Sequence record: MN445185.1
Origin: Escherichia phage vB_EcoM_EC001
Reading direction: 5' to 3' (one strand)
DNA length: 64,000 nucleotides
In this document: one piece after another, positions 1 to 64,000 of the stretch
Layout of the letters: every line of letters begins with the position of its first letter
Position numbering within the stretch: position 1 is the first letter of the stretch
Made by a program: the position numbers and the translations under genes
Notes under the pieces: generated by a model
What the model was told of the DNA's origin: nothing
What the model saw: only the letters and a program-made list of their open reading frames with translations
Databases searched by the model: none

Positions 1-260
1 AAATCTTTGTTACCCTCGGTATCGAACGTCCAAAATCAACAGCTTATCCGGTATCGGTTGCCAGTGTGATTCAGGAACTGGGCAAAATGCAGGAGCAGAC
101 TGTCGAAGTGAAAATCGACGAAGAGCAAATGCAGATTGTTGCGCAGGTACAGAAAACTCTGAACCTGGATAAACTGTACGCTGAAATCCGCAAGCTGCCG
201 AAAAAGAAACGTACTGCTGCCACAATCAAAGCAATGGTCCGCGACATCATCGGCAAATAA
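1..260 (+). CDS. hypothetical protein, 5'-truncated by window edge (frame open from position 3; track ORF starts at GTG 66)
   Basis: No in-frame stop between position 3 and 260; followed by strong terminator hairpin. Confidence 0.45.
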   Translation, partial: IFVTLGIERPKSTAYPVSVASVIQELGKMQEQTVEVKIDEEQMQIVAQVQKTLNLDKLYAEIRKLPKKKRTAATIKAMVRDIIGK

Positions 261-280
261 TGCGATAAAAAATAAAAGCC

Positions 281-318
281 TACCTACTCCCTTGGGAGTA
301 GGTAGTTCTTTTTTTCTT
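281..318. terminator. bidirectional rho-independent terminator
   Basis: Perfect 12-bp stem CTACCTACTCCC/GGGAGTAGGTAG, TT loop, T-tract downstream and A-tract upstream; between convergent genes. Confidence 0.8.
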
Positions 319-941
319 TAATTTGTTAACCCGTTATCTTTCAGGATTTTCAACATCGCATCATTCAACGCCTGCAGTTCTTGATTCTGCTTAGTGAGTG
401 TTGCAACTTGTTCTGTCAGAGGAACCTGCTCACGGATTTTGGCTTTACGCACCGCTTCCATTTGCAAGTGTTCTTCTTCCGTCACCGTCCCTTCGTAATC
501 CATCGATGTGATGTCCACACGTGCATCGATTCCTAAACCGCGTTCTAAGATGCTTTTCAGGTCGTTCGTTAGCAGTGTGACATCGACGTATTCGGGTATT
601 AATGCCAGGTCAATAACCACCACATTGCGTCTATAATTTAACCCGTTCAGTCCAGGATACGTCTCAATGTACGTATCAGGCAACTCGTAGACTTGACCGT
701 CCCTCGACTTTAATGTTACAATCGAGGCTTCGACATTAGCGTCGCTGATATAGTCGTCACGAGTTAGGCCGACAGGTTTATAATACTTGTTATAAACGTC
801 AATATTATTACGTTGGAGTTTCGGAAAGTTCTGTACCGCGTCAACACGGTAAATCACTTTATCTGGCAACGTATAAGGTGCCTTAACCTTGAACAACCCC
901 TCAAGGTTAACCTGAGGCGTGTTAGGCAACAGTTGTGCCAT
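318..941 (-). CDS. hypothetical protein (207 aa)
   Basis: Long ORF co-oriented and adjacent to 952..2331; no recognisable motif. Confidence 0.6.
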   Translation of the reverse strand: MAQLLPNTPQVNLEGLFKVKAPYTLPDKVIYRVDAVQNFPKLQRNNIDVYNKYYKPVGLTRDDYISDANVEASIVTLKSRDGQVYELPDTYIETYPGLNGLNYRRNVVVIDLALIPEYVDVTLLTNDLKSILERGLGIDARVDITSMDYEGTVTEEEHLQMEAVRKAKIREQVPLTEQVATLTKQNQELQALNDAMLKILKDNGLTN

Positions 942-951
942 TTAACCCTCC

Positions 952-2331
952 TTAGGCTTTTGGCTCTGCCGCAGGAACATCCCAAATGGCCTTACGGGCC
1001 AAGACACGATATTCCACGTTATCGAATTCGAAGACGTAGAAGTAAACGTTAGGATCAACGTCGTCTACGAGCTTCACGATATCCAACGGGGTGGAGTGCG
1101 GATGGTACTCTTCGGCTGCAATTAACGCCTGGAAGAACAGATCCAACCACTCGGTGGTTTTCTTCGACATTCTCGCAATATCCGCATTATTAGTGCCGAT
1201 TAATGCGTAGTCAGGAATTGTGTCATGCAGGGTCGTTTTGCGTGAATCGTTTTCAGGGCCAGCGATAACCACGGCGTTCAACGATTTATAGATGGACGGT
1301 AAATCCGTTACATCGGTAGTTGGAATCGAGATCGCTCCACTATTTTTTTCCGTAATGGTTTGAACAGTCCACTCCCCAAATCGGGAGATTGCTTTGACCC
1401 AGAAATCATATGGGAGAATCGGCGAGTATAATGCCGCAACATCTTCCTCATTTGGAATCCCACGAATTGACCAACCGGGAACAATTGTGAACTTGGTGGT
1501 CGTAAAGATTTCTGGGAACACTTTGACACCCAACGCCACAGTAAAACTGGAGTTTGCCAAAATGTAATCACGTAACGCTTGTTTAATCCTGCTCGGGTTA
1601 CGACCCGCGCGTCCGTAGATGATAGCCGACATCGGTATCGGTAAGGTGGAGTCAAAGTCTTCCTGGTCGTGCCAAGTATAGATGTTAGTAATCAGGCTAG
1701 TGTACGGATAACCGTCAGCTAATTCGTTAATCTTATTATGGTGATCCGGAAGGTTGAACCCTTCCATTGCCTTTTCGACTACAGATTTCACAGCCAAGAA
1801 AGTATCAACCGGTAATATCGGCATTTGGACTTCAATTTCAAATCCAGTATAGTCCTGATTGAAATCTTCATCAGCAAACCAGAGAATAATCTGGTTATTT
1901 ACATCAGACGGGTCTTCGACTTTATCTGCTGTGGTTTCAAGTTTCCAACTGACCCAACGTGGGAACCAGTTACTGTTAGTCTGAATCATCGCGCCAGACT
2001 GAACACCGCTGATGACACTATTAAATTGCCCCAACAGCAAACGCTGGAATTCAACTTCGTCGTTTCTTAAGTTGCCCAGGATAGACTGTTGGTAGATCCA
2101 TTGGGAAACAGTAAGAACGTGGTCGCTAAAGACGGCCGGGGTCTTAATAGGCAACTCGTCACGTTTAGAAGTAAAAGCAACCAGTTCCACCTGCAGATTT
2201 TCTTTAGTAAAATACTGCTTGCTTTTAGCGAACGAATATGACAGCTCAGACAACTCACCTACCGGAGCGGTGTTGCCAGGGCCATTATCAATCAGAGCCG
2301 CTATTTGAATAAAGCCTTGTAAATCATACAT
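952..2331 (-). CDS. hypothetical protein (459 aa)
   Basis: Long ORF, ATG start; no recognisable catalytic motif. Confidence 0.65.
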   Translation of the reverse strand: MYDLQGFIQIAALIDNGPGNTAPVGELSELSYSFAKSKQYFTKENLQVELVAFTSKRDELPIKTPAVFSDHVLTVSQWIYQQSILGNLRNDEVEFQRLLLGQFNSVISGVQSGAMIQTNSNWFPRWVSWKLETTADKVEDPSDVNNQIILWFADEDFNQDYTGFEIEVQMPILPVDTFLAVKSVVEKAMEGFNLPDHHNKINELADGYPYTSLITNIYTWHDQEDFDSTLPIPMSAIIYGRAGRNPSRIKQALRDYILANSSFTVALGVKVFPEIFTTTKFTIVPGWSIRGIPNEEDVAALYSPILPYDFWVKAISRFGEWTVQTITEKNSGAISIPTTDVTDLPSIYKSLNAVVIAGPENDSRKTTLHDTIPDYALIGTNNADIARMSKKTTEWLDLFFQALIAAEEYHPHSTPLDIVKLVDDVDPNVYFYVFEFDNVEYRVLARKAIWDVPAAEPKA

Positions 2332-2349
2332 AATTAAAAACTCTCCGAG

Positions 2350-2865
2350 GTGAGCATGATAGCATCAGTTTTCAAACTGCTTCCATTCTTACAGATGCTG
2401 TGGGAAGCATTTAAACCGGGCGAGGGGGAGAAAGTAACACGAGCCGGGAAGATAGTGACACTAGTGATAGTGGCACTGGTCGCGTTCTCTGCATTTGTCT
2501 CATATGCCTATATTGTTCAATACCACACACTGGTTAGCGTCCAATCGCGTACTCAGTATCTGGAGATATCCTATAAGGAGCTAAAAGAGAAGTCCGATCA
2601 TGGCGAAGTGGAGAACAATAAGCTGTACGATCGTCTCTTCACATGCCTGGGTTCTCGATCGCCATATGATGGTACCAAATCTCCAACAGGGACAGGCACT
2701 GGGGCCGCGGTTCCGCCTGAAGAACTCAAGCCGGTAACACCACAGGCACCGTTAAATCCGTCTAGCCCGCCTGCCAAGAAACACCAGGCGGCTTCTCGCC
2801 CAGTGGGGTCGCAGGCGGCAAACGATTTCCGACAGGAGATTATCAAGACGCTTAATAATCCATGA
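2350..2865 (+). CDS. membrane-anchored protein (one TM helix, coiled-coil-like segment, Pro-rich C-terminus); possible i-spanin
   Basis: Hydrophobic segment KIVTLVIVALVAFSAFVSYAYIV; GTG at 2350 or ATG at 2356; SD-like site upstream; function is inference. Confidence 0.5.
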   Translation: MSMIASVFKLLPFLQMLWEAFKPGEGEKVTRAGKIVTLVIVALVAFSAFVSYAYIVQYHTLVSVQSRTQYLEISYKELKEKSDHGEVENNKLYDRLFTCLGSRSPYDGTKSPTGTGTGAAVPPEELKPVTPQAPLNPSSPPAKKHQAASRPVGSQAANDFRQEIIKTLNNP

Positions 2866-2874
2866 GGAGCATAC

Positions 2875-3354
2875 ATGAAGTTATTTTTGGTGGCGATACT
2901 GGTGCTATTGTTGACAGGATGCCCTGGGGTCATCCGTCACGTAGACCCAGATTACTCCTCAACCGGAGATTGGCCTTTTCGTCCTTTAGAACACCCACCA
3001 GTATATAACGGTGGGAACAGTCCTGAGGCGAAAAAGCTGGCAGGGAAAATGTTTGTTGCGGATGTGAACGCTTATGCTTATTACGTTTATCTGTACGCTA
3101 AGTCAGTAAACAACTATGCAGAAGCTAAAGGGTGGCACACCCCGATGACCGCACCGCTTTGTGAAGAGTTTATTCGCCCCACTCTTCATGGTATACCCTC
3201 CGGGATATATCTCGACCCTGGTTCTCGTAGCCCTCAAGACATTAGTCGTGATTTGTCACGACAGATTAAGTCTCTCATTCGCAGCTATCGCGAAGACAGA
3301 GAGTCTTTTAATCGTGCCTACGAACGGCACAAAAGTAGTTGCCTTGTGCAATGA
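2875..3354 (+). CDS. lipoprotein (159 aa); possible o-spanin or superinfection-exclusion lipoprotein
   Basis: N-terminus MKLFLVAILVLLLTGC is a signal peptide with lipobox L-T-G-C; GAGGAG SD 8 nt upstream. Confidence 0.6.
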   Translation: MKLFLVAILVLLLTGCPGVIRHVDPDYSSTGDWPFRPLEHPPVYNGGNSPEAKKLAGKMFVADVNAYAYYVYLYAKSVNNYAEAKGWHTPMTAPLCEEFIRPTLHGIPSGIYLDPGSRSPQDISRDLSRQIKSLIRSYREDRESFNRAYERHKSSCLVQ

Positions 3355-3358
3355 AAAC

Positions 3359-3397
3359 TCCCTCTTACCTTCGGGTAAGAGGGGATTTCCTTTTTTA
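3359..3397 (+). terminator. rho-independent terminator
   Basis: Stem TCCCTCTTACC/GGTAAGAGGGGA with TTCG loop followed by T-tract. Confidence 0.75.
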
Positions 3398-3442
3398 CGT
3401 TAATAGTCAATAGTGTGATATATAATCTCGTGGAGAGTTGAA

Positions 3443-4162
3443 ATGACCTATCCTAAAATTCTGCCTGTTTTAACGCCCACCGTTGTTGTTGGGACGGACT
3501 TAGAGACCCTGGCTTTACGTCCAGATGCCTACATCTTAACGTTGGCAAACGTGGCATTCGATGTTCCGACAATGAAAATGATCGGTTCATGTTACCACAA
3601 AATCGACCCCAATGATGCAAAAGCAAAAGAAATCTTCTACATCGATCCACAAACGGTCGGTTATTGGGAAGGTAAAGGCGACCCCGAATACGCACCGAGC
3701 GAGAAAGCACGTATTGAAGCGTTTTCTGGGACCACACCACTGCCAGAAGCACTGTGGGCGGCCAAAAAATGGTTGGATGATCTGGGCAACGTGAAAATGG
3801 TTATCACCATGCGCGGTCCCGATTTCGATGCTCCAATTCTGATGAACGCATTTGCACAGTGCGATATCCCGCCGGGCAAGTACCGCAAGTTTTCTATTTT
3901 GGACTCTGACCGGACTGCAGAACGTATTGCATATGCGTTTGGCTTGGAACCTAACTGGCACGCAGAAGCCCACCACTGGACCCGTGGCAAAGAAGCGTAC
4001 GAGCATAACGCTAACTTTGATGCTGCGAAGGAAGCGTATTCTACGGCACGCATCTATCATTTGGCCCTGGTCGCGCGTACGTACGGCTTCGAACGCATGT
4101 TAGAAGCCCACCGCGAAATGTGCACAGGTGAATACATTCCACCGCAGTTGCGAGGAGAATAA
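3443..4162 (+). CDS. DEDDh-family 3'-5' exonuclease (DnaQ-like), putative
   Basis: Exo I-like VVVGTDLETLAL, Exo II-like GPDFDAPIL, Exo III-like HNANFDAAKEAY; motif-level only. Confidence 0.5.
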   Translation: MTYPKILPVLTPTVVVGTDLETLALRPDAYILTLANVAFDVPTMKMIGSCYHKIDPNDAKAKEIFYIDPQTVGYWEGKGDPEYAPSEKARIEAFSGTTPLPEALWAAKKWLDDLGNVKMVITMRGPDFDAPILMNAFAQCDIPPGKYRKFSILDSDRTAERIAYAFGLEPNWHAEAHHWTRGKEAYEHNANFDAAKEAYSTARIYHLALVARTYGFERMLEAHREMCTGEYIPPQLRGE

Positions 4163-5676
4163 TGAAAGACGTCGACGTAGCGGTTATTTATACCGATGGT
4201 AGTCATACTGAGTCCCCGAAAGGTTCGGGGGCTGGTATTCATGGTTATTTATTCAACAACGGAGATTTGGAAGACAGTCAGGCTTATAGCCATCCGGGTG
4301 TTTCAGAACGGATTACCACTGTTGGATACAAAAAAGTGCCGCAGGATGTGAAGTGTCCGGAGTTGCCGGACACCGTTCAATTTGTCGACGCCGTTATTCC
4401 CGTTCCGAAAGAGTTCTACTCAGATGTGGGCGAGTTAATCGCCTTCATCACGTTGTTTGAGAACGCACCCTTCCGCGCGAAGAACTATATTATCTACGTG
4501 GATGCCAGTTATGTTGTAAACACTTTTAACGAGTGGATAGACGGCTGGCATAAACGTGGTTGGGTTCGTGCTGACGGTACTCCGCTGGCGAACAAAGAAC
4601 TTATTGTTCGTATCTGGGAAATCAAACAGCAGATGAAAAAAGAAGGACGGGGTGTTAAGGTTATCAAAATCAAAGGACACTCCGGCCACTACGGTAACGA
4701 CCGGGCGGACGAATTGGCTAGAAAAGGTTCAGCTATCACAGCGACCAACGACGGCGTTCCATATCAGCCGTACTGGTCGAAGGATGAGTTGCCTGCATCC
4801 GCGGAACCCGAGCCCATCGCCGCTGGGATGAACCTTGCGGCATATCCGCCGATTTGTACGGTTAAATATTGCTATCCGTTGGTGAACGAGGACCATCCTA
4901 CTGTAAAAGTGAAAGATGAAACTTTCTATTACATGTTTGGTGGCAACCATGCAAAGAACAAGGACGACTTGGTGTTTATTGGGAAAATGATTCCTGATGC
5001 ACACTTTTCCGTAATGTTCACTAAACAACCGTGGGATAACATCTACACGATTGTAAACAACCACGCCGCCCTGGCATGGAAAGATACACCGAAGATGCGG
5101 CAGTATGATCCAATCGGCGTTGTTAACAATGAGTTCGTTAAACGTAAGAAGTTCGTTGACGTGGCAGGTGATGGATTACCAGCAGACAAGATGCATTTCA
5201 GTGGAGAAGATTCCAACGTCTGGTTCTTTGAAGACCTGGCCATCTCCAGAATGCTTCGCCCACCCTTATTGTCGTACCGTGCGCTGGATATTCGTGACGA
5301 ACTCGCTACAACGTTGCGTGATGTTCTGCATCAGGAAAAGGGTTATGTCTTAAACGATATTACCGACTTGCTATTCGACGACAAAGGTAAACCTGTCAAG
5401 GAATACTACCGCAGCGTCGATAAGTCAATAACGTTAAAGATTGACTTTCCGATGGGTAAACGACCTGTCTCGGTTATTTTGACGCGTGGTATCGATATTC
5501 CATCGCGTACGGAAATCAACCGTATTAAAGAACCGGAAGGCCGTTATTACATCGCGGTGTGTCGTCCTGAAAAATACTACATCCGTTACTTCTTAATCTA
5601 TATCGGTAAAGAGTATCATGGGTTGTGGTGTGCGTATTACGCAAACCGTCGCATACTGCGAGAAGAAGAGGTGTAA
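4162..5676 (+). CDS. RNase HI-like domain fused to ~280-aa C-terminal domain of unknown function
   Basis: TDGS, GELIAFI, DASYVV, WIDGWHKRGW and KGHSGHYGNDRADELARKG match the E. coli RNase HI catalytic motifs (from memory); start overlaps upstream stop (TAATG). Confidence 0.7.
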   Translation: MKDVDVAVIYTDGSHTESPKGSGAGIHGYLFNNGDLEDSQAYSHPGVSERITTVGYKKVPQDVKCPELPDTVQFVDAVIPVPKEFYSDVGELIAFITLFENAPFRAKNYIIYVDASYVVNTFNEWIDGWHKRGWVRADGTPLANKELIVRIWEIKQQMKKEGRGVKVIKIKGHSGHYGNDRADELARKGSAITATNDGVPYQPYWSKDELPASAEPEPIAAGMNLAAYPPICTVKYCYPLVNEDHPTVKVKDETFYYMFGGNHAKNKDDLVFIGKMIPDAHFSVMFTKQPWDNIYTIVNNHAALAWKDTPKMRQYDPIGVVNNEFVKRKKFVDVAGDGLPADKMHFSGEDSNVWFFEDLAISRMLRPPLLSYRALDIRDELATTLRDVLHQEKGYVLNDITDLLFDDKGKPVKEYYRSVDKSITLKIDFPMGKRPVSVILTRGIDIPSRTEINRIKEPEGRYYIAVCRPEKYYIRYFLIYIGKEYHGLWCAYYANRRILREEEV

Positions 5677-5677
5677 C

Positions 5678-6418
5678 ATGTTGCGAGTCGTGAGTGAATC
5701 GCTCACGCTCCACACACAAAGTCTGATTAACTGTGTGGAGCAATACGGATGGATGTCATGGATGGCAACGAACCGTGAGTTCGGTGCTGCGCCCATGGAA
5801 GATTACGACGTGTTGTACAAGTGGGGATTTGAAGCGGCTTGTGATGTTGTGGCAGAGCTGGTTACTGAAACAATTGCGCGTTACAATGCAAGATGTGATG
5901 AACCGATGCCTAAACAAGTCCCGCCGCAAATACCTCCGCTACCGACAATCGATCGTGAGCAGTGTCGAATCTGGACAATGGAAGAGTTGTACGACGAACA
6001 CGTTAGAATGCTGAAACCGAACGAGCTAATAACCGGTGCGTTGAACTGGTTCTTACATCGTTTCTGGACAGAGTTGGTCGATGTGGCGGGTGACGAAGAT
6101 AATTGTTCTCAGGTTATTTGGTACGATCGAGCGATGTTTCATCGCAGTCTTAAAGATCGCAGTCTCTGCAACCTGTATATTGTTGACCCGTGTGAAGACA
6201 TTGTAAGGGTGGCAGAAGGTAACTCTTATTCGGACTTGGTGATGCCTGTGGTAGAAAAACCGATGGGTATTTTCCTGCAGGGAGACGCTTGGGTTTTAAC
6301 GGATGATATCTCGGGCTACCTGCTGGACCCGGATGACATTCACTCGGACGAACCTGACACCATCGAGTATTTTCACTTTACAGAACAGGCAGCACGCTTC
6401 TTGCATCTCTTAAAGTAA
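5678..6418 (+). CDS. hypothetical protein (246 aa)
   Basis: ATG at 5678 with SD GAAGAGG, 1 nt after upstream stop; track ORF from 5618 overlaps the preceding gene. Confidence 0.6.
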   Translation: MLRVVSESLTLHTQSLINCVEQYGWMSWMATNREFGAAPMEDYDVLYKWGFEAACDVVAELVTETIARYNARCDEPMPKQVPPQIPPLPTIDREQCRIWTMEELYDEHVRMLKPNELITGALNWFLHRFWTELVDVAGDEDNCSQVIWYDRAMFHRSLKDRSLCNLYIVDPCEDIVRVAEGNSYSDLVMPVVEKPMGIFLQGDAWVLTDDISGYLLDPDDIHSDEPDTIEYFHFTEQAARFLHLLK

Positions 6419-6420
6419 TC

Positions 6421-6442
6421 TGAGATAGATATTATCTACAGG
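6421..6442 (+). promoter_or_regulatory. candidate phage promoter, AT-rich motif family A (TGAGATAGATATTATCTACAGG)
   Basis: Intergenic, ~30 nt upstream of the 6472 start; shares CTSAGAYAKATATTAYCT core with sites at 14950 and 46607. Confidence 0.4.
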
Positions 6443-6471
6443 GACGTAACCTTAAGGAGAATTTATTCACG

Positions 6472-7206
6472 ATGCTTAAAGTCGAAGTGCCAGTGCTTTT
6501 AAACCTCACGCCCCAGTTCTTTGAAGCGTTGTTCGAAAAGCATTGGCCCGCGTTCGCGAAGAACGAACTAAAGGATAACCCACAGTGGTATCCTCTGCGC
6601 GATGAATTCAAGTATACAGCCATCAACGTCTGTATAGAAGTCTTCACTGCGTGGTTACAAGAGATGTACGACTGCATCAACACCGAACGGCTGTTCACGC
6701 TAGAACATGTAGAGATTAATGTTGTTGACGTCTACGAAGGTTACTCCTACGAAGAAGGCATTACTGCCACGGGGTTAAGCCAGCAAGACGTTGAAGAACA
6801 AATCTTTGCGTGGATCGAGTGGTTCACGGAAAAGTTGATGCTGGCTGATTTTGTCACGCAGGTGGAAGATGTATTCATCCCAATGTACGAGCGGTTAGCT
6901 GAGATACGTCGTAACCATCGACTGCTCGGTTACTGGTATGACACTTATACCACCTCCTCAACACTGTGGTCTTCCGCTACTGCCGCTTTTGGCATAACTG
7001 AAGGCGATTACGATGTCGTTCATTCTGGCCCTTGGCAGTACGGTTTCGGCACACTGTGGCACGAACTGACCGATGTCATGTGTCTGGACTTTTATCTCTG
7101 TGAAGGTAAGTTTTACACGGATAACTGCGTGAGCCAAATTCCGAATGGTGCGACGGTGGTGATGTGTCGCATCCGTAAAGAAGTCTCTAAGAAACTAAAC
7201 TACTGA
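6472..7206 (+). CDS. hypothetical acidic protein (244 aa)
   Basis: Long ORF with SD AAGGAGA upstream. Confidence 0.6.
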   Translation: MLKVEVPVLLNLTPQFFEALFEKHWPAFAKNELKDNPQWYPLRDEFKYTAINVCIEVFTAWLQEMYDCINTERLFTLEHVEINVVDVYEGYSYEEGITATGLSQQDVEEQIFAWIEWFTEKLMLADFVTQVEDVFIPMYERLAEIRRNHRLLGYWYDTYTTSSTLWSSATAAFGITEGDYDVVHSGPWQYGFGTLWHELTDVMCLDFYLCEGKFYTDNCVSQIPNGATVVMCRIRKEVSKKLNY

Positions 7207-7219
7207 AGGAGTATTTAAC

Positions 7220-7591
7220 ATGACGCAAGACGAATTTGAAACACTGGTTAAACAATACTTTAAAGAAGGGACTATTCTGTACATAGTCGCACCCGAGAGC
7301 GAAAACTGGTTGACGTTATCGTCGCGGGTAACCACCCTACGCGGCCCAGTTTCTCAAGAAATAAGACAGATGGCTCGTATAGTTCGAGATACCGCCATCC
7401 AGGGCGGTAAAGTCGTCAGCTTCTCCCACCTCTCTCCGATCGGCCACTCTAACTTAGAAACCGAAGTTGATGTGGTTGCAACCGTCGGTTTCGATTTAGA
7501 CGGCTCCCCAGGCACTAGCCTTGTTGCCATTAAGAAATGGCGTGGATACGATGCGATTCCATCGCCGGGGGTTTGGCCAGCTACCAGCTAA
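7220..7591 (+). CDS. hypothetical protein (123 aa)
   Basis: ORF with SD AAGGAG and TATTTAAC spacer before ATG. Confidence 0.55.
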   Translation: MTQDEFETLVKQYFKEGTILYIVAPESENWLTLSSRVTTLRGPVSQEIRQMARIVRDTAIQGGKVVSFSHLSPIGHSNLETEVDVVATVGFDLDGSPGTSLVAIKKWRGYDAIPSPGVWPATS

Positions 7592-7601
7592 TGGGGGCGG
7601 T

Positions 7602-8009
7602 ATGTTAAAGGTGTATAGCGAGTCATTGATGGACTTGCAAGAGTATCTAAAGCATGTGGAAATTAACGGCAACCGAGGAATGATATACTCCATGGTTGTC
7701 GAGATTTTAATTAAAATCGTGCTTGTTTCATTCCACGTGGCAGAAAATGGCACTGCTGTACCAGGCGATGTTTATAAAGGTGTTATTAAACATCTTAGCG
7801 ACCGCTACAGTTGTTTACGTGAACCGGATATCTTTAATGAGGTGCAACGTGTTGTGTTGCTTATCCTCGACAACCGTGGAGACTTGGCGTTCAAGCTTGC
7901 GCGTGAATTGGCAGACACGTCACAGCACGGTGGACAACTGAAATATAACGTTGTGGATCTCGTAGCGTGCAGATACTGGTATACGCAGCCCGAGTTAAGT
8001 AACTTTTAA
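7602..8009 (+). CDS. hypothetical protein (136 aa)
   Basis: ATG at 7602 just after upstream stop; track ORF from 7521 overlaps the preceding gene. Confidence 0.5.
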   Translation: MLKVYSESLMDLQEYLKHVEINGNRGMIYSMVVEILIKIVLVSFHVAENGTAVPGDVYKGVIKHLSDRYSCLREPDIFNEVQRVVLLILDNRGDLAFKLARELADTSQHGGQLKYNVVDLVACRYWYTQPELSNF

Positions 8010-8019
8010 GGAGCATTAG

Positions 8020-8559
8020 ATGCAAATCGTAATTGACTTCGCTCTGTCGGAGTCGAGACGTCAGCTAGATGAAATTCTGTTAGGATTAAAACGTGACGTG
8101 GAATTTGAACTTCACGATGCGTTGGCCGTCCACGAAAATCGTTTGTCTGACGAAATAGGTTCGGGTGTAGATGTGACTATCTGTGACACTGGGGATATGG
8201 TAAATCAGCTTATTGAACGTATGTTCACGCGGCTGCGTAACATTCTGAACTATCCCCATCGTTTTGAACTGGTAGAAGGGACGGACCAAATCACCGACTT
8301 ATTGAGTGAAGCCTTTGATAAGGTCGGTGAGTCTCTGGCGGGGTTACATCAAGAGAACCTGGGCGAGACATACGTTGCTGTGGTCATTAACGGGCAATCA
8401 TCGAACGTCACGGACACGGTAACATGGTCTGATATCGTTGACCAGCCAATCATTGACAAAATCACCAAGTTGTATCGTGATGCGGAAATGAAGGTGCTGG
8501 CTATCTGTCGTCGTGAACTACTGTATCTCGGCGAGAAATATGGGAAACCTGCTGAATGA
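8020..8559 (+). CDS. hypothetical protein (179 aa)
   Basis: ORF with SD AAGGAG upstream. Confidence 0.6.
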   Translation: MQIVIDFALSESRRQLDEILLGLKRDVEFELHDALAVHENRLSDEIGSGVDVTICDTGDMVNQLIERMFTRLRNILNYPHRFELVEGTDQITDLLSEAFDKVGESLAGLHQENLGETYVAVVINGQSSNVTDTVTWSDIVDQPIIDKITKLYRDAEMKVLAICRRELLYLGEKYGKPAE

Positions 8560-9098
8560 AAATATTCATTGATTTACTCGATGACGAATTTCGCGAAATA
8601 TTTCCAGCGGCGTTGTTCGAGTTTAAACGCAAGTGTGAAGACTATCTAATACCGAAGAATATCGATCGTCAGCACCTCGCCGGGCTTATCTCTGCGGCGT
8701 ACGTCAACATCGCGGTAAATGAAGTTCATCAACTCGCCCAGCGTATTGCGTGTTTCGAATACAACGACGAAGACATTGAAGACGGCTTCCTGCAGTCTAA
8801 GATGGGTCGCTTCTCACTCGAACTCAAGACCGATGAAGTTATTGATAAGGTCGGTAAAGCGTTTGATGAAATGAAAGACATCGAAATGATGATTAAAATG
8901 TCTGGACCGGAAGCTGGGCCGTTGAAAGAAGCGTGGGAAAATCTCAACCGCGAAGGGTATAAAAAGATGTATATGGAGGAGTTCACCACTATGCTACGTC
9001 ATCTCGAAGCGCAGATCTGGGAGCATATCGTTTCACGTCTGAAAGAAATACTGATTGTGGTCGAACCAATGCAGCCCATCACTATTGGCAATTTCTAG
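8556..9098 (+). CDS. hypothetical protein (180 aa)
   Basis: ATGA start/stop overlap with upstream gene (translational coupling). Confidence 0.6.
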   Translation: MKIFIDLLDDEFREIFPAALFEFKRKCEDYLIPKNIDRQHLAGLISAAYVNIAVNEVHQLAQRIACFEYNDEDIEDGFLQSKMGRFSLELKTDEVIDKVGKAFDEMKDIEMMIKMSGPEAGPLKEAWENLNREGYKKMYMEEFTTMLRHLEAQIWEHIVSRLKEILIVVEPMQPITIGNF

Positions 9099-9102
9099 TT
9101 AA

Positions 9103-9135
9103 ACGGACACTCTTCGGGGTGTCCGTAGTTTTATT
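9103..9135 (+). terminator. rho-independent terminator
   Basis: Hairpin ACGGACAC..GTGTCCGT followed by T-rich tract. Confidence 0.65.
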
Positions 9136-9149
9136 TTAATCGACCATTA
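9136..9149 (+). promoter_or_regulatory. conserved 14-mer TTAATCGACCATTA (motif family B), candidate phage promoter or 5' leader element
   Basis: Exact 14-mer 17 nt upstream of ATG 9167; identical copies at 46667 and 47536, each 17-19 nt before a start codon. Confidence 0.45.
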
Positions 9150-9166
9150 ATCTAAAGGAGTATTAA

Positions 9167-10090
9167 ATGGACAGCTTTCTTTTTGATTTGGCAGAATCGG
9201 TAAATGTAGATGTAATCGGTATGCGCGAATCCCCGAGTAATTTCTTAAACGGTCTTACTAAAATCGACGAACGTGTGAAATCCAGAAGTGGAGATCCCGC
9301 CATCATCGAGCAATACGCAATAGCCCATTGTGGCGAGATAGGCCAGCACTTTATACCGATTGAGGCGTTCCTAAAGAACTGCTTCGCCGAAGAATGCACC
9401 GCAGACTTCCTGTCTCTTGCCTACGGCTGGCGATACGGGGGTATCCAAATGGAATTTGATCTTAATATTTTTGAACAAGTTCTACTTGGCGACGTTCTCA
9501 CTGAGATACCACGCAGCTGGATAGACAAGATTCCCGGTTGGGCCGTCTCCTTTTCAGTGTGCTATCGCGCTAAAGATATCGGTATCCAAGAAAAGACTTA
9601 CGTTTTCGGTCGGCGAATGTTTAAAGGGAAAGATTGTTTAACAATGATGATTTTTGGAAAACGTATCGAGGGGGAAACCTTTGAAATCGTGGACGTGGGT
9701 GACGGCTTTGTATCCTTGCGTGTGGCGGAAACTGGTACGCCGGCCAATGAGAAAACGTTACGCATTGTCGGCGCTACCATGTTTACATTCTCACTGATCC
9801 CGCACAACCCTACACCCGTCAAACTGAGACAATTAACTGGAAAGAAACGTATCGCCAATTACCACATTGAACCAAAATCTAAACCGACTGTCCTCTCCAC
9901 CGTAAAAGCACAAAGCGAGTATCTTGAAGAATTTGATACTGATACGGAGAAAAGAACACAAGGTAGCAGATGTGCGCATATGCGTCGTGCACACTGGTGT
10001 ACTTACTGGCTCGGTCCACGTGACGGGAATCGGACAAAGATTTTGAAATGGATACCGCCGACATTTGTCAACGGTTCTAAATGCAAATAA
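9167..10090 (+). CDS. hypothetical protein (307 aa)
   Basis: Long ORF with SD AAAGGAG upstream. Confidence 0.65.
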   Translation: MDSFLFDLAESVNVDVIGMRESPSNFLNGLTKIDERVKSRSGDPAIIEQYAIAHCGEIGQHFIPIEAFLKNCFAEECTADFLSLAYGWRYGGIQMEFDLNIFEQVLLGDVLTEIPRSWIDKIPGWAVSFSVCYRAKDIGIQEKTYVFGRRMFKGKDCLTMMIFGKRIEGETFEIVDVGDGFVSLRVAETGTPANEKTLRIVGATMFTFSLIPHNPTPVKLRQLTGKKRIANYHIEPKSKPTVLSTVKAQSEYLEEFDTDTEKRTQGSRCAHMRRAHWCTYWLGPRDGNRTKILKWIPPTFVNGSKCK

Positions 10091-10099
10091 AATAAAGCC

Positions 10100-10150
10100 T
10101 ACCCACTCCCCTTATGGGAGTGGGTAATGCTTATTTTTTTTTTATTTTTT
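10100..10150. terminator. bidirectional rho-independent terminator
   Basis: Stem TACCCACTCCC/GGGAGTGGGTA with long T-tract and upstream A-tract; stem nearly identical to the terminator at 281-318. Confidence 0.8.
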
Positions 10151-10897
10151 GTTTGCTTTCAGGGTCTTGAGGCGATCACCGGTTACGTTCAGGCATTCTG
10201 TCAGTTCATTAATCTGTTTCATAAACAGTCCGAACAGCTCAACCCAGTCAGCACCCATGTCAGCCATTTTCACTAACTCTGCCGCCACATTAGGATGGAC
10301 TTGTGAATTAGAGATAATGTCTACAGAGACGTTGATGCTTTCAACTGTACGGTCAATACTTTTCTGAAGTTTCTTAGTCACTTCCAGGTTCAGCGCTTTG
10401 GCACGATTAAATGCAACATCGATCTCGCCCGCGCTGTGGTAGGTCTTTTCAATCGGACGCTGGTCAATGACGTTGTTGGTATACGACTTCGCCAGTTTCT
10501 CAACCAGATCTTTTGGATTGATATTTTTCAGCGGGTAGTTCAGGTCTTTGAACTTAAACCCAATCGGCAGAGTTAACATGCCCAGGTCATGGGTCATCGC
10601 ACCGAAACGTTTATCGATGGGTGTTAAAACCCCTTCCTGAATCTTCTGGAGCACAGCCCATACAGATTCCAACCGTTCTATGTGGTCCATCACATACGTG
10701 TTGAAGCCCGGAGGTACGGGTACAAGCATTCCGGTAAAGTTTAAAAACTTCTCTTGCTGCATCCACTTGGACACATCAGACATGTCGTCATAGGTGGTCA
10801 GCGCGAGTTCCTGTTGAGAGCCGCTAAAGGCTTTAGGCAGAATCGTGGATGCTTTGGCAACAAAGCCCGACAACGCTGCAAGTGGATTAACATTCAT
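10142..10897 (-). CDS. hypothetical protein (251 aa), isolated reverse-strand gene
   Basis: Long ORF antisense to flanking + operons, with its own upstream intergenic region 10898-10995. Confidence 0.6.
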   Translation of the reverse strand: MNVNPLAALSGFVAKASTILPKAFSGSQQELALTTYDDMSDVSKWMQQEKFLNFTGMLVPVPPGFNTYVMDHIERLESVWAVLQKIQEGVLTPIDKRFGAMTHDLGMLTLPIGFKFKDLNYPLKNINPKDLVEKLAKSYTNNVIDQRPIEKTYHSAGEIDVAFNRAKALNLEVTKKLQKSIDRTVESINVSVDIISNSQVHPNVAAELVKMADMGADWVELFGLFMKQINELTECLNVTGDRLKTLKANKK

Positions 10898-10995
10898 TCT
10901 ATCAACCTCGAATATATAAGGGATTGGGCTACATAGTAAGTCTTTTACGTATCACCCAAACCTTATGTACGAGAACTGCATAAAGGTAACATCTG

Positions 10996-11295
10996 ATGAG
11001 AATCAAATTACTGACTCGCGCTTTAACCTCTCGTATCGAACCTGAGATTTACACCACCCCGACGAAGAAGAATACCGATGGTAGTCCGATCGTGGTTGGT
11101 AAAATCCTGAACGTGACCACTCGTGCTGATGGTCAGCGCGTTCTTGAAATCGAAATCGACGAACGTAACCGTAACCGCTTCAAAAGCATTTCTAACATCA
11201 ATCCTAAGGATGACAACCAAGTCACCGAGTGGGCAGAAGTGCATTTCGAAGTTTGGCATAAACGTCGTCTGTTACTCCCACTGAAAAAACGCTAA
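10996..11295 (+). CDS. hypothetical protein (99 aa)
   Basis: ORF immediately upstream of and co-oriented with the recombinase-like gene. Confidence 0.5.
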   Translation: MRIKLLTRALTSRIEPEIYTTPTKKNTDGSPIVVGKILNVTTRADGQRVLEIEIDERNRNRFKSISNINPKDDNQVTEWAEVHFEVWHKRRLLLPLKKR

Positions 11296-11310
11296 TTGAC
11301 GGAGCGCTAA

Positions 11311-12804
11311 ATGGCAGGTCCAGCTAAACAAGTCATGGGTGAAGTGATTCGCCCTCGTTTTAACGTATATACCATCATGGACCACGCTCTCGGTAACTAC
11401 GAGCGCGGGGAAGATGGTTTGTACTACCTCAACGGTGGTTTTGCCCACATCATGGGCTTCGCAGGTCGTGGGAACACCTTTAAGTCTACCTTATTAGACT
11501 TCTGCATTTTCATGATTCTGCAACGTTATAATGCGGCCTGGGGATCGAAATACGATACCGAAGTTACGGCAGCATTAAGTCGTCTGGAAACGGGGTATAT
11601 CTCCGCTGCGAAAGCAAACGGATTAGAAGTATCACCAACAGGCGGCGTGCTGGACCTGATCCACGAAGGTCGTTACAACATGGTTGGCTCGGATATCATG
11701 GCGGGTGAGGAGTATTACTCTGCTTATATCCGTGACGAAGTCGAAAAACGTTTCAAAGAGTACATGGCTGGTAAGGCACGCGAAACACCGTTCCCGGACC
11801 CAATCCGTCGCTCTGCGAAAAAGATTCTCGACCCGTGGTTGTACTCGATTGACTCCCTGTCCGAATGGCACACCTCTTCTCTGGAAGAGAAACATGCCAA
11901 ATCAGAAGTCGGTGATTCTGAACAGAACATCCTGAACGCCCACGATGCGTTGCAGAAATCGAACATGATGAGCCGTTGGCCGTCTGCGTTTGCGCGTGGT
12001 GGTTTCTATATGGGCTTCGTTGCTCAGTTGGCCGACGATGCGGGTAAAGCAATGGCGGCAGGTGGCCGTGGTGGACCGAAGGCGAACGGTAAACTGTTGG
12101 ACGATGCAGGCGATGATCTGAAGTTTGCGGGTATCCCGCGCCGTCAGTTGTCGTTCTTAACTAACTCCCTGCTGGTTGCAACCAAGTCTGGTGAGTTGAA
12201 GCAGGATCAGACTTACAACGCGAAGACCGGTGTAAACGAAGAGAAATACCCGACTGCGCGTTCGAAAGCAATGAATGCTTCGGTGAACGACCTGAAAGAA
12301 ATTGTTTTCACGCAGTACCGTGCGAAGGGTGGTCACACAGGCGTTAAGTTCAAAATGGTCTTCTCGCAGGAGATGGGTCTGCTTTATCACCTCTCTCTGT
12401 GGCATTACCTGAGCGACACACTGAAAGATGAATGGGGCTACAAACGTAGTGGTGCTAACTATACCCTCGATTTGCTACCTGGTACATCTTTCATGCGTAC
12501 CACGATTCGCGACATGTGTGACAGCAACCCGCGTTTGCGCCGTGCGTTGGAAATCACCGCCGCATTAGCGTACATGCAGAATAACTACCACCGACTGGAA
12601 ATGAAATACCATCTCTCACCGGCGGAGCTTTATAAAGTTATCGACGAAAAGTGGGACTGGAATGAAATTCTGGACAATACAGTGGAATACTGGATGTTCA
12701 AGGATCAGGAAGTCAAAGGTGGTAAGCGTTGCTTAACAGCAATGTCATTACTGGCGATGGCCGTGGATGGTCTGGAACCTAAGTTCTTGACTAAGAAGAA
12801 ATAA
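11311..12804 (+). CDS. putative RecA/UvsX-like recombinase ATPase (497 aa)
   Basis: GGFAHIMGFAGRGNTFKSTLLDFCIFMILQRY resembles the T4 UvsX P-loop region GGMQSGLLILAGPSKSFKSNFGLT..YMRQY (from memory), followed by KYDTE versus YDSE; no canonical GK[ST] and no clear Walker B. Confidence 0.35.
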   Translation: MAGPAKQVMGEVIRPRFNVYTIMDHALGNYERGEDGLYYLNGGFAHIMGFAGRGNTFKSTLLDFCIFMILQRYNAAWGSKYDTEVTAALSRLETGYISAAKANGLEVSPTGGVLDLIHEGRYNMVGSDIMAGEEYYSAYIRDEVEKRFKEYMAGKARETPFPDPIRRSAKKILDPWLYSIDSLSEWHTSSLEEKHAKSEVGDSEQNILNAHDALQKSNMMSRWPSAFARGGFYMGFVAQLADDAGKAMAAGGRGGPKANGKLLDDAGDDLKFAGIPRRQLSFLTNSLLVATKSGELKQDQTYNAKTGVNEEKYPTARSKAMNASVNDLKEIVFTQYRAKGGHTGVKFKMVFSQEMGLLYHLSLWHYLSDTLKDEWGYKRSGANYTLDLLPGTSFMRTTIRDMCDSNPRLRRALEITAALAYMQNNYHRLEMKYHLSPAELYKVIDEKWDWNEILDNTVEYWMFKDQEVKGGKRCLTAMSLLAMAVDGLEPKFLTKKK

Positions 12805-12807
12805 GCA

Positions 12808-12834
12808 TGGGCGGGGCAACCCGCCTGTTTTTTC
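12808..12834 (+). terminator. rho-independent terminator
   Basis: GGCGGGG-CAA-CCCGCC hairpin followed by TGTTTTTT. Confidence 0.7.
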
Positions 12835-12849
12835 CCCTGAGGATTAGCG

Positions 12850-13125
12850 ATGCGTTATCAGAAAGATATTGTAGAGCGTCTGTGTCTGGGTCTCGCTGGT
12901 ATTAGCCAGGAACTTAGCACCGCGTTCCATAACGAGTTCTCAGCACCGCGACATGCACTGTCTGAATTTAGTCATCAGGTAAATGCCCATTACGGCAACC
13001 TGATTAATGATAAACCGAAGGTTGATGCGGTCGGTGTGCCTGAACACAATGAAGATATCCCGTACTGGATTGAAGACCTGGAACGTGTGGTTCTTCCAGT
13101 GCTCCGTGAGAGGATGAAAAAATGA
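12850..13125 (+). CDS. hypothetical protein (91 aa)
   Basis: ORF with SD GAGGA upstream; coupled to next gene. Confidence 0.5.
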   Translation: MRYQKDIVERLCLGLAGISQELSTAFHNEFSAPRHALSEFSHQVNAHYGNLINDKPKVDAVGVPEHNEDIPYWIEDLERVVLPVLRERMKK

Positions 13126-13790
13126 GATTAGACCCGGCACGGCGAAAAAAAGCAGAAGCTTATGCTTTACAGTTACTGAACTTAGTTGACCCGACCGGGA
13201 TTAACGCGGAAGCTGCCAAGCGCGCTTTCTCACGAATGTCTGACGAAGAGTTCAATCGTCTGCGCGAAGGGTTGCCTGTTTACAACCCAACTGGCGGCAA
13301 GGTCAAAATTGACCATATGCGCAATATTAAAATTTGCGAAGCGATGGGACTGAGCTTGTGTCAGCGCCTGTGGCTCACGGAACCGAAAACCGGTATCCTA
13401 CAACGTACCCGTTACCCCCATTTAGTCTTCCGCCTGCCTGCACGTCGCCAGACGCAGATGCAAGAGAAGAAAATGGCGGTGGCGAAGAACGATAAAGTCC
13501 GCGATAAACTCTCAGGTCAGGTAGTAGGTCCTTCCAAAGCTTCGGGTGTTTCGTTTCCAGAAGCCTACATCATGTACTCGGATGGACACGACTCAACGCT
13601 CCAGGAGTTCCTGTGGGCGCGTGGTGGTAACGATACGTTACAACGTGCGTTCTATCAATCGCTACGGCAAACCGGTAAAGGTCGCATCAACCTGGAAGGG
13701 GCTGAGCGTACCAGTTCAAAAGCGCCGCGTACATGGTCTTCGTACTTTAAAGCAATGCACATCGGTAACAACTTAGGACGCCCGGAATGA
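13122..13790 (+). CDS. hypothetical protein (222 aa)
   Basis: ATGA overlap with upstream stop. Confidence 0.55.
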   Translation: MRLDPARRKKAEAYALQLLNLVDPTGINAEAAKRAFSRMSDEEFNRLREGLPVYNPTGGKVKIDHMRNIKICEAMGLSLCQRLWLTEPKTGILQRTRYPHLVFRLPARRQTQMQEKKMAVAKNDKVRDKLSGQVVGPSKASGVSFPEAYIMYSDGHDSTLQEFLWARGGNDTLQRAFYQSLRQTGKGRINLEGAERTSSKAPRTWSSYFKAMHIGNNLGRPE

Positions 13791-14515
13791 GATTAGGACG
13801 CCGTTTCTTAGTCGATATCGACACAATCTTCGATACACGAATTGGTTGGGCGAAAGTGTTGCAGCCTGATGTATTAGAGAAGCTTGATTTAGAAGTGTAT
13901 CGGATGCGGTTCACAGATGCGTGGGCCGAAGTGGTAGGAATTCAGGACTGGAATAAAAAGTTCGCGGAGCGTGATAAACGCGCGTTGCAGAACGCGCAGC
14001 CAACAGAAATGTTGCTTACGCTAAAGAACGAAGTACAGGCAATGTTAATGACGATACAGATGCACGCTCCTATCGAGCGACCTGTCTTAACGTTTAACCT
14101 GTGGCCATACGCTGATCTCGATGATGAAGAACGTCATGCGTTTTTGGAAGAACTGCGTTACTACTATAACGAAGTGCAAGTAGACGTCGTTGTTATTCCT
14201 CACAGCGATCTTACACCAGGGCGACTTGCTTCGGCGTGGGACGGTTGGATAATGTACGATTGGTATCCGTGGATAGAACAACACGCGAACCATTTCCAGA
14301 AACCGATTCCGGATTTTACGATTACCCGACCGAGTATGCTGACCAGCGAATTAACGGAAGAAGCAATCGCGCAAATAAAAAGAGATAAGGTGAACCCCTT
14401 TAAGGAGTCCACCCGTTTTCTTGCTCAATACGTCGGTACTGACGTAAAGGACACTGCGCTGTTTAGTCTTCGTCGTCATCAGCAGGACGACGACTCGCAA
14501 ACGCAGACGCCATGA
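13787..14515 (+). CDS. hypothetical protein (242 aa)
   Basis: ATGA overlap with upstream stop; 3' end overlaps the convergent ORF 14463..14933. Confidence 0.55.
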   Translation: MRLGRRFLVDIDTIFDTRIGWAKVLQPDVLEKLDLEVYRMRFTDAWAEVVGIQDWNKKFAERDKRALQNAQPTEMLLTLKNEVQAMLMTIQMHAPIERPVLTFNLWPYADLDDEERHAFLEELRYYYNEVQVDVVVIPHSDLTPGRLASAWDGWIMYDWYPWIEQHANHFQKPIPDFTITRPSMLTSELTEEAIAQIKRDKVNPFKESTRFLAQYVGTDVKDTALFSLRRHQQDDDSQTQTP

Positions 14516-14933
14516 TCTGGTCAACGTCAATCTTTTCGCCTACTGGTGCCAACTCACCTTCTTTCGGAGGCCGTACTGCGGCAATCTGTGGGACGGTGGG
14601 TTGGTATCCGTTATTTAAATCTTCTTCATCGTCGTGACGTTTGATACCAACGCCTGCACGAGTCATTAAGAAGCCGTTTAAACTGTTGGCCAAATCTTGA
14701 GTCGCCTCAGCGCCTTTCTCAGCAGCTTTAATTTTCCGCTTCGTCATGACCTGTTTGTCGATGCCGTTGATTAGGCGTTCGATTCGGTCGACGGCTTTTA
14801 AGTCTTTGTGTACTTCACCGTCGTTCACCATATCTGTGACGAGCTTAACGCGTAGCTGTTGTGTTTGGCGGAGAAGCGAATCTTCGTTGTCCACATCTCC
14901 GTCGAACGCTTGGTATTTCACTTCTTCGCTCAT
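14463..14933 (-). CDS. hypothetical acidic protein (156 aa) with acidic C-terminal tail (ADDDED)
   Basis: ORF on minus strand; overlaps the 3' end of the + gene by ~50 nt, so one of the two ends may be mis-set. Confidence 0.45.
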   Translation of the reverse strand: MSEEVKYQAFDGDVDNEDSLLRQTQQLRVKLVTDMVNDGEVHKDLKAVDRIERLINGIDKQVMTKRKIKAAEKGAEATQDLANSLNGFLMTRAGVGIKRHDDEEDLNNGYQPTVPQIAAVRPPKEGELAPVGEKIDVDQIMASAFASRRPADDDED

Positions 14934-14949
14934 GGGATAACCTCATCTC

Positions 14950-14979
14950 AAAAAGAACTCAGACAGATATTATCTATCC
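14950..14979 (+). promoter_or_regulatory. candidate phage promoter, AT-rich motif family A (AAAAAGAACTCAGACAGATATTATCTATCC)
   Basis: In divergent intergenic region, ~30 nt upstream of the 15010 start; near-identical to the 46607 site. Confidence 0.45.
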
Positions 14980-15009
14980 GAGACAACATCTCATAATAGG
15001 ATAACACCT

Positions 15010-15540
15010 ATGCTTTTTAAATGGCTTTCAACACTCCTGCGTCGTAAGGCTGTAGAAGCTCGCAGACGCTCTTTGGAGGCTGAGTTTCATAAGAATACCC
15101 ATAACACCCTGCACAGAGTGATGGTGGGCTTAGAACTCATTACAGAGCCTCTGGAATATAATGGGAAAGAATACCTTCCTTTTTCATTACGTGGACAACT
15201 CGAATTACGTATTCGAGATTTTGACACGTTGGTGGAGCGATTGGAATTCTTCATTTCTGAGTATAACCGTGTATCCAGTAGCAACATTCCCAATCAACGT
15301 TGGTTAGAGTTGCCTGAGGCAATCGATAGAAAAGGAGAGAGTTCAGAACCACGATGGCTTGATCATTATTTCGGTGCATCCGATCCTGAAGTCGCGCGCG
15401 ATAAACTGCGCACAGTCTTCGCTATGTTAGAACTGTATCAGCGTGCATTTGATAAACAAACACCCGAACAGGATACGCTGTTTAATCAAACCGCACATAT
15501 CTTCCGCGAGTTAGAAGTGATAGTGGAACACTATCTCTAA
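15010..15540 (+). CDS. hypothetical protein (176 aa)
   Basis: First gene of a 5-gene + operon. Confidence 0.55.
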   Translation: MLFKWLSTLLRRKAVEARRRSLEAEFHKNTHNTLHRVMVGLELITEPLEYNGKEYLPFSLRGQLELRIRDFDTLVERLEFFISEYNRVSSSNIPNQRWLELPEAIDRKGESSEPRWLDHYFGASDPEVARDKLRTVFAMLELYQRAFDKQTPEQDTLFNQTAHIFRELEVIVEHYL

Positions 15541-15573
15541 CTTTTAATCTATTCCCTTGTAACAAGGTGATGT

Positions 15574-16452
15574 ATGGATGATGAGAAAAAGCCGCCGCTG
15601 AATAGCACACGCGAGCAAATTTGGCACGGTACGCCACCGGCGTCAGATTCCAGCTACCCGTTAAGGAAAGCTTATTGGAATCTGGTTAAGTTGATGGGTA
15701 TTAGCGACGGGATATGGAAAGACCTTATCCGTCAACATGTCAACGACCCGGAGTATCTGAAACAGTTTCGTGACAGCAAACTGACCACGATGACCGACCG
15801 CGTTAACCGGCTGAACACCTCACTTACGGGTGGTTCGGTACGTAACCTGACAGTCGATTTTACGTGGAAACGTTTCATCGAGGGATTAGTTATCCTGGAG
15901 ATGCAAACGCTAACAGTCACCCTGCTGACTAAGCGGGGAAGCTTTGACACGAAGTGTTTTGTATTCGACAGTACGTTTGTGCGTGAGGACTTCATTAAGA
16001 ACTTACGTAATGAGAACAGGAAGAAGCGTAAAGAGCGTTTCGAGCATCCCGCATCTTACGACGTTAACGAGTATGTCGCGAACATCGACCACACTATCGA
16101 ACATGTGATGAAGCACATTCTCCTGCGTTTAATCTACAAAGTTATTCGTGGGTATAAAATCGATGGTGATAAACTGGAACGGTGGACGACGAACTACGTC
16201 AACAACCCTAAGTTGTGCCCAGGCACATCATCCAAACGTGGGGACAGACGAAACAACATGAAACAGGCGATGCGTCACACCGAGGCAATCACCTGGCGTT
16301 GGTTTCTAATAATCTTACAAGCGCTGGACGTACGTGAGTTCGAAATCACTTTCAAAGTTCGCCATCGTAGTGGTAGAGAATATGAGGTCAGCGACAACGT
16401 TCCGTTAGCGACGTATAGATTCTGGAGTTCCAATGAAACTGAACAACCTTGA
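15574..16452 (+). CDS. hypothetical protein (292 aa)
   Basis: Long ORF. Confidence 0.6.
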   Translation: MDDEKKPPLNSTREQIWHGTPPASDSSYPLRKAYWNLVKLMGISDGIWKDLIRQHVNDPEYLKQFRDSKLTTMTDRVNRLNTSLTGGSVRNLTVDFTWKRFIEGLVILEMQTLTVTLLTKRGSFDTKCFVFDSTFVREDFIKNLRNENRKKRKERFEHPASYDVNEYVANIDHTIEHVMKHILLRLIYKVIRGYKIDGDKLERWTTNYVNNPKLCPGTSSKRGDRRNNMKQAMRHTEAITWRWFLIILQALDVREFEITFKVRHRSGREYEVSDNVPLATYRFWSSNETEQP

Positions 16453-17707
16453 TGGGATTACCAACCAGATAAGCAACACAACGGGCGCAATAGAGAACAA
16501 AGTTAACGATGTTCAAAACCGTGTCCAGTCAACGATTGGTAATGCCGAGCGCGGTATTGAAAGTGCTCAAAATTTGTACAATAACGTAACCGCCAAAGCA
16601 GGGGAAACTTTCGACAAGATCTCCAACATTGGCAACACGATAAGTGAGAAATTTGGTAACGTGTTCGGGGGTGGCGACCAAGTCACGGTAGGTGGTAAAA
16701 AGGCAGCAGGTTCAGCGGCTTCCGGAGTATCGCCGCCACAACGTGTGCCTACTTTTGCTTCCAACACGAAAGAAGCGCTGCCAGTTATCGATCCACAGAA
16801 GCGCGATGTGTCCGAACCCTTTCAGAAGGTAAACCAGGAAGGGAAAACTGCACTGAGCTATCTCTCACCGGGCGGCGCAGGTAGTCTGTTAAGTAAGGGA
16901 TGGGATACACTGACTGATCTTCGCGATAGCGCTTTAAGCGCGGTCGGGACAGATTATGCGTCAGTGAAAGCTCGCCTGGAGTCCACGATGAACATCGCGG
17001 GACAGCTTGCCAAACTGCCGGGTGAGGTACAGCGTGAAATCGGTAACTACGTCGATATGGCCAATAGCGCCAAGTGGCAAGTCACCGCACTGATTGACGA
17101 TGTTACGCACACGTTTGATAGCTTTAAGGACCTGGACGACTTCTTGTCTATCGACGGGATCATTGATAGCTTTACGGGCGGGAGTGGGAATTTCTCCTCG
17201 CTGGATATCAACACCTCGTCTGCATTGATATACGGTATGTCCACAAAGCTCAATCAATACGGTCTGCCGAATCGCATCGATCCGATGATTCAGGCTATCA
17301 CCGATCCTATTGCACAACAAGCGTTGTACGGCGAACTGATGATACAGGCTGCGGCGTCGGGTAATCTCAATTCTGTTGAGTATTACTTGCCTAAACTACA
17401 GCCAGGCCAAGGTGCTGAGATTGCAGATACTGTTATTCAGAATCTTCTGATGAACCTTAACGTTGAGCCGGGGGTGGGTTACAGCACCTACGGTCAGCGA
17501 CTGCTGACGTTGTTTAAAGCGCTTAATCCAAACTGGGATATCTCTAAAACGAATCCTGGAATGGTTGAGCTTAAGCTTTACACATACGCCAACAGTAATG
17601 CGATTCAAGCACTCCTGACCACCGAGAAACGTCCGTACGTTATCGCCGGTGGTAGTGTCCAATATCAGTCTGCCAGTACGCTGGTGCAGAGCTATTTCGC
17701 CTTGTAA
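16433..17707 (+). CDS. hypothetical Asn/Gly/Ser-rich protein (424 aa)
   Basis: Long ORF; 20-nt overlap with upstream gene, SD TGGAG. Confidence 0.6.
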   Translation: MKLNNLDGITNQISNTTGAIENKVNDVQNRVQSTIGNAERGIESAQNLYNNVTAKAGETFDKISNIGNTISEKFGNVFGGGDQVTVGGKKAAGSAASGVSPPQRVPTFASNTKEALPVIDPQKRDVSEPFQKVNQEGKTALSYLSPGGAGSLLSKGWDTLTDLRDSALSAVGTDYASVKARLESTMNIAGQLAKLPGEVQREIGNYVDMANSAKWQVTALIDDVTHTFDSFKDLDDFLSIDGIIDSFTGGSGNFSSLDINTSSALIYGMSTKLNQYGLPNRIDPMIQAITDPIAQQALYGELMIQAAASGNLNSVEYYLPKLQPGQGAEIADTVIQNLLMNLNVEPGVGYSTYGQRLLTLFKALNPNWDISKTNPGMVELKLYTYANSNAIQALLTTEKRPYVIAGGSVQYQSASTLVQSYFAL

Positions 17708-17716
17708 GGTACCTCT

Positions 17717-18568
17717 ATGTCGAAAGATGAAGGTAAGTTTTTGCGTAGTGCGTTGGAACGTCTACGTGTCGATGGTGCATCGGTGGATGCTTTGGCGGCT
17801 GCTTTTGGGTTTACGTTGCCCGCCTCGGTAGAAGCCACATATCCTGTTTTACGTCCCATCCTACCACCAGAAGAAAAGGAAGCCTTTGTACGCTATTTAC
17901 TGCGTATGGGTTACCAGAGTACCTTGGTGGATATCACGCCGTCTACAGACGGTCTGAATCACTTCAACATCTATTCGCAGGGGCGAACTGAGATAGGTCG
18001 GATGGCGAGTAACTTCTATGCTCGCCCTGGTGAGTATTTTGTTACCCCCCACGGACCTTTCCGGACGCTCGAAGGTTATTATCATTACCTGCGTATTCTG
18101 GATTACTTAATGCGTGAAATTGATAACCGCACTTTGGTGATGGAATTTGATATCATGCGACAGGCAGTGAACACCTGGCCTGATATTGAGAAGTTGCGTG
18201 CACTAGATGGCACCGACTGTATCCGGCTAGGTCGTAATCTGAAAGCGGAAATCTACGGAGGAACCAGTTATAAGCCCGGTTCATTTACCCCGGTTACAGA
18301 AAGCCGTTTTATCCATGCGCTGGTAAATAAACTCTTTATACTGTCGGTCGACGGGACATCGTTAGGTAATGTATTTGCAGAGATTCTGCGAGCACGTATC
18401 CCGCTTAAGCATTATTACATGATGCAAGGGCGTAAGATATTCCCAGCACACTGGGACTGGCTACCAAATCTGATTGAGATGATAGCTGAACATATCGATC
18501 CTGAGGACAGTACGTTTGATCGAACCGAACTTTTGAAGAAACTAGGAATCGATGATGGGACTATTTGA
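17717..18568 (+). CDS. hypothetical protein (283 aa)
   Basis: Long ORF. Confidence 0.6.
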   Translation: MSKDEGKFLRSALERLRVDGASVDALAAAFGFTLPASVEATYPVLRPILPPEEKEAFVRYLLRMGYQSTLVDITPSTDGLNHFNIYSQGRTEIGRMASNFYARPGEYFVTPHGPFRTLEGYYHYLRILDYLMREIDNRTLVMEFDIMRQAVNTWPDIEKLRALDGTDCIRLGRNLKAEIYGGTSYKPGSFTPVTESRFIHALVNKLFILSVDGTSLGNVFAEILRARIPLKHYYMMQGRKIFPAHWDWLPNLIEMIAEHIDPEDSTFDRTELLKKLGIDDGTI

Positions 18569-19214
18569 TATTCTCAAAAACTTAGACGAGCAGCAGGAAA
18601 AAGAAGTCATTACTGTTGCGCGTGAGTCCATCTCTACGGAGAAGGAACGTGAGTATTGCATGTGGGTTAAGCCCACTGAAGAAGGTTGGCAATGGCTGTT
18701 TGGTCAGACAGGCGAAACCTTCCTGGATGTCATTATGCCGGTCCTTAACGGCAAACGTCGTGTGCGGTTGTCCACCGATAAAACTGCGGTCTTAACGTTA
18801 AAACGACAAGCATCTGATGGTCGTATCGAAGAGAACTCGGATATCGGGTTTGCCTCGGGTCTGACCTTCTACGAAGATGGCAATCTTGCACATCTCGTGC
18901 GTCGTATCAAACTCGAACCAGGTGAACTGGCAGAGCAAGGTGCGAAGCATTGGGATATCGACTTGTTCTTTAAACTGGCAGGTCACCCAGTTATCGAATC
19001 GCAGGCAGGTTTCGAAGACCTTGTCAACGAACTGCGCGACTCCACGACATTCGGCGAGTGGGTAAAAGTCGAACTGGAAGTTGAGCGATTTGAGCTGACG
19101 TCTATCAAGGACGTATTGCCGTTTGCAGTAGAAGACGCTATTCCAGGCAACCCGTCGGATGCGGAGTCCCAGTTAGTTATTTCGAACTACTGGGATAATG
19201 AAACCCGCATCTAA
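18552..19214 (+). CDS. hypothetical protein (220 aa)
   Basis: Long ORF overlapping upstream stop. Confidence 0.6.
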   Translation: MMGLFDILKNLDEQQEKEVITVARESISTEKEREYCMWVKPTEEGWQWLFGQTGETFLDVIMPVLNGKRRVRLSTDKTAVLTLKRQASDGRIEENSDIGFASGLTFYEDGNLAHLVRRIKLEPGELAEQGAKHWDIDLFFKLAGHPVIESQAGFEDLVNELRDSTTFGEWVKVELEVERFELTSIKDVLPFAVEDAIPGNPSDAESQLVISNYWDNETRI

Positions 19215-19218
19215 GTCG

Positions 19219-19255
19219 TGCCCTCTCCTTCGGGAGAGGGTATCTTTATTTTTTA
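19219..19255 (+). terminator. rho-independent terminator
   Basis: CCCTCTCC-TTCG-GGAGAGGG hairpin plus T-tract. Confidence 0.8.
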
Positions 19256-19272
19256 TCTTAAGGAGTATGTAA

Positions 19273-19635
19273 ATGCAAATCGGCTTCTTCTTTAATCGTC
19301 ACGGAATCGTGTTTGTTTGTGGTGTTCCGGATAGTGACGGGAGACGTGTACGCACGTTAGAACTCGACGAAACATCTATGGTCGAGTGGAAAGAGAAACT
19401 TGCTCCCTTCGCAGAAGGTAAGTTTCAACTGCTGCAGCTCTACACGCAAGCTGCATCACCACGCGTTGCTTTCTCCCGACTTGGAGACGGCGAAGACACC
19501 ACACATCTGGTTATCTTCAGTGGGCAGCCTGGTCGTGTATTGAGCGAATTATTGATGGGATTCAATCCGCCTAGCAAGCCCAGGATGAATACGTACAATG
19601 TGCACGACAGTAGCCAAATTCTTATTCTTCGATAA
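19273..19635 (+). CDS. hypothetical protein (120 aa)
   Basis: ORF with SD AAGGAG upstream. Confidence 0.5.
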   Translation: MQIGFFFNRHGIVFVCGVPDSDGRRVRTLELDETSMVEWKEKLAPFAEGKFQLLQLYTQAASPRVAFSRLGDGEDTTHLVIFSGQPGRVLSELLMGFNPPSKPRMNTYNVHDSSQILILR

Positions 19636-19683
19636 TTTACGGCCACGGCTGTACGTATGTAAAAGACCTCAAGGAGAACTATA

Positions 19684-20103
19684 ATGAACAATATCGCGTT
19701 TGAAAAAGGCGTTGGGTTACTTCTGAACAACACCATCGTCGCTGGCACTAATAACGCTAACTGGGAAGCGTTAGCGCAACGTCTCAAAGACAAGCCTGTG
19801 AAGATTGTGGTAACGAGCGAGCTGCCGTTAAACGGCACGATGGCGGACTGTGGTCCAATGTTTGCGGCGTTTAACATCGACTATGATTGCGGTTCCGCTT
19901 TCTTACAAAACGCCGCGTTACGTAGCCGTCTGTACAGCTGGCGTTTGCTGGGTCCGGTAAGTAAAGCCGCAGGTCAAATGGTTAACCAGGGCACACCGAT
20001 GTCGGGTGTAGAAGACCAGACTATCGCCGTTGTCGTTTCTCGCGCAACCGGCCAGCTTAACTTTGCAATCTGCTACGCGTATCAGGAGGAAGAGTATGCT
20101 TAG
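19684..20103 (+). CDS. hypothetical protein (139 aa)
   Basis: ORF with SD AAGGAGA upstream. Confidence 0.5.
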   Translation: MNNIAFEKGVGLLLNNTIVAGTNNANWEALAQRLKDKPVKIVVTSELPLNGTMADCGPMFAAFNIDYDCGSAFLQNAALRSRLYSWRLLGPVSKAAGQMVNQGTPMSGVEDQTIAVVVSRATGQLNFAICYAYQEEEYA

Positions 20104-20956
20104 TATTATTCAGCAGACTCAGGCGGTTGATGATTGGTACCGGCAAGCGAAGATTTACCAATACGGGACACGCGAGCAGCAGCTAGCCAAGTTCTATCGC
20201 ACATTAGGCGACGTCGCTGAAGGTGTGCAGAAGATGGACAACTTGAAAGTGGCGGCGGCCATGGGTCGCTCTCTTTGGGCGTTCGTTGGTCTGTTGCACT
20301 TCGGCAAGCACACGAACGTGGGAGATTTCGTTATTCCACTGGATGCAGCTATAAAAGACCGCACCACGGGAAACACCAAAGAGTTCCGTCTTCATAACCT
20401 TTTTGTTGTTGCCACCGAAGTGGTTGGACTCATATTGCAAGATGAGCACGAGCCCCACAGCTACGTTACCGAGCTGCATAGTTTGGCGCGACAATACCGA
20501 ATGTTGGCGCGTATCTGCGGCCTGGAATTCGGCCGTGTAATATACAACGGACATCGTGTGCTAATCAACACGAAAGGTGAAATGAACGGCATCGGGTTGT
20601 TTGTTCCCGCGTCTGATGATTTTACTGGCGATAAATTGCCTGGTTCTAGACAGATGTCTGGGCCAGCCATCTGTCTGATGTTCCAGACTGTCCTGGACAG
20701 TTGTGTCGCTACGCACCTTGCGCCCTATTGCCACCGGCCGTTTAAACGCGACGAGTTGCCGACAATCAATGCTGCACTCGCAACTACGTTAAACGAACTG
20801 CTGGACAAATATGTTCGTGACTCAGTGCGCTGGAATCGTATCCTGTTCGAACGTGTACCTGAAATAACCGCAGCCTACACAGATGGCGGTGTGAATGTGG
20901 TGATGAATGATGATCTACTTTACTTATTTGAAAGCTTAAAGAGGGATAGTATCTAA
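20096..20956 (+). CDS. hypothetical protein (286 aa), coupled to thymidylate synthase
   Basis: ATG at 20096 with SD AGGAGGA; stop overlaps the thymidylate synthase start (TAATG); MazG-like pyrophosphatase considered but motif match is weak. Confidence 0.5.
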
Positions 20957-21987
20957 TGAAGCAATACCTTGAAACGATGCAGAATATTCTGGATGAAGGG
21001 CATGTTAAAGGCGACCGTACTGGAACAGGGACGCTCTCCGTCTTTGGTCGCCAAATGCGTTTTGATTTGCGCAAAGGTTTCCCGCTAGTCACGACTAAAA
21101 AACTCCACCTGCGTTCTATTATTCACGAACTGCTGTGGTTCCTTAGTGGCGATACCAACACCAAATATCTGGAAGATAACGGCGTTACCATTTGGCGGGA
21201 GTGGCAAGATGAAAATGGGAACCTTGGCCCCCTGTATGGGGAACAGTGGAGACGTTGGAAAGATGTGAAACTGGTGCCTAAGAAAAATGCAGCTTTACTC
21301 GAGAAACTGCAAGATGCAGGATACGTGGATTATGGCGACGCGGACGACGGTTCACAAATGTTCGATGCGCGTGTACTTCTGAAAGAGCACGACCAAATCT
21401 CTAAGGTGATTGACCAACTGCGTAACGATCCTGACAGTCGCCGTATTATTGTCAGCGCATGGAATGTGGGTGAGTTGGATCAAATGGCGTTAGCTCCGTG
21501 TCATGCGTTCTTTCAGTTCTACACTCGTGAGCTGTCTATCGACGAGCGGGTGAATTGGGCAGAAGATAACGATAACGAACTCTGGTCTGATTATGTCCAC
21601 AGCACGTACGTACCCGCACCTAAGCGATTAGAGTGGTTGGATAAAGCCAACGTGCCAACCCGTATGTTGTCTTGTCAGCTGTATGCACGTTCCCAAGACT
21701 TCTTCCTGGGAACACCGTTCAACATCGCGTCTTACGCATTACTCGTGCACATGGTAGCTCAACAAGTTAACATGGTGCCAGGCGATTTCGTTTGGAGCGG
21801 CGGTGACGTGCATCTGTACTCCAACCATCTGGAGCAGGCCAAGCTGCAGCTGACGCGTGAACCTTTACCTTTGCCGAAACTGGTCATCAAACGTAAACCG
21901 GAATCTATCTTCGGTTATAAGTTCGATGATTTTGAGATCCAGGATTACGTATCACACGACCCAATTAAAGCGCCTGTCGCTATCTAA
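20956..21987 (+). CDS. thyA: thymidylate synthase (ThyA family) with two insertions relative to E. coli ThyA
   Basis: N-terminus [31 protein letters not shown], active-site [12 protein letters not shown]-terminus [25 protein letters not shown] all near-identical to E. coli ThyA (from memory). Confidence 0.92.
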
Positions 21988-21999
21988 ATAGGAGCGTTT

Positions 22000-22536
22000 A
22001 TGGTTGACAACGTCGTTCCATTCAAACCTAAAGTGGTGGTTGCTACGGACGAACCGCCGTTTATTCCTGTCAATGGACAGAAGATCATCGAGTTTCCAGA
22101 CGAGCATCGTGGGCAATTGCACGTTCCACAACCGGACGGGACGATGAAAGCTATCGGTTTCCCGATAGCTGAACAAGAATGGTGGACGCTTCTGGCCATC
22201 CAGATGATGTCGCGTGGTCTGGGTGTGTCTACGGAACCTGTCGTTCGCATTAATACCGACCCGTATATCCACGAACAAGGCAGTTGGATGGAACGACGTC
22301 GGACAATGGAGATGCAGATTAGCAAAGAAACGCTTTTGCAAATCGCCGAGTCCACGCCCTTTATCCTGACCTCATCTTTTAACGGGGATATGGATGAAGA
22401 CCTCTACATGCACCTTTCAGGCTTAGCAGCTGAACACCGCATTGCAGAAGAAGAGCCTATCTATACCGAAGCGATGATTATCCATCCGACTGGCTTAGAA
22501 GGTGATACCTTTAAACTGATTTGGGTGGAGCTATGA
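22000..22536 (+). CDS. hypothetical protein (178 aa)
   Basis: ORF with SD AGGAG upstream. Confidence 0.55.
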   Translation: MVDNVVPFKPKVVVATDEPPFIPVNGQKIIEFPDEHRGQLHVPQPDGTMKAIGFPIAEQEWWTLLAIQMMSRGLGVSTEPVVRINTDPYIHEQGSWMERRRTMEMQISKETLLQIAESTPFILTSSFNGDMDEDLYMHLSGLAAEHRIAEEEPIYTEAMIIHPTGLEGDTFKLIWVEL

Positions 22537-22784
22537 CTGACCGACTCAGTAAAACAATTCGACTACCACAACAGCGTAATGTTCGCAAAGGCGATGTTTT
22601 CACGGCGGAAGAATGGGTTGCATTAAAGGCCCTGTTCCCGGACGAAACCGATTCACATGTCGTCCAAATGGCATTGAAAGAGTTTGCAAAGAACGCTCCT
22701 GAAATGCTGCTGCGTAAGAAAGAAGAAGAACTGAATATGCTCCGTAACAGCGTAGACGTTCTCTTTAAAACAATGGAGAAATAA
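22533..22784 (+). CDS. hypothetical small protein (83 aa)
   Basis: ATGA overlap with upstream stop. Confidence 0.45.
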   Translation: MTDRLSKTIRLPQQRNVRKGDVFTAEEWVALKALFPDETDSHVVQMALKEFAKNAPEMLLRKKEEELNMLRNSVDVLFKTMEK

Positions 22785-22785
22785 G

Positions 22786-23553
22786 ATGATGAAACTCTTT
22801 GCGTTCTCCGATGAATTCTACACAGTGGAATTCGACGACTACGAATACGGGTTATTAGGGGCCGTCGACATGGAGGACGCTAAACGGCAGCTTCCTACTA
22901 GCGAAATAGAAATCATTGAGATTGGGGAAACTAATCTTAGTGAGATTTTGATGCTGGGGCGGCGACCACGACCTGCGGAACCTGAGCAGGAAAGAGAGCA
23001 AGCGCAAGCGATTTGTCTGGTTTATGAGCCGATAGACCCTGCAGCGATAGCGAAGGTAGTCGATACGTTACGGCCACAGATTGGCGTCGCGATTGAAAAT
23101 TATCGCTGGGCTCGTTTCTCGGGCGACACGCCGATATTTTCGAATAAGCACTGGTTGTTATGTATCAACGACGACACGATAATGGTACCGTTAACAGGGG
23201 AGAAGAATTTTGAAGATAACTTCGTCCCTGGCGAAGAGTCTGTTATCTTCGAGTATAGCCATGTCATCGGAAAGCCGAGCTTCTACCAAGTTCTGATTGA
23301 TGTCTTGACTCACGTCGGTCGAACCATCGAATACCACTACTGGGCACGCCAGGCGCGTTCTAAATGGTTCTCGTTGACGTACGTCGAAGGTTGGGAACGT
23401 GTTGTTGAAAAGATTGACGGGCGCTATGAGCAGATATGGTTCCTGAACCCGGCATTCCGTGAAGAATTACCCGCATGGGTAAAAGAAGAGGCGAGCAAGC
23501 TGACGGTTGGCTTTACTAAGCAGGGCGCGCCGTATATGGTTAACTACAAATAA
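22786..23553 (+). CDS. hypothetical protein (255 aa)
   Basis: Long ORF immediately after upstream stop. Confidence 0.6.
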   Translation: MMKLFAFSDEFYTVEFDDYEYGLLGAVDMEDAKRQLPTSEIEIIEIGETNLSEILMLGRRPRPAEPEQEREQAQAICLVYEPIDPAAIAKVVDTLRPQIGVAIENYRWARFSGDTPIFSNKHWLLCINDDTIMVPLTGEKNFEDNFVPGEESVIFEYSHVIGKPSFYQVLIDVLTHVGRTIEYHYWARQARSKWFSLTYVEGWERVVEKIDGRYEQIWFLNPAFREELPAWVKEEASKLTVGFTKQGAPYMVNYK

Positions 23554-23564
23554 GGTGAAAACAG

Positions 23565-24044
23565 ATGTCTATAACTCGGATCGATTATCGTGCCGTGGTA
23601 AAAGAACTGTCCAAAGGTCTTATCGAACTGGACTCCGATGAAGCCCGTAGCTGTGGCTTTTTACCGCATATTGCACTGAGTGAGTTCCGCACTATCCGCT
23701 ATGGAGCTGGTCGTCAGAAAGGCGTTACAACACACGCTGTTGATATGTCAGCAAAGTTCCACGGCAGCGTTCTGTATCTGGTTCACAACGAAGCATTACG
23801 GAGCGAAGTGGTGGAGAAATTCCATGAAAAAGCCGCTGGGAACGGTTGGTTGACCGTACACTGTAACTACTTGCCCGAGGGTTGGAAACGCGCGACGGGT
23901 GCTGGTATATCCGGCTACGAGAAATTCGGCTTGGTTATTGTCGACGAAGCGGGTTTCTTCTTCAACAAGTTCAGTTACGATAAAATCTATCGCAGTCTGG
24001 TCGACGTAGTAACGCCAGACGTTGTGATACACCTGATTAATTAA
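23565..24044 (+). CDS. hypothetical protein (159 aa) with Walker-B-like LVIVDEAG
   Basis: Contains GAGRQKGVTT (non-canonical P-loop-like) and LVIVDEAG; too degenerate to assign. Confidence 0.45.
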   Translation: MSITRIDYRAVVKELSKGLIELDSDEARSCGFLPHIALSEFRTIRYGAGRQKGVTTHAVDMSAKFHGSVLYLVHNEALRSEVVEKFHEKAAGNGWLTVHCNYLPEGWKRATGAGISGYEKFGLVIVDEAGFFFNKFSYDKIYRSLVDVVTPDVVIHLIN

Positions 24045-24056
24045 GTAGAGGAAAAT

Positions 24057-24245
24057 ATGGCTGGAGAACTCGGTCGTGGGCAAGCCACAACGTTCATGTA
24101 TCGTGATGGGTTAGGTGCGGATGTAAACATGTCTCCGGATGACGAGATGGTTATCCCTGGACTTGACCCGGACGCAGGTGTGGAAGGTGGCGTCGACCCG
24201 TCGAAAGACGACGACAACTGCACCGGTGGTGCGTGCAAGATTTAA
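24057..24245 (+). CDS. hypothetical small acidic protein (62 aa)
   Basis: Short ORF with SD GAGGA upstream, directly before a terminator. Confidence 0.35.
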   Translation: MAGELGRGQATTFMYRDGLGADVNMSPDDEMVIPGLDPDAGVEGGVDPSKDDDNCTGGACKI

Positions 24246-24253
24246 AATACGTA

Positions 24254-24290
24254 TTAGGGTGTCCATATGGACACCCTACTTATTTTTTTG
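24254..24290 (+). terminator. rho-independent terminator
   Basis: AGGGTGTCC-ATAT-GGACACCCT hairpin plus T-tract. Confidence 0.8.
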
Positions 24291-24307
24291 TTTAAGGAGC
24301 TATCAAA

Positions 24308-25249
24308 ATGGGCGAACGTTTCATTATCCAGATTCCGTATAACGTTATTGTTGAACCTAACCAGTACCTGGCACAGATTAATGAGCTTCTGGCTGGATTC
24401 TGCCAACGTCAGTTTGTTAAACCGTGGTCCTTTGAGAAACTGTACACCCTGTGCGTGAACAGTGAAACCGGTCACACTTACGTCGAAGGTAAAGTCTTCA
24501 CAGGCGACCAGCGTTTGGAAATAAATGATTTCGAAATGCCGTGGACGTTGGAAGGTGTCGAGTATCGTGGTACGGTTGATCGTCCGCGTTACGTACCTTT
24601 GTACACCATCCCACAATGTATTACTAACGTTATGGGTTGGTCTAAAGCGCGTGGTATTCTGGATAACGGCGTCTGGTATAGCCAAGCCACCAAACTCTAC
24701 GAAGAAGACGGTGAAGCGGCAACCGGTATCAGTAAAAACAAACGCCGTTACATCATGGACGGTATCGGTGATGCTCTGGTCGTGCTGGTTAACTTGATGG
24801 AACTCATTAAGTTTGACTCAACCGATATCACCACATACGTCAACGACGCACGTTCAAAGAAACCACACGCCGGGAACAGTCATTACCTGTTCCACAAAAT
24901 GCGTTTCCATCTTACTTGTGCAGTTGATTATATCTGGGATCAGGCAGGCATCGACTCAGCTAAGCAACTCGAATATAAACACTTCGAGAACAGCGACGCG
25001 GTAATGATCGAATGTCACTTCGCGCAGATGGTCGAATACGCCAATGCGCTGGCTAATGCGTACGATATGACTCTGGAACAGTGCTTCTCCTTGGCGTGGG
25101 ATGAAATCAAAGACCGTAAGGGTTTCCTGAATGCGGACGGTATCTTCGTTAAAGAAGCAGACATGACTGCTGCTGAAATCGAAGTAAACGGTTCCCTTAC
25201 TGTAAAAGATGAGGCGTTTACCGATGGCGAAGAAACTGTTCACGGTTGA
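24308..25249 (+). CDS. hypothetical protein (313 aa)
   Basis: Long ORF with SD AAGGAG upstream. Confidence 0.6.
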   Translation: MGERFIIQIPYNVIVEPNQYLAQINELLAGFCQRQFVKPWSFEKLYTLCVNSETGHTYVEGKVFTGDQRLEINDFEMPWTLEGVEYRGTVDRPRYVPLYTIPQCITNVMGWSKARGILDNGVWYSQATKLYEEDGEAATGISKNKRRYIMDGIGDALVVLVNLMELIKFDSTDITTYVNDARSKKPHAGNSHYLFHKMRFHLTCAVDYIWDQAGIDSAKQLEYKHFENSDAVMIECHFAQMVEYANALANAYDMTLEQCFSLAWDEIKDRKGFLNADGIFVKEADMTAAEIEVNGSLTVKDEAFTDGEETVHG

Positions 25250-25646
25250 TTACGATGAATACGCTGATCGTTTACTGGTCAACAATATCGTCTGGGAAGA
25301 CCACGGTCTAATGCCATGGCATCTGAAATTCCTAGCGGAGCGTTCAGAACAATGCGGTGGTTTGGAGTTCGTACTTACCGACACACCAATTCCGGTACCT
25401 CACATTGCGCCGGTAGAAAATTTGTACTTCTTCGATGCTAATGTGAAGTTATTACAGCAGGTACTCTATACGCATGATTGGCGTGGCGGTTGTCAGTTCC
25501 CAGAGAACGTTTTAAAGCTCTCTGAACGCTTCGGCACCGACATTGCGTACTGTCAAACGTTCCCAAAAGACTTGGGACGAAACAGCGTGGTGCTGTGGTA
25601 TTACCCTCCGGTAGAAGATATCGTAAAAGTGATTATCGAACGCTAA
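25224..25646 (+). CDS. hypothetical protein (140 aa)
   Basis: ORF overlapping the upstream gene end; ATG at 25209 or 25224. Confidence 0.5.
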   Translation: MAKKLFTVDYDEYADRLLVNNIVWEDHGLMPWHLKFLAERSEQCGGLEFVLTDTPIPVPHIAPVENLYFFDANVKLLQQVLYTHDWRGGCQFPENVLKLSERFGTDIAYCQTFPKDLGRNSVVLWYYPPVEDIVKVIIER

Positions 25647-25702
25647 AAAATAAAAGCAAACGAGTACCCCGTTAGGGGTACTCGCATTACTTATTTTTTT
25701 TG
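25645..25702. terminator. bidirectional rho-independent terminator
   Basis: GAGTACCCC-GTTA-GGGGTACTC hairpin flanked by A-tract and T-tract, between convergent operons. Confidence 0.8.
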
Positions 25703-26254
25703 TTACGCTTGAGCCATGTCGGAAATGTCATAAACCAGACCATTCAACTCAGTAACGGTAATCAGTTTACTGATATCGACACCATCGCTCGGAACTTCGG
25801 TCAAATAAACCTCAACCGTACCTGTCCACGCCAGCGACTTTCCATTGAAACGCAGATTGTGTTTCGTGGAGGAAGTCATTGATTCTGTCGCGTAAATCTC
25901 GGTTGCGTCGATTAACCAATTGTATTTGGTTCGCAGCAAGGGAACAAGATCGGCAGCAGTCGACACGCCGGTGCCATCGACAGACAACACGACGTTCTCA
26001 AACAAATGAGCTACGTCCAATCGACGATAAGTAAGACCCATCTTACCGAACGTACCCTTCTCAATGATACCAGAAACATCAAGGTTGGTGTTCAGTCTGG
26101 TGTATTGCTCTGGGTCAGGATCGGCTGCGGTGATGTGTGCCGGGTTACCGAACGACAATTTATCGATGGTCACGCCCTTACCAGTCAGTCCAGGATTCTG
26201 AGACATGATGAGATCGTAAACCAACTCTTTTGCGGTTTTTCCAAATAAACTCAT
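25703..26254 (-). CDS. hypothetical protein (183 aa), last gene of the giant-protein operon
   Basis: ORF co-oriented and downstream of 26277..28538. Confidence 0.55.
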   Translation of the reverse strand: MSLFGKTAKELVYDLIMSQNPGLTGKGVTIDKLSFGNPAHITAADPDPEQYTRLNTNLDVSGIIEKGTFGKMGLTYRRLDVAHLFENVVLSVDGTGVSTAADLVPLLRTKYNWLIDATEIYATESMTSSTKHNLRFNGKSLAWTGTVEVYLTEVPSDGVDISKLITVTELNGLVYDISDMAQA

Positions 26255-26276
26255 AATGCGCTACCTCTGTGGTGTA

Positions 26277-28538
26277 CTATCGCGCTTGTGGTAGGAAAAT
26301 GTTCGCGATTTGTCGTGCTGGTATGATATCTAACGCGGCGTTGACGATGCTGCCCTGTGACCAGGCACTTGCCCAGTTCTGCGCCCAGATAGACGCGTTG
26401 ATTTTAGCCTGCGCGATGCCGTTGGTACGCTCGTAAAGCGTGGCAGCGCCCAACACAGACATAAATTCACTGAACTTGTTATCATCATCAAACACACCAA
26501 TATCAGTTACAATCGGCATGTACATAACACGCGACAGGTCACGAATAGTTACCTGTATATCACACGACAACGGCAGACCGTCAGCACGCCAACCTAAACC
26601 ACCTGTACCGAACTGGAGACTCAGGTTAGTTACCATGGCGTTACGCATGGAATAACGACCGCGAGAATAGCACTCCAGATAGAACGGGTGTGTAAACGAT
26701 TGTTTACCGGTTGCTAACGGACAAACTGCCGCTAACCAGAACGACAACGGGACAATCAGATCCTGGAACACATCTAAGTCGTTACCCGACCAACAGCGAA
26801 GGGGAATGCTTAGCGAGATATCGTCACCTGAGGTGTCTGAGGAGTCCCACACTTCCGGGAAGTCAATCACTGACGAGTTGTACAGCGACATAATCCCTGA
26901 TAAATGCAAGAAATCGAGTGCGCCTGTAAAGGCGGACTTCAACCCAGTAATGAGACCATCGACTGCGTCGAAACCAGTCTTACCACCAGAGAGGTTTACT
27001 TCCAAAGAACGTGCTTTCTGTGTGGCGGAGTTAACCGTGCCAGAGATTTCAGGTTCTTTGGTGGTGTTGGAGAACGAACGCCCTACGGTATCACGTCCAT
27101 CAACACGCCAAGTAATCCACTGCGAACCATTGCGTATCTCCGAAGCGATGTTCGAAGTTAACCCATCCATAGCGCCTTCTAAAATATCGATATAGTCTTT
27201 GAAGACGCTACCGACAGATTCTTTCTGGCCTTGGTCCATCCAGTTTTCAATCTTCCCAATGTCGAGATTATTCTCATCCATTGAGTTTGCTTCGGTCTGA
27301 CTTTTAGCAACCTGAGCCTGGTTCTTTTCAACCTGTGCCATACGCTCGGCAAGCTTTTTACGTTGCGCATCACCTTCGTTTTCGAAGTTTTCAGCCTTAC
27401 CCCCTTGTGACTGAGCATCCTGAATGCTGCCGTTCATCCCTGCTACCAGTTCGTCTTCTTTGTTGTCGACGTTTTCAAAACCAGCATCGTACCCTTTACC
27501 GGCTTTGGCTACGTATTCAAGGTTACGTAAAGAAACCTCGTACTGCGCAGCTTTCTCCAAATGGGTTGTTGAGTACGTCGCTTCCAGATAGAAGTTTCGC
27601 AAACGACGAGCCATGTCCTCTTCGTTACTCGACTCTTTACGAATTTTATCGATGGTTTTCGCCTGGTAGTTGGCTAATGTTTGGTAGCGGTTAATCATTC
27701 GATAGATATCGAACTCACCATCAGCTGTCCAGATTTCTGGCAGCATGGAGTACCACTCTTTGCGGTCGCCGTTGTACTTATTAGCAGTACCGCCTTTCTC
27801 AGACCCATCTACAGCATTAGCAAGCTGGAAAGTCCCTAACACACCCGTTGGCACCAATCGGCGATAAACTAACTGGGTGTTGACCATATTCTGCACAGCG
27901 CGCAGATACAAGTGCATTGTCGGTTTCACGTAGTAGTAGCGAGAAGTCTGCTTGTTCAGCACCATCTTCAACATACGTGGTGTAATTAGAATAACCGCAA
28001 AGGCAACCGTACCTACTGCGGCCCATATTGCTGCGGCGGCAACATACGTCCCCATCGCACGTAACATACCTGGGTAGTCACCTGTGCGTGCCAGATACGC
28101 TAGGTTGGAATCGTACATATTCGCGAAGAATGCAGCTACCCCGATATATCGAGGTTTACCGAAACGACAATGAAGATAAAAACTGTTTTGGTTAATAGCT
28201 TCGTAATAGAAAGTCCCTAGACGATAGGAACCACGTTGGTCTTGACCTTTAACGTACTTTGAGTACGAGCCACGACCTGCATCGGGTTGTGCAAAAGCAC
28301 CTGTTGAACTCGGATCAGCAAACATCGTAAACTGCGGCGGCGCATTTAACGCTTGCGAACCACCCATCGTGGTATCTTCAAACGAGAGCATCGCGTTAGA
28401 GTAACGACGCAAACCCAGGAAGCGCTCATCGCGCTGTGCGGTTGTACCGCCAAACAGGCCGGTTACCCATCCTGAATCTTTTAGTTGTCTTGCTTCCACG
28501 TAAAACCTCTCTGTAAGATGATTAGGGGGTGTTGCCAC
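26277..28538 (-). CDS. putative virion internal/ejection protein (753 aa) with one TM segment
   Basis: Long ORF directly downstream of the SLT giant gene; hydrophobic segment TYVAAAAIWAAVGTVAFAVILITP; function is inference from context. Confidence 0.5.
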   Translation of the reverse strand: MATPPNHLTERFYVEARQLKDSGWVTGLFGGTTAQRDERFLGLRRYSNAMLSFEDTTMGGSQALNAPPQFTMFADPSSTGAFAQPDAGRGSYSKYVKGQDQRGSYRLGTFYYEAINQNSFYLHCRFGKPRYIGVAAFFANMYDSNLAYLARTGDYPGMLRAMGTYVAAAAIWAAVGTVAFAVILITPRMLKMVLNKQTSRYYYVKPTMHLYLRAVQNMVNTQLVYRRLVPTGVLGTFQLANAVDGSEKGGTANKYNGDRKEWYSMLPEIWTADGEFDIYRMINRYQTLANYQAKTIDKIRKESSNEEDMARRLRNFYLEATYSTTHLEKAAQYEVSLRNLEYVAKAGKGYDAGFENVDNKEDELVAGMNGSIQDAQSQGGKAENFENEGDAQRKKLAERMAQVEKNQAQVAKSQTEANSMDENNLDIGKIENWMDQGQKESVGSVFKDYIDILEGAMDGLTSNIASEIRNGSQWITWRVDGRDTVGRSFSNTTKEPEISGTVNSATQKARSLEVNLSGGKTGFDAVDGLITGLKSAFTGALDFLHLSGIMSLYNSSVIDFPEVWDSSDTSGDDISLSIPLRCWSGNDLDVFQDLIVPLSFWLAAVCPLATGKQSFTHPFYLECYSRGRYSMRNAMVTNLSLQFGTGGLGWRADGLPLSCDIQVTIRDLSRVMYMPIVTDIGVFDDDNKFSEFMSVLGAATLYERTNGIAQAKINASIWAQNWASAWSQGSIVNAALDIIPARQIANIFLPQAR

Positions 28539-28547
28539 CCCCTACGA

Positions 28548-31500
28548 TTAGCTTGCTTTCCGACTTACGTTTAACGACGGTGTCGGTTGGGTTATTTCCT
28601 GCCTGCGTGCAGCTGAGCCCGGAGGAGCCACATTTGCCGCTTGCTGGATACTACCACCCCGTGTGTCGTTTGCCGCTCTCGGATTTGATTTCAAAATATC
28701 ACGAATCTCTTTCAAGTAATCGCGAGACTGAATCAGTACCTTGAGCTGCTGAACATCTATCGGGTCACCATTCAGCGTTGGCGTCGATGCTGTAGCATCA
28801 GAAGTTGGGGCGGCAACTGGACGAGCTGCTGCGTTAACCTGCGCTTCCGCGCCTGCTTTCACTTTAGCAACATCCGTTGCAGACAATCCTTCTGCTGCAG
28901 CTTGCGACGCTACGGTTTCGGCTGTTGTTGAGGCATCGGATGTTCCGGAACCACCTGTAGTTGGTGTAGGTGCTGCTGGTCCTACATTACCTGCGGCGGT
29001 AGCCATTGCATCTTGTGCCGCCATGGCCCCTTTCTGCGTCAATGCGTCATCACGACGATTAGCATTATCTGCCGGCAGGTTATCTGCTGGCGACAGACTC
29101 GGATCATTAGCGGCCGGTGCACCCATTGCTGCTGCCGGGTTGGTTGGTGAATTAGGCGACAAGCCTGCAACCATATCCTTCGTCTTACTCGGATCGGCAG
29201 CGACTTCGTTGGCAGAAATTGCGCCCATACGGCGGTTCAGTTCCTGAATAACCCCATCCACGCTACGTATACGACCGTTGCTGTAGAAGACGTTGGCATT
29301 CCCTCTCAATATTGCGGATGTAATCCCAGGAGCACTCGATGCCGCCATATTCGGATTACGCTTCCATGCTTCCAGGAATTTCTTACCGCCGCCCGCACCC
29401 AGGAAGTGATACAGATAAGCCACGGCTGGAGGTGGTGCTTTACCACCCAGGTCACGCTGTGCTTGTTGGATGTTGTCACGAATGAACTGTACACCCAATA
29501 TAGCATTCGCCCACGGGTCCATCTGGTTAACACGCGGAATACCGAACTTCCGCGAATACCCCTTCATCATCCCGTCCCACGTACCGTCAATAAACTGGAA
29601 CAACCCAGACGCCGAAGCATACGGGTTTTTAGCGGTGTAGTTAAATCCGGACTCCGCCTTAGCCATTGCTAACGCCACTGCAGGTGGCACGCCCATCATG
29701 TTCGCCGCATCGGTAATCAATGCTTTGATATTCGGAACGTTCAACGCACCCTTTCTACCCAACATTTCTATCGGGTATTTTTCAGCCAGTGACTTATAAT
29801 CACCGTCTTTCACATCACTCAGGTTAATCGAAGACGAACCAGTGGTCATTGCAGCGTAGTTCCGCACACCACCAACCGCATCGACGACTTGACCCAAGTT
29901 ACCCGGCACACCACCACTCGTACCCGATGGAATGTAGCCTGAGGCGCGAGCACCGTCAGATGACAAAGAATCTCCCGAACTGATGTTCGAGTCTTCTTCA
30001 TCTTCATCGGTGACTTCCAGAGAACTGCGGTTCTTGTTACGATCCTTCCAGCGCGCACGCTTGCCATTATTTCTAATGGCTTTAATCATGTTACGCACGG
30101 CAAGGTCAGCTTCTTTTGACAACAGCTTCAGCGTTTCCAGCTCGGCTTTAATAGACGATGGGTTCGTGTTAGCCTCACCCCCTAATGGGTTGATATTCAC
30201 TTCCCACACCGACTGTCTTATACCACCTTTCAAGCTGTAGGCTGTTGACATCATCAAGCTGATTTCGTACAGGTAACCACCAGTCAGCTTCAAGTTCAGC
30301 GGATCGGCTGTTGGCAGGTAACGCTTCACCCCAACCAAATACGTCATGAATACCGGTAAGAAACGGTCAAAGAACCACCGCTTCAAACGATCTTCTTTCG
30401 GTGTACCGATAGCGTCTGGAACCATCGAGGCGATTGCTTTCTTCCAATCTCCTTTGTAGCTTGCGGTTTTCACGTCAATGTCTTTGATGACGTTCTTCTC
30501 GAATACCGTGATCAACGTGCGGGTGGCGTTATCGATGGTGGTAAAGCCGTAAGTCTTCCAACGCACCGATTCCATCGCATTCATGTCTTTCTGGTCGAGC
30601 ACCGCATTCCAGTCTACCTGAATCTGAACCTGCTCTGTTCCGTCTTCCCAACCCTCTACCTTCGCCAGATTTTTATTACGTTCGTTATCCAACTGTCCAA
30701 GTTTGTTGATAGCTTCATCAACGCCCGCGGACTTAATCCCCTCCACGGCCGGTGCCATTCCGTACTTACGTGCTTTCTTATCGTCCATTCTGGACTTGAT
30801 TGCACGCTCGACTTCATTCTGCACTTCCATAACCTCTTCACCGCTCAAGAACTCCTTCGGTGTAAAGGTTACAACGTCCCAAGCTTTCGAGAAGAAACCT
30901 TGGTTGACTTTGCGTGGGTCTGTTAACGAAGAGAACGCTTTTGCATCCTTAGTCATCTTCATTTTGTTGAAGAGAGTCAGCATGTCCTCTTTCGATACTT
31001 TCTTCGCATCGCCGACGTCAGCCAACTGGATACTGTTCGGCATTGACTTCAGTGCCGTAATCCAGCGGAGATAAATCGGAATAAAGCGCTGAAGCATAAA
31101 CGCTTGGAAGGCCAACATCTCGCCTTTTTCCTCAACGTTAATACCGAACCCTTCAGCTAGCTTCTGAACGTCTTTTCCACTTAGCCCGCGGAGACTGGCT
31201 TGGCCATCTTCCGCGTAAGACACATACTCACGCAATGCGTCTTCTAAGTAACGCGCTTTCGCCCCGTCGTCCGACGACCACTTATCGTAATCACGGAAAC
31301 CGTACTGAGCTAAACGCATCTTATCCAGGTACTGGGTATAGGTAGTCGTTGCAATCCTGTACGCGGCGTAACCAGCCGCAGCGATCGCACCACCGATAAG
31401 AATTGCCGGCCAACCCACCGCAGTCACGACGGCAGATGCCGCAGTTGCCACAGCGGACACCGCGGGTGCCGCCAAACGGGTTACTGCGAACTTACCGACA

Positions 31501-34500
31501 TTCCACGCAGCCTTACCTAAAAGACCTACTGGTTTTAACACGCCCCATTTCGTGATAGAACCGAGTATATTACCCACAGTTCCCAAGATACTGACGATGG
31601 GACCGATGATAGGTAAGCTTTTCACCATATCCCACAGACCGCCAGATTTCCCTTTGGAGCCCTGCGCTTTCTCTTTCTTCTCCTTACGTTTCTCACGCCA
31701 ACGTTTGAAGAAGTTAAGGTAATCGCGTTTTTCATCACCTTCAGGCGGCTTGTTACGTTTACCGAACTTCGCAAACATGGTGCGAATAATGCCATCGTCA
31801 CCACCTGCACGGGATACTGATTCGCGCATGGTGTTAAACCATGACATCTCTTGCAAGCCAATCATTCGGTCCAAGCGTTCGAATAACCTTGCGCCTGCAG
31901 ACTTGGCGGCATTCTTCCCTTTGTTAATAACCCTCCCTGCTGCATCACGGGCGGTCTCAAGGTCTTCCTTCGCATCGCCGTAGACTTTACGGCCAGAAAG
32001 GCCACCTTTCGCGTTCAAATGGCTGCGATAAAACTCAGCAACATCATCGTCGCGTCCAGCCAACCGACGTTCAACTTCGTAACGTGTAGCAATGTCGTGT
32101 CGTGCTCCACGATATCCATCGAGCATATCCCCAGCCCGGCCTCGGAAACCACTGAACCAACCACGCAGGCGGTCACGTCCACGACCAAAGAACGCTTTTG
32201 TTCTTGACCAACGTCCACCAAAACGTTCAGACAGTGACGCTTTCGCGCGATCATACGCCCCGCGTACTGCACGACCGATCGTACTACCGCCACCCCCGAC
32301 GCCCTTCTCCATTTCCTCTGTCCAACTTTCGTCTTCCGGATCTCCCGGTAAACGTTGGTTCAACAGTTTATAGATACGGATAAGGATGTGGTTGGTTTTC
32401 TTGCCGGTTGATGAGAAGAGACTGAAACCACCGCCCCCACCATCTTTACGGCCTTTCCACCAACGCGTCAGTGGGTTGTCGGTAATCATGTCTTTCAGAC
32501 GATCGACACCACGTTTCGCAAAACCGAGCACTTTACCCGGTAAGCTCGTTACACGGTTGAACGCTTTCTGGAGACGTGTCTTTTCTTCGCCTTCCGGAAT
32601 CTCGTTCAGCCAGTCCTTAATCTTACCAACGATGCTGCCCGCTTTCGGTGACAGGAAATCCAGGAACCTTTTCGGTAGCTTAGCCACCTTATTAAAGCCT
32701 AAGCCAATCTTACTGGCCAGACCTTGGGTCAGTGCTTGGATTTTCCCGCCTTTATAGTAGCGGAGTTTACCCGCAGCGGCTAAGTCAGCGGCTGCTAATA
32801 TCAGATTACCTGCGGAGTCAACAATATCACTCCCCAGCTTGATGTCGTCCAGCGTTTTCAGCTGAACCATTTTACCATCAATGACCTGATAGTATTCTCC
32901 AGCTTCCAGACGTGCACCTTGCAGAACAACATTACCGTGGTCATCGTAAACGTCACGGATACCCAGTAGTCCTTTACCGAAAGAGCTTACCGCTTCAAAG
33001 CCACCACGGACACTACCGCTGATAAGGCCACGCATCCGGGTTAAGAAACCAGGACCTTCTCCGCCACCCATTCCTGCGACTTTACCGCGTGCCCAGCCAC
33101 CGAACTGGTTCAGTTTATTCCAGGCACCCTTAACACCACGTTTCGCAAAGCCACCGATTCCTGCTGCGGTGTCGAACAACACACCACCCCAACGACGAAT
33201 AAGCCCATCTTCACCGATGATAATACGACGGCGTTTACCGCCACCGCTACCACCACCAGGACGAGGTGGTCCCATCTCTTCGTCACCAGAACCAGCACCC
33301 CCTGCTAACGAAGCCAGGAGAACCCCTTCTTCGTCCATACTTCTGACGTGTTCCAGAATTTTCTGGAGGGTGTCACTGTTGTTATTACCCCGAATCGCTT
33401 CGATGATGCCGTCAAAGTTATTCCGTGGCGCTTCTTCGCCGCGGTTACGTTGACTCAACAATTCAACAAAGTTAGTCGAGGTTTCACCGTAGAGAACTGC
33501 GGCTAACTGCCGAGGCGACATTCCGCGGCCTTTACCACCGCCACGTAAAGCCGGCGGCAACGACGTGTCATCGGCACCACCATTTACCCCTTGGTTCATT
33601 CGGCGCAGATAGTCGCCTAACGCCGAACCGTTTTGCAGCTTACGTTGAATCTCCTGCTCACGAGTCAACGCACGACCGCTGCGTGTCTTACCCATTGCCA
33701 AGTCATTAAACAAGGTATAGGGATCGGACAGGTCTTTATCCACGCCGAAAGTGTCACTCTTCGCGTCGTAGTTAAAGATACCCGCATCGCGCAATGCTCG
33801 CTCACCGTAAATATTCACCGCCTCGTCGATAATTGCCTGACGTTGGGTGATAGATGACTGCACTGTGGAGATTTTGCGGGCCAGCTCGTTACTTAATTCG
33901 TTGCTACCGCCGACCAAGCTATCAGAATGCCCCTGTAACGCTTCCTTAATGCGTTCTGCGGCGTTTCCTGGCATATACCGATGAAGATGCATCGGGTCTT
34001 TCAGAATCGCTTCTACGTCGAATGCGCGGCCCTGCGAGGCTCGCGACTCGATATAGTCGGCGAGATGCTGTCGATCCTTCTGCGAGAGCGTTTTGCCGCG
34101 GTCAACAAAATCCACAGTGCTGTTAATGGAATTTTGGAGACGCAGGCGTTGTTCATCGTTTGCAACCGCCTTGCGTACGCGGTTACCGACCACTTTGCGG
34201 TCTACGAAACCACGGCTGGTGATGTCATATTCCAGGTCGGCATGTTCGCCATAGCCACGACGGACAGATTTGTTAATCTCTGCCAGCCAGGCAGGAATAA
34301 CTTCAACCAGGCTAAGATATGCTTTACGGTCAAACTTCGCCGAACGGCTTAACGTTTCGCCATTACGCTCGTCAAGGAAGGCTTTCTCGCGGTTTAGCGG
34401 TTGGACAATACCGAGTTCATTCAATACCCGGAACAAATCCGCCAACGGCCCTTGCGTTTCGCCTGCGATAGCTGAGTTCGAGATAGAGGAAAGATTACCA

Positions 34501-35669
34501 AAGGTGAACGCGCCTTTCTGCAGGCGTTTCATGACCTCTGGATTTTTCTCCATCTCCTCACGAGTCCATTTCTGGAGTTTCTCGATTTGTGGGCCGAGTA
34601 GTTTCTTCGCAAGGAATCCGCTACCCCACGCAGTTGCTTTATCACGAGCATTTGTTTTGCGACGTTCAGCAGTCAACGAAGAGCTGTCGCTCATGCCGAA
34701 ATCGTCTTCAACACCCATGCCGAGAACAGACTCTAACAAACCACGACCTTCGCCAAATATACCAGAAATCTTCTTCTTGGTATTTTCGCGAATCATGTCC
34801 ATAAACCCGTCAGCATAACGCAACGGGTTCATCCATTCCGCAGCCTGGCGTTTAACGTTCGCCCAACGGACTTCTGAGAAATCTTCCTTCGCGTAATCCG
34901 GCAATGCCGTGTTCTTCACGATGGCTTCTAAAGCAGGCGTATTACGATCGAACTCCGACTGCTTCATCTTCACGATGTCTTGGATGGCAAACAGGGTACG
35001 GTATTGCAGTTCGAGTTTCTTACGCTCGATGTTTAAGAATACCCCACGGCTTAACCCGGTTAGCAGGTTAATGTCTTTCGCCATCCCAATCATGGTTTGG
35101 TGCATTGCATCCGCACGCATCTCTTTGATGCTGTCGCGGAGCTTATCCTCTACCATGCGGTCCTGCAGCTGACGTTGTTCATCGGCATCCTTTGGCACAC
35201 CTGAGAATACGTCGCCCAGTTCACGATCCATCAATGCCTGATTCGGATCGTAGTTCTGGTAATCTAACTGGTCAGATTTTGACCACTTGTCGATGCGCTT
35301 AGTAACTGCATCCGGCAAGTATTTCTTCATCGTCGGACCGAGTTGGCGCGCTTGCATCTTCAGCGTGCGCTCGGTCTTCACAAGCTCCCCTTTCGTATGG
35401 GCGTAAATGTCCTTTGCTGCAGCTGCCGCTGACTGATAGCCCTCGTATGCATCAGCTGCCGGCTTAGGCATCCCCTTGAGGATAACTTGGTCGCGTTTCC
35501 CTTCTGGCCAGATAGTTGACAACGCCGACTTCCTGGCAACATTCAGGGTACTGAGTATCGGGCTTCGTTTTTTCTCGTCTTTGGGACGGGGTGGTTCACC
35601 GAAATCATCCCAGTCGTCGAGTCTATCTAAATCGATATCATCGAAACCGTCTTTGCCTCTTTTTGCCAT
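28548..35669 (-). CDS. giant virion protein (2373 aa) with lytic transglycosylase (SLT) domain near the C-terminus, internal TM/Ala-rich segment and Gly-rich tracts
   Basis: Uninterrupted 7.1-kb ORF; SLT signature AMAKAESGFNYTAKNPYASASGLFQFIDGTWDGM encoded around 29280-29680; hydrophobic AVSAVATAASAVVTAVGWPAILIGGAIAAAGYAAY. Confidence 0.85.
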   Translation of the reverse strand: MAKRGKDGFDDIDLDRLDDWDDFGEPPRPKDEKKRSPILSTLNVARKSALSTIWPEGKRDQVILKGMPKPAADAYEGYQSAAAAAKDIYAHTKGELVKTERTLKMQARQLGPTMKKYLPDAVTKRIDKWSKSDQLDYQNYDPNQALMDRELGDVFSGVPKDADEQRQLQDRMVEDKLRDSIKEMRADAMHQTMIGMAKDINLLTGLSRGVFLNIERKKLELQYRTLFAIQDIVKMKQSEFDRNTPALEAIVKNTALPDYAKEDFSEVRWANVKRQAAEWMNPLRYADGFMDMIRENTKKKISGIFGEGRGLLESVLGMGVEDDFGMSDSSSLTAERRKTNARDKATAWGSGFLAKKLLGPQIEKLQKWTREEMEKNPEVMKRLQKGAFTFGNLSSISNSAIAGETQGPLADLFRVLNELGIVQPLNREKAFLDERNGETLSRSAKFDRKAYLSLVEVIPAWLAEINKSVRRGYGEHADLEYDITSRGFVDRKVVGNRVRKAVANDEQRLRLQNSINSTVDFVDRGKTLSQKDRQHLADYIESRASQGRAFDVEAILKDPMHLHRYMPGNAAERIKEALQGHSDSLVGGSNELSNELARKISTVQSSITQRQAIIDEAVNIYGERALRDAGIFNYDAKSDTFGVDKDLSDPYTLFNDLAMGKTRSGRALTREQEIQRKLQNGSALGDYLRRMNQGVNGGADDTSLPPALRGGGKGRGMSPRQLAAVLYGETSTNFVELLSQRNRGEEAPRNNFDGIIEAIRGNNNSDTLQKILEHVRSMDEEGVLLASLAGGAGSGDEEMGPPRPGGGSGGGKRRRIIIGEDGLIRRWGGVLFDTAAGIGGFAKRGVKGAWNKLNQFGGWARGKVAGMGGGEGPGFLTRMRGLISGSVRGGFEAVSSFGKGLLGIRDVYDDHGNVVLQGARLEAGEYYQVIDGKMVQLKTLDDIKLGSDIVDSAGNLILAAADLAAAGKLRYYKGGKIQALTQGLASKIGLGFNKVAKLPKRFLDFLSPKAGSIVGKIKDWLNEIPEGEEKTRLQKAFNRVTSLPGKVLGFAKRGVDRLKDMITDNPLTRWWKGRKDGGGGGFSLFSSTGKKTNHILIRIYKLLNQRLPGDPEDESWTEEMEKGVGGGGSTIGRAVRGAYDRAKASLSERFGGRWSRTKAFFGRGRDRLRGWFSGFRGRAGDMLDGYRGARHDIATRYEVERRLAGRDDDVAEFYRSHLNAKGGLSGRKVYGDAKEDLETARDAAGRVINKGKNAAKSAGARLFERLDRMIGLQEMSWFNTMRESVSRAGGDDGIIRTMFAKFGKRNKPPEGDEKRDYLNFFKRWREKRKEKKEKAQGSKGKSGGLWDMVKSLPIIGPIVSILGTVGNILGSITKWGVLKPVGLLGKAAWNVGKFAVTRLAAPAVSAVATAASAVVTAVGWPAILIGGAIAAAGYAAYRIATTTYTQYLDKMRLAQYGFRDYDKWSSDDGAKARYLEDALREYVSYAEDGQASLRGLSGKDVQKLAEGFGINVEEKGEMLAFQAFMLQRFIPIYLRWITALKSMPNSIQLADVGDAKKVSKEDMLTLFNKMKMTKDAKAFSSLTDPRKVNQGFFSKAWDVVTFTPKEFLSGEEVMEVQNEVERAIKSRMDDKKARKYGMAPAVEGIKSAGVDEAINKLGQLDNERNKNLAKVEGWEDGTEQVQIQVDWNAVLDQKDMNAMESVRWKTYGFTTIDNATRTLITVFEKNVIKDIDVKTASYKGDWKKAIASMVPDAIGTPKEDRLKRWFFDRFLPVFMTYLVGVKRYLPTADPLNLKLTGGYLYEISLMMSTAYSLKGGIRQSVWEVNINPLGGEANTNPSSIKAELETLKLLSKEADLAVRNMIKAIRNNGKRARWKDRNKNRSSLEVTDEDEEDSNISSGDSLSSDGARASGYIPSGTSGGVPGNLGQVVDAVGGVRNYAAMTTGSSSINLSDVKDGDYKSLAEKYPIEMLGRKGALNVPNIKALITDAANMMGVPPAVALAMAKAESGFNYTAKNPYASASGLFQFIDGTWDGMMKGYSRKFGIPRVNQMDPWANAILGVQFIRDNIQQAQRDLGGKAPPPAVAYLYHFLGAGGGKKFLEAWKRNPNMAASSAPGITSAILRGNANVFYSNGRIRSVDGVIQELNRRMGAISANEVAADPSKTKDMVAGLSPNSPTNPAAAMGAPAANDPSLSPADNLPADNANRRDDALTQKGAMAAQDAMATAAGNVGPAAPTPTTGGSGTSDASTTAETVASQAAAEGLSATDVAKVKAGAEAQVNAAARPVAAPTSDATASTPTLNGDPIDVQQLKVLIQSRDYLKEIRDILKSNPRAANDTRGGSIQQAANVAPPGSAARRQEITQPTPSLNVSRKAS

Positions 35670-35698
35670 AATGTTTCTTCCAATTCAGGAGCTTAAAA

Positions 35699-37312
35699 GT
35701 GAGAAAGCTAAACTGGGTTGACTTTTACTTGTTAAACGTCAACAAGTCCCTGGTGTCGCATTTAAAACCAGTTACAACAACAGACACCTTTCAGGGACTG
35801 ACGAAAAACTTTCACCCTGAAGGACTGTATTCAACCGAAATTTTTGGCCTCACAGGGAGCGAAGCACGAGACTCAACGTTCTCGTACATTGATATCAAAC
35901 TGGATATCATTTCGCCGACCGTTTGTTTGGCATTGTTCCAGCTGAAACAGCTGTACGAAGAAATCTGTTCCGGGAAGCGATTCGCTATCTGGAATGAGAA
36001 AGAAAAAGATTTCGAGCCGGCTCTGCCCAGTGATAAAGGTGCAGACACCGGCTTCAACTTCTTCCTACGCTACTACGAACAACTGACGCCAGGACGCAAC
36101 GAATCAATGCGTCGCGACGAGACAGTCGATTTCTTCAATAAGTTCCGTCCGGTCAGTCTCAGCCGCTATGTGCTGGTTCTACCTGCGGGATTACGTGATT
36201 TGGTCATTCGTCAGGATGGCCGCGACCAAGAAGAAGAGATTGGCGGACTCTACCGCCGTCTGATTTCTCTGGCACGTGCAGTCCCCGACCGCAGTACGCG
36301 AACGGAACTGACTGACCCGGTTCGCTGGAAGCTCCAACAAACCTTTAATGACATCTGGATGTACTTCTTCAACATCCAAGACGGTAAAGGTGGTTTTGCG
36401 CGTCGTAAAGTGACGTCACGTAAGTTAATGAACGGTACGCGTAACGTACTGTCTTCATTCTCAACCGGTTCCAAGGTCATGGGTCGCGAAGATGCGATTC
36501 GTCCAACGGATACCCGTATCGGTTTGTACCAAACCCTGAAGGCGTTACTGCCTGTGGCTCAATACCACATCCGTGAACGTTACCTCAGTAACATCCGGGC
36601 AGGGGATGGCAACTTATACGGCGTTAACACCAAAACACTCAAGCGTGAGTTCCTGGAAGTCTCCGGGCGGGTGTATGACCTTTTCACTACCGACGATGGC
36701 ATCGAAACACTCATCAACAGAATGGAAGCGCGCGAGCTTCGACATAAACCGCTGATGATTGATCCGGACCATTACGTGGCATTAATCTACCAAGACAAAC
36801 GCAGCTTCAAAATCTTTTACGATATTGAAGACCTGCCGGAAGGACGTGACCGTAAGCTTGTCCGCGGACTGAGCTTAGCGGAACTCCTCTATTTGTCAGG
36901 TTACGATATTTGGAATGACTACTTCTCGTTCATCACGCGTTATCCGGTTACGGGACGCGGTTCGACTTACTCCTCGACCATAAGATTGGAGACCACCACT
37001 TCTTCCCTCTATTTGCATGAACTGGAAGACGATTGGGTCACGTTAAAAGAGAAGGGTGCAATTAGCTTCCCTGATCGTACCGTGAAAACCTTTGTGGAAT
37101 CCATGGCACCACATCCATCCCGATTAGGTGGATTGGGTGGTGACTACGATGGTGACACCGGCTCAGCAAACTGCCCGATGTCAACCGAAGCGCTCGAGGA
37201 AAATCGGAAGTGGGTCAGTTCGAAAAACTACTGGTTTGCAACAGACGGCAGTTTCAAAATCAATCCGGTTAACAACGTGATTAAAAGAACGACTGCTGCG
37301 CTGTTGAAATGA
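35699..37312 (+). CDS. multisubunit RNA polymerase beta-prime-like subunit, N-terminal catalytic fragment (537 aa)
   Basis: GGDYDGDTGSANCPMSTEALEE aligns residue-for-residue with the beta-prime catalytic loop [22 protein letters not shown] (three Asp, P+12, E+16, A+17, E+20), E. coli sequence from memory; GTG start with SD AGGAGC. Confidence 0.6.
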   Translation: MRKLNWVDFYLLNVNKSLVSHLKPVTTTDTFQGLTKNFHPEGLYSTEIFGLTGSEARDSTFSYIDIKLDIISPTVCLALFQLKQLYEEICSGKRFAIWNEKEKDFEPALPSDKGADTGFNFFLRYYEQLTPGRNESMRRDETVDFFNKFRPVSLSRYVLVLPAGLRDLVIRQDGRDQEEEIGGLYRRLISLARAVPDRSTRTELTDPVRWKLQQTFNDIWMYFFNIQDGKGGFARRKVTSRKLMNGTRNVLSSFSTGSKVMGREDAIRPTDTRIGLYQTLKALLPVAQYHIRERYLSNIRAGDGNLYGVNTKTLKREFLEVSGRVYDLFTTDDGIETLINRMEARELRHKPLMIDPDHYVALIYQDKRSFKIFYDIEDLPEGRDRKLVRGLSLAELLYLSGYDIWNDYFSFITRYPVTGRGSTYSSTIRLETTTSSLYLHELEDDWVTLKEKGAISFPDRTVKTFVESMAPHPSRLGGLGGDYDGDTGSANCPMSTEALEENRKWVSSKNYWFATDGSFKINPVNNVIKRTTAALLK

Positions 37313-37330
37313 TACCCATAAGGCACATGT

Positions 37331-40300
37331 ATGATTTTTCTGAAACAGTTTAACCAGCGCTTTACCGTGCGCAAGACCGATGAGTTCGGTCGTCCGCGTA
37401 TTATCCCGCTGGAGAAGCTCCAGCTCCCACGTGGTTCTATCTACCACACCATCGATTTAGACCAGGTGGTTTTAGCGCCGCCGTTAACCACACCGTGTTT
37501 TGGCCAGCTGGAAAAACCGGCGATGATTCGCCACCACTTCCAGCTGCCTGAAGACGGCATTATTGGCCACCCGCGTAAGAAACCGGTTGTTGGCCAAGAA
37601 CGTCAAATCTTCCAGTACCATCGTAACAACCGTCGTATTCGTCGCATGATTGAAGACGGCGTGGTACGTTCAGATCCGAAAGTGCTGCTCATCGAAAACT
37701 ACACCCCGATGCTGCCGCATTATTTCTACCCTGATACTCTGATGTCCTGGTACGAACGTCTGCACAACATTCAGCTGCTGATAACTAACCAGATGAAAAC
37801 TGACTCACGTGAGTACATGCGTCAGAACTACTACATCATCGAACTGGGTAACGTACTGCCTTCTTTCGATCGTTTTAAAATGACGTATAACGATCGTGTT
37901 AAAACCAAACTGGAGCGCTTTAAGGACTTTAATCTCCTGTGGTTACTGGAACTGTTCGGTTGGGCTTACGGCGATCAGCAAGCAACACTGTTTGACGGCA
38001 TGGACATGAACCAGCTGTCACGTGTGAACTTTATCTTCACGCACAACGGTGGTTTTACATCCATGAACATGGGTGTAATTGAAAGAATGCGTAAGTCTGC
38101 CGGCGGTCGTTTGACTGACGTGCAGATGGGCAGAATGTTCTACCGTACACTGACTACGGTGATGACCACACCGCCGTCTACCGACTACGAAGATGACGAG
38201 TTCGTTACACCGGAAGGGGACGAACGCGTACATCTGGGAGAGGACGACGATGTTGTTGAAGCCGTTGCCAGTAAACCGGAAGAAACCCTCGATATCGTCG
38301 ACGATGAAGCAACACAAAGCGACAACGTTGACGATATATTGAACGATCATGAGTTCGATGAGAAAGAAGATCTGGTCATCGAAGCGCCGAAAGAAGATGT
38401 CAAACCAACCACCATCGTCGTAGAACGCACCATCCCACACGATGCTGTGATTAAACAGGAAGTTGAGCGCCTGGCAGAAGCGGGCCGCGTCACCGCCAAA
38501 GCGTATCAGTTCCTGAACGAATCTTCTAAACGTTTCGTAAACTTACCCAACCCGTACAATCCTAAAGAGACGTACGGCGAAGGTCTGACCATCGATCCGA
38601 AGAAACTCGAAGTTAAAGCCGAGCCTAAGAAGATTGAACGCTTAGTTACGGATGAAGCCTGGGCGGAAAATACCACCGACCAAATCATTCGTCAGTACAA
38701 CCAGGAAATCTTCCCGAAAGATATTCTGGGGGCAGTAGCGTCATCTCAGCGTCTCGGTTTGGCGATTCACAATCACACTGTTGAGAAAGAGATTTCCGTT
38801 ACCGGGAATATCGAACACCACACGTTGCGTATTCAGCCGATTGGCGGAGAACCAACCACGGTACGTTTCTCAATTCCTGCATTAACCGAAGACGGTACTT
38901 GGGTTGCAAATGGTGTGGAATATACAATGCGTCGTCAGCGTGTTGATCTTCCTATCCGTAAAGTGTCCCACGATACTGTAGCGTTAACCACTGCCTACGG
39001 GAAGAACTTTGTCCGTCGCAGTGATAAAGTCGTCAATGATTACGGACGTTGGCTCACTAACGCGATTATTACTCGCGCGGTCGATCCAAAGAACACCGAA
39101 ATCACTGATGCAAAACTGGCGAATGTGTTCGATCCGCTGTCTAAACTGCCGCGTCAATATACCGAAGTGGCGCGTCGTGTAGCAGCGTTCAACGCAATTG
39201 GGTACCAATGGAGCTTTGACATTAAACAGAAAGCGGCATTCTTTAACGAAGGGCAACTGGCAGACGCGGACCGTGTCGAGCTGGTACCTGTGGCGAAGAA
39301 ACCGCGGAGTCATGTCATCGTCGGTATGGATAAAAACTCCCAGCTTTATCGAGTGGATAAGGATAAGACCGAACCACTGGGTACACTCGCCGAGGTCTTT
39401 GGCGTGGACACCTCTAAGGCTCCACGAGAAATGACCGAACTGTCACTGATGGGCAAATCAATCTCGCTGGGCTTTGTGTTTTCGTACTATCTCGGGTTAA
39501 CCGGGATGTTGAAACACTTTGGTATCAGTTACGAGGTTCTCTCTGTCGGACAACGTATCGATAAAGGTCAGTTCGACTCCATCATTCGTCTCCAGGATGC
39601 GAAAATTGCAATTGTCTGCGAGAACGATCAACAGAGGATGATTGTCAACGGCTTAGACCGTTACATCAAACACTTTACCACGTATACCGAGTCGGAAGTT
39701 GACCGGGAAGACATTTATCTGAACCTGTTACGCGATGCAGATGGGCTAACACCACGCTACATCAAAGAGCTGAAACTGATGCGAACCGCATTTGTTGATG
39801 ACATGCACGCGCGTATCCTCAGGAAAATGGGCGAGCCGGAAACCTTTATCGGCTTACTGGAGCGTTCTAACGAACTGCTGCAGACGGACCACACGTTACC
39901 GGAAATTAACGGTGACGAAATGATGTTCATCGGGAACCAACGTATTTCGTATCACATCTACACCGCGATGGTGCGGGCGATGCGTAACTACAACAACGCG
40001 CCTAACTCGAATCGTAAGTTTGAGTTGACGCAGGACATGGTGTGGGGTGCGATTAACTCCGACCCGTCTGTTCTGCTGGCTCCTGGCGCAAACCCGGTAC
40101 AGAACATCAAAGAAAAAGATGTTGTTACCATGGGCGGTACAGGCGGTCGTAACCGCAAAACCATGGTATACAGTACCCGTGAATTCCAACCGAGCGACCT
40201 GGGGATTATCTCCGGTAACACGGTCGATAACGGCGACGTAGGTATCACCGCCTTTGCAACAAACAATCCGCGTTACGACACCGTGGACGGCACGACCTTT

Positions 40301-41536
40301 AAAAAGGACCTCGATAAACTGAAGCCAGGTGAGGCACTGTCATTTATTGATGGCTTGGTGCCGGATACCCTGATGGACGATGCTAAGCGTCAGAACTTCG
40401 TTGGGATTCAATTCGGTTCTGCGACCAGTTGTGTTGGCGCAACCACCACACCGTATCGTACCGAGCAAGAAAAGTTCGTGGCACACCGTACTTCTGTGAA
40501 GCACGCACGCGTAATCGATAAACCAGGCAAGATTGTGGAGGTTCTTAACGACCACGTTAAAATCAAATACGACGACGGAGAGGAAGAAGCTTTCCCACTG
40601 GGCCGTTGGTTCGGTCCACACGAAGGGACTTACTACCCACACACCCTGGTAACGAAATGGAAGCGCGGAGATAAACTCCCTGCCGGTGCCGTTATCACGT
40701 ACAACGAACAACACTTTGAACCAGACATCTACGATCCAACGCAGGTCAGCTTTAAAAACGGGATACTGGCAACTGTCGCTTTGATTGAAGGGGAAGAAGT
40801 AATTGAGGACTCCAACGCCATTAGTGAGCGGTTCGCTGCTAAGGCTGAAGCCGATGTTACCAAACTCAAAGAAGTCACAATGACGTTTACCCAGAACCTG
40901 TTGGAGATGGTAAAAGAAGGGGACCACGTAGACGTGGATTCAATTCTATGCACCTTCACCGACAACCTGACCGGCGATATGAGCGGGTTCAGTAAAGAAG
41001 CAGCGGAAACGCTGCGTGAGTTAAGCTCCTTTGCACCACGCTCTGGTGTTCGTGGGTTTATCGACAAAATCGAAGTGGTTTACCACGGCGAGGTGGAAGA
41101 TATGACCCCGTCTTTGGCGGAGATGGTTCGTAAATACGACCGTATACGTCGGAAGACTGCGCTGGCTCTCAAACGTGACGAGCCGAAGGACGGTCGAGTC
41201 AACGGTGATTTTCGTGTTGAGGGGGTGCCGTTAGCGTACAATAGCCTGTGTGTCCGATTCTACATCACACACCGGGTAGAGATGGCAGCAGCGGATAAGA
41301 TGGTTATTGCTAACCAGCTGAAAACGACGGTTCAGGAAGTGATGTATGGAACCAACAAAACGGAAGACGGGCAGGAACTCGACATTATCTTTGGTCGTGA
41401 TTCCGTCGACGCACGTATCGTGGGTTCTATCATGCGCATCGGAACCACCAACGCTGTCGGGTATCGTGGTGGGGAGAATATCGGACGCATCTTAGATGGT
41501 GAAGACGTCCCAGCCTTGCCGGCTAAAATCAACTAA
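37331..41536 (+). CDS. multisubunit RNA polymerase beta-like subunit (1401 aa), divergent
   Basis: C-terminal AADKMVIANQLKTTVQ..EDGQELDIIFGRDSVDARIVGSIMRIG resembles E. coli beta [39 protein letters not shown] (from memory); adjacent to the beta-prime-like gene. Confidence 0.5.
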   Translation: MIFLKQFNQRFTVRKTDEFGRPRIIPLEKLQLPRGSIYHTIDLDQVVLAPPLTTPCFGQLEKPAMIRHHFQLPEDGIIGHPRKKPVVGQERQIFQYHRNNRRIRRMIEDGVVRSDPKVLLIENYTPMLPHYFYPDTLMSWYERLHNIQLLITNQMKTDSREYMRQNYYIIELGNVLPSFDRFKMTYNDRVKTKLERFKDFNLLWLLELFGWAYGDQQATLFDGMDMNQLSRVNFIFTHNGGFTSMNMGVIERMRKSAGGRLTDVQMGRMFYRTLTTVMTTPPSTDYEDDEFVTPEGDERVHLGEDDDVVEAVASKPEETLDIVDDEATQSDNVDDILNDHEFDEKEDLVIEAPKEDVKPTTIVVERTIPHDAVIKQEVERLAEAGRVTAKAYQFLNESSKRFVNLPNPYNPKETYGEGLTIDPKKLEVKAEPKKIERLVTDEAWAENTTDQIIRQYNQEIFPKDILGAVASSQRLGLAIHNHTVEKEISVTGNIEHHTLRIQPIGGEPTTVRFSIPALTEDGTWVANGVEYTMRRQRVDLPIRKVSHDTVALTTAYGKNFVRRSDKVVNDYGRWLTNAIITRAVDPKNTEITDAKLANVFDPLSKLPRQYTEVARRVAAFNAIGYQWSFDIKQKAAFFNEGQLADADRVELVPVAKKPRSHVIVGMDKNSQLYRVDKDKTEPLGTLAEVFGVDTSKAPREMTELSLMGKSISLGFVFSYYLGLTGMLKHFGISYEVLSVGQRIDKGQFDSIIRLQDAKIAIVCENDQQRMIVNGLDRYIKHFTTYTESEVDREDIYLNLLRDADGLTPRYIKELKLMRTAFVDDMHARILRKMGEPETFIGLLERSNELLQTDHTLPEINGDEMMFIGNQRISYHIYTAMVRAMRNYNNAPNSNRKFELTQDMVWGAINSDPSVLLAPGANPVQNIKEKDVVTMGGTGGRNRKTMVYSTREFQPSDLGIISGNTVDNGDVGITAFATNNPRYDTVDGTTFKKDLDKLKPGEALSFIDGLVPDTLMDDAKRQNFVGIQFGSATSCVGATTTPYRTEQEKFVAHRTSVKHARVIDKPGKIVEVLNDHVKIKYDDGEEEAFPLGRWFGPHEGTYYPHTLVTKWKRGDKLPAGAVITYNEQHFEPDIYDPTQVSFKNGILATVALIEGEEVIEDSNAISERFAAKAEADVTKLKEVTMTFTQNLLEMVKEGDHVDVDSILCTFTDNLTGDMSGFSKEAAETLRELSSFAPRSGVRGFIDKIEVVYHGEVEDMTPSLAEMVRKYDRIRRKTALALKRDEPKDGRVNGDFRVEGVPLAYNSLCVRFYITHRVEMAAADKMVIANQLKTTVQEVMYGTNKTEDGQELDIIFGRDSVDARIVGSIMRIGTTNAVGYRGGENIGRILDGEDVPALPAKIN

Positions 41537-41538
41537 TG

Positions 41539-41562
41539 TAGGGCGGGTCGCTCCCGCCCGGT
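41539..41562 (+). terminator. GC hairpin, possible terminator or RNA stability element
   Basis: GGGCGGG-TCGCTC-CCGCCC hairpin after the 1401-aa gene; weak T-tract. Confidence 0.35.
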
Positions 41563-41583
41563 AAATAAACTCCGGAGTTAATA

Positions 41584-41877
41584 ATGGGAATTTTAGATAC
41601 GCTCAAGCAGCAGCATGGGATTCCGGTGGGCCGTAATAGCACGAATCCGGAAACGGAAGGTTATTCCCCACAGCAACGCATGAACTTTGTTGTTCTGGGC
41701 AATGCGGTTGAATTGGCCACCGAAATTATTCACGGACTGCTGAAGGGCAGCAATGGCCTGTCTGACCGCATGGGCGATCAGCGTTTGCTGAAACGAGACA
41801 TCGCTGATATGGTGGGTGCGCGCATTACTGGTCGCATCCAGGATTCCATCAGCACCAAAAACGGGGGTCAGGCATGA
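41584..41877 (+). CDS. hypothetical protein (97 aa)
   Basis: ORF with SD GGAG upstream; coupled to next gene. Confidence 0.5.
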   Translation: MGILDTLKQQHGIPVGRNSTNPETEGYSPQQRMNFVVLGNAVELATEIIHGLLKGSNGLSDRMGDQRLLKRDIADMVGARITGRIQDSISTKNGGQA

Positions 41878-43349
41878 TCAACTTATATTCACTTAATGCT
41901 GTCACCAACGCAATGAAACTGGCGAAACAACACCAGATTCGTTTGGATGCTGACGTTGACAGTCCTGTTGGTCTACTGACAAAAGCGACTACGCAGCAGA
42001 GCGTTTTCGATACACAGATAACTGACGAAGAGTTCTTCCAGTCTCTGCCGGATATCACTGCACTGAAAACGCCGCAGTCCGGAACAGGCGAAGCGTCTGT
42101 AATCGCAGACACCGCAGCGGGTCCAGAAACGCTGAACGTCGAAGACCACGAACCAACGCTGTTTGAACTGAAGCGTATGGCTATCCAGCGTTGTCAGGGT
42201 ATGCTTGACTTTGCCCGTAACGTTATTCAGCCGTTTGTTCAACTGGTTATCCAAAACAACCAGGGTATTGAAAACCAGGCAGTTAGCGAAGAGTGGGCAC
42301 TCGTACCTGCAGGTATGGACCCGGCGCTGAACTCCCCGGTGGTACAGGCGTTAATTGATTCGGTAGAAAACCCGCTGGGTAATGGTACTACGCATCCCGC
42401 AGTTAAAGCCAACGTCCCTGCCGATATCGAACTGCCAGAAACTGGCAGCAAAGCATACGACGATCTGGTTAAAGAACTGTTGAATGCGCTGGGTTGGAAT
42501 ATCAACGAAGCCGTTCGCAACATGCTCGAAGGGAACATGCTCTCTCCGGTAAGCGACCAGGCACCACACAACCTGAAACGCAACATTCTGTTTATGCTGC
42601 TTTCTGGCTACTACCTGGAAATGCCGTGGAAAGACTCTGGTCTGAATAGCGGGCAGTGGAAAGCACAGATGCTGCCATTGCATTACAGCTATATCGGGTG
42701 GGTTTACGCCTACACCCAGAACATCGTTACCCGCATCAAGACCGGTAACATTGTCTTCGGATACGACAACGTTGAGAAGAAAGTGTATATCTGCCAGGAA
42801 GTTATGGATGACTATCTGGAAAAAGGCGGTAGCGTTGAAGCGTTACTGGGCGCTATTTACCAACTGGACGAAGGTGACACCAATGTCTCCACGCGTGTAG
42901 CTTCACTGTTGGAAAAACAGAAAGACTACATCGCTGCCTGGAGCCACCGTTCCGCGATTCAGCGTGCTAAGCTCGATAGCAATTGGGTAACACGCAATCG
43001 CCAGTCACTGAAACAAGCGTTTAACGTGGCTATCGATGCGACCGATCCTGAACTGTTCTGGCGTGGACAGGACGGTCAGGTAGCAACGCCGGAGTTCGTT
43101 AAGAAATCAACGGCAAGCTTCATCGATTCGTTCTTCACAACCGACACCACAGACATCACTGAGTTCGTTATCAAGGTCTCCGCGACTGAGGTCTTCGGTG
43201 AATACGAACTGTCCAAGCTGATGCTGGATATTCATCGTGGTATGATTGCTAACCGTCAGCCTGACGAGGTGGCGACCGACTGGATGATTAACTACGTCCT
43301 GGATTGGATTTGTGGCGGTGTGGTTATTTCTGTACCGAGCAAAGTTTAA
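41874..43349 (+). CDS. hypothetical protein (491 aa)
   Basis: Long ORF, ATGA overlap with upstream stop. Confidence 0.6.
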   Translation: MINLYSLNAVTNAMKLAKQHQIRLDADVDSPVGLLTKATTQQSVFDTQITDEEFFQSLPDITALKTPQSGTGEASVIADTAAGPETLNVEDHEPTLFELKRMAIQRCQGMLDFARNVIQPFVQLVIQNNQGIENQAVSEEWALVPAGMDPALNSPVVQALIDSVENPLGNGTTHPAVKANVPADIELPETGSKAYDDLVKELLNALGWNINEAVRNMLEGNMLSPVSDQAPHNLKRNILFMLLSGYYLEMPWKDSGLNSGQWKAQMLPLHYSYIGWVYAYTQNIVTRIKTGNIVFGYDNVEKKVYICQEVMDDYLEKGGSVEALLGAIYQLDEGDTNVSTRVASLLEKQKDYIAAWSHRSAIQRAKLDSNWVTRNRQSLKQAFNVAIDATDPELFWRGQDGQVATPEFVKKSTASFIDSFFTTDTTDITEFVIKVSATEVFGEYELSKLMLDIHRGMIANRQPDEVATDWMINYVLDWICGGVVISVPSKV

Positions 43350-43358
43350 TAAAGAGAG

Positions 43359-44087
43359 GTGGTCGTGAGCGCCATTGAAACAGCACGTCGTGACGCGACG
43401 AAAATTCATGCAGATTTAGTGGACCAAGGCACGGCCACCATCACCAAAGGGGGATGTTACATTTACATCCCTGTTGGCTTCGTGGCTAAAGAGCTGGCGG
43501 TAATTTCTTCGCAAGTCGAAATCGTCGGCATTTTCGCTATCTCCACTGACCGCAAAACCTACGGGGTATCGAACGTCACGACGTTCATTGAAATTACCCC
43601 GTCGGCGTTTGAGGAAATTGATGTTCAGGGTGTGCCGTATTACGAGTTCCGTTTTGACCCCGGCACGGTGGTGTTCCCCAACCGAATGCTGCAAGTGCTC
43701 TCCTCGCCAGTCTACAACATCGCTTCGTACATCTACGACTTCGGAAACCGGCCTTTCTGGTACACCGCAGTAGATGACGCTGAGCTATTGTCTGACACTA
43801 AGACGTGGAACGGCTTTACGGTCTTTAACGACCAGATCACCGCTGACTGTTATGCTGCCCACACACAGCGTAAGGTTGGCGACCCGCGGACGTATTTCCG
43901 CTACACCCTGAAAAAAGACAGCGATTTGATGAATCGGGTGCAGTTTATTCCGCTGCGTTCAGGTTCATTGAACAAAACTTCCCGGTTGGCCAAGATTGCA
44001 GATGTGGAACTGAAACAGGGTATCCGTTCTGCACTCCAGGTCGATCCGGTACGTGCAGAGCCACTCGAGGATTTGTATATGAGGTAA
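43359..44087 (+). CDS. hypothetical protein (242 aa)
   Basis: Long ORF. Confidence 0.55.
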   Translation: MVVSAIETARRDATKIHADLVDQGTATITKGGCYIYIPVGFVAKELAVISSQVEIVGIFAISTDRKTYGVSNVTTFIEITPSAFEEIDVQGVPYYEFRFDPGTVVFPNRMLQVLSSPVYNIASYIYDFGNRPFWYTAVDDAELLSDTKTWNGFTVFNDQITADCYAAHTQRKVGDPRTYFRYTLKKDSDLMNRVQFIPLRSGSLNKTSRLAKIADVELKQGIRSALQVDPVRAEPLEDLYMR

Positions 44088-44149
44088 CTGAGGTAGGGTT
44101 ATTGTACGTCCCCAATAACCCGCTTCGGTAATAACAACTGGGGAAACCA

Positions 44150-44953
44150 ATGGAAAACTTGTCACTACGTTATAACTGCGTGGCACTCGCTGGGGTCAAT
44201 AAAGGGGCAACGCTAAAGAAAGATGCGGACGGATATTACTACGTCCTGTTAGGTGCATTGAATATTTTCAACTCTGAGAATATTTACTACGCCTATAACG
44301 AGTCAAAACATGTCTTCGAGCGCTCTAACGTTTTCATGCGTAAAGTTTTAGCGGGGAATCTCTTCGGTGAAGAAGACCATCCGCAATACGAACAAGGCAT
44401 GAGCGAAGCCCAGTGGATCGAACGTAACGAATGGATCGAAACGCGTAACGTGTGTATGCACATTCGCGAAGTAGAAGTGAAGCCGACTGACCAGATGTGT
44501 AACGGTCTGCCGGTGATGGAAATCTGGGGTTGGATTAAACCTAACCGTGAACGTGGTCCGCTTCTGGCGGAAGCACTAGAGAACCCACATCAGAACGTGT
44601 GTTTCTCACTGCGTGCTATCGTTCGTGAAGGTCGTCTGGGTACGACAATCGTACGCCGCATCGATAAACTGGTCACCTTTGACTGGGTTATTGAAGATGG
44701 CCTGCAAATCTGTAACAAATACTCTGCGATTCAACGCGGTAGTAAAGTGGCACAGGAATCTACTCGCACTTACGTCGACCGCCCTATCAGTCGTCAAGTG
44801 TTGGAAGACATCCTGTACAATCCGACAACGACCAGCGCTGTTGCCACTGAGTCCCGTCGTGGCGCTCTCCAGCAACTCGCGCAGGAATACCTGCAGCTGG
44901 CTCCGAAAGTGTCCAATCTGCGGGTAATGGGCATGGGTGTAAGGAGCTGGTAA
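44150..44953 (+). CDS. hypothetical protein (267 aa)
   Basis: Long ORF. Confidence 0.6.
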   Translation: MENLSLRYNCVALAGVNKGATLKKDADGYYYVLLGALNIFNSENIYYAYNESKHVFERSNVFMRKVLAGNLFGEEDHPQYEQGMSEAQWIERNEWIETRNVCMHIREVEVKPTDQMCNGLPVMEIWGWIKPNRERGPLLAEALENPHQNVCFSLRAIVREGRLGTTIVRRIDKLVTFDWVIEDGLQICNKYSAIQRGSKVAQESTRTYVDRPISRQVLEDILYNPTTTSAVATESRRGALQQLAQEYLQLAPKVSNLRVMGMGVRSW

Positions 44954-44956
44954 AAA

Positions 44957-45586
44957 ATGGCAGAACATATCGACCCGTCATTAGAGCGGTGGTGTGAACG
45001 CCAGATGCCGCACGTCGCCAAAAAGTTGACGTTACGTAAACTGACTGAACAGCCGCTGCATTTAAGCAAGTGTAAGATACCGACGTTTTCGCCGCGTATC
45101 CCACTTTCGTGCGCGCCAGATGAAGACAAGACCGTGCCCAGAATTTGCTGCTCGGTAGATTTAGAGCGAGCGATTAAGGGTGCACGTCACAACTTCTCTG
45201 CAATCGAAATACCCACACGATTGTATCTTTACGGTTTTGATGAGCGTGATGTAGCGCAGCCTTCGGTCAACCTGACGCAGGAACCGAATCGGGCGGGTGA
45301 AGTATGGATTGTACCACACCGCATGTCGAACTGGGATATCAAACCGACTTACCTGGGCGAGATGCGGTTGTCAGAACTTCGCAACGGCGGCCATGTTTTT
45401 GTCTATCACTTAAGTTTCGGACAAGATGTGCGCCTGTCTACCAGTCAACTGCTGAAAGCCGGCGAATTTTATCGACTGATTATCAGCGTCAACTGGGAGC
45501 GCGGTGAAGTTAAGGTCTCGGAGGCGGTCGCCACTGCGCGTACTGCTTTTGATAACGCACTGAACGAATACGTCGTTTCACCGTAG
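44957..45586 (+). CDS. hypothetical protein (209 aa)
   Basis: Long ORF immediately after upstream stop. Confidence 0.55.
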   Translation: MAEHIDPSLERWCERQMPHVAKKLTLRKLTEQPLHLSKCKIPTFSPRIPLSCAPDEDKTVPRICCSVDLERAIKGARHNFSAIEIPTRLYLYGFDERDVAQPSVNLTQEPNRAGEVWIVPHRMSNWDIKPTYLGEMRLSELRNGGHVFVYHLSFGQDVRLSTSQLLKAGEFYRLIISVNWERGEVKVSEAVATARTAFDNALNEYVVSP

Positions 45587-45641
45587 TGCTTAGTTCGTGG
45601 TCTGCAAATCACAACTAAAAACCACTACAGTAGGGGGACGC

Positions 45642-45941
45642 ATGAAGGTCGTTAACATCGCAATACCTCCGACCCTTCGTTGTTTGACGCCGGAAGAACT
45701 GAAAGCGTTAGCGATCTACGCTATCCAAGGAAAGGCTGGTAAAGAAGTGCTTGCCGAAATCTTATCGGAACGTTTTGATACAAAACGCAAGATTAATAAC
45801 ATCATCTCCGGAATCGCGTCGCTAGATATCATGGCACTCTATTGCGACATTAAAGAGGCTGGAGTGACAATCGACTATCGCCGTACTTACTTTCTACTCA
45901 CTGAGCCGTATCGTTCGAATATGGCAATAAAGCAGATGTAA
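45642..45941 (+). CDS. hypothetical protein (99 aa)
   Basis: ATG at 45642 with SD AGGGGGA; track ORF from 45597. Confidence 0.45.
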   Translation: MKVVNIAIPPTLRCLTPEELKALAIYAIQGKAGKEVLAEILSERFDTKRKINNIISGIASLDIMALYCDIKEAGVTIDYRRTYFLLTEPYRSNMAIKQM

Positions 45942-45994
45942 TTTTTTACATGACGTTGGTTTCATGTGTTGGGGAACAAAATAAGGACAAGAAG

Positions 45995-46543
45995 ATGTTT
46001 TATCTGGATAGCGATGGCGTTTTTGCACGCTGGCGTAAATACGTTTTATCCACACATTTTCCCGGAATGACGATTAAAGAGTTTAACGCACTACCTGAAC
46101 TCCGTCGCCGTAGTTTGGTTCGTTCGATGTATCAGAACGATCCTGACTTGTTTTACAAACTCGAACCAATTGAGGGTGTAGAGCGAATCCTGGAAACGGT
46201 AGATAGACTTTGCGACAGTTGGGCAATACTCACCTCTGGGTCAGAAGATCACTACGACCACCAATTGGTCGTGGATTCAAAACAACGGTGGTTCATGAAG
46301 CACTTTGGGGTACCAGCTGACAAAGTCATCGTCACCGAAAGTTCAGGGCAGAAGAAAGCTTACGCCTCGCGAGGTAATTTGCTTGTCGACGATTATGGTC
46401 GTAACTGTCGAGAATGGATTTTGCAAGGTGGCGCGGCGATATGGTCGCGAACTGAAGAACCGAACATTGATGGCATTTGCCTCCAGTGTGAAGCGTTCTA
46501 CAATGACCCGATTAGTCACTCGGGGACACTACTGCAAGTCTAA
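45995..46543 (+). CDS. HAD-superfamily phosphatase, likely 5'(3')-deoxyribonucleotidase-type
   Basis: N-terminal FYLDSDGVFA (HAD motif I DxDG), ILTSGS (motif II), LLVDDYGRN (motif IV-like). Confidence 0.5.
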   Translation: MFYLDSDGVFARWRKYVLSTHFPGMTIKEFNALPELRRRSLVRSMYQNDPDLFYKLEPIEGVERILETVDRLCDSWAILTSGSEDHYDHQLVVDSKQRWFMKHFGVPADKVIVTESSGQKKAYASRGNLLVDDYGRNCREWILQGGAAIWSRTEEPNIDGICLQCEAFYNDPISHSGTLLQV

Positions 46544-46553
46544 GCTCCACTAG

Positions 46554-46596
46554 GCTCATCCTATCTTCGGATACGGGTGAGTCTTTTTATTTTATT
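46554..46596 (+). terminator. rho-independent terminator
   Basis: CTCATCCTATC-TTCG-GATACGGGTGAG hairpin (one G-U pair) followed by T-tract. Confidence 0.7.
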
Positions 46597-46606
46597 AATT
46601 GCATTC

Positions 46607-46635
46607 AAAAAGAACTGAGATATATATTACTTAGG
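46607..46635 (+). promoter_or_regulatory. candidate phage promoter, AT-rich motif family A (AAAAAGAACTGAGATATATATTACTTAGG)
   Basis: Intergenic; contains TATATTAC; same architecture as the 14950 site. Confidence 0.45.
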
Positions 46636-46666
46636 TGAGCGTTACACGTTAACGCTTTAATCGACC

Positions 46667-46680
46667 ATTACCCAGAAGGA
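46667..46680 (+). promoter_or_regulatory. conserved 14-mer TTAATCGACCATTA (motif family B)
   Basis: Exact copy 19 nt upstream of ATG 46690 (via SD AGAAGGAG). Confidence 0.45.
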
Positions 46681-46689
46681 GTATTTACA

Positions 46690-47088
46690 ATGACTAACCA
46701 ACTACGCCAAGACCCGTTTGTTGCCATGATGCTTTGTGCTAAAGCCGAGAGCAACGAAGCCGATTTAATTCGTCTGTTGACTGATGACGAATACCTTATC
46801 GCTGAGCGCGATAAACGTTTAAAAGAACTCTACAAGCCAGAAACCGGTGAATCGCTCGACAATCAAGACGCCTGGAAGTTTCTTATTCTCATTGCTGATG
46901 AAAAGTGGCGAGCAGAAAATCCCATCGTCTGTGATATTACAGACCTACCGTACAAATACGGCGGACTCATCACCAGCGACCTGCATCTTAAAGCGTACTT
47001 TGATGGCGAAGCAATACAAGAGCTGCAAGATGTTCTTATTACAGCAACGAACACTTTGAGACGTTTGCGCGCTGAGCAGCTGATCTGA
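46690..47088 (+). CDS. hypothetical protein (132 aa)
   Basis: ORF with strong SD; preceded by the family B motif. Confidence 0.55.
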   Translation: MTNQLRQDPFVAMMLCAKAESNEADLIRLLTDDEYLIAERDKRLKELYKPETGESLDNQDAWKFLILIADEKWRAENPIVCDITDLPYKYGGLITSDLHLKAYFDGEAIQELQDVLITATNTLRRLRAEQLI

Positions 47089-47142
47089 TCTCTCAAAAAT
47101 AACGAATCGTACAAATCCTTTGACTGTGTAGGAAGGAATAAA

Positions 47143-47532
47143 ATGAAAATCGCAGAGGGGTTAGTAGATGCGTGCAGAGATCCATTTACGCTATGGGTTC
47201 TTTGTGGCTTGCGCCGAGACGATCGTTTCGGTGAGTTTGTTCGAAATCCAGATGCTTTACTAAGCTTCGTAGAAAGCGAGGAGAAGCGTTTAGAGGAGAT
47301 TAAGGAGGAAAGTAGTACCCTTACACCAGATATGGTGGTTTATAGCCGTATGACGTCACACAGGTGGCGTACGACCCATCGGCTGAAGGGAACCTCAATG
47401 AAGGAATTGATTGAAGGGTTATCAAAGGCGCTTTCGTCTGATAACATTATCTGGCCGGTGATGTATACCAACGAAGACCACTCTGATAACGTGAAGGTTA
47501 CACTGACACGTTGTTATCACACATTCTCGTAG
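47143..47532 (+). CDS. hypothetical protein (129 aa)
   Basis: ORF with SD AGGAAGGA upstream. Confidence 0.5.
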   Translation: MKIAEGLVDACRDPFTLWVLCGLRRDDRFGEFVRNPDALLSFVESEEKRLEEIKEESSTLTPDMVVYSRMTSHRWRTTHRLKGTSMKELIEGLSKALSSDNIIWPVMYTNEDHSDNVKVTLTRCYHTFS

Positions 47533-47535
47533 TAG

Positions 47536-47549
47536 TTAATCGACCATTA
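47536..47549 (+). promoter_or_regulatory. conserved 14-mer TTAATCGACCATTA (motif family B)
   Basis: Exact copy 17 nt upstream of ATG 47567. Confidence 0.45.
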
Positions 47550-47566
47550 TCGTAAGGAATATTTAC

Positions 47567-48238
47567 ATGCAGGGCACTGAACTCAACAAACTTTGGGAAA
47601 AACTGGTTCGTCAATTCCGCGACTTCTATCGTTATACCGATAGTGCGCATCGCATGGATCACATCAACTCAGTTAAATCAAATGCAATTCGTATCGCGTA
47701 TATGCTTGGGCAAACCGAACACCTGAAGCTGATACTGATTGCGGTGGCAGCTCATGATATCTTCTCTACCAAAGAAGACCGTGCGTCTCACCACATCAAA
47801 GGGTATAGCTGGATACTGGATAACAAACCAGTGCTCAAACGTAAGTATAAACTTACCGATGATGAATGTTTGACGATTGCCCATGCAGTCTTAGAACACC
47901 GCAGTTCTCACAAAGGGAACTACAACGGGATTGTCTCTGAGATAGTTGCCGCAGCTGACCGTGGTATACCGTCTGTAGATGACGTGAGCAATTACATGCA
48001 CCGTTCTTATCTGTTTGCCCGTGAGCAGGGTAAAAGTAAAGGTGATGCAAAATTCCATGCCGTTGGTCATGTCCAACAGAAGTTCGGACGCAACGGTGTT
48101 AGTAATGTCCCTAGTTGGTACGGTACGCTCTTCGCAGAGCGCATTCTGGAACGCAGGGATTTCGTGGAGCAGCTAGATATTAGCTATTTCACAGATACCA
48201 TTATCGACGACCTCGAAGCTCGTCTTTCACACGATTAA
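47567..48238 (+). CDS. HD-domain phosphohydrolase, putative
   Basis: AHRMDH..(30 aa)..IAVAAHDIFS fits the H..HD metal-binding signature. Confidence 0.5.
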   Translation: MQGTELNKLWEKLVRQFRDFYRYTDSAHRMDHINSVKSNAIRIAYMLGQTEHLKLILIAVAAHDIFSTKEDRASHHIKGYSWILDNKPVLKRKYKLTDDECLTIAHAVLEHRSSHKGNYNGIVSEIVAAADRGIPSVDDVSNYMHRSYLFAREQGKSKGDAKFHAVGHVQQKFGRNGVSNVPSWYGTLFAERILERRDFVEQLDISYFTDTIIDDLEARLSHD

Positions 48239-48264
48239 TCACACTGACCTTAAGGAATATTAAG

Positions 48265-48753
48265 ATGGCTGAAGTAACTTCAATGAAAGCACTGCACAAA
48301 CTGATCGCTGAACTGGACACGCCGGCAGCAACCCTGTCCGAAGACCTGGCGCTGAACGCTGACCCGCTGGTTAAGATTTACGAAGAAACACTCCCCGTAA
48401 CGAAAGTTGGGGATGTGGACTATCGCTTCACACTGGAAGACGCTGACGCTCTGCGACAGCACGACGCAAACTTCACTGAACTGTTCGGTGGCGTTGCCGG
48501 TGGTCTGATTGCTGACCGTGCAAAAGCGGATAGCGAAATCGGTGCACTGGACTTAACGCTCGATATCGGCAACGCAGCATTCTCTACCGTGTTCTCTCGC
48601 CCGGTTACTGAAAACCCAACTCAGAAAGAATGGGCAGCGTCCATCTCTTACGGTTTCGGTTCTCCGAAGTCTAAAGCGTTGGAAGGCAAGCTGCGTAAAG
48701 AGTTTGCCAAGTCCATGATGGCAACCGATGAAGAAGACGAAGACGACGAATAA
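48265..48753 (+). CDS. hypothetical protein (162 aa) with strongly acidic C-terminal tail (TDEEDEDDE)
   Basis: ORF with SD AAGGAATA upstream. Confidence 0.55.
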   Translation: MAEVTSMKALHKLIAELDTPAATLSEDLALNADPLVKIYEETLPVTKVGDVDYRFTLEDADALRQHDANFTELFGGVAGGLIADRAKADSEIGALDLTLDIGNAAFSTVFSRPVTENPTQKEWAASISYGFGSPKSKALEGKLRKEFAKSMMATDEEDEDDE

Positions 48754-48956
48754 TGATTCCGTCCAGCCCAAAGGAACTCGCTGAGCTACTCGGGGCTAAA
48801 GCGGAATGTCATCCTAATGTGAATCCCGCTACTGGGTTACGTTGGGATGGCACCCTTGCGTCACACGAGGAAATCGGTCTCACCGTCACCTTCCCTAAAC
48901 CTATGCCGAAGCCGCTGCAGTTAGAAGGGCTTGCTTCGCTATACGGTCGGAAGTAG
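48753..48956 (+). CDS. hypothetical small protein (67 aa)
   Basis: TAATG overlap with upstream stop. Confidence 0.4.
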   Translation: MIPSSPKELAELLGAKAECHPNVNPATGLRWDGTLASHEEIGLTVTFPKPMPKPLQLEGLASLYGRK

Positions 48957-48963
48957 TAAACAA

Positions 48964-48998
48964 TGGGGTGGTCTTATGACTGCCCTATTTTTTTTTTG
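48964..48998 (+). terminator. rho-independent terminator (stem with G-U pairs)
   Basis: GGGTGGTC-TTAT-GACTGCCC hairpin followed by a T-tract of ten. Confidence 0.55.
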
Positions 48999-49012
48999 AT
49001 TTTGGAGCTACA

Positions 49013-49555
49013 ATGAAGCAACTTAATACTCTCGGTCAGGACGATATCAAACCGATTCCATCTGATATGAAACGTGAAGACATTATCCGCCACATCAATC
49101 AGATCGGCGACGTGTTTACGTTGTCCATGAAAGCTATACTGGAAGATGCTTTCGAAACCATTGCCGAATATCCGGTTGAGATTATTCCGCACACCATCAA
49201 CGGCTACCAGCGTTTTCTCGACACGATCACCAAAGGTAGTAGCGGTCGTATTATCGCAGGTTTTATCATCCGCTTTAAGTGCCTGTTGCAAGTAGAGCTG
49301 GGCGACGATGTACTCCGTCGGCTGGAACACGAACTCATTAGCATGTCCGCCAACGACATTCTCGCGGCAGAATCAGGGCAAGGTTATAAAGACGGGATGT
49401 CTCTCTGGAAGATTGCCCACCCTGACTTGGGCGATGTTCAACCACCGTCTGAATTCGATGTGCTCGTAACCTATCTGTTATTGCTGCAAATCAAGAACTT
49501 GCTGATTCGTGCCAATGCGCAGCGTGAAATCGATGCTGGCCAACCGAAAAAATAA
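49013..49555 (+). CDS. hypothetical protein (180 aa)
   Basis: ORF with SD GGAGC upstream. Confidence 0.55.
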   Translation: MKQLNTLGQDDIKPIPSDMKREDIIRHINQIGDVFTLSMKAILEDAFETIAEYPVEIIPHTINGYQRFLDTITKGSSGRIIAGFIIRFKCLLQVELGDDVLRRLEHELISMSANDILAAESGQGYKDGMSLWKIAHPDLGDVQPPSEFDVLVTYLLLLQIKNLLIRANAQREIDAGQPKK

Positions 49556-49604
49556 AACGTACCTCTCTCCAAATGGAGAGAGGTAACGCTTGTTTTTTTT
49601 TTGT
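49546..49604. terminator. bidirectional rho-independent terminator
   Basis: CCTCTCTCC-AAAT-GGAGAGAGG hairpin with long T-tract and upstream A-tract, between convergent genes. Confidence 0.8.
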
Positions 49605-49605
49605 C

Positions 49606-50481
49606 TTAGCGCATCTGGTTGGCCATCTGCTCGTCGGAGACAGAGTTGTAACCACCTGGGGTTGCGTTGACGTCCGGGTTGATACCGTCGGTCTGCTGAG
49701 ACGGAGTAAGCCACAGTTTGCGTTCGTAAGGACGCAGACCGTACAGCTTCATACGATCCAGCTCTTTCGCAGCGGCCTGCATCGGACCCCAACCTGTCCA
49801 TTGCTGGGAGGTAAAGGCGATTGACAGTTCGTTAATCTGCGGACCAGTGTTGGTTTCACGCTCACCGATATCCTGACCGGCGGTTTCCGGAATCATGTTC
49901 GTTAACCACCACGCATTCTGCGGTTTACGCTGATATGCATCCGGTTCGATGAACAGCACGGTCATGCTGTACATATCCGGCAGGTGGTCAGGAACGTTCG
50001 GGTTGATTGCGGCCAGGCCTGGGTGACCAGTCTGGGGATCGCAAACACCGTAAACCAGCCACGCCCACAGCATGTTCTGGTACACCTTCCCGAGTTTATC
50101 CGGGGTGGTGAAGGTAACAGAGGACAGTGCTTCCGTTACCAGACCAGCTTCATACTGGGTGCGGTTGTTACGGCCCTGCTGAGTTTCAACAGCCGCATGG
50201 CTCAGGGTTTTATCCAGGCCAGTAATCTCGGAGTGAACCTCGATAAAGGACTTGATAGCCTGACGCCACATCTGCGGGTTCGGCATGTAATCCACCCAAC
50301 GAGGGAATTCCATGACGCGCGCAATGACATTACGACGCAGACGAGAGGCGTTAGTAACGAACTTGCCAACCTGTCCAACCGGGCCGTTTTGGCCCGAGGA
50401 GAACGCGTTGACCATATCGTACTGGCCGCCGTCGACGTGCAGACCCTGATCAGGCAAAATGAGACGATCTTTGATTGCCAT
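49606..50481 (-). CDS. hypothetical structural protein (291 aa), possible tail tube
   Basis: ORF directly downstream of the 681-aa gene; function inferred only from size and order. Confidence 0.3.
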   Translation of the reverse strand: MAIKDRLILPDQGLHVDGGQYDMVNAFSSGQNGPVGQVGKFVTNASRLRRNVIARVMEFPRWVDYMPNPQMWRQAIKSFIEVHSEITGLDKTLSHAAVETQQGRNNRTQYEAGLVTEALSSVTFTTPDKLGKVYQNMLWAWLVYGVCDPQTGHPGLAAINPNVPDHLPDMYSMTVLFIEPDAYQRKPQNAWWLTNMIPETAGQDIGERETNTGPQINELSIAFTSQQWTGWGPMQAAAKELDRMKLYGLRPYERKLWLTPSQQTDGINPDVNATPGGYNSVSDEQMANQMR

Positions 50482-50484
50482 CTA

Positions 50485-52530
50485 TTAGCTCTCCCGACGG
50501 TAAACTTTGATAGTGGTGTTGAACTGGGTGAGCAGCACACCGCCTTCAGCGATCAGGTCCAGCGTCACAGAGTAACCATTGGATTTATCGTCTGCAGTGA
50601 AGTACGCCTTCGGAGTGACGACAGCAACGTTATCGAGACGGCCTTCCAGACGTTCGATAATTTTGTTCTCAATCATCTTCGCACGTTCATCATCCGTCAT
50701 GGCCGCTTCGCCAGACATGTCCGCCCATACACGGTCGGAAACACGATAGACGTAGGTCATCATGAAGTTGAACAGGGCGTTGTTCAGTACAGAACGATCT
50801 TCGCTGTAGATTGACTGAATCGCCGGAATGAACAAGCGATAGTAGTCGTAGGAACGGGCAGTGATCAGCGACACATCCCAGTCAGACGCATACACTTCGT
50901 TGCCTTTCCACGGCATACTCAGGTCAGTCAGATCTTCGATAATCGTCAGTTCGCCACGGCTGAAACGATAAGCCGGTTTTGCACGACCGTCGCCTGCACC
51001 CAGGTACTTCGAGAAGAAGTTCGCCAGGGAGTAGTTCATCGGAACAGGCTTCTTGTAGGAAGAGTTCTTGATGAACGCCGATTGGCCGGTGACCATACCA
51101 CGTGCAGCCGGAGTGCCGTAATAGGCAGATTCCGGTACCGCTGTGATCAATTCGATCAGGGCGATTTTTGCACTTTCTTCTGTCTGCTCATCGTTACGGC
51201 CTTGGCTGTAAACGTGAGTCGCCAGCGTCAAGAAGGTGTTACGTGAACGACCGATGAAGTTCACGAGCGCAGCTTTAGTATCGAAGCTAAAGCCAGAGTC
51301 CCAGAAACAACCCAGCGAGTATTTCAGCTCGTTGTCGTAACGGACTTTACCGCCATCCGGGAACAGCAGCATTTCACGGCGAACGAGTTCGTCGTAAACG
51401 TCGTTGTTCATGGTACCATCGCTACCACCTTGCAGGTAGTGGATGTTGGATGCGGAGAACACAACTTTACCGGTTTCAGTAGCCGGGTTTACCTGAAGAC
51501 CATCGTAAGGCTGGCCCAGTAAATCATAGCCGCCAAAGATGTCAACCATATACGGGTCAGCAGGCGCATCAGTTGTGATAGCGGCCTGAGCCAAGCCCAG
51601 TACAGTTTCCAGGTTCTCGCGATACAGATAGAACTGCTCGAAAGGACCATAATCTGGCAGCTCGCCAATGTCAGGCATCGTCTGACGATATGCATCCGCA
51701 ACAACAACTTCGAAGTCGAGTTGCGTTCTCATCGGCTGATAGTATGCATCGGGCTTAAAGCTAAAATTGATGCTACTCATGCCAGTGAGAGTTTTCCACA
51801 CTACCGGAGAAGTCACGCCTGCCAGGGTTTCGAACCATTGCAGGGTGTAAACACGACCACCGACTTCATTTTGATAGGAGGAGGTCAGAGCCGGGCTGGA
51901 TTTCTCGCTGAGTGGGATCATTTTGAAACCGAAACCGTTGACGTCAGCACCCGCATACGGGCCTGCGATATCGAACAACGGATACAGCTTCGATTTCGTG
52001 CCGCCTTCGCCAGTCATCGTCCCGTCGATAACCACACCTGCGCCGATGGCCGGGGTAGTTTCGTCGATTACGACAGAACGGAAGACGATTACCAAACCGT
52101 CAACTTGTTCTTTGATCTTGGGCTTGCCCGAGTTGTCGTACTGAACGATCCCGTTGCTGTCGCGTTCGTAGGACGGAACTTTCGTTTCGAGTACGTCGGC
52201 GAATACGCGAACACTTGCGGTTTTCGCATCTTCAGGGATCAAGCGCTGATACATACACTCGTTTGCGTTAGCGTTCAACATCGCCTGATAGGGCGTGTTG
52301 AACGTCGCGTAGGGGCCTCGCAAGTCAAAGACATTGCGACCAAGCAGAGACAGTGCATTATCCCCGGTTAACGGGAACGCCTCGTTGTCTACCCCGCGCG
52401 CGGCAAAGGTGAAGATCAGCGGCTTATGAATTGCGTCACCCGTAGGGGTACGCACAAGCTCGGGGACAGAGTTATCCTGCCAACCTTGCTTGTTATTCAA
52501 CGGCGCGCCGTTTCGTGGAATAAAAGTCAT
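50485..52530 (-). CDS. hypothetical structural protein (681 aa), possible tail sheath or large capsid protein
   Basis: Long ORF adjacent to the terminase-side structural block; no diagnostic motif, assignment by size and context. Confidence 0.3.
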   Translation of the reverse strand: MTFIPRNGAPLNNKQGWQDNSVPELVRTPTGDAIHKPLIFTFAARGVDNEAFPLTGDNALSLLGRNVFDLRGPYATFNTPYQAMLNANANECMYQRLIPEDAKTASVRVFADVLETKVPSYERDSNGIVQYDNSGKPKIKEQVDGLVIVFRSVVIDETTPAIGAGVVIDGTMTGEGGTKSKLYPLFDIAGPYAGADVNGFGFKMIPLSEKSSPALTSSYQNEVGGRVYTLQWFETLAGVTSPVVWKTLTGMSSINFSFKPDAYYQPMRTQLDFEVVVADAYRQTMPDIGELPDYGPFEQFYLYRENLETVLGLAQAAITTDAPADPYMVDIFGGYDLLGQPYDGLQVNPATETGKVVFSASNIHYLQGGSDGTMNNDVYDELVRREMLLFPDGGKVRYDNELKYSLGCFWDSGFSFDTKAALVNFIGRSRNTFLTLATHVYSQGRNDEQTEESAKIALIELITAVPESAYYGTPAARGMVTGQSAFIKNSSYKKPVPMNYSLANFFSKYLGAGDGRAKPAYRFSRGELTIIEDLTDLSMPWKGNEVYASDWDVSLITARSYDYYRLFIPAIQSIYSEDRSVLNNALFNFMMTYVYRVSDRVWADMSGEAAMTDDERAKMIENKIIERLEGRLDNVAVVTPKAYFTADDKSNGYSVTLDLIAEGGVLLTQFNTTIKVYRRES

Positions 52531-52587
52531 GGAACGTCTCCATATATTCGTCTTAAAGACCTGATGGTCATACTAAGGATCATACTC

Positions 52588-53493
52588 ATGGCACTCGAAA
52601 ACGCTTACAGCGGTAATCCCTTTAATGCACTTGACCTTACTCGCACCAAGGCAGACCTGGAATTAGCCCGTAAACTTAACCAAACTGTCTCACAGTCCGA
52701 TGAAGTTCATTACGTTGTTGAGACCGCTGATGTAAAACCGTTTCCTTTGCCGATTGTTATCGGCGACGACGTTTATGTATACGCAGCCACGTTTACCACG
52801 CTGGATAAGACCAACGAGCTAAAAATACGAAACCCAGTCGAACACGCATTGCGTCTCGACCAGGCTCGCTGGGAATTGGTGTGGAAACGGAGTAATGGTA
52901 AGCTTGCTGCACTGATGGCACAGATGCCCTACCACCATGAGATTTTCAGCAAATGGGTGTCGGATGCGATTACCCACACGTTTGCACTTGCTCCATATCA
53001 AAGTGGGCAAATCAAAGCGTTGGCTGCATTGTTCTCTGTGGGACAGTTCTATAATCACGTCGAAGATGATGTGAAAGCTTTACGTTTGCAGCAGATGCTG
53101 GAGCAACAATTAGGCTTACCTGCGGAACTGTTTGAATCAGTGACAGGCCACACAGAATATCTTTTCCCGCGTAATATCGCAGAATTCGTCGAAATGGTGC
53201 AGGCTGCAGATATCACTCCGCGGGTGCGTGACCTGAGCATTCTGTCTCTGCAGCAGATGTTGAATACCAGCTTCTTCGGGGTGAGTTATGAAAAACAACT
53301 CGCTACCAGCGCCATCGAATATCCGCCTAGTCTCTTCGTTATGATTAAGGCTTGTCTGGATAATAACATGTTTAACCGCAGTCGGTTAGGTGGGATTGTG
53401 AAGAAGTCAGACACCGCTAAGAAACGCGATAAGTTTGAATTCACCTACAACCTTCTGATGAATCAAAACACCAAACCACTGAACATCAAGTAA
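52588..53493 (+). CDS. hypothetical protein (301 aa)
   Basis: ATG at 52588 with SD TAAGGA; track ORF from 52426 would overlap the divergent gene start. Confidence 0.55.
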   Translation: MALENAYSGNPFNALDLTRTKADLELARKLNQTVSQSDEVHYVVETADVKPFPLPIVIGDDVYVYAATFTTLDKTNELKIRNPVEHALRLDQARWELVWKRSNGKLAALMAQMPYHHEIFSKWVSDAITHTFALAPYQSGQIKALAALFSVGQFYNHVEDDVKALRLQQMLEQQLGLPAELFESVTGHTEYLFPRNIAEFVEMVQAADITPRVRDLSILSLQQMLNTSFFGVSYEKQLATSAIEYPPSLFVMIKACLDNNMFNRSRLGGIVKKSDTAKKRDKFEFTYNLLMNQNTKPLNIK

Positions 53494-53503
53494 GAGGCCC
53501 ACT

Positions 53504-56017
53504 ATGGAGAACTGGCTGGTCGCTCACGCCGTTAAAAATGCGTGGCAGCGTCCGTACCTCGATGGGGTGTTGAACATTGCGCCTTTTCGATTAACTGAAA
53601 AGACCGGAGCGATCGGGTTTTTCAAGCACGGGCGTAATCCGATTCCTTTACCGGGCGAGGGGTGGTGGCACGCGTTTGTAATTGACAAGCTCCACCTCAA
53701 CTACGGCAACTTGAGTATCCCTCCTGAGCGCTGGAAGAAACTTACTACGTGTGTAAATAACTTCCATGCGTGGATGCAGGTGTACAACGAAGATGGGACA
53801 ATTATCCCGTCGAACTCTGTGTATTTCTGGCGGACACTCTCTGGTCAGATTTACATGGCGATTCCGCAAACGGAACGCTACAAGTGGTTAGACGACACAC
53901 CATGTTATCTACGCATTTATGCCGGTAATGATGGCGGCGAAAACGCTCCTGTTGTTAAACCGACATTCATCGAACCGTATAATCCGCCGAACCCACAACA
54001 GATCCAGATCGTCTTAGACCGTTATAATCTGTTGAAAGGCCAGAAAATCGGCTATGTCGATTTCTGGGTAAACGGAAAGATGATTGCTAATCCTAAGCCC
54101 GCGGATATCAAAGCATGGGATGATGTTGAAATTCGTGTCGACGGCCGCATTCGTCGTGTAATTGAATACCGTTGTGGGGATTTGCAAACGTTCTACTCAA
54201 CGCTTGACCAAACACGAAAATACCTGCTGCACATTCCAAAAGGGGATGGCATTTGGATTTTCAACAACGACTGTGAAATTCAGTTGTTGTGGAAAGGCGA
54301 AGGGCGTTACTACCACCGCCACCGTCATCAGGCCGTGCGTCAATTGACGTGGAACGATATATCGATTCCGTCGATGCGGATTTCGAAATACCGCACCGCT
54401 TTCACTAACCCAATGAATGATATCGACGAACTAACGATTCGTTTATTGATACGTGACGATTTCCTTGACCTGAAGCCACTGTATAACTCCACCCACACGC
54501 ACGACCTCTATCGTCTTAGTGACGAGCAGATCATCGGTGCGATGGTGGGGGCAAACTCCAACGTACCAGAGTGGACCGCAGCAGCGCTCGAGGAATCGGC
54601 AGCGAATCGGTTAGCGGCAGCCAAACTCCGGAACATCACACGCGATCTCTGCACTGATGCGTACGGCTACAATGCCGCCGCACGTTACAGTGCCGACACT
54701 CCACAGCGTCTGGAACTTACATCCGGTGGCTATCGCGGTACCTTGCCCGACTTACTGGCAACGCTGTCAACTGTATACGAGTACGATGCCGATGGGTTGC
54801 TGTTAGAACATCACCGTAATGCAGGCTACGATGTTTACATCCCTCGCAATCCAGAAGCACGAATCATCGAGGCTATTGCGGGTGAAGTCTCGGATGCGGT
54901 GAAGATTGTTGACAACGCTCCTGACTTTGAAATTGAGCCAGGTTCAAACGTTGGGCTGTGGATTCGAATGGTCATCGGGGAAGTTCCAACCAACGACTAC
55001 TACAAAGCCGAGGAAGGAACGGATTATACTCGCGACGGAAATAAAATCACCTGGACCGTAGATCGGACACGACGTCACCCGACAGTGATTTACGACGACT
55101 TCCATCTGTTCTTCGAAGTGGATGTTAAGGTGTCGGAAGGCCAGATACGTATTCCGATTGTAGCACGCAACCAAGACGGGCAGCAGCGCACGCTGTGGCT
55201 ACCGATGGAAACGGTTGAAGTATGGTTGAACAACCACCCACTGGTGCACGGTATCGATTACCACACCCGCTGGCCGGAAATTGTGGTGGTTTGTAAAGCG
55301 TGGATGGCGGACGGGGATACAAATAAAGTCTCGGTGCGTTGTCGTGGTGTGACCGGTGAACTCCGTATTCCTAAACATGGTTTCGTGTCAAGCGGACTGC
55401 TGTCTAATAACAGCCAGTTTGATTGCCGTGACGACAAAGTGATTCGTGTCGTGGGTGGCGGTTCACTGCTATTGCGTGACGAAGTCGTGTTCCGTGAAGA
55501 CAACACTGTAGGTGTTGACATCGTGCAAGACGGGTTCCCATACTCGGTCGACGATCCGACTATTCCGTTGCGGACGCTGGTAAGCGGCGATACGTACGAC
55601 TTGCGCGACACTGCCCGTGATTTGGACACACGCGTCGAGGCTTACCTGTCTAACTGGTTCCCGACACCTCCGCCGGTTAACCCGGTACCGTTGCCGTATC
55701 TGTATCACCTCTATTCGCCAACCCTGAACAAAATCTTGTGGGACTACTTGCAAGGTATTCTGATTCTGCGGGAAGACGATCCAGAGTATCGTATCTCGAC
55801 GTCACAGCTGGATGACATCATGGAGCGTTATAAAGACCTCCTCCCGTTTGACCCGGCCTACATCGGTTACGATAAAGCGTTTGTGAAACTGCATCCGCAC
55901 GTGAAGTACGAAACGGTAGAAATCAACGAACTTGGCTTTGCCTTCTTAGACCGCGTCAATGAACGTTATCTGAATGGCGAAGTGCAGCTTAATCAGTATC
56001 TGATAATCAAGGGTTAA
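53504..56017 (+). CDS. hypothetical large protein (837 aa), possibly virion-associated
   Basis: Long ORF in the block upstream of the terminase. Confidence 0.6.
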   Translation: MENWLVAHAVKNAWQRPYLDGVLNIAPFRLTEKTGAIGFFKHGRNPIPLPGEGWWHAFVIDKLHLNYGNLSIPPERWKKLTTCVNNFHAWMQVYNEDGTIIPSNSVYFWRTLSGQIYMAIPQTERYKWLDDTPCYLRIYAGNDGGENAPVVKPTFIEPYNPPNPQQIQIVLDRYNLLKGQKIGYVDFWVNGKMIANPKPADIKAWDDVEIRVDGRIRRVIEYRCGDLQTFYSTLDQTRKYLLHIPKGDGIWIFNNDCEIQLLWKGEGRYYHRHRHQAVRQLTWNDISIPSMRISKYRTAFTNPMNDIDELTIRLLIRDDFLDLKPLYNSTHTHDLYRLSDEQIIGAMVGANSNVPEWTAAALEESAANRLAAAKLRNITRDLCTDAYGYNAAARYSADTPQRLELTSGGYRGTLPDLLATLSTVYEYDADGLLLEHHRNAGYDVYIPRNPEARIIEAIAGEVSDAVKIVDNAPDFEIEPGSNVGLWIRMVIGEVPTNDYYKAEEGTDYTRDGNKITWTVDRTRRHPTVIYDDFHLFFEVDVKVSEGQIRIPIVARNQDGQQRTLWLPMETVEVWLNNHPLVHGIDYHTRWPEIVVVCKAWMADGDTNKVSVRCRGVTGELRIPKHGFVSSGLLSNNSQFDCRDDKVIRVVGGGSLLLRDEVVFREDNTVGVDIVQDGFPYSVDDPTIPLRTLVSGDTYDLRDTARDLDTRVEAYLSNWFPTPPPVNPVPLPYLYHLYSPTLNKILWDYLQGILILREDDPEYRISTSQLDDIMERYKDLLPFDPAYIGYDKAFVKLHPHVKYETVEINELGFAFLDRVNERYLNGEVQLNQYLIIKG

Positions 56018-56019
56018 TC

Positions 56020-57663
56020 ATGGCGAAGATTGCGTCCAAATTAATCGACAAGGATCGCGGGTTCGAAGTCTGGGACCCGAGTGAATTGTACGAACCAAAC
56101 AAACCAACAGGTTACGTACCTAACCCACGCGACCTCATCGTGAACGACATGACCTCCGGATTTGACCGTGTGGTTAGCGTAAACTATTCGGTACCGTCGT
56201 GGGAAACAGAACCGTTCGGCGGCGTTGGTGTGGCAAACCAAGACGGGCGTCTTAATGGCCACTACCCATTACGCTCTGACAGATATCGCGTCTACGTGGA
56301 CAGCACCAAACTTCCACCGACGATGGTTATCGATGATGCCGTCACTTTCAACGGTCCCGATATCGACGGTGTGCGTATCTTGCGTGGGTCATCTGTAAAC
56401 GATGATGCGGAAATCCTGTCTGGTTATTACAAAGACGGGGTTCTGAAAAAGAACTATCTGCCGGTGCAGACTATCAGTGCGGCTGACGCAGAAACTGTGG
56501 TGAAGCAAGCGATTCCTGGGAGCTGTCTGGCTGAAGTCAGTAACGGCGAAGAGTGTACCTTCCTGGTTTACTCTGACACCGGTAACGTTGTTCAGATCGC
56601 TCACGGTCACATCATCAAGACCAATCTGGTGATGGCGCAAGAGACTCCGTCTCGCACTGTGCTAGGTATTAAACTGGTTTCACCGTTCCTGGTAGACGAC
56701 AATGGTACTACGCTGACGCTGCCGATTAACATCCCGCTGGAATCTATTCCGCTGTGGTGTGACATCCAGTACAGCGACGGAACCAAACGCCTACCTATCG
56801 ATGGTTCGCGTGTGAAGTTTAACGGTCTGCGTAACTCTGGTGCTCACGACACATTCTACATTGCGTCAAACGCCGGTAATGAGTTACCTTGCCAGTTAAG
56901 CTATCAGTTGGCTCGCGGTGAAACCTACGGTGGTACTGACATTGTTAAAGATACAATTGTCAAAGACTACACCGCTGTAACCGAAACAGTCGATGGTGCT
57001 TATTCCATGAAGCTGTTTGTGGTTCCGCGTTGGTTGGATGCGAACCGTGGCTATCGTCTGTCGTTCCTGTTGTACAACCTGACTCGCGGCCAAGTCTACG
57101 ACGCGACCGCAAACATCCAGTACACCACAGGGACTACTTTCGACCCACTATTGATGGGTGTGAAACAGCGTCTGAATGTGCAGGTGGATATCAGCAAAGT
57201 AAATCCACAATTCCGCGCATTCATCCAGGCGCAGTCTTTCGCCATCACGTTAGTGAACCCAGGTAACGAGTTGAATACCAACTTCCTTATCGAATACCTG
57301 CCTGATGGGCTGGTCTACGGTAATGAAATTTGGGCGGAGTTCAAATACTCTAACGTCAACTACTCCACGCTGAACCTTCGTTGTGGTTGTGCCTCTAAAG
57401 CCGAGTGGCTTAAAGCGTTGTACGAGCCGGTTTATCCACTCTACGATCGTCGTAATGAATCTGAGGCTCCCGAGCCTACACACTTTGAGGTGCATGTCGG
57501 TGGTAAGGTTTACACCCACAGCATCGATGAGTGGTTAAATGAGCAAACGGTAGATTATCGTATCGCTCTGGACGATTCGTTAGTTATTCGCTGGATTCGT
57601 CGCACTCCTACGGATACGCTTAACCTCGCGGCTACGCCAATGCTGGCGCACCACATCGAGTAA
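56020..57663 (+). CDS. hypothetical protein (547 aa), possibly virion-associated
   Basis: Long ORF immediately after upstream stop. Confidence 0.6.
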   Translation: MAKIASKLIDKDRGFEVWDPSELYEPNKPTGYVPNPRDLIVNDMTSGFDRVVSVNYSVPSWETEPFGGVGVANQDGRLNGHYPLRSDRYRVYVDSTKLPPTMVIDDAVTFNGPDIDGVRILRGSSVNDDAEILSGYYKDGVLKKNYLPVQTISAADAETVVKQAIPGSCLAEVSNGEECTFLVYSDTGNVVQIAHGHIIKTNLVMAQETPSRTVLGIKLVSPFLVDDNGTTLTLPINIPLESIPLWCDIQYSDGTKRLPIDGSRVKFNGLRNSGAHDTFYIASNAGNELPCQLSYQLARGETYGGTDIVKDTIVKDYTAVTETVDGAYSMKLFVVPRWLDANRGYRLSFLLYNLTRGQVYDATANIQYTTGTTFDPLLMGVKQRLNVQVDISKVNPQFRAFIQAQSFAITLVNPGNELNTNFLIEYLPDGLVYGNEIWAEFKYSNVNYSTLNLRCGCASKAEWLKALYEPVYPLYDRRNESEAPEPTHFEVHVGGKVYTHSIDEWLNEQTVDYRIALDDSLVIRWIRRTPTDTLNLAATPMLAHHIE

Positions 57664-57671
57664 CAAACCTT

Positions 57672-57695
57672 CCTCCACCCCTTCGGGGGTGGAGG
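57672..57695 (+). terminator. stable GC hairpin without U-tract (attenuator or processing/stability element)
   Basis: CCTCCACCCC-TTCG-GGGGTGGAGG perfect 10-bp stem; right arm overlaps the terminase SD region. Confidence 0.4.
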
Positions 57696-57707
57696 TATGG
57701 AGATTGT

Positions 57708-59819
57708 ATGATACTGCGAAAAAACGATTGGCGACACTATCCGGGGGCGATTGTTGACGATGTCACACCAAACGTGCACTTCCTTCAGTTCGCCACAACA
57801 CTACAAGGATTAGGTGTCCAGCATTGGTACGTCCACCTGGCATTACACAATCCCGAACTCCGTGGTGTTGATCCATTTAGCCCGGATTTAACACTCGAAC
57901 AAAAAGCGATGATTGTTACGGAGTGTGCGGAAAACCCATGGTACTTCTTCCGTGAGTGTGTCCGGGTCCCTGCGGATGGTGTAAAGAACGGGATGCCGTT
58001 TCGTCTAGACCGCGGTAACTTTTCGATGTATTGGATTTTCTTCAACAACATCGACGCCGCTATCGAGTTTCTCCGTCAGCATGGTAAAACTGTCGGGATG
58101 TCCGCATTGCTATTGTGGCTGATGCGCTTCCTGGAGAACTCACGTACGATTCTTATCACGAAGGGTCCTGCCCTGCGTGAAGAAACTATCAACAAAATGA
58201 AACAACTGCGTAACGCGTTACCGGATTATCTCTGGCCTCATCACCCAGACGATCCTGATAACCGTGAGACATTTGCATGTCTAGCGCAGGGTAACAAACT
58301 TATCACCGGCATCGGTCAAAACGATAAGGAAGCTGCGAACGGGGTAGGCCGTGGACTCACAGCCGGACGCCTGTTCTCGGATGAAGGACCGTTTACCAAC
58401 AACATCCACCATATCCTCCCTGCTGCACTAGCATCGGGTACCGCGGCGCGTCGTATTAACGAAGCCGAAGGTGTTCCATACGGCAACGTCTTCGCAACAA
58501 CGCCTGGGGATTTGGCGACAGAAGAAGGCGAGTACATGTACAGCCTGATGACGTCGGGGATTTCGTGGGATGAACGGTATATCGACATTCCGACTCGTGC
58601 ACAACTGATTGACATGATTCGCAAAGGCTCTACTGCGAAGATTCCACGTATCATGTTCTACGTGAAATACAACCACCGCCAACTCGGTACCACGGACGAA
58701 GAACTCGCAGATATGATTGCGAACGCCCCAGGTACACTAGACCAAATCCGCCGTGACTTCGGTGGTGAATGGACAACCGGTGGTTACAACAAACCGTTCT
58801 CAGGCGATGATGCAAGACGTATGAACGACTCGCGTGTTCGTGCGGCGCAGAAAATTATCTCTGCTTCCAACTACGTAACGGATTGGTATTACACTGAAGA
58901 ACAGATGCTGGTTAAAATGCAAGACCGCCACATCATCGGTTTGGATACTTCCGAAGCCGTTGGACGTGACGCCATTGCCATGTCAATCGTCAACTCTGTC
59001 ACTGCCGAATATGCCGGCAAGCTCACCGTGAACGAAACAAACGTCATCGGGTTTGCGATTCACTTAGCAGACTTCATGATCGAATATCCGAACACGGTAC
59101 TCATTCTGGAACGACGGTCTACCGGCTCCTCGGTAGCAGATGCCATCATACTGCAGCTGCAATCTAAGGTTCGCGATTTGCATCGTCGTTTGTACGTGAA
59201 AGTGACCCAGGATTACTCAAGGAACGATGAACTTTACAAAGAGTTCCATCGTGGCCCTGTGGGCAGTCCAGAGCGCTTCTGGGACAAATTCCGTAAATAC
59301 ATCGGTTTCTCAACCGACCAGGATAAACGCCGTAAGTTGTATGGTGAAGTATTTACCACGGCGTTGCGTCTTTCTGCGGACTTACTGCGGTCAGGCGAAT
59401 TGATCGACCAAATCCTCGGTCTCGTCGAACGAAACGGGCGCATAGACCACCGTGCATCCGGTCACGATGACCTGGTAATATCCTGGCTTCTGGCAATGTG
59501 GTTACTTCTGTTCGGCAACAACTTAGGCCACTACGGTATAAGTAACAGCCGACTGATGATGCGCAACCGCAATATGCTCGGGGGCATGGCAGGTGAATTC
59601 GATGAAGAGGCTGCAGTCGAGGAAGAAGAAAAGCAACAACAACTGATGGGGCAAATTGAAACGATGATTAGACAGAGTCAAGTTGTAGCCGACCCGGTAC
59701 AACAGCTCATGTACAAGAATCGTATTCAAGCGCTCGTCTCTCAACTCAACACTGACGTTCGTAACGTCGCATCGATGGAAAGCTTGAAAGAGCTAATCCA
59801 ACGACAGAGGATGAAGTGA
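57708..59819 (+). CDS. terL: terminase large subunit
   Basis: Walker A-like LRQHGKTVGMS, then a C-terminal Asp-containing segment HIIGLDTSEAVGRDAIAMSIVN consistent with a terminase nuclease domain; size 703 aa. Confidence 0.7.
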   Translation: MILRKNDWRHYPGAIVDDVTPNVHFLQFATTLQGLGVQHWYVHLALHNPELRGVDPFSPDLTLEQKAMIVTECAENPWYFFRECVRVPADGVKNGMPFRLDRGNFSMYWIFFNNIDAAIEFLRQHGKTVGMSALLLWLMRFLENSRTILITKGPALREETINKMKQLRNALPDYLWPHHPDDPDNRETFACLAQGNKLITGIGQNDKEAANGVGRGLTAGRLFSDEGPFTNNIHHILPAALASGTAARRINEAEGVPYGNVFATTPGDLATEEGEYMYSLMTSGISWDERYIDIPTRAQLIDMIRKGSTAKIPRIMFYVKYNHRQLGTTDEELADMIANAPGTLDQIRRDFGGEWTTGGYNKPFSGDDARRMNDSRVRAAQKIISASNYVTDWYYTEEQMLVKMQDRHIIGLDTSEAVGRDAIAMSIVNSVTAEYAGKLTVNETNVIGFAIHLADFMIEYPNTVLILERRSTGSSVADAIILQLQSKVRDLHRRLYVKVTQDYSRNDELYKEFHRGPVGSPERFWDKFRKYIGFSTDQDKRRKLYGEVFTTALRLSADLLRSGELIDQILGLVERNGRIDHRASGHDDLVISWLLAMWLLLFGNNLGHYGISNSRLMMRNRNMLGGMAGEFDEEAAVEEEEKQQQLMGQIETMIRQSQVVADPVQQLMYKNRIQALVSQLNTDVRNVASMESLKELIQRQRMK

Positions 59820-60058
59820 TGACTCAACTCTACTATGCAATCGTGATGGTAATGTGGATTTGTCTGTACTTTGGCTTACGCCACACCATCGAAGTAATAC
59901 GCATACACGCACAAAGTCACGATGTCTGCACACGCACAATGCGGCTCGGACAGATTATCTGTAGCTTTGGCGTATTGCTTATCGGTGGACTATCGACCGC
60001 GGGGCTACACGTTGTGTATACCCTACATCAAGTTGCCGTATCGGGAGCACTCGCCTGA
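59819..60058 (+). CDS. small membrane protein (about 2 TM helices)
   Basis: Hydrophobic segments YYAIVMVMWICLYFGL and ICSFGVLLIGGLSTAGL; start overlaps the terminase stop. Confidence 0.45.
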   Translation: MTQLYYAIVMVMWICLYFGLRHTIEVIRIHAQSHDVCTRTMRLGQIICSFGVLLIGGLSTAGLHVVYTLHQVAVSGALA

Positions 60059-60073
60059 ATCAACTTTAACTCG

Positions 60074-60131
60074 AAAAAATACGACGTTGCCACCTCTCCG
60101 AAACTGGAGAGGTGGCACTTTATTTTATTTC
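60074..60131. terminator. bidirectional rho-independent terminator
   Basis: GCCACCTCTCC-GAAACT-GGAGAGGTGGC hairpin with A-tract upstream and T-tract downstream. Confidence 0.8.
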
Positions 60132-61501
60132 TGCAAAGAGCGGATCAAGAAGTACAACAACAACGCATTACGCAAAGCGGCCAACGCGGCTTCATGGCGG
60201 ATATGTGTTTCACGTGCAGCCAGTTTCTCAATACGTTCACGTAACGATAACACGTACGGGTTGGGGGACTTCGAAGCCTGGTACAACGAACGCATACGCA
60301 GTAGAACCGTACTCGCATCGTTAAAGTTCAGACGAGAAGTAACAATTTCGTCGAACGCGTGCGATAGCGTGTCCTCCATGATAGCGTTAATCTCATCACG
60401 CTTTTTGCCAAGTGGTAGACTTGCAATATACGCCAGCAAAGTTTTCAGTGCCGCGGGAGATGCTTTGGGTACTAGCTCCAACACCACTTTTGCTAATTGC
60501 TCTTTGTAAAGATTGTTGATATCGTAAGACGCATCAAACAGATTCTGCTTAGCGATATCCAGTGCACCCACTTTGTCACGGATAATCGACTCGCCATCTA
60601 ACTCAATTCGGGTTGACTGCGTAATCACACGACTGTTATCACGACGCACTTTGTCCAGCACCGCGTAATAATCCTTCACGGTTTGTTTGGTACGGGTGTT
60701 CAGGTCGGTGATAAAACGCAATACCAGGTCTGGCGTATCAAAACGTTTAACCGCGTCGTAGTTTGGGTACTCCGGAGAACAGAAGTATTCTGAACGCTCC
60801 TGCATGTGCAGACCCCAGTTGCCTAAACGACGGATATCGAACTTTAACGACAACATCGAGTATGCGGCGTCGGCAGCGGCCATGTCGACCGGCTTGGGGA
60901 AGAAGTGATAATATATACTGGAGTAGAATTTGAATTGCAGAAGCGTTACTAACGATACCGCCGCGGCGTGGATTTCACGATCGGCGAATTTCGACATCAT
61001 TCGATGTAGAGTATACACCGTAGAGAGGTTATACGGATCACCCGCCACTGCCCAGTCGGTGTTAATCGTACCCGATTCTTTAATCATCTCGAACAGATAA
61101 TCTTCATCCACTTTCAAGACATCTTCAAAAAAGCGGTTACGGTCAGAATCGTAGAAACGAATGGTGTGGACGCCTAATAGATTAGACCCTAGCCACTCCA
61201 CATTGCCTTCACGTTTAAGAATGTTATCCACGTGAAGTTGAATTTGCTTTGCAAAACGACGATCGATAACGACGTGTTTAAAACATTCGTCAAACACTTT
61301 ACGTAATCGGTCATTCTTCATGGCTTCTGCAGCAACTACCAGCCCCATCGGAACGTAGCCGCCAAAACCGTAGTCGTAATACAAGCCCGTAGAATACGTG
61401 TCATCGTCGAAGAATGGGTCACGTCCGAATGATTCGACGGCAACCTTCACTCCGGTATCACGATAACAACCGGCACTGAAATCATAAACCAATTCAGACA
61501 T
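60125..61501 (-). CDS. hypothetical protein (458 aa), isolated reverse-strand gene
   Basis: Long ORF antisense to neighbours, SD upstream on minus strand. Confidence 0.6.
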   Translation of the reverse strand: MSELVYDFSAGCYRDTGVKVAVESFGRDPFFDDDTYSTGLYYDYGFGGYVPMGLVVAAEAMKNDRLRKVFDECFKHVVIDRRFAKQIQLHVDNILKREGNVEWLGSNLLGVHTIRFYDSDRNRFFEDVLKVDEDYLFEMIKESGTINTDWAVAGDPYNLSTVYTLHRMMSKFADREIHAAAVSLVTLLQFKFYSSIYYHFFPKPVDMAAADAAYSMLSLKFDIRRLGNWGLHMQERSEYFCSPEYPNYDAVKRFDTPDLVLRFITDLNTRTKQTVKDYYAVLDKVRRDNSRVITQSTRIELDGESIIRDKVGALDIAKQNLFDASYDINNLYKEQLAKVVLELVPKASPAALKTLLAYIASLPLGKKRDEINAIMEDTLSHAFDEIVTSRLNFNDASTVLLRMRSLYQASKSPNPYVLSLRERIEKLAARETHIRHEAALAALRNALLLYFLIRSLQK

Positions 61502-61525
61502 GGCGCTAAACCTCTAAAAATTTAC

Positions 61526-61549
61526 GGATATATGTTATCATACTGAGAG
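61526..61549 (-). promoter_or_regulatory. candidate promoter for the minus-strand gene (inverted family A-like AT-rich motif)
   Basis: Minus-strand reading CTCAGTATGATAACATATATCC resembles CTCAGACAGATATTATCTATCC at 14950; lies upstream of the 61501 start. Confidence 0.3.
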
Positions 61550-61573
61550 TATACCTGAAGGAGATTTTACCCA

Positions 61574-62707
61574 ATGATGAACTATGAACGTAAGCACGCG
61601 TGGCAAGAAAAGCTACGCACGGGGCAGATACATTCTGCCCAACAAGTGAAGATGTGGGTGCTGCCGCACGGCGTCATCTGCGAAACAGTCCAGGTCGGAG
61701 GATTACCTATTCTTCGAAATGGTAAATACGATTCGATGAACACGGTACTCGCACGCTTGCTGGCCGATGCAGGCATAATGGGTACCGTGATTTTATATTC
61801 AACCGCAACGATTCCTCAGAACCTTTCTCGCTGGTTAACACATTGGCTTTCCAATGACCCTAGCGAGGACGATCCTTGGCTACGTTCGATGACAGTGACA
61901 ACAATGGGTCAACGGCCGACGAAACCCCTCCCATTCCAGGTCAATGTAATTGAACCAGCTATTCTGGAAGCGGGTGAAGTGTTTGAAGCAATCAAACATC
62001 GATCTCGCGATGTTAGCATCAGTCAGTTTCTTATCGAAGCGAATGATGTGACTTACCGGCTGGAGCCTGTACGACGTATGGACGCTCGTATCGTCGACTG
62101 CACAGAGTTTGGGTATGTCTTGCGCACACAGGGCAACCACACGTTCCTGGCATCGATGCTTTCTCGCCGCGTGCAGGGACAATTAGCACACTACAAAGTG
62201 TCCCCTGCTGACCTCGTCGGTACCGACGTTAAGGTCGAATACACAATGTTTACCGAAGGGAATAGACTGTGTAATTTTAAGTCTCCGGTAGTCTATCGGA
62301 GTAAGGCACTTGATGCCTTAGGCGACCAGAATGTCCCGACATACGATGGCCCCTATCCGTTTAAATCGCAAGCATCTGCAAACCGTGCGCTCCTTACGGT
62401 AACTCGGTGTAAACGCGCAGCGATCACACTGACCGACGGGGAAATCTATGGTAAGGACACTGAGTCTGACGCAAAACTCTTTTCGTTCCGGCGTGGTGTA
62501 AAACCTGGATTGTATGCCGCAACGTTTGAAAAGGGGGATGACGTCGAGTTCTGGCAGTTCGACAGTGATTTTGCGGTAGATGCAATAGACCCAGAAGCGT
62601 TAGTGAGTGTCATCACAGACCAAATCTTTTACGCGACGGGTATGAGCCTGCTGGAAATCTTTTTAATGTACGATGCCAGATTACCTTCACAGTCAGTCAA
62701 AACGTAA
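61574..62707 (+). CDS. hypothetical protein (377 aa)
   Basis: Long ORF with SD GAAGGAG upstream. Confidence 0.6.
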   Translation: MMNYERKHAWQEKLRTGQIHSAQQVKMWVLPHGVICETVQVGGLPILRNGKYDSMNTVLARLLADAGIMGTVILYSTATIPQNLSRWLTHWLSNDPSEDDPWLRSMTVTTMGQRPTKPLPFQVNVIEPAILEAGEVFEAIKHRSRDVSISQFLIEANDVTYRLEPVRRMDARIVDCTEFGYVLRTQGNHTFLASMLSRRVQGQLAHYKVSPADLVGTDVKVEYTMFTEGNRLCNFKSPVVYRSKALDALGDQNVPTYDGPYPFKSQASANRALLTVTRCKRAAITLTDGEIYGKDTESDAKLFSFRRGVKPGLYAATFEKGDDVEFWQFDSDFAVDAIDPEALVSVITDQIFYATGMSLLEIFLMYDARLPSQSVKT

Positions 62708-62717
62708 GGAGCCTCCT

Positions 62718-63227
62718 ATGTTTACTGCGCCAACCGTGCAGGTGGGGCAAGGTCTTAACCTGGCGGTACACGACCAGCGGTTAATCGACCTCTGCGACAC
62801 AAGCATAATTACTGCGATGATGGACCATAACCCTTTAGGTGACTACGGAAATACCAGCGAGATTTTGGCTGTTGCTGCCGTCCTCCGTCGTATTTACGGT
62901 CAAATAACCATCGTAGATCTCTGTAACTTCATTGACAACCACAGAGATTTAACTAAAGGGTTGGTCGCACTTACTCAAGATGGTGTGTCAAGTTTTGACA
63001 GTTCTCTTGGTAATTTCCTAGACATCGGTTCCGGGTTCGACTCCGGGCTAATGTTCATCACTCGTGAACGCTACGTCGCCGTCTGGGAATTTCTGCAACG
63101 CATGGGTGTGCATGTTCCTGCAAAGATCATGCATTACCAAACTTACGACCTGAATATTTTCGGGGAGCCAGGGTTATGGATAAAACCAGTACACCTTGGC
63201 CTTGATGGCTATACCATCAAGTGTTAA
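62718..63227 (+). CDS. hypothetical protein (169 aa)
   Basis: ATG at 62718 with SD AAGGAGC; track ORF from 62673 overlaps upstream gene. Confidence 0.55.
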   Translation: MFTAPTVQVGQGLNLAVHDQRLIDLCDTSIITAMMDHNPLGDYGNTSEILAVAAVLRRIYGQITIVDLCNFIDNHRDLTKGLVALTQDGVSSFDSSLGNFLDIGSGFDSGLMFITRERYVAVWEFLQRMGVHVPAKIMHYQTYDLNIFGEPGLWIKPVHLGLDGYTIKC

Positions 63228-63233
63228 GTCACT

Positions 63234-63285
63234 AGGCGTACTCTCTTCGGGGAGTACGCCAATCTTATTTTTTTTGTTTTTTTAA
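63234..63285 (+). terminator. rho-independent terminator
   Basis: GGCGTACTC-TCTTCGG-GGAGTACGCC hairpin followed by long T-tract. Confidence 0.8.
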
Positions 63286-63289
63286 CCAT

Positions 63290-64000
63290 CTGATTAAAGA
63301 GGTCTAGGAAACACCAGAAAACGATTAAGTGGTCTGGATGTAGGGTAGCTCATTTTTGATAGTTTATCGTTTTCTAGGGTCAATTACGTGCGTTTTAGAG
63401 GGGGTCTTGCATCGAGTCGGTGAATTTATTTTTGTCGGGGCGAGGAAATTCAGGGAATGGGGATTCAGGATTGTATGTTTTTTAACCAGTTATTAAAAAC
63501 GCTCTAGAAAGCGCTAGAACGAGATTTATACCTGACCCAGTACACTTGGGTTCCCCCTACCGGAAAATCGCGCCAGCGGGCCGCTGAGAGCGCGAGAGAG
63601 CCATTCCCGTTTCGGTTCCGGGACGACGGTCGCGGCCGGCGACGACGATCACACGTTGGGTAGCACTTCGTGCCATGTCTGGGTGAAAACTGGATCGTTC
63701 TGTAACCGACACACACTGTCGGTTACTTACGAGTTCTTTGGGTTGTTTAACTCACTCTAAAATCCCCCTTAGGGGATAATTTAATCTAATTCTCAAAATT
63801 TCTTTTTAAAACAATCACTTAGATTGTTTTTTAGATCGATCCTGTGGATCGGGTCGAAGACCCTTTCCTTATACGCGTGCGCGTGCGCACACCCGTATCC
63901 TCCAGGATCTTTTAAAATATATAATAATATTAAATATAATAATACCTTTAGGTATTATATTTAATTATTATAATTATTTATATAAATAAATATATTAATA
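63290..64000. other. ~710-bp structured non-coding region: hairpins with ACAC loops, GC-rich island, alternating CG tract, terminal AT-rich block
   Basis: No credible ORF; perfect inverted repeat GTAACCGACA-CACAC-TGTCGGTTAC near 63700; CGATCC-TGT-GGATCG; ACGCGTGCGCGTGCGCACAC; final ~100 bp almost pure A/T with ATAATACC-TTTA-GGTATTAT. Confidence 0.6.

What the first reader, a model, noticed from the sequence alone, without database searches (positions are those of the whole stretch)
21262..21652. Host-like thymidylate synthase carrying two phage-specific insertions
The protein is near-identical to E. coli ThyA at its N-terminus, active site ([11 protein letters not shown]) and C-terminus, yet is 343 aa versus ~264 aa. 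That is because of a ~36-aa insertion (after GEQWRRW; about 21262-21376) and a ~43-aa insertion (between FFQFY and LSCQLY; about 21523-21652). High host similarity suggests recent capture from an enterobacterial host, and the insertions could mediate phage-specific interactions. The comparison is from memory of the E. coli sequence.
Basis: partly seen in the sequence, partly recalled or inferred. Interest (0 to 1): 0.5.

Follow-up and report, generated by a model that had tools for sequence, protein, structure and literature searches.

The report
Phage thymidylate synthase with grafted modules
This is the thymidylate synthase gene of a SPN3US-like giant phage; it has a normal catalytic core, and the two extra segments are old, folded surface modules found almost only in phages and swapped between them, not signs of a recent gene theft from the host.

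Summary
ORF 20956-21987 (+, 343 aa) is a full-length ThyA. It aligns to E. coli ThyA (264 aa) in three blocks, leaving two in-frame insertions: ins1 (aa 103-144, nt 21262-21387, net +36) and ins2 (aa 192-236, nt 21529-21663, net +43).

The window is a Seoulvirus (SPN3US-like) jumbo phage.
- Not recent capture: the core is about 76% identical to E. coli ThyA at protein level but only 67-71% at DNA level. Synonymous sites are saturated (pS 0.74) and GC content is uniform.
- Old insertions: both occur in phiKZ/201phi2-1-like phages (predicted-structure match TMq 0.92), other enterobacterial jumbo phages and some smaller phages.
- Phage-restricted: an ins2-specific DNA pattern hit 3 of 100,044 bacterial species genomes. 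Two had phage-like neighbouring genes and the third a phage-family neighbour.
- Real protein: AlphaFold2 folds both confidently (pLDDT 95.7), and both are under purifying selection (pN/pS about 0.2).
- Mobile: the ins2 motif pattern (T-x-x-E-R ... L-D-x-x-G-V-P-R) recurs at three different ThyA loops in different lineages. Here ins2 was imported from an Erwinia-phage-like allele by a gene-conversion tract of about 135 nt. That tract ends at the site where relatives carry a group I intron with a homing endonuclease.

All catalytic residues are intact. What the modules do remains inferred.

The parts
20956..21987 (+). thyA coding sequence (343 aa plus stop): a thymidylate synthase of the phage insertion-bearing subfamily
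   Evidence: ORF list. Pfam PF00303 at 372.5 bits covering profile positions 1-266 of 266. PHROG 160 thymidylate synthase. 95% nt identity to the annotated thymidylate synthase of Escherichia phage vB_EcoM_Lh1B.
21262..21387 (+). Insertion 1 (aa 103-144), between the QWRRW helix and the DQI helix. It is a predicted beta-alpha-beta-beta mini-domain.
   Evidence: Gap in the HMMER alignment to E. coli ThyA. AF2 secondary structure E101-108, H112-120, E124-130, E137-145, with block pLDDT 89-98. Purifying selection: pN 0.158 vs pS 0.737 against pSal-SNUABM-04. Conserved G122, Y123 and G127.
21529..21663 (+). Insertion 2 (aa 192-236), at the tip of the beta-hairpin between FFQFY and LSCQLY. It is a predicted acidic helical module with conserved ends E-R (197-198) and P-x-R (234-236).
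   Evidence: Gap in the HMMER alignment. AF2 helices H195-204, H208-211, H221-230; block pLDDT is 70-97 and lowest in the middle loop. Purifying selection: pN 0.199 vs pS 0.731 against CR5. Column conservation. Net charge -5 here; the family median is -5.
21549..21681 (+). Recombinant tract. Here the window matches the Erwinia phage Caitlin allele rather than its close relative SPN3US.
   Evidence: 2 mismatches to Caitlin across the tract, against 70 of 139 positions different from SPN3US. Upstream (to 21543) and downstream (from 21714) the window follows SPN3US.
21685..21713 (+). Cluster of 14 window-lineage-specific substitutions in the normally invariant LYQRSAD.FLGV motif (here [12 protein letters not shown], with the Ser246 codon changed from AGT to TCC). 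It is centred on R245|S246 (21690/21691), which corresponds to the group I intron insertion site in related phages.
   Evidence: Alignment A3 and column classification. Intron position in OMKO1 and RisingSun thyA. Motif variants across the family.
21499..21501 (+). Codon of the catalytic nucleophile Cys182 (E. coli C146) in the PCH motif
   Evidence: Invariant column C182 in alignments A1, A2 and A4. It aligns to E. coli C146.
20093..20956 (+). Upstream MazG-like nucleotide pyrophosphohydrolase gene. Its stop codon overlaps the thyA start (TAATG), so it is a probable operon partner supplying dNMP.
   Evidence: Sequence. PHROG 10269, plus a weak match to PHROG 7855 'mazG nucleotide pyrophosphohydrolase' (E 1.4e-4). 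The orthologue in pSal-SNUABM-04 is annotated as an NTP-PPase_SsMazG domain protein. No Pfam hit.

Best explanation
The gene is the thymidylate synthase of a SPN3US-like (Seoulvirus) jumbo phage. It makes dTMP from dUMP and methylene-tetrahydrofolate by the ordinary ThyA mechanism. Every catalytic and substrate-binding residue and the C-terminal lid are intact.

It belongs to a large ThyA subfamily that is essentially restricted to phages. In this subfamily, compact, folded, mostly acidic modules are grafted in frame into surface loops of the canonical core. This protein has two:
- ins1, a small beta-alpha-beta-beta unit in the small-domain loop after W101;
- ins2, a helical module at the tip of the beta-hairpin that leads into the LSCQLY dimer-interface strand.

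The modules are old. They are shared with phiKZ/201phi2-1-like phages, are translated, and are under purifying selection. They also behave as exchangeable cassettes. The ins2 motif pattern (T-x-x-E-R ... L-D-x-x-G-V-P-R) turns up at three different ThyA loops in different lineages. In this genome, ins2 was replaced recently by a gene-conversion tract of about 135 nt from an Erwinia-phage-like allele. That tract ends exactly where related phages carry a group I intron with a GIY-YIG homing endonuclease, so endonuclease-driven repair is the likely engine of the shuffling (inferred).

The modules most likely play a non-catalytic surface role. They may change how the dimer packs or what it binds in the infected cytoplasm, rather than changing the chemistry. 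This last step is inference, not shown. I give about 0.9 to 'canonical ThyA of an old phage-specific insertion subfamily, not a recent host capture', about 0.6 to homing-endonuclease-linked cassette exchange, and about 0.4 to an adaptive interaction or quaternary-structure role.
For: Identity and chemistry:
- PF00303 matches end to end.
- The core aligns to E. coli ThyA in three blocks.
- Conserved in the family alignments: R21, E58, W80, W83, Y94, R162/R163 (Ec R126/R127), C182-H183 (Ec C146-H147), R245-S246 (Ec R166-S167), D248, N256 (Ec N177), H286, Y288 and the C-terminal KAPVAI.

The insertions are real protein:
- AF2 gives pLDDT 95.7 and pTM 0.93, with defined secondary structure in both insertions.
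- ins1: pN 0.158 vs pS 0.737. ins2: pN 0.199 vs pS 0.731. The core is comparable.
- No Rfam match in 19500-23600.

Old and phage-wide:
- ins2 tblastn hit 65 phage records, and all 50 listed are 223-322 kb jumbo phages, including phiKZ-like OMKO1, SL2 and PA02, Goslar, CR5 and Erwinia phages.
- The best BFVD structural match is 201phi2-1 thymidylate synthase: TMq 0.92 at 34% identity. Ordinary 278-294 aa phage enzymes give 0.71-0.75.
- Of 132 non-redundant relatives among the best metagenomic cluster representatives, 108 carry a site-2 insert and 86 a site-1 insert.
- The subfamily also occurs on a 78-kb phage contig and in Delftia phage RG-2014, 73.9 kb.

Rare in bacteria: 3 pattern hits in 100,044 species genomes; two have phage-like neighbours and the third a phage-family neighbour.

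Not recent: nt identity to E. coli thyA is 67-71%, pS is 0.74 and GC is uniform.

Cassette behaviour:
- The mosaic was mapped to the base.
- An ins2 profile hits L-site inserts at 18-20.6 bits, against a maximum of 11.9 in 1,020 shuffles. It also hits long site-1 inserts at up to 18.9 bits.

Intron at the tract end in relatives: Rfam RF00028 at 69.4 bits in OMKO1 thyA, and GIY-YIG ORFs in OMKO1 and RisingSun.

Location of ins2: the following strand, LSCQLYQR, is the sequence of the dimer-interface-binding peptide designed against human TS (PMC8041318).
Against: - No experiment or dimer model shows what the modules touch. The linked pseudo-dimer AF2 run was low-confidence and uninformative.
- The variable middle of ins2 can be swapped between near-identical genetic backgrounds (window vs SPN3US). 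This argues against a tightly co-evolved partner.
- No conserved neighbouring gene accompanies insertion-bearing thyA across distant phages.
- Enzyme activity is inferred from sequence only.
- The link between the recombination tract and homing endonucleases is positional. No endonuclease gene or intron is present at thyA in this window.
- The module similarity between loops rests on modest scores (12-21 bits).
- The NJ tree is star-like and was not bootstrapped. Bacterial ThyAs were barely sampled, so the origin of the core is unresolved.
Confidence: 0.6

Rival explanations
1. The insertions are tolerated passengers with no adaptive function. Under this reading they are in-frame DNA deposited in permissive surface loops by the intense recombination and homing-endonuclease traffic at phage thyA. 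They persist because removing them cleanly is rare and because, once folded into the protein, mutations in them are harmful.
For: - The three sites are surface loops where inserts of very different length occur: 17-133 aa at site 1, 30-95 aa at the L-site, and whole 200-390 aa segments in metagenomic relatives.
- Interiors are highly variable between lineages (pN 0.5-0.67).
- Alleles are swapped between phages.
- Introns and homing endonucleases sit in or next to thyA in relatives.
- No partner gene was found by synteny.
Against: - Purifying selection within allele types is as strong as in the core.
- The insertions are retained from SPN3US-like to phiKZ/201phi2-1-like phages.
- Anchor residues are conserved and the acidic character is consistent: 90% of 227 ins2 modules are net negative.
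- The predicted fold is confident.
Confidence: 0.25
2. The modules are an arms-race surface. Under this reading they shield or diversify the exposed face of an enzyme that a host defence sensor, a host inhibitor or a competing phage recognises, and allele swapping is selected for.
For: - The distribution is phage-restricted.
- Interiors are hypervariable between conserved anchors.
- There was a recent cassette replacement in an otherwise near-identical background.
- Substitutions cluster in the normally invariant motif at the intron homing site.
Against: - No defence system or inhibitor that targets ThyA was identified here.
- Within allele types, selection is purifying rather than diversifying.
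- The homing-site cluster concerns nuclease recognition of DNA, not the protein surface.
Confidence: 0.12
3. One reading: a host thyA captured recently from an enterobacterium, which then acquired two new phage-specific insertions.
For: - The core is 76% identical to E. coli ThyA. This is higher than to phiKZ-like (56%) or Rhodocyclales (64%) enzymes.
- E. coli ThyA clusters with enterobacterial jumbo-phage cores.
Against: - DNA identity is 67-71%, synonymous sites are saturated (pS 0.74) and GC is ameliorated.
- The same insertions are present in many phage genera, including Pseudomonas phages.
Confidence: 0.04
4. The enzyme has altered chemistry, for example a dUMP hydroxymethylase feeding a modified base, and the insertions remodel the active site.
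For: - ins1 lies in the small domain that borders the folate site (established structural knowledge of ThyA).
Against: - All thymidylate-synthase residues are conserved, including N256 (Ec N177), Y94, W80/W83 and the intact C-terminal KAPVAI lid.
- The conserved positions in the insertions look like structural anchors, not catalytic residues.
Confidence: 0.04
5. The extra segments are unspliced introns or inteins, or an annotation or assembly artefact.
For: Phage thyA genes are classic intron hosts, and relatives do carry a group I intron.
Against: - Both segments are in frame, at 126 and 135 nt.
- There is no Rfam match.
- Substitution patterns are codon-level.
- The segments are present in dozens of independent genomes.
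- They are too short for inteins.
- The intron in relatives sits at a different position, after YQR.
Confidence: 0.01

Closest known systems
Canonical bacterial ThyA (E. coli ThyA, 264 aa; PDB 1qqq, 2tsc and many others)
   Same: Same fold, same catalytic residues and same C-terminal lid. The 264 core positions are 76% identical, and HMMER E-values are around 1e-122.
   Different: E. coli has a 6-residue loop where ins1 sits and a 2-residue hairpin turn where ins2 sits. No PDB chain matches either insertion by sequence.
Thymidylate synthases of phiKZ-like nucleus-forming phages (201phi2-1 B3FJL1, phiKZ gp235, OMKO1 thyA)
   Same: Same subfamily. ins1 and ins2 are present at the same sites, and the structural match covers the insertions (TMq 0.92). 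A TS-GFP fusion is reported to stay outside the phage nucleus in PhiPA3 infection (PMC9067925).
   Different: Those enzymes are longer (about 457-461 aa) because of a further insert of about 135 aa at the L-site. Their cores are only 50-56% identical. OMKO1 thyA is interrupted by a group I intron.
Long bacterial ThyAs with a small-domain insertion (Lactobacillus casei type; solved examples Enterococcus 3uwl, 315 aa, and Staphylococcus 4dq1, 321 aa)
   Same: The principle is the same: a folded insertion of about 50 aa in a surface loop of an otherwise normal ThyA. These solved enzymes are about 50 residues longer than E. coli ThyA.
   Different: From established knowledge of the L. casei structure, that insertion lies between IWDEWA and GDLGPVYG (the 'L-site'). 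The window protein has nothing there. Some relatives do (P0056, P0059, P0078, RisingSun), but with a module resembling ins2.
Bacteriophage T4 Td
   Same: A phage ThyA with lineage-specific surface inserts and a group I intron with a homing endonuclease in the gene. The T4 inserts were proposed to contact partners in the dNTP-synthesising complex (my recollection of Finer-Moore et al. 1994, not checked here).
   Different: By my recollection of the sequence, the T4 inserts are at other positions. T4 Td did not appear among relatives carrying ins1 or ins2. The T4 intron site is, from memory, 21 nt downstream of the YQR|S site used in OMKO1 and RisingSun.
Eukaryotic thymidylate synthase inserts (human TS)
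   Same: Human TS also has extra residues in the loop where ins1 lies. HMMER aligns human TS through this region in one stretch: query 3-190 to human 32-203.
   Different: The human insert is only about a dozen residues and is not homologous. Human TS has no insertion at the ins2 hairpin.
Rickettsia palindromic elements (selfish in-frame insertions in protein-coding genes)
   Same: Short (about 100-150 nt) in-frame insertions that end up as surface segments of otherwise normal proteins and recur at different positions (general knowledge, not checked here).
   Different: The ThyA module is single-copy per genome: one matching place in every phage record, and none elsewhere in the 64-kb window by six-frame profile scan. 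It is confined to thyA, and no terminal inverted repeat or multi-gene spread was seen.

Membership tests
Thymidylate synthase ThyA (EC 2.1.1.45, Pfam PF00303) | Full-length match to the family profile above the curated threshold | tested here: met
   PF00303 at 372.5 bits against a cut-off of 24.3, covering profile 1-266/266 and protein 2-343.
Thymidylate synthase ThyA (EC 2.1.1.45, Pfam PF00303) | Catalytic cysteine in the P-C-H motif (E. coli C146) and the four phosphate-binding arginines (R21, R126', R127', R166) | tested here: met
   C182-H183, R21, R162, R163 and R245 align to these positions. They are invariant or nearly invariant in 130 relatives.
Thymidylate synthase ThyA (EC 2.1.1.45, Pfam PF00303) | Uracil-specifying Asn (E. 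coli N177; Asp in dCMP hydroxymethylases), plus D169, H207, Y209, E58, W80, W83, Y94 and the C-terminal lid ending in a hydrophobic residue | tested here: met
   N256, D248, H286, Y288, E58, W80, W83 and Y94 are present, and the C-terminus IKAPVAI is identical to E. coli. Q165 of E. coli is Ala244 here.
Thymidylate synthase ThyA (EC 2.1.1.45, Pfam PF00303) | ThyA fold | tested here: met
Thymidylate synthase ThyA (EC 2.1.1.45, Pfam PF00303) | Obligate homodimer that converts dUMP to dTMP | not testable with these tools
The linked pseudo-dimer AF2 model gave pTM 0.82 but pLDDT 76 and no contact read-out.
Phage insertion-bearing ThyA subfamily (defined here) | Module of about 35-55 aa between FQFY and LSCQLY, with E-R near its start and P-x-R at its end | tested here: met
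   E197-R198 and P234-x-R236 are present. In the 130-sequence alignment these columns are 79-87% and 65-86% conserved. The ins2 profile scores the window at 62-63 bits.
Phage insertion-bearing ThyA subfamily (defined here) | Second module between QWRxW and (I/H)DQI, with a conserved G-(Y/F) | tested here: met
   G122 is 84% and Y123 64% conserved among sequences that have the insertion. The same layout is seen in OMKO1 and Viktualia.
L. casei-type ThyA (small-domain 50-aa insertion) | Insertion between IWDEWA and GDLGPVYG | tested here: not met
   The window protein reads [17 protein letters not shown], with no extra residues.
Group I intron or intein interrupting thyA | Catalytic RNA structure, or intein splicing motifs of sufficient length | tested here: not met
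   No Rfam match at E <= 1 in 19500-23600. The segments are 126 and 135 nt, in frame, and under codon-level purifying selection. As a positive control, RF00028 was found in OMKO1 thyA.
dCMP/dUMP hydroxymethylase branch of the ThyA superfamily | Asp at the N177 position (dCMP enzymes), truncated C-terminus, closer similarity to hydroxymethylases | tested here: not met

The most novel reading that the evidence does not exclude
The 'E-R ... L-D-x-x-G-V-P-R' unit may be an autonomous, portable protein module. On this reading it has been grafted repeatedly into three different surface loops of phage thymidylate synthases. In one phage (Viktualia) it even exists as a free-standing tandem ORF directly downstream of thyA. 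It would give phage ThyA a function the bacterial enzyme lacks, such as docking to another component of the phage nucleotide-supply machinery or masking the enzyme from a host factor. Alleles would be shuffled between phages by homing-endonuclease-triggered gene conversion at the adjacent intron site.
Probability: 0.2. Interest if true: 0.65.

Novelty: new variant of a known kind. Interest (0 to 1): 0.42.

Why it matters
Thymidylate synthase is among the most conserved and best-studied enzymes. A large, apparently undescribed subfamily shows that phages have remodelled its surface over a long period without touching the chemistry. In this subfamily, folded modules sit at the dimer-seam hairpin and in the small domain.

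If the modules have a function, they mark a phage-specific interaction in nucleotide supply, and deletion and cassette swaps could probe it directly. The base-resolved cassette swap, ending at an intron homing site, is a clean natural example of how selfish endonucleases may reshuffle coding sequence between phages of different genera.

There is also a practical point. High protein similarity to the host is not evidence of recent capture here, because synonymous sites are saturated.

I found no paper describing these insertions. The searchable library lacks most of the classical thymidylate synthase structural literature, so I cannot rule out an earlier description.

Tried and rejected
- **Intron or intein reading.** Rejected: no Rfam hit, the segments are in frame, and selection acts at codon level.
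- **Multi-copy selfish element (RPE-like).** Rejected: there is one matching place per phage genome, and no other copy in the window by six-frame profile scan.
- **Conserved partner gene by synteny.** The 178-aa downstream ORFs of the window and of a distant relative are unrelated. Upstream genes differ between lineages: MazG-like only in the Seoulvirus/Machinavirus group, an endonuclease VII-like gene elsewhere.
- **Donor of the unique 29-nt patch.** Goslar shares the peptide ARSQD..LGT but not the DNA.
- **Homologues of the Viktualia free-standing module ORF.** The first attempt timed out. The repeat found none. tblastn found matches only inside thyA of two Pseudomonas jumbo phages.
- **AlphaFold database search.** The afdb50 library was not available.
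- **Pseudo-dimer AF2** (two copies joined by a 40-residue linker, 14-sequence alignment). pLDDT 76 and pTM 0.82, with no gain of confidence in ins2, so it was inconclusive.
- **Two-gap DNA pattern for any insertion length.** A motif-anchored one-gap pattern was used instead, so bacterial ThyAs with a non-homologous insertion at this site would have been missed.
- **Literature searches.** No description of the insertions was found.
- **Dense bacterial sampling for a rooted phylogeny.** The NJ tree is only indicative.
Full report
**What is in the sequence**

The finding lies inside ORF 20956-21987 on the + strand, which encodes 343 aa. The protein matches the thymidylate synthase family PF00303 end to end, at 372.5 bits against a cut-off of 24.3.

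HMMER aligns it to E. coli ThyA structures in three blocks: residues 1-102 to 1-102, 145-191 to 109-155, and 237-343 to 158-264. Two in-frame insertions follow:
- ins1 is aa 103-144 (nt 21262-21387). It replaces six E. coli residues, for a net gain of 36.
- ins2 is aa 192-236 (nt 21529-21663). It replaces two residues, for a net gain of 43.

The E. coli sequence I used is identical to the RefSeq thyA translation. 'Near-identical' overstates the similarity, because the 264 core positions are 76% identical.

**Where the window comes from**

The gene is 95% identical in DNA to the annotated thymidylate synthase of Escherichia phage vB_EcoM_Lh1B. It is 90-97% identical, in two pieces, to those of SPN3US and about 30 other Seoulvirus jumbo phages of about 240 kb.

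**The insertions are real, folded protein**

AlphaFold2, run with a 130-sequence alignment, gives mean pLDDT 95.7 and pTM 0.93.
- ins1 is predicted as strand 101-108, helix 112-120, strand 124-130 and strand 137-145, with block pLDDT 89-98.
- ins2 is predicted as helices 195-204, 208-211 and 221-230. Its middle loop is less confident, with block pLDDT 70.

Both insertions are under purifying selection wherever a comparison is informative. For ins1, pN is 0.158 against pS 0.737 (window vs pSal-SNUABM-04). For ins2, pN is 0.199 against pS 0.731 (window vs CR5). These values are comparable to the core.

There is no RNA-family match anywhere in 19500-23600, and the segments are far too short for inteins.

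**The insertions are old and phage-wide**

- The 120 best homologues in the 5.8-billion-protein collection are all 274-406 aa. Many come from contigs of 220-245 kb.
- A tblastn search with ins2 plus four flanking residues on each side found 65 phage records. All 50 listed are jumbo phages of 223-322 kb. They include phiKZ-like Pseudomonas phages (OMKO1, SL2, PA02), Goslar, CR5 and many Erwinia phages.
- Reading those genes shows ins1 and ins2 at the same sites in OMKO1 and Viktualia, plus a third insertion of about 135 aa.
- The best match in the viral predicted-structure library is the 201phi2-1 thymidylate synthase. Its TM-score is 0.92 over the query at 34% identity, so both insertions are covered. 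Ordinary phage enzymes of 278-294 aa reach only 0.71-0.75.
- I aligned the best 150 cluster representatives from an exhaustive HMMER scan to E. coli ThyA. Among 132 non-redundant sequences, 108 carry an insert of at least 20 aa at site 2. Eighty-six carry at least 12 aa at site 1, and 36 carry at least 20 aa at the 'L-site' between IWDEWA and GDLGPVYG. Only 10 have none.
- The subfamily is not limited to nucleus-forming jumbo phages. One member sits on a 78-kb phage contig, and another is in the 73.9-kb Delftia phage RG-2014.

**They are rare in bacteria**

I used a degenerate DNA pattern that requires M-A-L-x-P-C-H, Q-F, a gap of 126-156 nt, and then P-x-R-x-L-S-C. It matches the window once and shuffled sequence never. 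It matched 3 contigs in one genome each of 100,044 bacterial and archaeal species, against 29 contigs in IMG/VR.

The three 'bacterial' hits are as follows:
- Ectothiorhodospira: neighbours include a dUTPase, an exonuclease and an XRE regulator.
- Thioalkalivibrio: the neighbour is a DUF4326/SLOG protein that matches phage protein families.
- Clostridia MAG: a 4.3-kb contig carries a DHFR-TS fusion, a GIY-YIG endonuclease and ClpP.

 The pattern is motif-anchored, so a non-homologous bacterial insertion at this hairpin would have been missed.

**Not a recent capture**

- blastn finds E. coli thyA in all 5,426 genomes at only about 70.7% identity, in three pieces.
- In a codon alignment, the window and E. 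coli differ at pN 0.209 and pS 0.743, which is saturation.
- GC is 0.48-0.51 in every core block and in both insertions, against 0.488 for the whole window.

The core is nonetheless Enterobacterales-like. Core identity is 76% to E. coli, 64% to a Rhodocyclales enzyme and 50-56% to phiKZ-like enzymes. E. coli ThyA is as close to the CR5 core (81%) as the enterobacterial jumbo-phage cores are to one another (66-96%).

In an unbootstrapped NJ tree, E. coli ThyA falls inside that phage cluster. This could mean old exchange of core segments between these phages and their hosts, or a slow clock in this branch. I could not sample enough bacterial ThyAs to decide.

**Cassette behaviour**

The window and SPN3US are 91-100% identical in DNA over codons 11-195. 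Over ins2 they drop to 38-60%. There the window is 96-100% identical to Erwinia phage Caitlin, whose core is otherwise only 60-80% identical.

Base by base, the pattern is:
- up to 21543, the window follows SPN3US;
- from 21549 to 21681, it follows Caitlin, with 2 mismatches against 70 of 139 differences from SPN3US;
- from 21685 to 21713, it carries a 29-nt cluster of 14 changes found in neither phage;
- from 21714, it follows SPN3US again.

The unique cluster rewrites the usually invariant LYQRSAD.FLGV as [12 protein letters not shown], and changes the Ser246 codon from AGT to TCC. It is centred on R245|S246.

In OMKO1 and RisingSun, thyA is interrupted at exactly that point (YQR|S). The interrupting sequence is a group I intron in OMKO1 (Rfam RF00028, 69.4 bits) and carries a GIY-YIG endonuclease ORF in both. 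Other lineages also vary this motif; for example, LSCFYMMRSNDYLLGAPFN occurs in 33 clusters.

I infer the following, but have not shown it. Endonuclease cutting at this site, followed by repair from a co-infecting phage, moves the adjacent ins2 cassette between genomes. The local substitutions would then reflect target-site escape.

**One module pattern, several loops**

ins2 has conserved ends and a variable, acidic middle. The conserved ends are E192-L193, E197-R198, L228-D229 and V233-P234-x-R236. The median net charge is -5 over about 48 aa, and 90% of 227 examples are net negative.

I built a profile from ins2 alone, with the core flanks trimmed.
- It hits L-site inserts of other proteins at 18-20.6 bits, against a maximum of 11.9 bits in 1,020 shuffles.
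- It hits long site-1 inserts of P0132 and P0125 at 13-19 bits, with the same T-x-x-E-R ... L-D-x-x-G-V-P-R layout.
- In Pseudomonas phage Viktualia, the 116-aa ORF that overlaps the thyA stop consists of two tandem copies of the module (48.5 bits). That ORF has no homologues elsewhere except inside thyA of two other Pseudomonas jumbo phages.
- Within the 64-kb window, and within each phage genome, the module occurs only in thyA.

These scores are modest. I regard the shared origin of the modules as likely but not proven.

**What the modules do**

This is inference. ins2 emerges from the hairpin that leads into the strand LSCQLY. In human TS, that strand (LSCQLYQR) is the sequence of the designed peptide that binds the dimer interface (PMC8041318). 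ins1 lies in the small domain that borders the folate side of the active site (established structural knowledge). Neither carries a residue that looks catalytic.

Several observations argue against one tightly co-evolved partner:
- The same module type works in three loops.
- Alleles can be exchanged in a near-identical background.
- No neighbouring gene travels with the insertion-bearing enzyme.

Deep retention, strong purifying selection, the conserved anchors and the consistent negative charge argue against pure junk.

My best reading is a non-catalytic surface role, affecting dimer packing or a loose interaction in the infected cytoplasm. That is where a TS-GFP fusion is reported to stay in PhiPA3 infection (PMC9067925). 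A tolerated-passenger origin is the main rival. An attempt to see inter-subunit effects with a linked pseudo-dimer model was inconclusive.

**Context**

The upstream gene (20093-20956) overlaps the thyA start at TAATG and is weakly MazG-like. Its orthologue in pSal-SNUABM-04 is annotated as an NTP pyrophosphatase. This fits a small dNMP-to-dTMP supply unit.

**Novelty and score**

GenBank already annotates this gene as thymidylate synthase. I found no description of the insertions, their distribution or their exchange, but most of the older structural literature is outside the searchable library.

I file this as a new variant of a known kind. It is of moderate interest: the enzyme is ordinary in chemistry, but the phage-restricted grafted modules and the intron-site-linked cassette swap are worth a bench test.

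Noticed in passing
L004 (Pseudomonas phage OMKO1) 1665-2770; L006 (Erwinia phage RisingSun) about 1690-2772: In these relatives thyA is split after LSCQLYQR|S by an intervening sequence that carries a GIY-YIG endonuclease ORF. In OMKO1 the 5' part matches the Rfam group I intron model (RF00028, 69.4 bits). The annotated second exon of OMKO1 starts too late: the true exon begins at SVDTFLG.
   Followed up: partly
window 21685-21713: There are fourteen lineage-specific substitutions in 29 nt of the most conserved ThyA motif (LYQRSAD.FLGV becomes [12 protein letters not shown], and the Ser codon changes from AGT to TCC). They sit exactly at the position where relatives carry the intron. This looks like escape from a homing endonuclease, but that was not tested.
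   Followed up: partly
window 20093-20956: The upstream gene overlaps the thyA start codon (TAATG). It is weakly MazG-like (PHROG 7855, E 1.4e-4), and its orthologue in pSal-SNUABM-04 is annotated as an NTP pyrophosphatase. In Salmonella phage SPLA3 the same position is annotated 'restriction endonuclease', which is probably a mislabel.
   Followed up: partly
L007 (Pseudomonas phage Viktualia) 1989-2339: A 116-aa 'hypothetical protein' overlaps the thyA stop codon and consists of two tandem free-standing copies of the ins2-type module. No homologues were found except inside thyA of phages PS119XW and phiLBG22.
   Followed up: yes
L013 (Clostridia MAG contig JAGBBI010000217.1) 1561-3171, minus strand: A 536-aa DHFR-thymidylate synthase fusion carries an L-site insert and an ins2-type module. 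It is flanked by a GIY-YIG endonuclease and a ClpP protease on a 4.3-kb contig. This is probably phage DNA binned into a bacterial MAG.
   Followed up: no
proteins P0124, P0127, P0134, P0145, P0187, P0135, P0175, P0206 (metagenomic ThyA representatives): These ThyAs are 458-582 aa, and their PF00303 match is split by 200-390 aa of sequence with no Pfam family. One (P0135) has a weak NUMOD-like endonuclease hint. They may be in-frame endonuclease or other large inserts.
   Followed up: partly
L011 (Ectothiorhodospira shaposhnikovii contig) 27-644; L012 (Thioalkalivibrio sp. ALJ21 scaffold) 1990-2946, minus strand: These are the only two large bacterial scaffolds (about 290 kb) with an ins2-type ThyA. 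Ectothiorhodospira neighbours include a dUTPase, a DnaQ-like exonuclease and an XRE regulator; the Thioalkalivibrio neighbour is a DUF4326/SLOG protein. This suggests prophage or phage contigs. Whether these bacteria also have a normal thyA was not checked.
   Followed up: partly
phage records LR535901-LR535917 (SPFM phages): About ten SPFM genome records match the window's thyA in 10-12 short pieces covering only 58-64% of the gene. Sister records match in two pieces. This looks like sequencing or assembly errors in those records. It may underlie the published 'positive selection' call on this gene (PMC6614189).
   Followed up: no
alignment of window, SPN3US and E. coli thyA: Divergence between the window and SPN3US is very uneven along thyA: dS is 0.036 in ins1 against 0.47 in the core, and the last 20 codons are only 53-71% identical. 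E. coli ThyA sits inside the cluster of enterobacterial jumbo-phage cores. Together these point to more recombination in this gene than the one tract mapped.
   Followed up: no

Follow-up and report, generated by a model that had tools for sequence, protein, structure and literature searches.

Two genes that follow the gene for a giant virion protein in Escherichia phage vB_EcoM_EC001 (MN445185.1) raise the question of whether their products leave the capsid during infection and build a channel across the cell envelope, or whether they are parts of the tail. The stretch of DNA analysed here, referred to as the window, comprises 64,000 nucleotides. Both open reading frames were found on the minus strand exactly where an initial sequence-only reading had placed them, downstream of an open reading frame of 2373 codons (28548-35669). 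At the nucleotide level the window shares approximately 97% identity with Salmonella phage SPN3US; by annotation, its genes of 183, 740 and 2373 codons correspond to SPN3US gp237, gp238 and gp239, the names used below. Protein identity amounts to 98% for gp237 and 99% for gp238, with strain-level substitutions only; the maximal gp238 reading frame of the window exceeds the annotated SPN3US coding sequence by 13 codons, a difference that probably lacks biological meaning. We consider it very probable that gp238 is a baseplate ring protein, that gp237 is a DUF7941 protein of the outer baseplate, and that their genes are the last two of the late tail operon of an SPN3US-like jumbo phage, a chimallivirus. 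Work published in 2016 already covered the genes, detected their products in virions, recorded gp238 as essential and predicted a transmembrane segment in it; structures of orthologs followed in 2026. Nothing biologically new is reported here: homology, fold class and gene order were established in the present analysis, while the evidence that the proteins belong to the virion and its tail, and that gp238 is essential, comes from the literature.

The gene for gp237 occupies positions 25703..26254 and that for gp238 positions 26277..28499 (both minus strand), the latter lying within a maximal open reading frame of 753 codons (26277-28538). Intergenic gaps are short, with 22 nt between gp238 and gp237 and 48 nt between the giant gene and the likely start of gp238. 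Each gene is preceded by its own Shine-Dalgarno sequence, read directly from the minus strand: AGAGGT at 26263..26268, 8 nt 5' of the ATG of the 183-codon gene, and GAGAGG at 28506..28511, 6 nt 5' of a GTG at 28499. Because the three genes share one strand, are separated by short gaps and have no U-tract terminator in between, gp239, gp238 and gp237 are probably co-transcribed. A GC-rich hairpin, AGGGGGUG-GCAA-CACCCCCU, is located between the stop codon of the giant gene and the ribosome-binding site of the ring gene (28524..28543, minus strand); it was rejected as a terminator, as it has no U-tract and its folding z-score of -1.9 is not significant alone. A sigma-70 promoter scan returned fewer matches than shuffled sequence, the model being unsuited to a phage with RNA polymerases of its own, and scans of the window with Rfam and for tRNAs gave no matches.

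Two start codons were considered for gp238. The GTG at 28538, which opens the frame of 753 codons, was rejected since a properly spaced ribosome-binding site is absent. The GTG at 28499 is preceded by GAGAGG-N6 and agrees with the 740-aa coding sequence of SPN3US and with the published mass of 82.1 kDa, and the match of the 753-aa frame to phrog_3181 (E 2.3e-274, residues 15-753) begins only at residue 15. On these grounds the true product most likely has 740 aa, not 753.

Downstream of the two genes, the bidirectional terminator described in the sequence-only reading proved to be real. The element (25645..25701, both strands) consists of a GC-rich stem of 11 bp at 25660-25685, with an A-run on its left and a T-run on its right, and was called as an intrinsic terminator on both strands. 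Its RNA folds with -30.2 kcal/mol (z = -5.99), and none of 200 shuffled sequences folded equally well. Erwinia phage Asesino carries the same succession of A-run, stem and T-run at the equivalent position, with a different stem sequence. The terminator closes the tail operon on the minus strand as well as the genes that converge on it from the plus strand.

The order giant gene - ring gene is kept in the window, phiKZ, Goslar, OBP, a Vibrio phage and Asesino. Only in the SPN3US/Erwinia clade does a gp237-type gene close the tape-measure operon; phiKZ gp183, encoded at the equivalent position, shows no homology to the 183-aa protein. What is conserved across the family is the pair of giant gene and ring gene only, and the arrangement of three genes is not a conserved functional unit.

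The giant gene (28548..35669, minus strand) encodes a tail protein orthologous to phiKZ gp181. The SLT domain attributed to it beforehand is present (Pfam, residues 1984-2072, E 1.3e-9), and hydrophobic runs are located at residues 1354-1372 and 1399-1437. Its alignment with phiKZ gp181 covers the N-terminus, a short middle segment and roughly the last 1000 residues, with both the hydrophobic runs and the SLT domain. The SPN3US papers call gp239 the tape measure, and it is accordingly regarded as having this role in a contractile tail rather than as an internal virion protein of the podovirus type. Its public label 'tail fiber protein' is misleading.

The position of both genes behind an SLT-domain gene had been taken as the arrangement expected for inner-body or ejectosome proteins, i.e. 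for proteins that are packaged in the head, leave the capsid and build a trans-envelope channel as T7 gp14, gp15 and gp16 do. Several features agree with this proposal: both proteins are virion components of the infection apparatus, so that the refuting condition named with the proposal, absence from virions, does not apply; one of them has a helix of transmembrane grade; and the giant neighbour with its SLT domain resembles T7 gp16. The same features, virion-borne proteins, an SLT domain in the giant neighbour and a hydrophobic helix, are also shared with the PF12699 proteins of phiKZ. However, the T7 and PF12699 proteins travel inside the head and exit via the tail, whereas the location of the window's proteins can be read from published proteomics of SPN3US. 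In purified virions gp237 and gp238 were both detected (29-55 spectra), while DNA-filled heads without tails (SPN3US am27 sup-) lacked gp237, gp238 and gp239 alike (PMC5105663 Table S4). As all three are absent from tailless heads yet present in whole virions, they are tail proteins. In addition, PF12699, the inner-body domain, gave no match to either protein, orthologs have been resolved in the baseplate by cryo-EM, and the contractile tail of this phage has its own tube conduit. The tailless-head proteomics and the ortholog structures contradict a head-packaged ejection role, which we rejected as extremely improbable. As regards the proposed trans-envelope channel, the larger protein belongs to a family that lines the conduit for DNA at the tube tip, which is driven through the envelope (PMC13250141). 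The 183-aa protein, a DUF7941 protein of the outer baseplate, is no part of a channel.

Evidence for the baseplate ring comes from homology and fold. Neither Pfam nor NCBIfam assigned a family to the larger protein, in its 740-aa or, for Pfam, its 753-aa form. Among PDB sequences the single protein matched phiKZ gp182 (2e-62) and Goslar gp203, and a family profile raised these matches to 4e-208 (9xqs_K) and 1e-200 (11lx_H), respectively. By sequence comparison gp238 is accordingly assigned as the ortholog of phiKZ gp182, the 'spacer', and of Goslar gp203, the lower layer of the tube-initiator complex. Homology extends over most of the length, except for a poorly conserved central helical region that is longer in the window protein, and identity to the proteins of known structure (phiKZ, PDB 9xqs; Goslar, 11lx and 36za) is only 25-27%. 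Shared with them are the position of the gene directly after the giant lysin gene and a C-terminal beta-sheet domain with a tail-tube/Hcp fold. This domain (approximately residues 452-655; 26535..27146, minus strand) was modelled by AF2 with a pLDDT of 80-92 and matched tube initiators, tube proteins, Hcp and Dit; the monomer model as a whole has only moderate confidence (pLDDT 62.6), and its hydrophobic helix is poorly modelled.

In the cryo-EM papers (including PMC13250141), the orthologs gp182 and gp203 each form a six-membered ring, located between tube initiator and hub and containing a barrel of 24 strands. By analogy, six copies of gp238 would form a ring at the centre of the SPN3US baseplate, with the tube-initiator ring on one side and the trimeric spike hub on the other. 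This stoichiometry and exact position are transferred from the orthologs. Published spectral counts agree with the copy number: gp238 yielded 32, 29 and 55 spectra in SPN3US virions and none in tailless heads (PMC5105663), and its spectra per kDa reach about half the value of the 12-copy portal, which fits roughly six copies. The C-terminal tube-fold domains would assemble into a beta-barrel that prolongs the lumen of the tail tube, while the largely helical N-terminal domain, including the hydrophobic helix, would touch the surrounding baseplate. Upon sheath contraction, tube tip and ring would cross the cell envelope together, and the ring would give passage to the DNA. The gene is essential, as revealed by the SPN3US mutant am28, which carries an amber codon at Q396 (PMC5105663).

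The position of the ring corresponds to that of T4 gp48. No sequence similarity was detected to T4 gp48/gp54, the LysM layer of the Pvc7/Afp7 type or the R2 pyocin 'ripcord'; gp238 is two to three times larger than these proteins, which have no counterpart to its extensive helical part at the N-terminus and in the middle. The public label of gp238, 'baseplate wedge protein', is misleading for a ring between tube initiator and hub, and structure-based roles can now replace both such labels and the entry 'hypothetical protein'. Three further names in the records were set aside: 'capsid decorator gp77' in PDB 36za is a labelling mix-up, the chain being Goslar gp203 residues 35-682; 'gp182' in the papers on phages G and phAPEC6 denotes unrelated genes; and 'gp238' in a phiKZ preprint is phiKZ's own gp238, an unrelated protein.

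Does the hydrophobic helix of gp238 give the ring a second function? The membrane-type segment noticed in the larger protein is genuine. Encoded at 27978..28058 (minus strand), it covers residues 148-174 of the 740-aa protein (161-187 of the 753-aa frame) and has a Kyte-Doolittle value (KD) of 2.37 over 19 residues and a summed Hessa-type dG of about -1.16 kcal/mol (-1.2 when rounded). A predicted transmembrane domain at residues 152-174 had been reported in 2016 (PMC5105663). AF2 predicts the region to be helical, with low pLDDT. In gp238, gp182 and gp203 the helix is bordered by the conserved motifs A(R/K)TGR and S-x-YYY-x-KPTMH, and its position is conserved in the family; its hydrophobicity forms a continuum, from transmembrane-like in the SPN3US clade to mild in phiKZ and Goslar. 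High values are kept across the SPN3US/Erwinia/Vibrio clade down to approximately 36% identity and in the ortholog of a Bacillus phage, and a KD of at least 1.9 was obtained at this position for 58 of 156 diverse family representatives. The homologous segments of phiKZ (KD 1.41, dG about +6.9) and Goslar (KD 0.83) have no transmembrane character. As the helix of the SPN3US clade is far more hydrophobic than its counterparts in the solved orthologs, its environment could differ from theirs.

These values bear on a dual role, in which the helix of the ring protein, after contraction and loss of the spike, inserts into the host inner membrane and anchors the tube tip there, perhaps jointly with hydrophobic stretches of the tape measure. 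A host membrane-targeting function of gp238 was suggested by Thomas et al. 2016 (PMC5105663, Table 4). The helix is competent for membrane insertion by two scales, its strong hydrophobicity persists over the phylogenetic range given above, AF2 is unsure of its packing, the ring arrives at the envelope with the tube tip, and the adjacent gene encodes a tape measure with hydrophobic runs. However, phiKZ and Goslar infect in the same mode with segments that lack transmembrane character, and helices buried at oligomer interfaces often score as transmembrane. Moreover, the composite model of Goslar gp203 contains residues 35-682 as one unbroken sequence; if this reflects modelled residues, the equivalent of the helix appears to be ordered in the baseplate of the virion. 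Statements on membrane engagement or on the tape measure were found in neither of the two structural papers, and we regard the dual role as unlikely. Less likely still is a more specific version, according to which the N-terminal helix is a true membrane-insertion element in the SPN3US clade and about a third of the family: once the spike is shed, six copies and the hydrophobic stretches of the tape measure would enter the inner membrane jointly, fixing the conduit and helping to shape the invagination from which the early phage infection vesicle arises. In the literature examined we found no phage-encoded membrane-engaging factor for this vesicle of chimalliviruses. The conserved helix, which ranges from mild hydrophobicity in the solved orthologs to transmembrane grade in SPN3US, renders the membrane-targeting suggestion of 2016 testable.

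Where in the tail gp237 resides was assessed by the same combination of profiles and models. Pfam returned DUF7941 (PF25613) as the only family above cut-off for the 183-aa protein (95 bits, E 7e-27, gathering cut-off 27; the match spans profile positions 1-176 of 276), and NCBIfam gave no matches. The protein further matches phrog_2935, 'virion structural protein'. It represents a short form of DUF7941, with the N-terminal module and a tail; it ends at residue 183, and the C-terminal globular domain is absent. Other close DUF7941 paralogs were not detected in the window by local HMM or tblastn searches. A PDB search with the single sequence returned noise only, and the family profile was needed to match phiKZ gp127 (E 1.7e-4). 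The AF2 model had one significant PDB match, again phiKZ gp127 (9xqd_0; Foldseek E 5.7e-5, TM 0.56/0.66 over 161 columns), a remote one at 15% identity. Homology of gp237, as a virion protein, to phiKZ ORF127 was already recorded in PMC5105663. With phiKZ gp127 (PDB 9xqd) and Goslar gp22, gp23 and gp34, the protein shares the DUF7941 N-terminal module, the association with virions and the restriction to chimalliviruses.

In the outer peripheral baseplate of phiKZ, each star lobe contains one fixed copy of gp127, which ends the gp139 band; gp127 was docked as a predicted model at approximately 4.4 A resolution. According to a proposal in the Goslar preprint, association with the peripheral baseplate is universal among DUF7941 proteins. 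The label of gp237 can be replaced by that of a DUF7941 outer-baseplate protein, whose N-terminal globular module and conserved tail would sit in the outer peripheral baseplate. Instead of being such a fixed subunit, gp237 might assemble head to tail into long filaments and so make up a 'fibre cloud' that searches for the host, the role proposed for the abundant Goslar proteins gp22 and gp23. Its architecture is that of Goslar gp23, an N-terminal module and a tail with no C-terminal domain; purified Goslar gp22 makes filaments; and the C-terminal tail of gp237 combines low pLDDT with invariant residues (T168, L170, G172 and Y175), as in a docking peptide. Abundance speaks against such filaments. 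With 40, 32 and 32 spectra in SPN3US virions and none in tailless heads (PMC5105663), gp237 reaches approximately 1.6-2.0 spectra per kDa, i.e. 1.3-2.3 times the value of the 12-copy portal, which suggests a copy number in the tens, compared to about 2000 copies estimated for Goslar gp23. Given also that gp127, the nearest solved relative, is a fixed subunit, we judge a fibre cloud to be rather unlikely. As a component of the outer baseplate, gp237 would probably use its conserved C-terminal tail to dock onto other baseplate or DUF7941 proteins.

The ORF scan placed three genes in succession on the minus strand: gp239 (28548-35669, 2373 aa), in which Pfam recognises an SLT domain (residues 1984-2072), and downstream of it the maximal ORF of gp238 (26277-28538, 753 aa, GTG start) and gp237 (25703-26254, 183 aa). 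This confirms the arrangement that the sequence-only reading had described. The three genes are gp237, gp238 and gp239 of Salmonella phage SPN3US, to which the region is 97.4% identical, and approximately 20 other full-length Seoulvirus genomes are 95-98% identical to it. While the 753-aa ORF is present as that reading stated, its start had to be corrected: GTG 28538 lacks a ribosome-binding site with proper spacing, and GAGAGG-N6 precedes GTG 28499, which yields 740 aa in agreement with the SPN3US CDS annotation and the published 82.1-kDa mass. Co-transcription of gp239, gp238 and gp237 is plausible because the gaps are short, the strand is common and there is no internal U-tract terminator. 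Between the gp239 stop and the ribosome-binding site of gene 238 lies a GC-rich hairpin, AGGGGGUG-GCAA-CACCCCCU (28524-28543, minus strand), which has a z of only -1.9 and no U-tract; it may serve RNA stability or processing, or have arisen by chance. In several Salmonella phage SPFM records (LR5359xx) the match to 25600-28600 is split into about 40 short pieces, and both smaller proteins are encoded as broken, frameshifted versions; this fragmentation suggests error-rich assemblies rather than true gene decay.

Published genetics and virion proteomics bear directly on the function of these proteins. Gene 238 was ranked essential and is represented by the amber mutant am28 (stop at Q396), and the accompanying homolog table pairs gp237 with phiKZ ORF127 and gp238 with phiKZ ORF182 (Thomas et al. 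2016, PMC5105663). In Table S4 of that study the spectral counts for am11 sup+, am11 sup-, am27 sup+ and am27 sup- were 40, 32, 32 and none for gp237, 32, 29, 55 and none for gp238, and 5, 6, 100 and none for gp239. The am27 sup- preparation consisted of tailless heads filled with DNA. All three proteins are thus tail-resident virion proteins. The idea that gp237 and gp238 belong to the infection apparatus of the virion therefore holds, both being detected in virions by mass spectrometry, but the inner-body or ejectosome role proposed for them fails, since both belong to the baseplate of a contractile tail and neither was found in the DNA-filled heads: gp238 is probably located at the tube tip and gp237 at the periphery. 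The essentials were already known from the genetics and proteomics of 2016 and the ortholog structures of 2026; our addition is modest, a family-wide survey of the gp238 helix and a means of testing membrane insertion.

Public labels of gp238 conflict ('hypothetical protein', 'virion structural protein', 'baseplate wedge protein'). No family in Pfam or NCBIfam matched the protein; phrog_3181 matches it across its full length, and its three PDB sequence matches are phiKZ gp182 (9xqs), Goslar gp203 (11lx, named 'tail tube initiator complex protein') and one chain of 36za. The latter, chain rp, is present in six copies and labelled 'Capsid decorator gp77'; comparison with the Goslar sequence (L006:12226-14367) identified it as gp203 residues 35-682. 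The name is accordingly a mislabelling, either in the composite virion entry or in a derived file, not a conflict of function. In the phiKZ atlas (PMC13250141), gp182 is a 'spacer' in six copies whose beta-sheet domains build a 24-stranded barrel, the docking site of the tube-initiator ring (gp88), with the trimeric hub gp101 attached below and the sheath initiator gp62 touching the outside; the ring is counted in the assembly driven with the tube through the envelope. The Goslar preprint describes a two-layer tube initiator complex of gp203 and gp62, equated with T4 gp48 and gp54. The order giant lysin, then ring gene is kept in phiKZ, Goslar, OBP, a Vibrio phage and Asesino, and the family occurs in 295 phage records; an exhaustive search found 2,670 representatives of 50%-identity clusters.

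The hydrophobic helix attributed to the 753-aa protein is real and is the one noted by Thomas et al. 2016 (PMC5105663). Residues 161-187 (AMGTYVAAAAIWAAVGTVAFAVILITP) are the one strongly hydrophobic stretch of the ORF, with a Kyte-Doolittle (KD) value of 2.37 over a 19-residue span and a summed Hessa-type free energy of about -1.2 kcal/mol, an approximate figure that ignores position dependence. In alignments, the stretch is flanked by a conserved A(R/K)TGR and a nearly invariant S-x-YYY-x-KPTMH motif, which makes it a homologous part of the N-terminal domain. The 2016 study suggested that the helix is released into the host membrane after contraction. KD values of at least 1.9 all through the SPN3US/Erwinia/Vibrio clade, to about 36% identity, and of 2.34 in a Bacillus phage ortholog are of the kind such release would call for, but values are lower in phiKZ (1.41), OBP (1.06) and Goslar (0.83), and the Hessa-type sum is +6.9 in phiKZ versus -1.2 here. 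Among 156 diverse representatives KD formed a continuum (58 at 1.9 or above, 55 at 1.6-1.9, 43 below 1.6). Moreover, gp203 residues 35-682 form a single unbroken sequence in the Goslar composite model; if this sequence corresponds to what was modelled, the baseplate of the virion contains the homologous segment in ordered form. We thus consider membrane release unlikely; the best reading is a conserved helix, buried or at an interface, whose SPN3US version falls at the TM-like extreme of the range. That a TM-grade helix and the tape measure together engage the inner membrane and contribute to the early infection vesicle appears somewhat less likely still; neither structural study (PMC13250141; Goslar preprint) mentions the giant SLT/tape-measure protein or treats membrane engagement.

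gp237 matches DUF7941 with 95 bits (Pfam cut-off 27), covering only profile positions 1-176 of 276, and also matches PHROG 'virion structural protein' families. The Goslar preprint describes DUF7941 as restricted to chimalliviruses and as composed of a globular domain at the N-terminus, a linker and a C-terminal domain that is missing from some members, e.g. Goslar gp23; head-to-tail oligomerisation is predicted, Goslar gp22 makes filaments in vitro, and association with the peripheral baseplate is proposed. The gp237 family profile retrieved phiKZ gp127 (E 1.7e-4), which was also the sole significant PDB match of the AF2 model (pLDDT 74.7; E 5.7e-5, TM 0.56/0.66). phiKZ gp127 belongs to the outer peripheral baseplate, where the gp139 band of each star lobe ends in one copy. 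The last 16 residues of gp237 (168-183; 25703-25753, minus strand) combine low model confidence with invariant T168, L170, G172 and Y175, a pattern suggestive of a docking peptide that would join the protein head to tail or to the baseplate. Relative to the portal, spectral counts per kDa were higher by a factor of about 1.3-2.3, which as a rough estimate suggests tens of copies, not thousands. The gene follows the ring gene in the SPN3US/Erwinia clade only: in phiKZ this place is taken by gp183, unrelated to gp237, and in Goslar, OBP and the Vibrio phage by a convergent gene. Conservation therefore does not extend to the three genes as a functional unit.

The bidirectional terminator anticipated downstream was borne out. 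An 11-bp GC-rich stem (25660-25685), with an A-run on one side and a T-run on the other, separates the gp237 gene from convergent plus-strand genes, was scored as a terminator on both strands and folds with -30.2 kcal/mol (z = -6.0); a counterpart whose stem has diverged occupies this position in Erwinia phage Asesino. The convergent neighbours, a MazG-like nucleotide pyrophosphohydrolase (24308-25249, plus strand) and a small phrog_9256 protein of unassigned function (25209-25646, plus strand), overlap by 41 nt and share this terminator with the tail operon. At the other end, the genes for virion RNA polymerase beta, gp240 and gp241, run in the opposite direction, away from the three genes. 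Just 29 nt (35670-35698) separate the gp239 start (35669, minus strand) from the first beta start (35699, plus strand), so at least one promoter must be inside neighbouring coding sequence. The Goslar record carries annotated group I introns beside its RNA polymerase beta-subunit genes (L005:4270-4646 and L006:1818-2246, both Goslar sequence); an Rfam scan of the whole window returned no family, group I introns included, at the gathering threshold.

gp239 is publicly labelled 'tail fiber protein' or 'lytic transglycosylase', and the SPN3US papers name it tape measure. gp239 and phiKZ gp181 align at the N-terminus, a short middle segment and the C-terminal ~1000 residues. Residues 1354-1372 and 1399-1437 of gp239 form two hydrophobic Ala/Gly-rich runs, typical of tape measures thought to enter the membrane. 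These runs align with phiKZ gp181 residues 1297-1356.

Follow-up and report, generated by a model that had tools for sequence, protein, structure and literature searches.

The 7.1-kb gene at positions 28548-35669 of the window (the whole 64,000-nt stretch of DNA analysed here, taken from record MN445185.1) encodes a protein of 2373 aa that we assign, with a probability of roughly 80%, as the giant protein of the tail lumen in phiKZ-like jumbo phages (Chimalliviridae type), which would be the first component to leave the particle, would cut peptidoglycan and probably would also serve as tape measure. The phage is a Seoulvirus, that is a SPN3US-like Salmonella jumbo phage, and its 2373-aa protein has already been described from SPN3US/phiKZ-type jumbo phages as their giant tail protein. 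The gene and its immediate downstream surroundings comprise the following features:

28548..35669, minus strand: whole gene, ortholog of SPN3US gp239/phiKZ gp181, giant tail protein carrying a muralytic domain, putative tape measure (ORF, identity, BLASTP, phrog_3201)
28520..28544, minus strand: 9-bp, GC-rich stem-loop, UAGGGGGUG-GCAA-CACCCCCUA, right after the stop codon and lacking a U-run (sequence)
26277..28499, minus strand: downstream gene, ortholog of SPN3US gp238/phiKZ gp182, hexameric 'spacer' ring (BLASTP, PDB profile matches)

As proposed in the initial annotation, the protein is encoded by a single ORF, which starts with ATG, is preceded by a GGAAG ribosome-binding site ~9 nt 5' of the start codon and is the longest in the region according to the ORF listing. 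Several observations argue against a chance frame: the ORF is conserved with 97-98% nucleotide identity across more than 20 Seoulvirus genomes, the protein has full-length homologs (n=91), GC skew is negative over the whole gene, matching the expectation for minus-strand coding, and antisense ORFs within the gene, which reach up to 182 aa, were dismissed since the four longest yielded no PHROG match. The stem-loop behind the stop codon has a folding energy of -19.4 kcal/mol (z = -2.05).

Comparison with SPN3US gp239 (SPN3US_0239, AEP84072.1) revealed 98.7% amino acid and 96.8% nucleotide identity. That is, the SPN3US protein (2372-2373 aa) differs at ~1.3% of its residues and carries the same motifs, and its gene is likewise flanked by gp238 downstream and by the divergently oriented virion RNA polymerase genes gp240/gp241. 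The match of the 2373-aa protein to the phrog_3201 profile has an E-value of 0. BLASTP against phiKZ gp181, the product of the largest phiKZ gene, returned collinear blocks at aa 12-267, 438-~600 and 1383-2349 (E 3e-29). With 2237 aa, gp181 is 136 aa shorter, and identity is ~23% overall and 35.6% within the SLT domain; gp181 also retains the terminal helix and the duplicated domain described below. A common synteny is apparent in SPN3US, phiKZ and Goslar, with virion RNA polymerase genes located upstream in divergent orientation and, as the next gene downstream, the gp182/gp238/gp203 ring gene. Judged by sequence and gene order, the 2373-aa protein is orthologous to phiKZ gp181 over its full length, with homology extending beyond the lytic domain. 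Within the family (91 sequences, aligned with MAFFT FFT-NS-2), lengths are 2197-2862 aa with a coefficient of variation of 4.8%, though identity drops to 22%. Names vary within the family: phiKZ gp181 has been called virion-associated peptidoglycan hydrolase and 'tail-associated endolysin', and the Thomas laboratory refers to SPN3US gp239 as tail tape measure protein. The GenBank label of the latter, 'putative tail fibre protein', is misleading.

The downstream gene matches phiKZ gp182 (BLASTP E 1e-40), PHIKZ182 in PDB 9XQS chain K (E 2.3e-62) and the Goslar 'tail tube initiator complex protein gp203' (E 5e-57). Its start is likely the GTG at 28499, giving 740 aa, rather than the mechanically listed GTG at 28538. 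SPN3US gp238 is an essential tail protein, and phiKZ gp182 forms the second tube-initiator ring in the baseplate centre, located between hub and tube initiator under the tail tube (PMC13250141).

Along the 2373-aa protein, five regions can be distinguished:

aa 1-1350 (31620..35669, minus strand): N-terminal part, predicted to be mostly alpha-helical, candidate ruler (AF2, conserved columns)
aa 1351-1436 (31362..31619, minus strand): two hydrophobic Ala/Gly-rich segments, candidates for membrane insertion (Kyte-Doolittle)
aa 1443-1793 (30291..31343, minus strand): duplicated helical domain of ~100 aa, copies at aa ~1443-1552 and ~1694-1793, joined by a variable linker (hhalign, AF2)
aa 1984-2140 (29250..29720, minus strand): lytic transglycosylase domain of SLT type; catalytic E2006-S2007, partners Y2085 and H2088 (Pfam, PDB, Foldseek)
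aa 2141-2373 (28551..29249, minus strand): Ala/Pro/Ser/Thr-rich low-complexity linker, then a conserved segment at aa ~2305-2340, DVQQLKVLIQSRDYLKEIRDILK (composition, conservation)

The initial annotation had recognized a SLT-type signature about 350 residues from the C-terminus and had suggested a domain search of residues ~1990-2130, with the presence of the catalytic Glu in an alignment as one decisive point. Pfam PF01464 indeed matches aa 1984-2072 (E 1.3e-9; 38.1 bits, cut-off 21.3), and the phiKZ gp144 structures 3BKH and 9XPS match aa 1987-2139 (E 2.5e-15); the NCBIfam search returned sub-threshold SLT-like matches only. The motif AESGFNY is located at aa 2005 and SASGLFQFIDGTW at aa 2019. 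In the alignment with gp144, E2006-S2007 corresponds to E115-S116 and Y2085 to Y197, the roles of Glu115 as catalytic residue and of Tyr197 as its activating partner having been described (PMC5406664). Among the 91 homologs, E2006 is conserved in 95%, Y2085 in 93%, and the motif residues in 93-96%. Foldseek analysis of the domain model (AF2 pLDDT 80-94 over aa ~1946-2150) likewise ranked 3BKH first (E 2.1e-7), followed by phi6 P5, MltE, MltF and Slt70, and the model predicts a goose-lysozyme-like helical fold. The catalytic Glu lies 367 residues before the C-terminus, in keeping with the earlier estimate. Thus, the lytic domain was called correctly, whereas its description as C-terminal does not hold in the strict sense, since ~230 residues come after it. 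In relatives, lytic domains are swapped.

For the phiKZ ortholog, muralytic activity of the isolated domain is established, with 60,000 U/mg reported for gp181 (Briers 2008, reviewed in PMC5380687), and Tn-seq has shown orf181 to be essential; the table in the same review leaves open whether the chemistry is that of a lysozyme or of a transglycosylase (PMC5380687). Among solved structures, phiKZ gp144 (PDB 3BKH, 3BKV, 9XPS chain S) comes closest to the catalytic domain. It contains a paralogous domain but is a different protein, namely an endolysin of 260 aa that binds peptidoglycan through an N-terminal domain and in phiKZ is also part of the neck whisker ring.

Where the protein resides in the particle can be judged from its relatives. 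SPN3US gp239 is the largest virion protein detected by mass spectrometry (PMC5694885); tailless 64(am) particles lack it (PMC5105663), and in tailless 255(am) particles it is more than 10-fold depleted (PMC10052503). Both virion presence and association with the tail are thereby established by mass spectrometry for an ortholog that is 98.7% identical, which bears out the earlier claim of a virion protein, a claim staked on this very point, and within the proposed choice of 'ejection or tail-lumen' protein the published data decide for the tail. A location in the head had nevertheless to be considered. T7 gp16 and the 'internal virion protein D' of T7-like phages bring along a virion-borne SLT domain that is used at entry, as is presumably the case here, and T7-like homologs share 33-36% identity with aa 1980-2150 in tblastn, while PDB 6YT5 and 7EYB give a weak profile match to the C-terminal alignment of the 2373-aa protein. 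Together with the adjoining genes for virion-packaged RNA polymerase, this could point to an ejection protein that is packaged in the head like T7 gp16 or the inner-body proteins and injected with the DNA. We rejected this scenario, whose probability is close to nil: the DNA-filled tailless heads, from which gp239 is missing or depleted, do keep head and ejection proteins (PMC5105663, PMC10052503), indicating that gp239 goes with the tail, and the likeness to gp16 is restricted to the SLT domain. Moreover, gp16 is packaged in the head, has an N-terminal SLT domain and builds the ejectosome, whereas the 2373-aa protein is tail-associated, as judged from the ortholog.

Within the tail, a function as fibre or as cell-puncturing needle is suggested by the label 'tail fiber protein', which is attached to most records and to phrog_3201, and by a 'needle-like cell-puncturing device', an idea of the older phiKZ literature under which gp181 is tabulated in a review (PMC5380687). 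However, the label appears to be inherited and to lack an experimental basis, and the protein shows neither fibre-type repeats nor a beta-helix but a mostly helical prediction, hydrophobic segments and an enzyme domain. In addition, the spike, spike tip and hub of phiKZ consist of gp164, gp163.1 and gp101, respectively, and exclude gp181, which is neither modelled nor mentioned in the 2026 cryo-EM atlas (PMC13250141). The same applies to the 2026 Goslar atlas, in which spike and spike cap are gp13 and gp48, and the homolog gp204 is neither among the modelled proteins nor mentioned. These structures largely refute the fibre or spike assignment, which we regard as very improbable. As the phiKZ spike is built from gp164/gp163.1 rather than gp181, the tube lumen is the remaining place for gp181 and, by extension, probably also for the 2373-aa protein.

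Outside the lytic domain, the N-terminal part is marked by an invariant motif at aa 252-262 (KNTALPDYAKE), by low-complexity stretches rich in Gly (aa ~690-900) and, at aa ~906-979, by a small module of mainly beta structure. The Gly-rich tracts noticed earlier are found at aa 1077 (GGGGGFSLF) and aa 804 (PGGGSGGGKRRR). An AF2 model of aa 1-1190 contains 63% helix (63-72% is predicted for the N-terminal part), including long helices at aa 69-117 and 162-253, albeit at low confidence with a mean pLDDT of only 50.7. Searching the PDB with this low-confidence model retrieved no fold below E 1, and a PDB profile search with the N-terminal alignment gave no match.

The two hydrophobic segments reach Kyte-Doolittle means (19-aa windows) of 1.79 (aa 1351-1372) and 1.91 (aa 1399-1433). 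The second one corresponds to the Ala-rich membrane-like segment previously placed near residue 1430; the first had been missed. In ~90% of the homologs a segment at the equivalent position exceeds the threshold of 1.6, and P1421 in the middle of the second segment is 99% conserved. A near-invariant Pro at this place suggests a helical hairpin. Compared with the two segments of the 2373-aa protein, phiKZ gp181 has none above the 1.6 threshold, and membrane insertion may therefore not be general.

The duplicated domain that follows is supported by hhalign of the two copies (probability 98.6%, E 6.8e-16) and by AF2 pLDDT values of 80-93. Invariant residues are R1452, Q1455, Y1456, G1457, E1476, R1528, F1529 and P1531 in copy 1, and R1703, G1708, W1765, R1769 and P1772 in copy 2. 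For this domain Pfam gave no match and a PDB sequence search no solved relative; when the C-terminal alignment was compared with PDB profiles, only SLT-domain proteins were matched. A third copy was not detected in aa 1-1340 (hhalign probability 0.2%), nor did a BLASTP self-comparison of the protein disclose any further internal repeat. The Ala/Pro/Thr-rich low-complexity tail described in the initial annotation is reflected in the composition of residues 2101-2300 (19-29% Ala, 6-10% Pro, 14-21% Ser+Thr). Behind it, L2319 and R2370 are conserved, and in the comparison with phiKZ gp181 the terminal segment is matched by that protein's C-terminus; the stretch at aa ~2305-2340 may anchor the protein in the baseplate hub. 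As a whole, the C-terminal module of ~920 residues is nearly constant in the family. The additions of the present work to what was known are small, namely the duplicated ~100-aa domain, the lytic-domain swaps and this near-constant C-terminal module.

The caution of the initial annotation, which had considered a role as tape measure undecidable from sequence, was justified and still stands, as the lengths disagree with a simple ruler; on balance, the protein probably also acts in this capacity. Tape-measure-like features are the length of the gene, which is the longest one, the mostly helical prediction for the N-terminal part (low-confidence AF2) and the strongly conserved total length, which varies unusually little even among highly divergent homologs. 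The gene is located directly upstream of the gene for the tube-initiator ring, an order that mirrors the T4 genes 29-48-54. The analogy between T4 and the phiKZ-like baseplate ring has also been drawn in the 2026 cryo-EM studies (PMC13250141; Goslar atlas), and gp239/gp181 is treated as tape measure in published work (PMC5105663, PMC10052503, PMC5694885). Furthermore, no other candidate for this function is known in phiKZ-like phages.

The lengths tell a different story. Extended as an alpha-helix, 2373 aa would measure 356 nm, which is ~2-fold the length of the tail, and aa 1-1350 would measure 202 nm, the tails of Seoulvirus being 160-200 nm long (PMC6614189). Similarly, phiKZ gp181 would span 336 nm as a helix, as compared to a tube of 162 nm and a tail of ~200-215 nm. 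When tube length and homolog length were compared in two phages, phiKZ and Goslar, the Goslar tube was 11% longer (46 rings x 39.16 Å versus 43 x 37.73 Å), whereas gp204 was only 0.7% longer than gp181 and its N-terminal part even 1% shorter. The residue-to-tail-length ratio of the 2373-aa protein amounts to roughly half the value for lambda gpH or T4 gp29. An apparent length compensation between the middle and C-terminal parts (r = -0.72) turned out to be an artefact of boundaries placed by regular expressions, the alignment-based value being r = -0.29.

These discrepancies would be explained if the protein were an ejection lysin of tail lumen or baseplate that only cuts peptidoglycan and opens the membrane, with tail length being set by sheath and tube or by another protein. 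Two further points are in line with this idea: globular or low-complexity modules, as opposed to ruler-like helix, make up ~40% of the protein (aa 1437-2373), and no tape-measure profile in Pfam or NCBIfam matches it. The latter weighs little, as tape measure proteins do not form one sequence family. Against the length-neutral lysin stand the arguments from length constancy, gene order, published usage and the lack of another candidate, and we consider it unlikely.

Parallels for a combined lumen, ruler and lytic protein exist. T5 Pb2, which is expelled first at infection, and the protein in PDB 9B45 are long, mostly helical tail-lumen proteins that unite hydrophobic segments with a part resembling a ruler and with a lytic domain towards the C-terminus, similar to the layout predicted for the 2373-aa protein. 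Pb2 is listed as muralytic (PMC5380687), and 9B45 chain a is a 'gp41 tape measure protein' that harbours an SLT domain internally, to which the match (E 1.7e-4) is confined. However, homology to Pb2 or 9B45 does not reach beyond the SLT domain, the 2373-aa protein is 2-3 times longer, and its duplicated domain is not seen in tape measure proteins of this type.

For the favoured tail-lumen protein, the following course of events can be envisaged. If other tape measure proteins are a guide, a few copies would reside inside the tail tube, where the largely helical ~1350 N-terminal residues may extend up the lumen and the C-terminal ~920-residue module would be positioned at the baseplate end beside the gp238 ring. 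During assembly, the protein would most likely act as scaffold or ruler for polymerization of the tube. Contraction of the sheath would then expel it before the DNA, allowing the SLT domain to cleave peptidoglycan locally via Glu2006/Tyr2085, while the hydrophobic Ala/Gly-rich hairpin may enter the inner membrane and help to open a conduit. A more far-reaching idea, to which we assign a distinctly low likelihood, is that the C-terminal module with its hairpin, duplicated domain, exchangeable wall-degrading domain, linker and terminal helix is a first-out, membrane-remodelling translocon, which in nucleus-forming jumbo phages seeds or lines the lipid vesicle that receives DNA and virion proteins. 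The duplicated domain would then be a membrane- or hub-interacting element, and the conserved length would follow from packing into a lumen of fixed size and not from a simple ruler of 1.5 Å per residue.

Taken together, the finding is a re-discovery of a named and studied protein in a well-known group of jumbo phages, which the initial annotation had not recognized as such, and its wider relevance is modest. The 'tail fibre protein' label in GenBank and PHROG is wrong or unsupported and is still spreading to new records, and the tape-measure role repeated in the literature misfits simple ruler arithmetic. The largest virion protein was not located in either of the 2026 cryo-EM atlases of the phage family, and its conserved duplicated domain may act during entry.

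The giant gene is a single large ORF, as the initial annotation had described, which begins with ATG, is preceded by a ribosome-binding site (GGAAG) and encodes 2373 aa. GC skew is negative over the whole gene, and the antisense ORFs within it match no family. Its surroundings are arranged as follows:

25703-26254, minus strand: ortholog of SPN3US gp237, 183 aa, downstream of gp238
26277-28499, minus strand: gp238, downstream of the giant gene
28548-35669, minus strand: giant gene
from GTG at 35699, plus strand: gp240, then gp241, virion RNA polymerase beta subunits, divergent and upstream of the giant gene

Comparison with over 20 genomes of Seoulvirus, among them those of JN03, Proteus phage 7, SPN3US and the SPLA and SPFM phages, revealed 96.5-97.8% nucleotide identity for the giant gene. 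The counterpart in SPN3US, SPN3US_0239 (gp239), is 98.7% identical at the amino acid level and occupies the same gene neighbourhood. BLASTP against phiKZ gp181 (E 3e-29) yielded collinear matches in the N-terminus (aa 12-267), the middle (aa 438-~600) and the whole C-terminal half (aa 1383-2349). In phiKZ and Goslar, the gene order is as in the window, that is, the virion RNA polymerase genes are divergent and the gp182 or gp203 gene follows the giant gene. Because the collinear matches coincide with the same gene arrangement in both phages, the giant protein is a full-length positional ortholog of phiKZ gp181 and not a mere sharer of its lytic domain. The label 'tail fibre protein', as used by GenBank and PHROG, found no support. 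In two Salmonella phage records, SPFM20 (LR535917.1, protein P0052) and SPFM1 (LR535901.1), the deposited homolog of 28548-35669 is scrambled: ~100 separate 20-aa blocks match the window protein with 95-100% identity, but their order is exactly reversed. As 20 aa correspond to 60 nt and thereby to one flat-file line, it seems that the 60-nt lines of this region were entered in reverse at deposition. The block reversal is a database artefact, which gives a nonsense 2364-aa 'tail fiber protein'.

In T4, tape-measure gene 29 directly precedes genes 48 and 54, and the gene order observed here therefore fits a tape-measure context. The downstream gene gp238 is orthologous to phiKZ gp182 (PDB 9XQS chain K, E 2.3e-62), which in the phiKZ atlas of 2026 assembles into a hexamer, the 'spacer' ring that separates the tube initiator gp88 from the hub gp101 (PMC13250141). 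An equally strong match as to the Goslar tube-initiator protein was obtained for this family with PDB 36za chain rp (648 aa, E 5e-56), deposited as 'Capsid decorator gp77'; either the name chosen by the depositor is unusual or another phage employs this fold in a capsid context. Directly 3' of the giant-gene stop lies a GC-rich stem-loop of 9 bp, UAGGGGGUG-GCAA-CACCCCCUA (within 28497-28544, minus strand; about -18 kcal/mol, z = -2.05), at which no U-run is present. The mechanical ORF start of gp238, GTG at 28538, falls inside this stem-loop, and the true start is probably the GTG at 28499, which is preceded by GAGAGG and gives 740 aa as in the SPN3US annotation. The gp237 ortholog is assigned to Pfam DUF7941 (E 7e-27), of whose 276 positions it covers the N-terminal 176, and also hits PHROGs annotated as 'virion structural protein'; it is a short copy without a sequence match in PDB. 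DUF7941 is described in the Goslar preprint as a chimallivirus-specific family of flexible baseplate-anchored filaments for host recognition. On the other side, the start codons of the giant gene and gp240 are separated by merely 29 nt (35670-35698), and the promoters of both genes must therefore reside within each other's coding sequence or further off. In Goslar, a group I intron is annotated in the virion RNA polymerase gene cluster beside the gp181-homolog locus (NC_048170.1, 211817-212245; 31818-32246 of the Goslar stretch L003).

Published work on the orthologs places the protein in the virion. Among the proteins detected in purified SPN3US virions, gp239 (259 kDa) is the largest (PMC5694885; PMC10052503), which bears out the predicted virion association. 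Tailless particles filled with DNA, as produced by a gene-64 amber mutant, lack gp239 (PMC5105663), and in tailless 255(am) particles its amount is more than 10-fold reduced (PMC10052503). Thus, the choice between an ejection and a tail-lumen protein, which had been left open, resolves towards the tail. For phiKZ gp181, a virion-associated lysin, muralytic activity has been measured (Briers 2008, via PMC5380687). The older view of gp181 as a 'needle-like cell-puncturing device' (PMC5380687) falls away, since the spike is attributed to gp164 and gp163.1 in the 2026 atlas (PMC13250141).

The landmarks of the giant protein are listed here, and they include all motifs quoted in the initial annotation as well as its Ala-rich membrane-like segment:

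aa 252-262: KNTALPDYAKE, invariant N-terminal motif
aa 804: PGGGSGGGKRRR
aa ~906-979: small beta-rich module
aa 1077: GGGGGFSLF
aa 1351-1372: second hydrophobic segment
aa 1399-1433: Ala-rich hydrophobic stretch
aa ~1443-1552, again at ~1694-1793: duplicated domain
aa 1984-2072: Pfam SLT match
aa 2005: AESGFNY
aa 2019: SASGLFQFIDGTW
beyond aa 2100: Ala/Pro/Ser/Thr-rich tail, the low-complexity tail noted before

The SLT assignment proved well founded. Pfam SLT (PF01464) matched above threshold, and the nearest solved structure is the phiKZ endolysin gp144 (3BKH, E 2.5e-15), whose Glu115, Tyr197 and His200 pair with E2006, Y2085 and H2088. In gp144, catalysis is carried out by Glu115, with Tyr197 as its activating partner (PMC5406664); the catalytic Glu is hence present. 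An AlphaFold2 model of aa 1437-2150 was confident across the lytic domain, and Foldseek with this model again returned 3BKH as top match (E 2.1e-7). Across 91 aligned homologs, conservation of E2006, S2007, Y2085 and H2088 amounts to 92-96%.

These 91 full-length homologs, retrieved from a large protein collection, comprise 2197-2862 aa (median 2404), with identities down to 22%. At 55-63% of their length, ~90% of members, but not phiKZ gp181, keep one or two hydrophobic segments rich in Ala and Gly. The two copies of the duplicated domain (hhalign 98.6%, E 6.8e-16) carry invariant R-x2-QYG ... E ... RF-x-P signatures and are helical in confident AlphaFold2 models; searches of Pfam and PDB yielded no relative. 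The lytic domain is followed by a low-complexity linker and a conserved terminal helix, and it is exchangeable among relatives: a GH19 chitinase-type domain replaces SLT in some, such as the homolog P0041 and Goslar gp204 (with COG3179), and other relatives carry an additional M23 peptidase (P0082) or VanY domain (P0084). Length varies mainly in aa 253-1452 (sd 113 aa), and the C-terminal module, counted from R1452 onwards, hardly varies in size (903 +/- 61 aa). Cysteines number 0-6 in family members and are absent from the giant protein, which may be a trace of passage through the oxidising periplasm, or chance.

The SPN3US papers name gp239 tail tape measure protein (PMC5694885, PMC5105663, PMC10052503). 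In favour of a ruler, the giant gene is the longest gene, total length is conserved and the gene neighbours are suitable; moreover, an embedded SLT domain is known from solved tape measure proteins (PDB 9B45). The N-terminal part is predicted to be 63-72% helical, with low model confidence (pLDDT 50.7). However, the lengths speak against a simple ruler. The giant protein would extend over 356 nm at 0.15 nm per residue, as compared to Seoulvirus tails of 160-200 nm (PMC6614189), and phiKZ gp181 would span 336 nm versus a tube of 162 nm (43 rings x 37.73 A) and a tail of ~200-215 nm. The part before the hydrophobic segments alone fits, its span being 202 nm for the giant protein and 195 nm for phiKZ gp181. 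The sole two-point comparison does not scale: with 46 rings x 39.16 A = 180 nm, the tube of Goslar exceeds that of phiKZ by 11%, yet gp204 has 2252 aa versus 2237 aa for gp181, and the N-terminal part of gp204 is slightly shorter. The two cryo-EM studies of 2026 on phiKZ and Goslar neither model nor mention the giant protein, which is compatible with a lumen protein that is disordered or mismatched in symmetry, without being positive evidence.

Taken together, we conclude with high confidence that the giant protein is a tail-lumen muralytic protein, for which tape measure would be the most likely additional role. The protein is already known, and the duplicated domain, the swapping of lytic domains, the constancy of the C-terminal module and lengths that do not scale as expected of a simple ruler are refinements rather than a new kind of system. 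phiKZ-like phages inject their DNA into a lipid vesicle, and it is conceivable but improbable that the C-terminal module acts as a translocon which remodels membranes and is tied to this vesicle. The mechanism we propose builds on orthology, synteny and intact catalytic residues as found here, and on what is established for close orthologs: a place in the virion and its tail, a muralytic domain and an essential gene. A few copies would reside in the tail tube, their N-terminal helical part probably serving as assembly scaffold or ruler and their C-terminal module positioned at the hub beside the gp238 ring. Upon contraction these copies would be expelled first, the SLT domain would open the peptidoglycan and the hydrophobic hairpin may engage the inner membrane.
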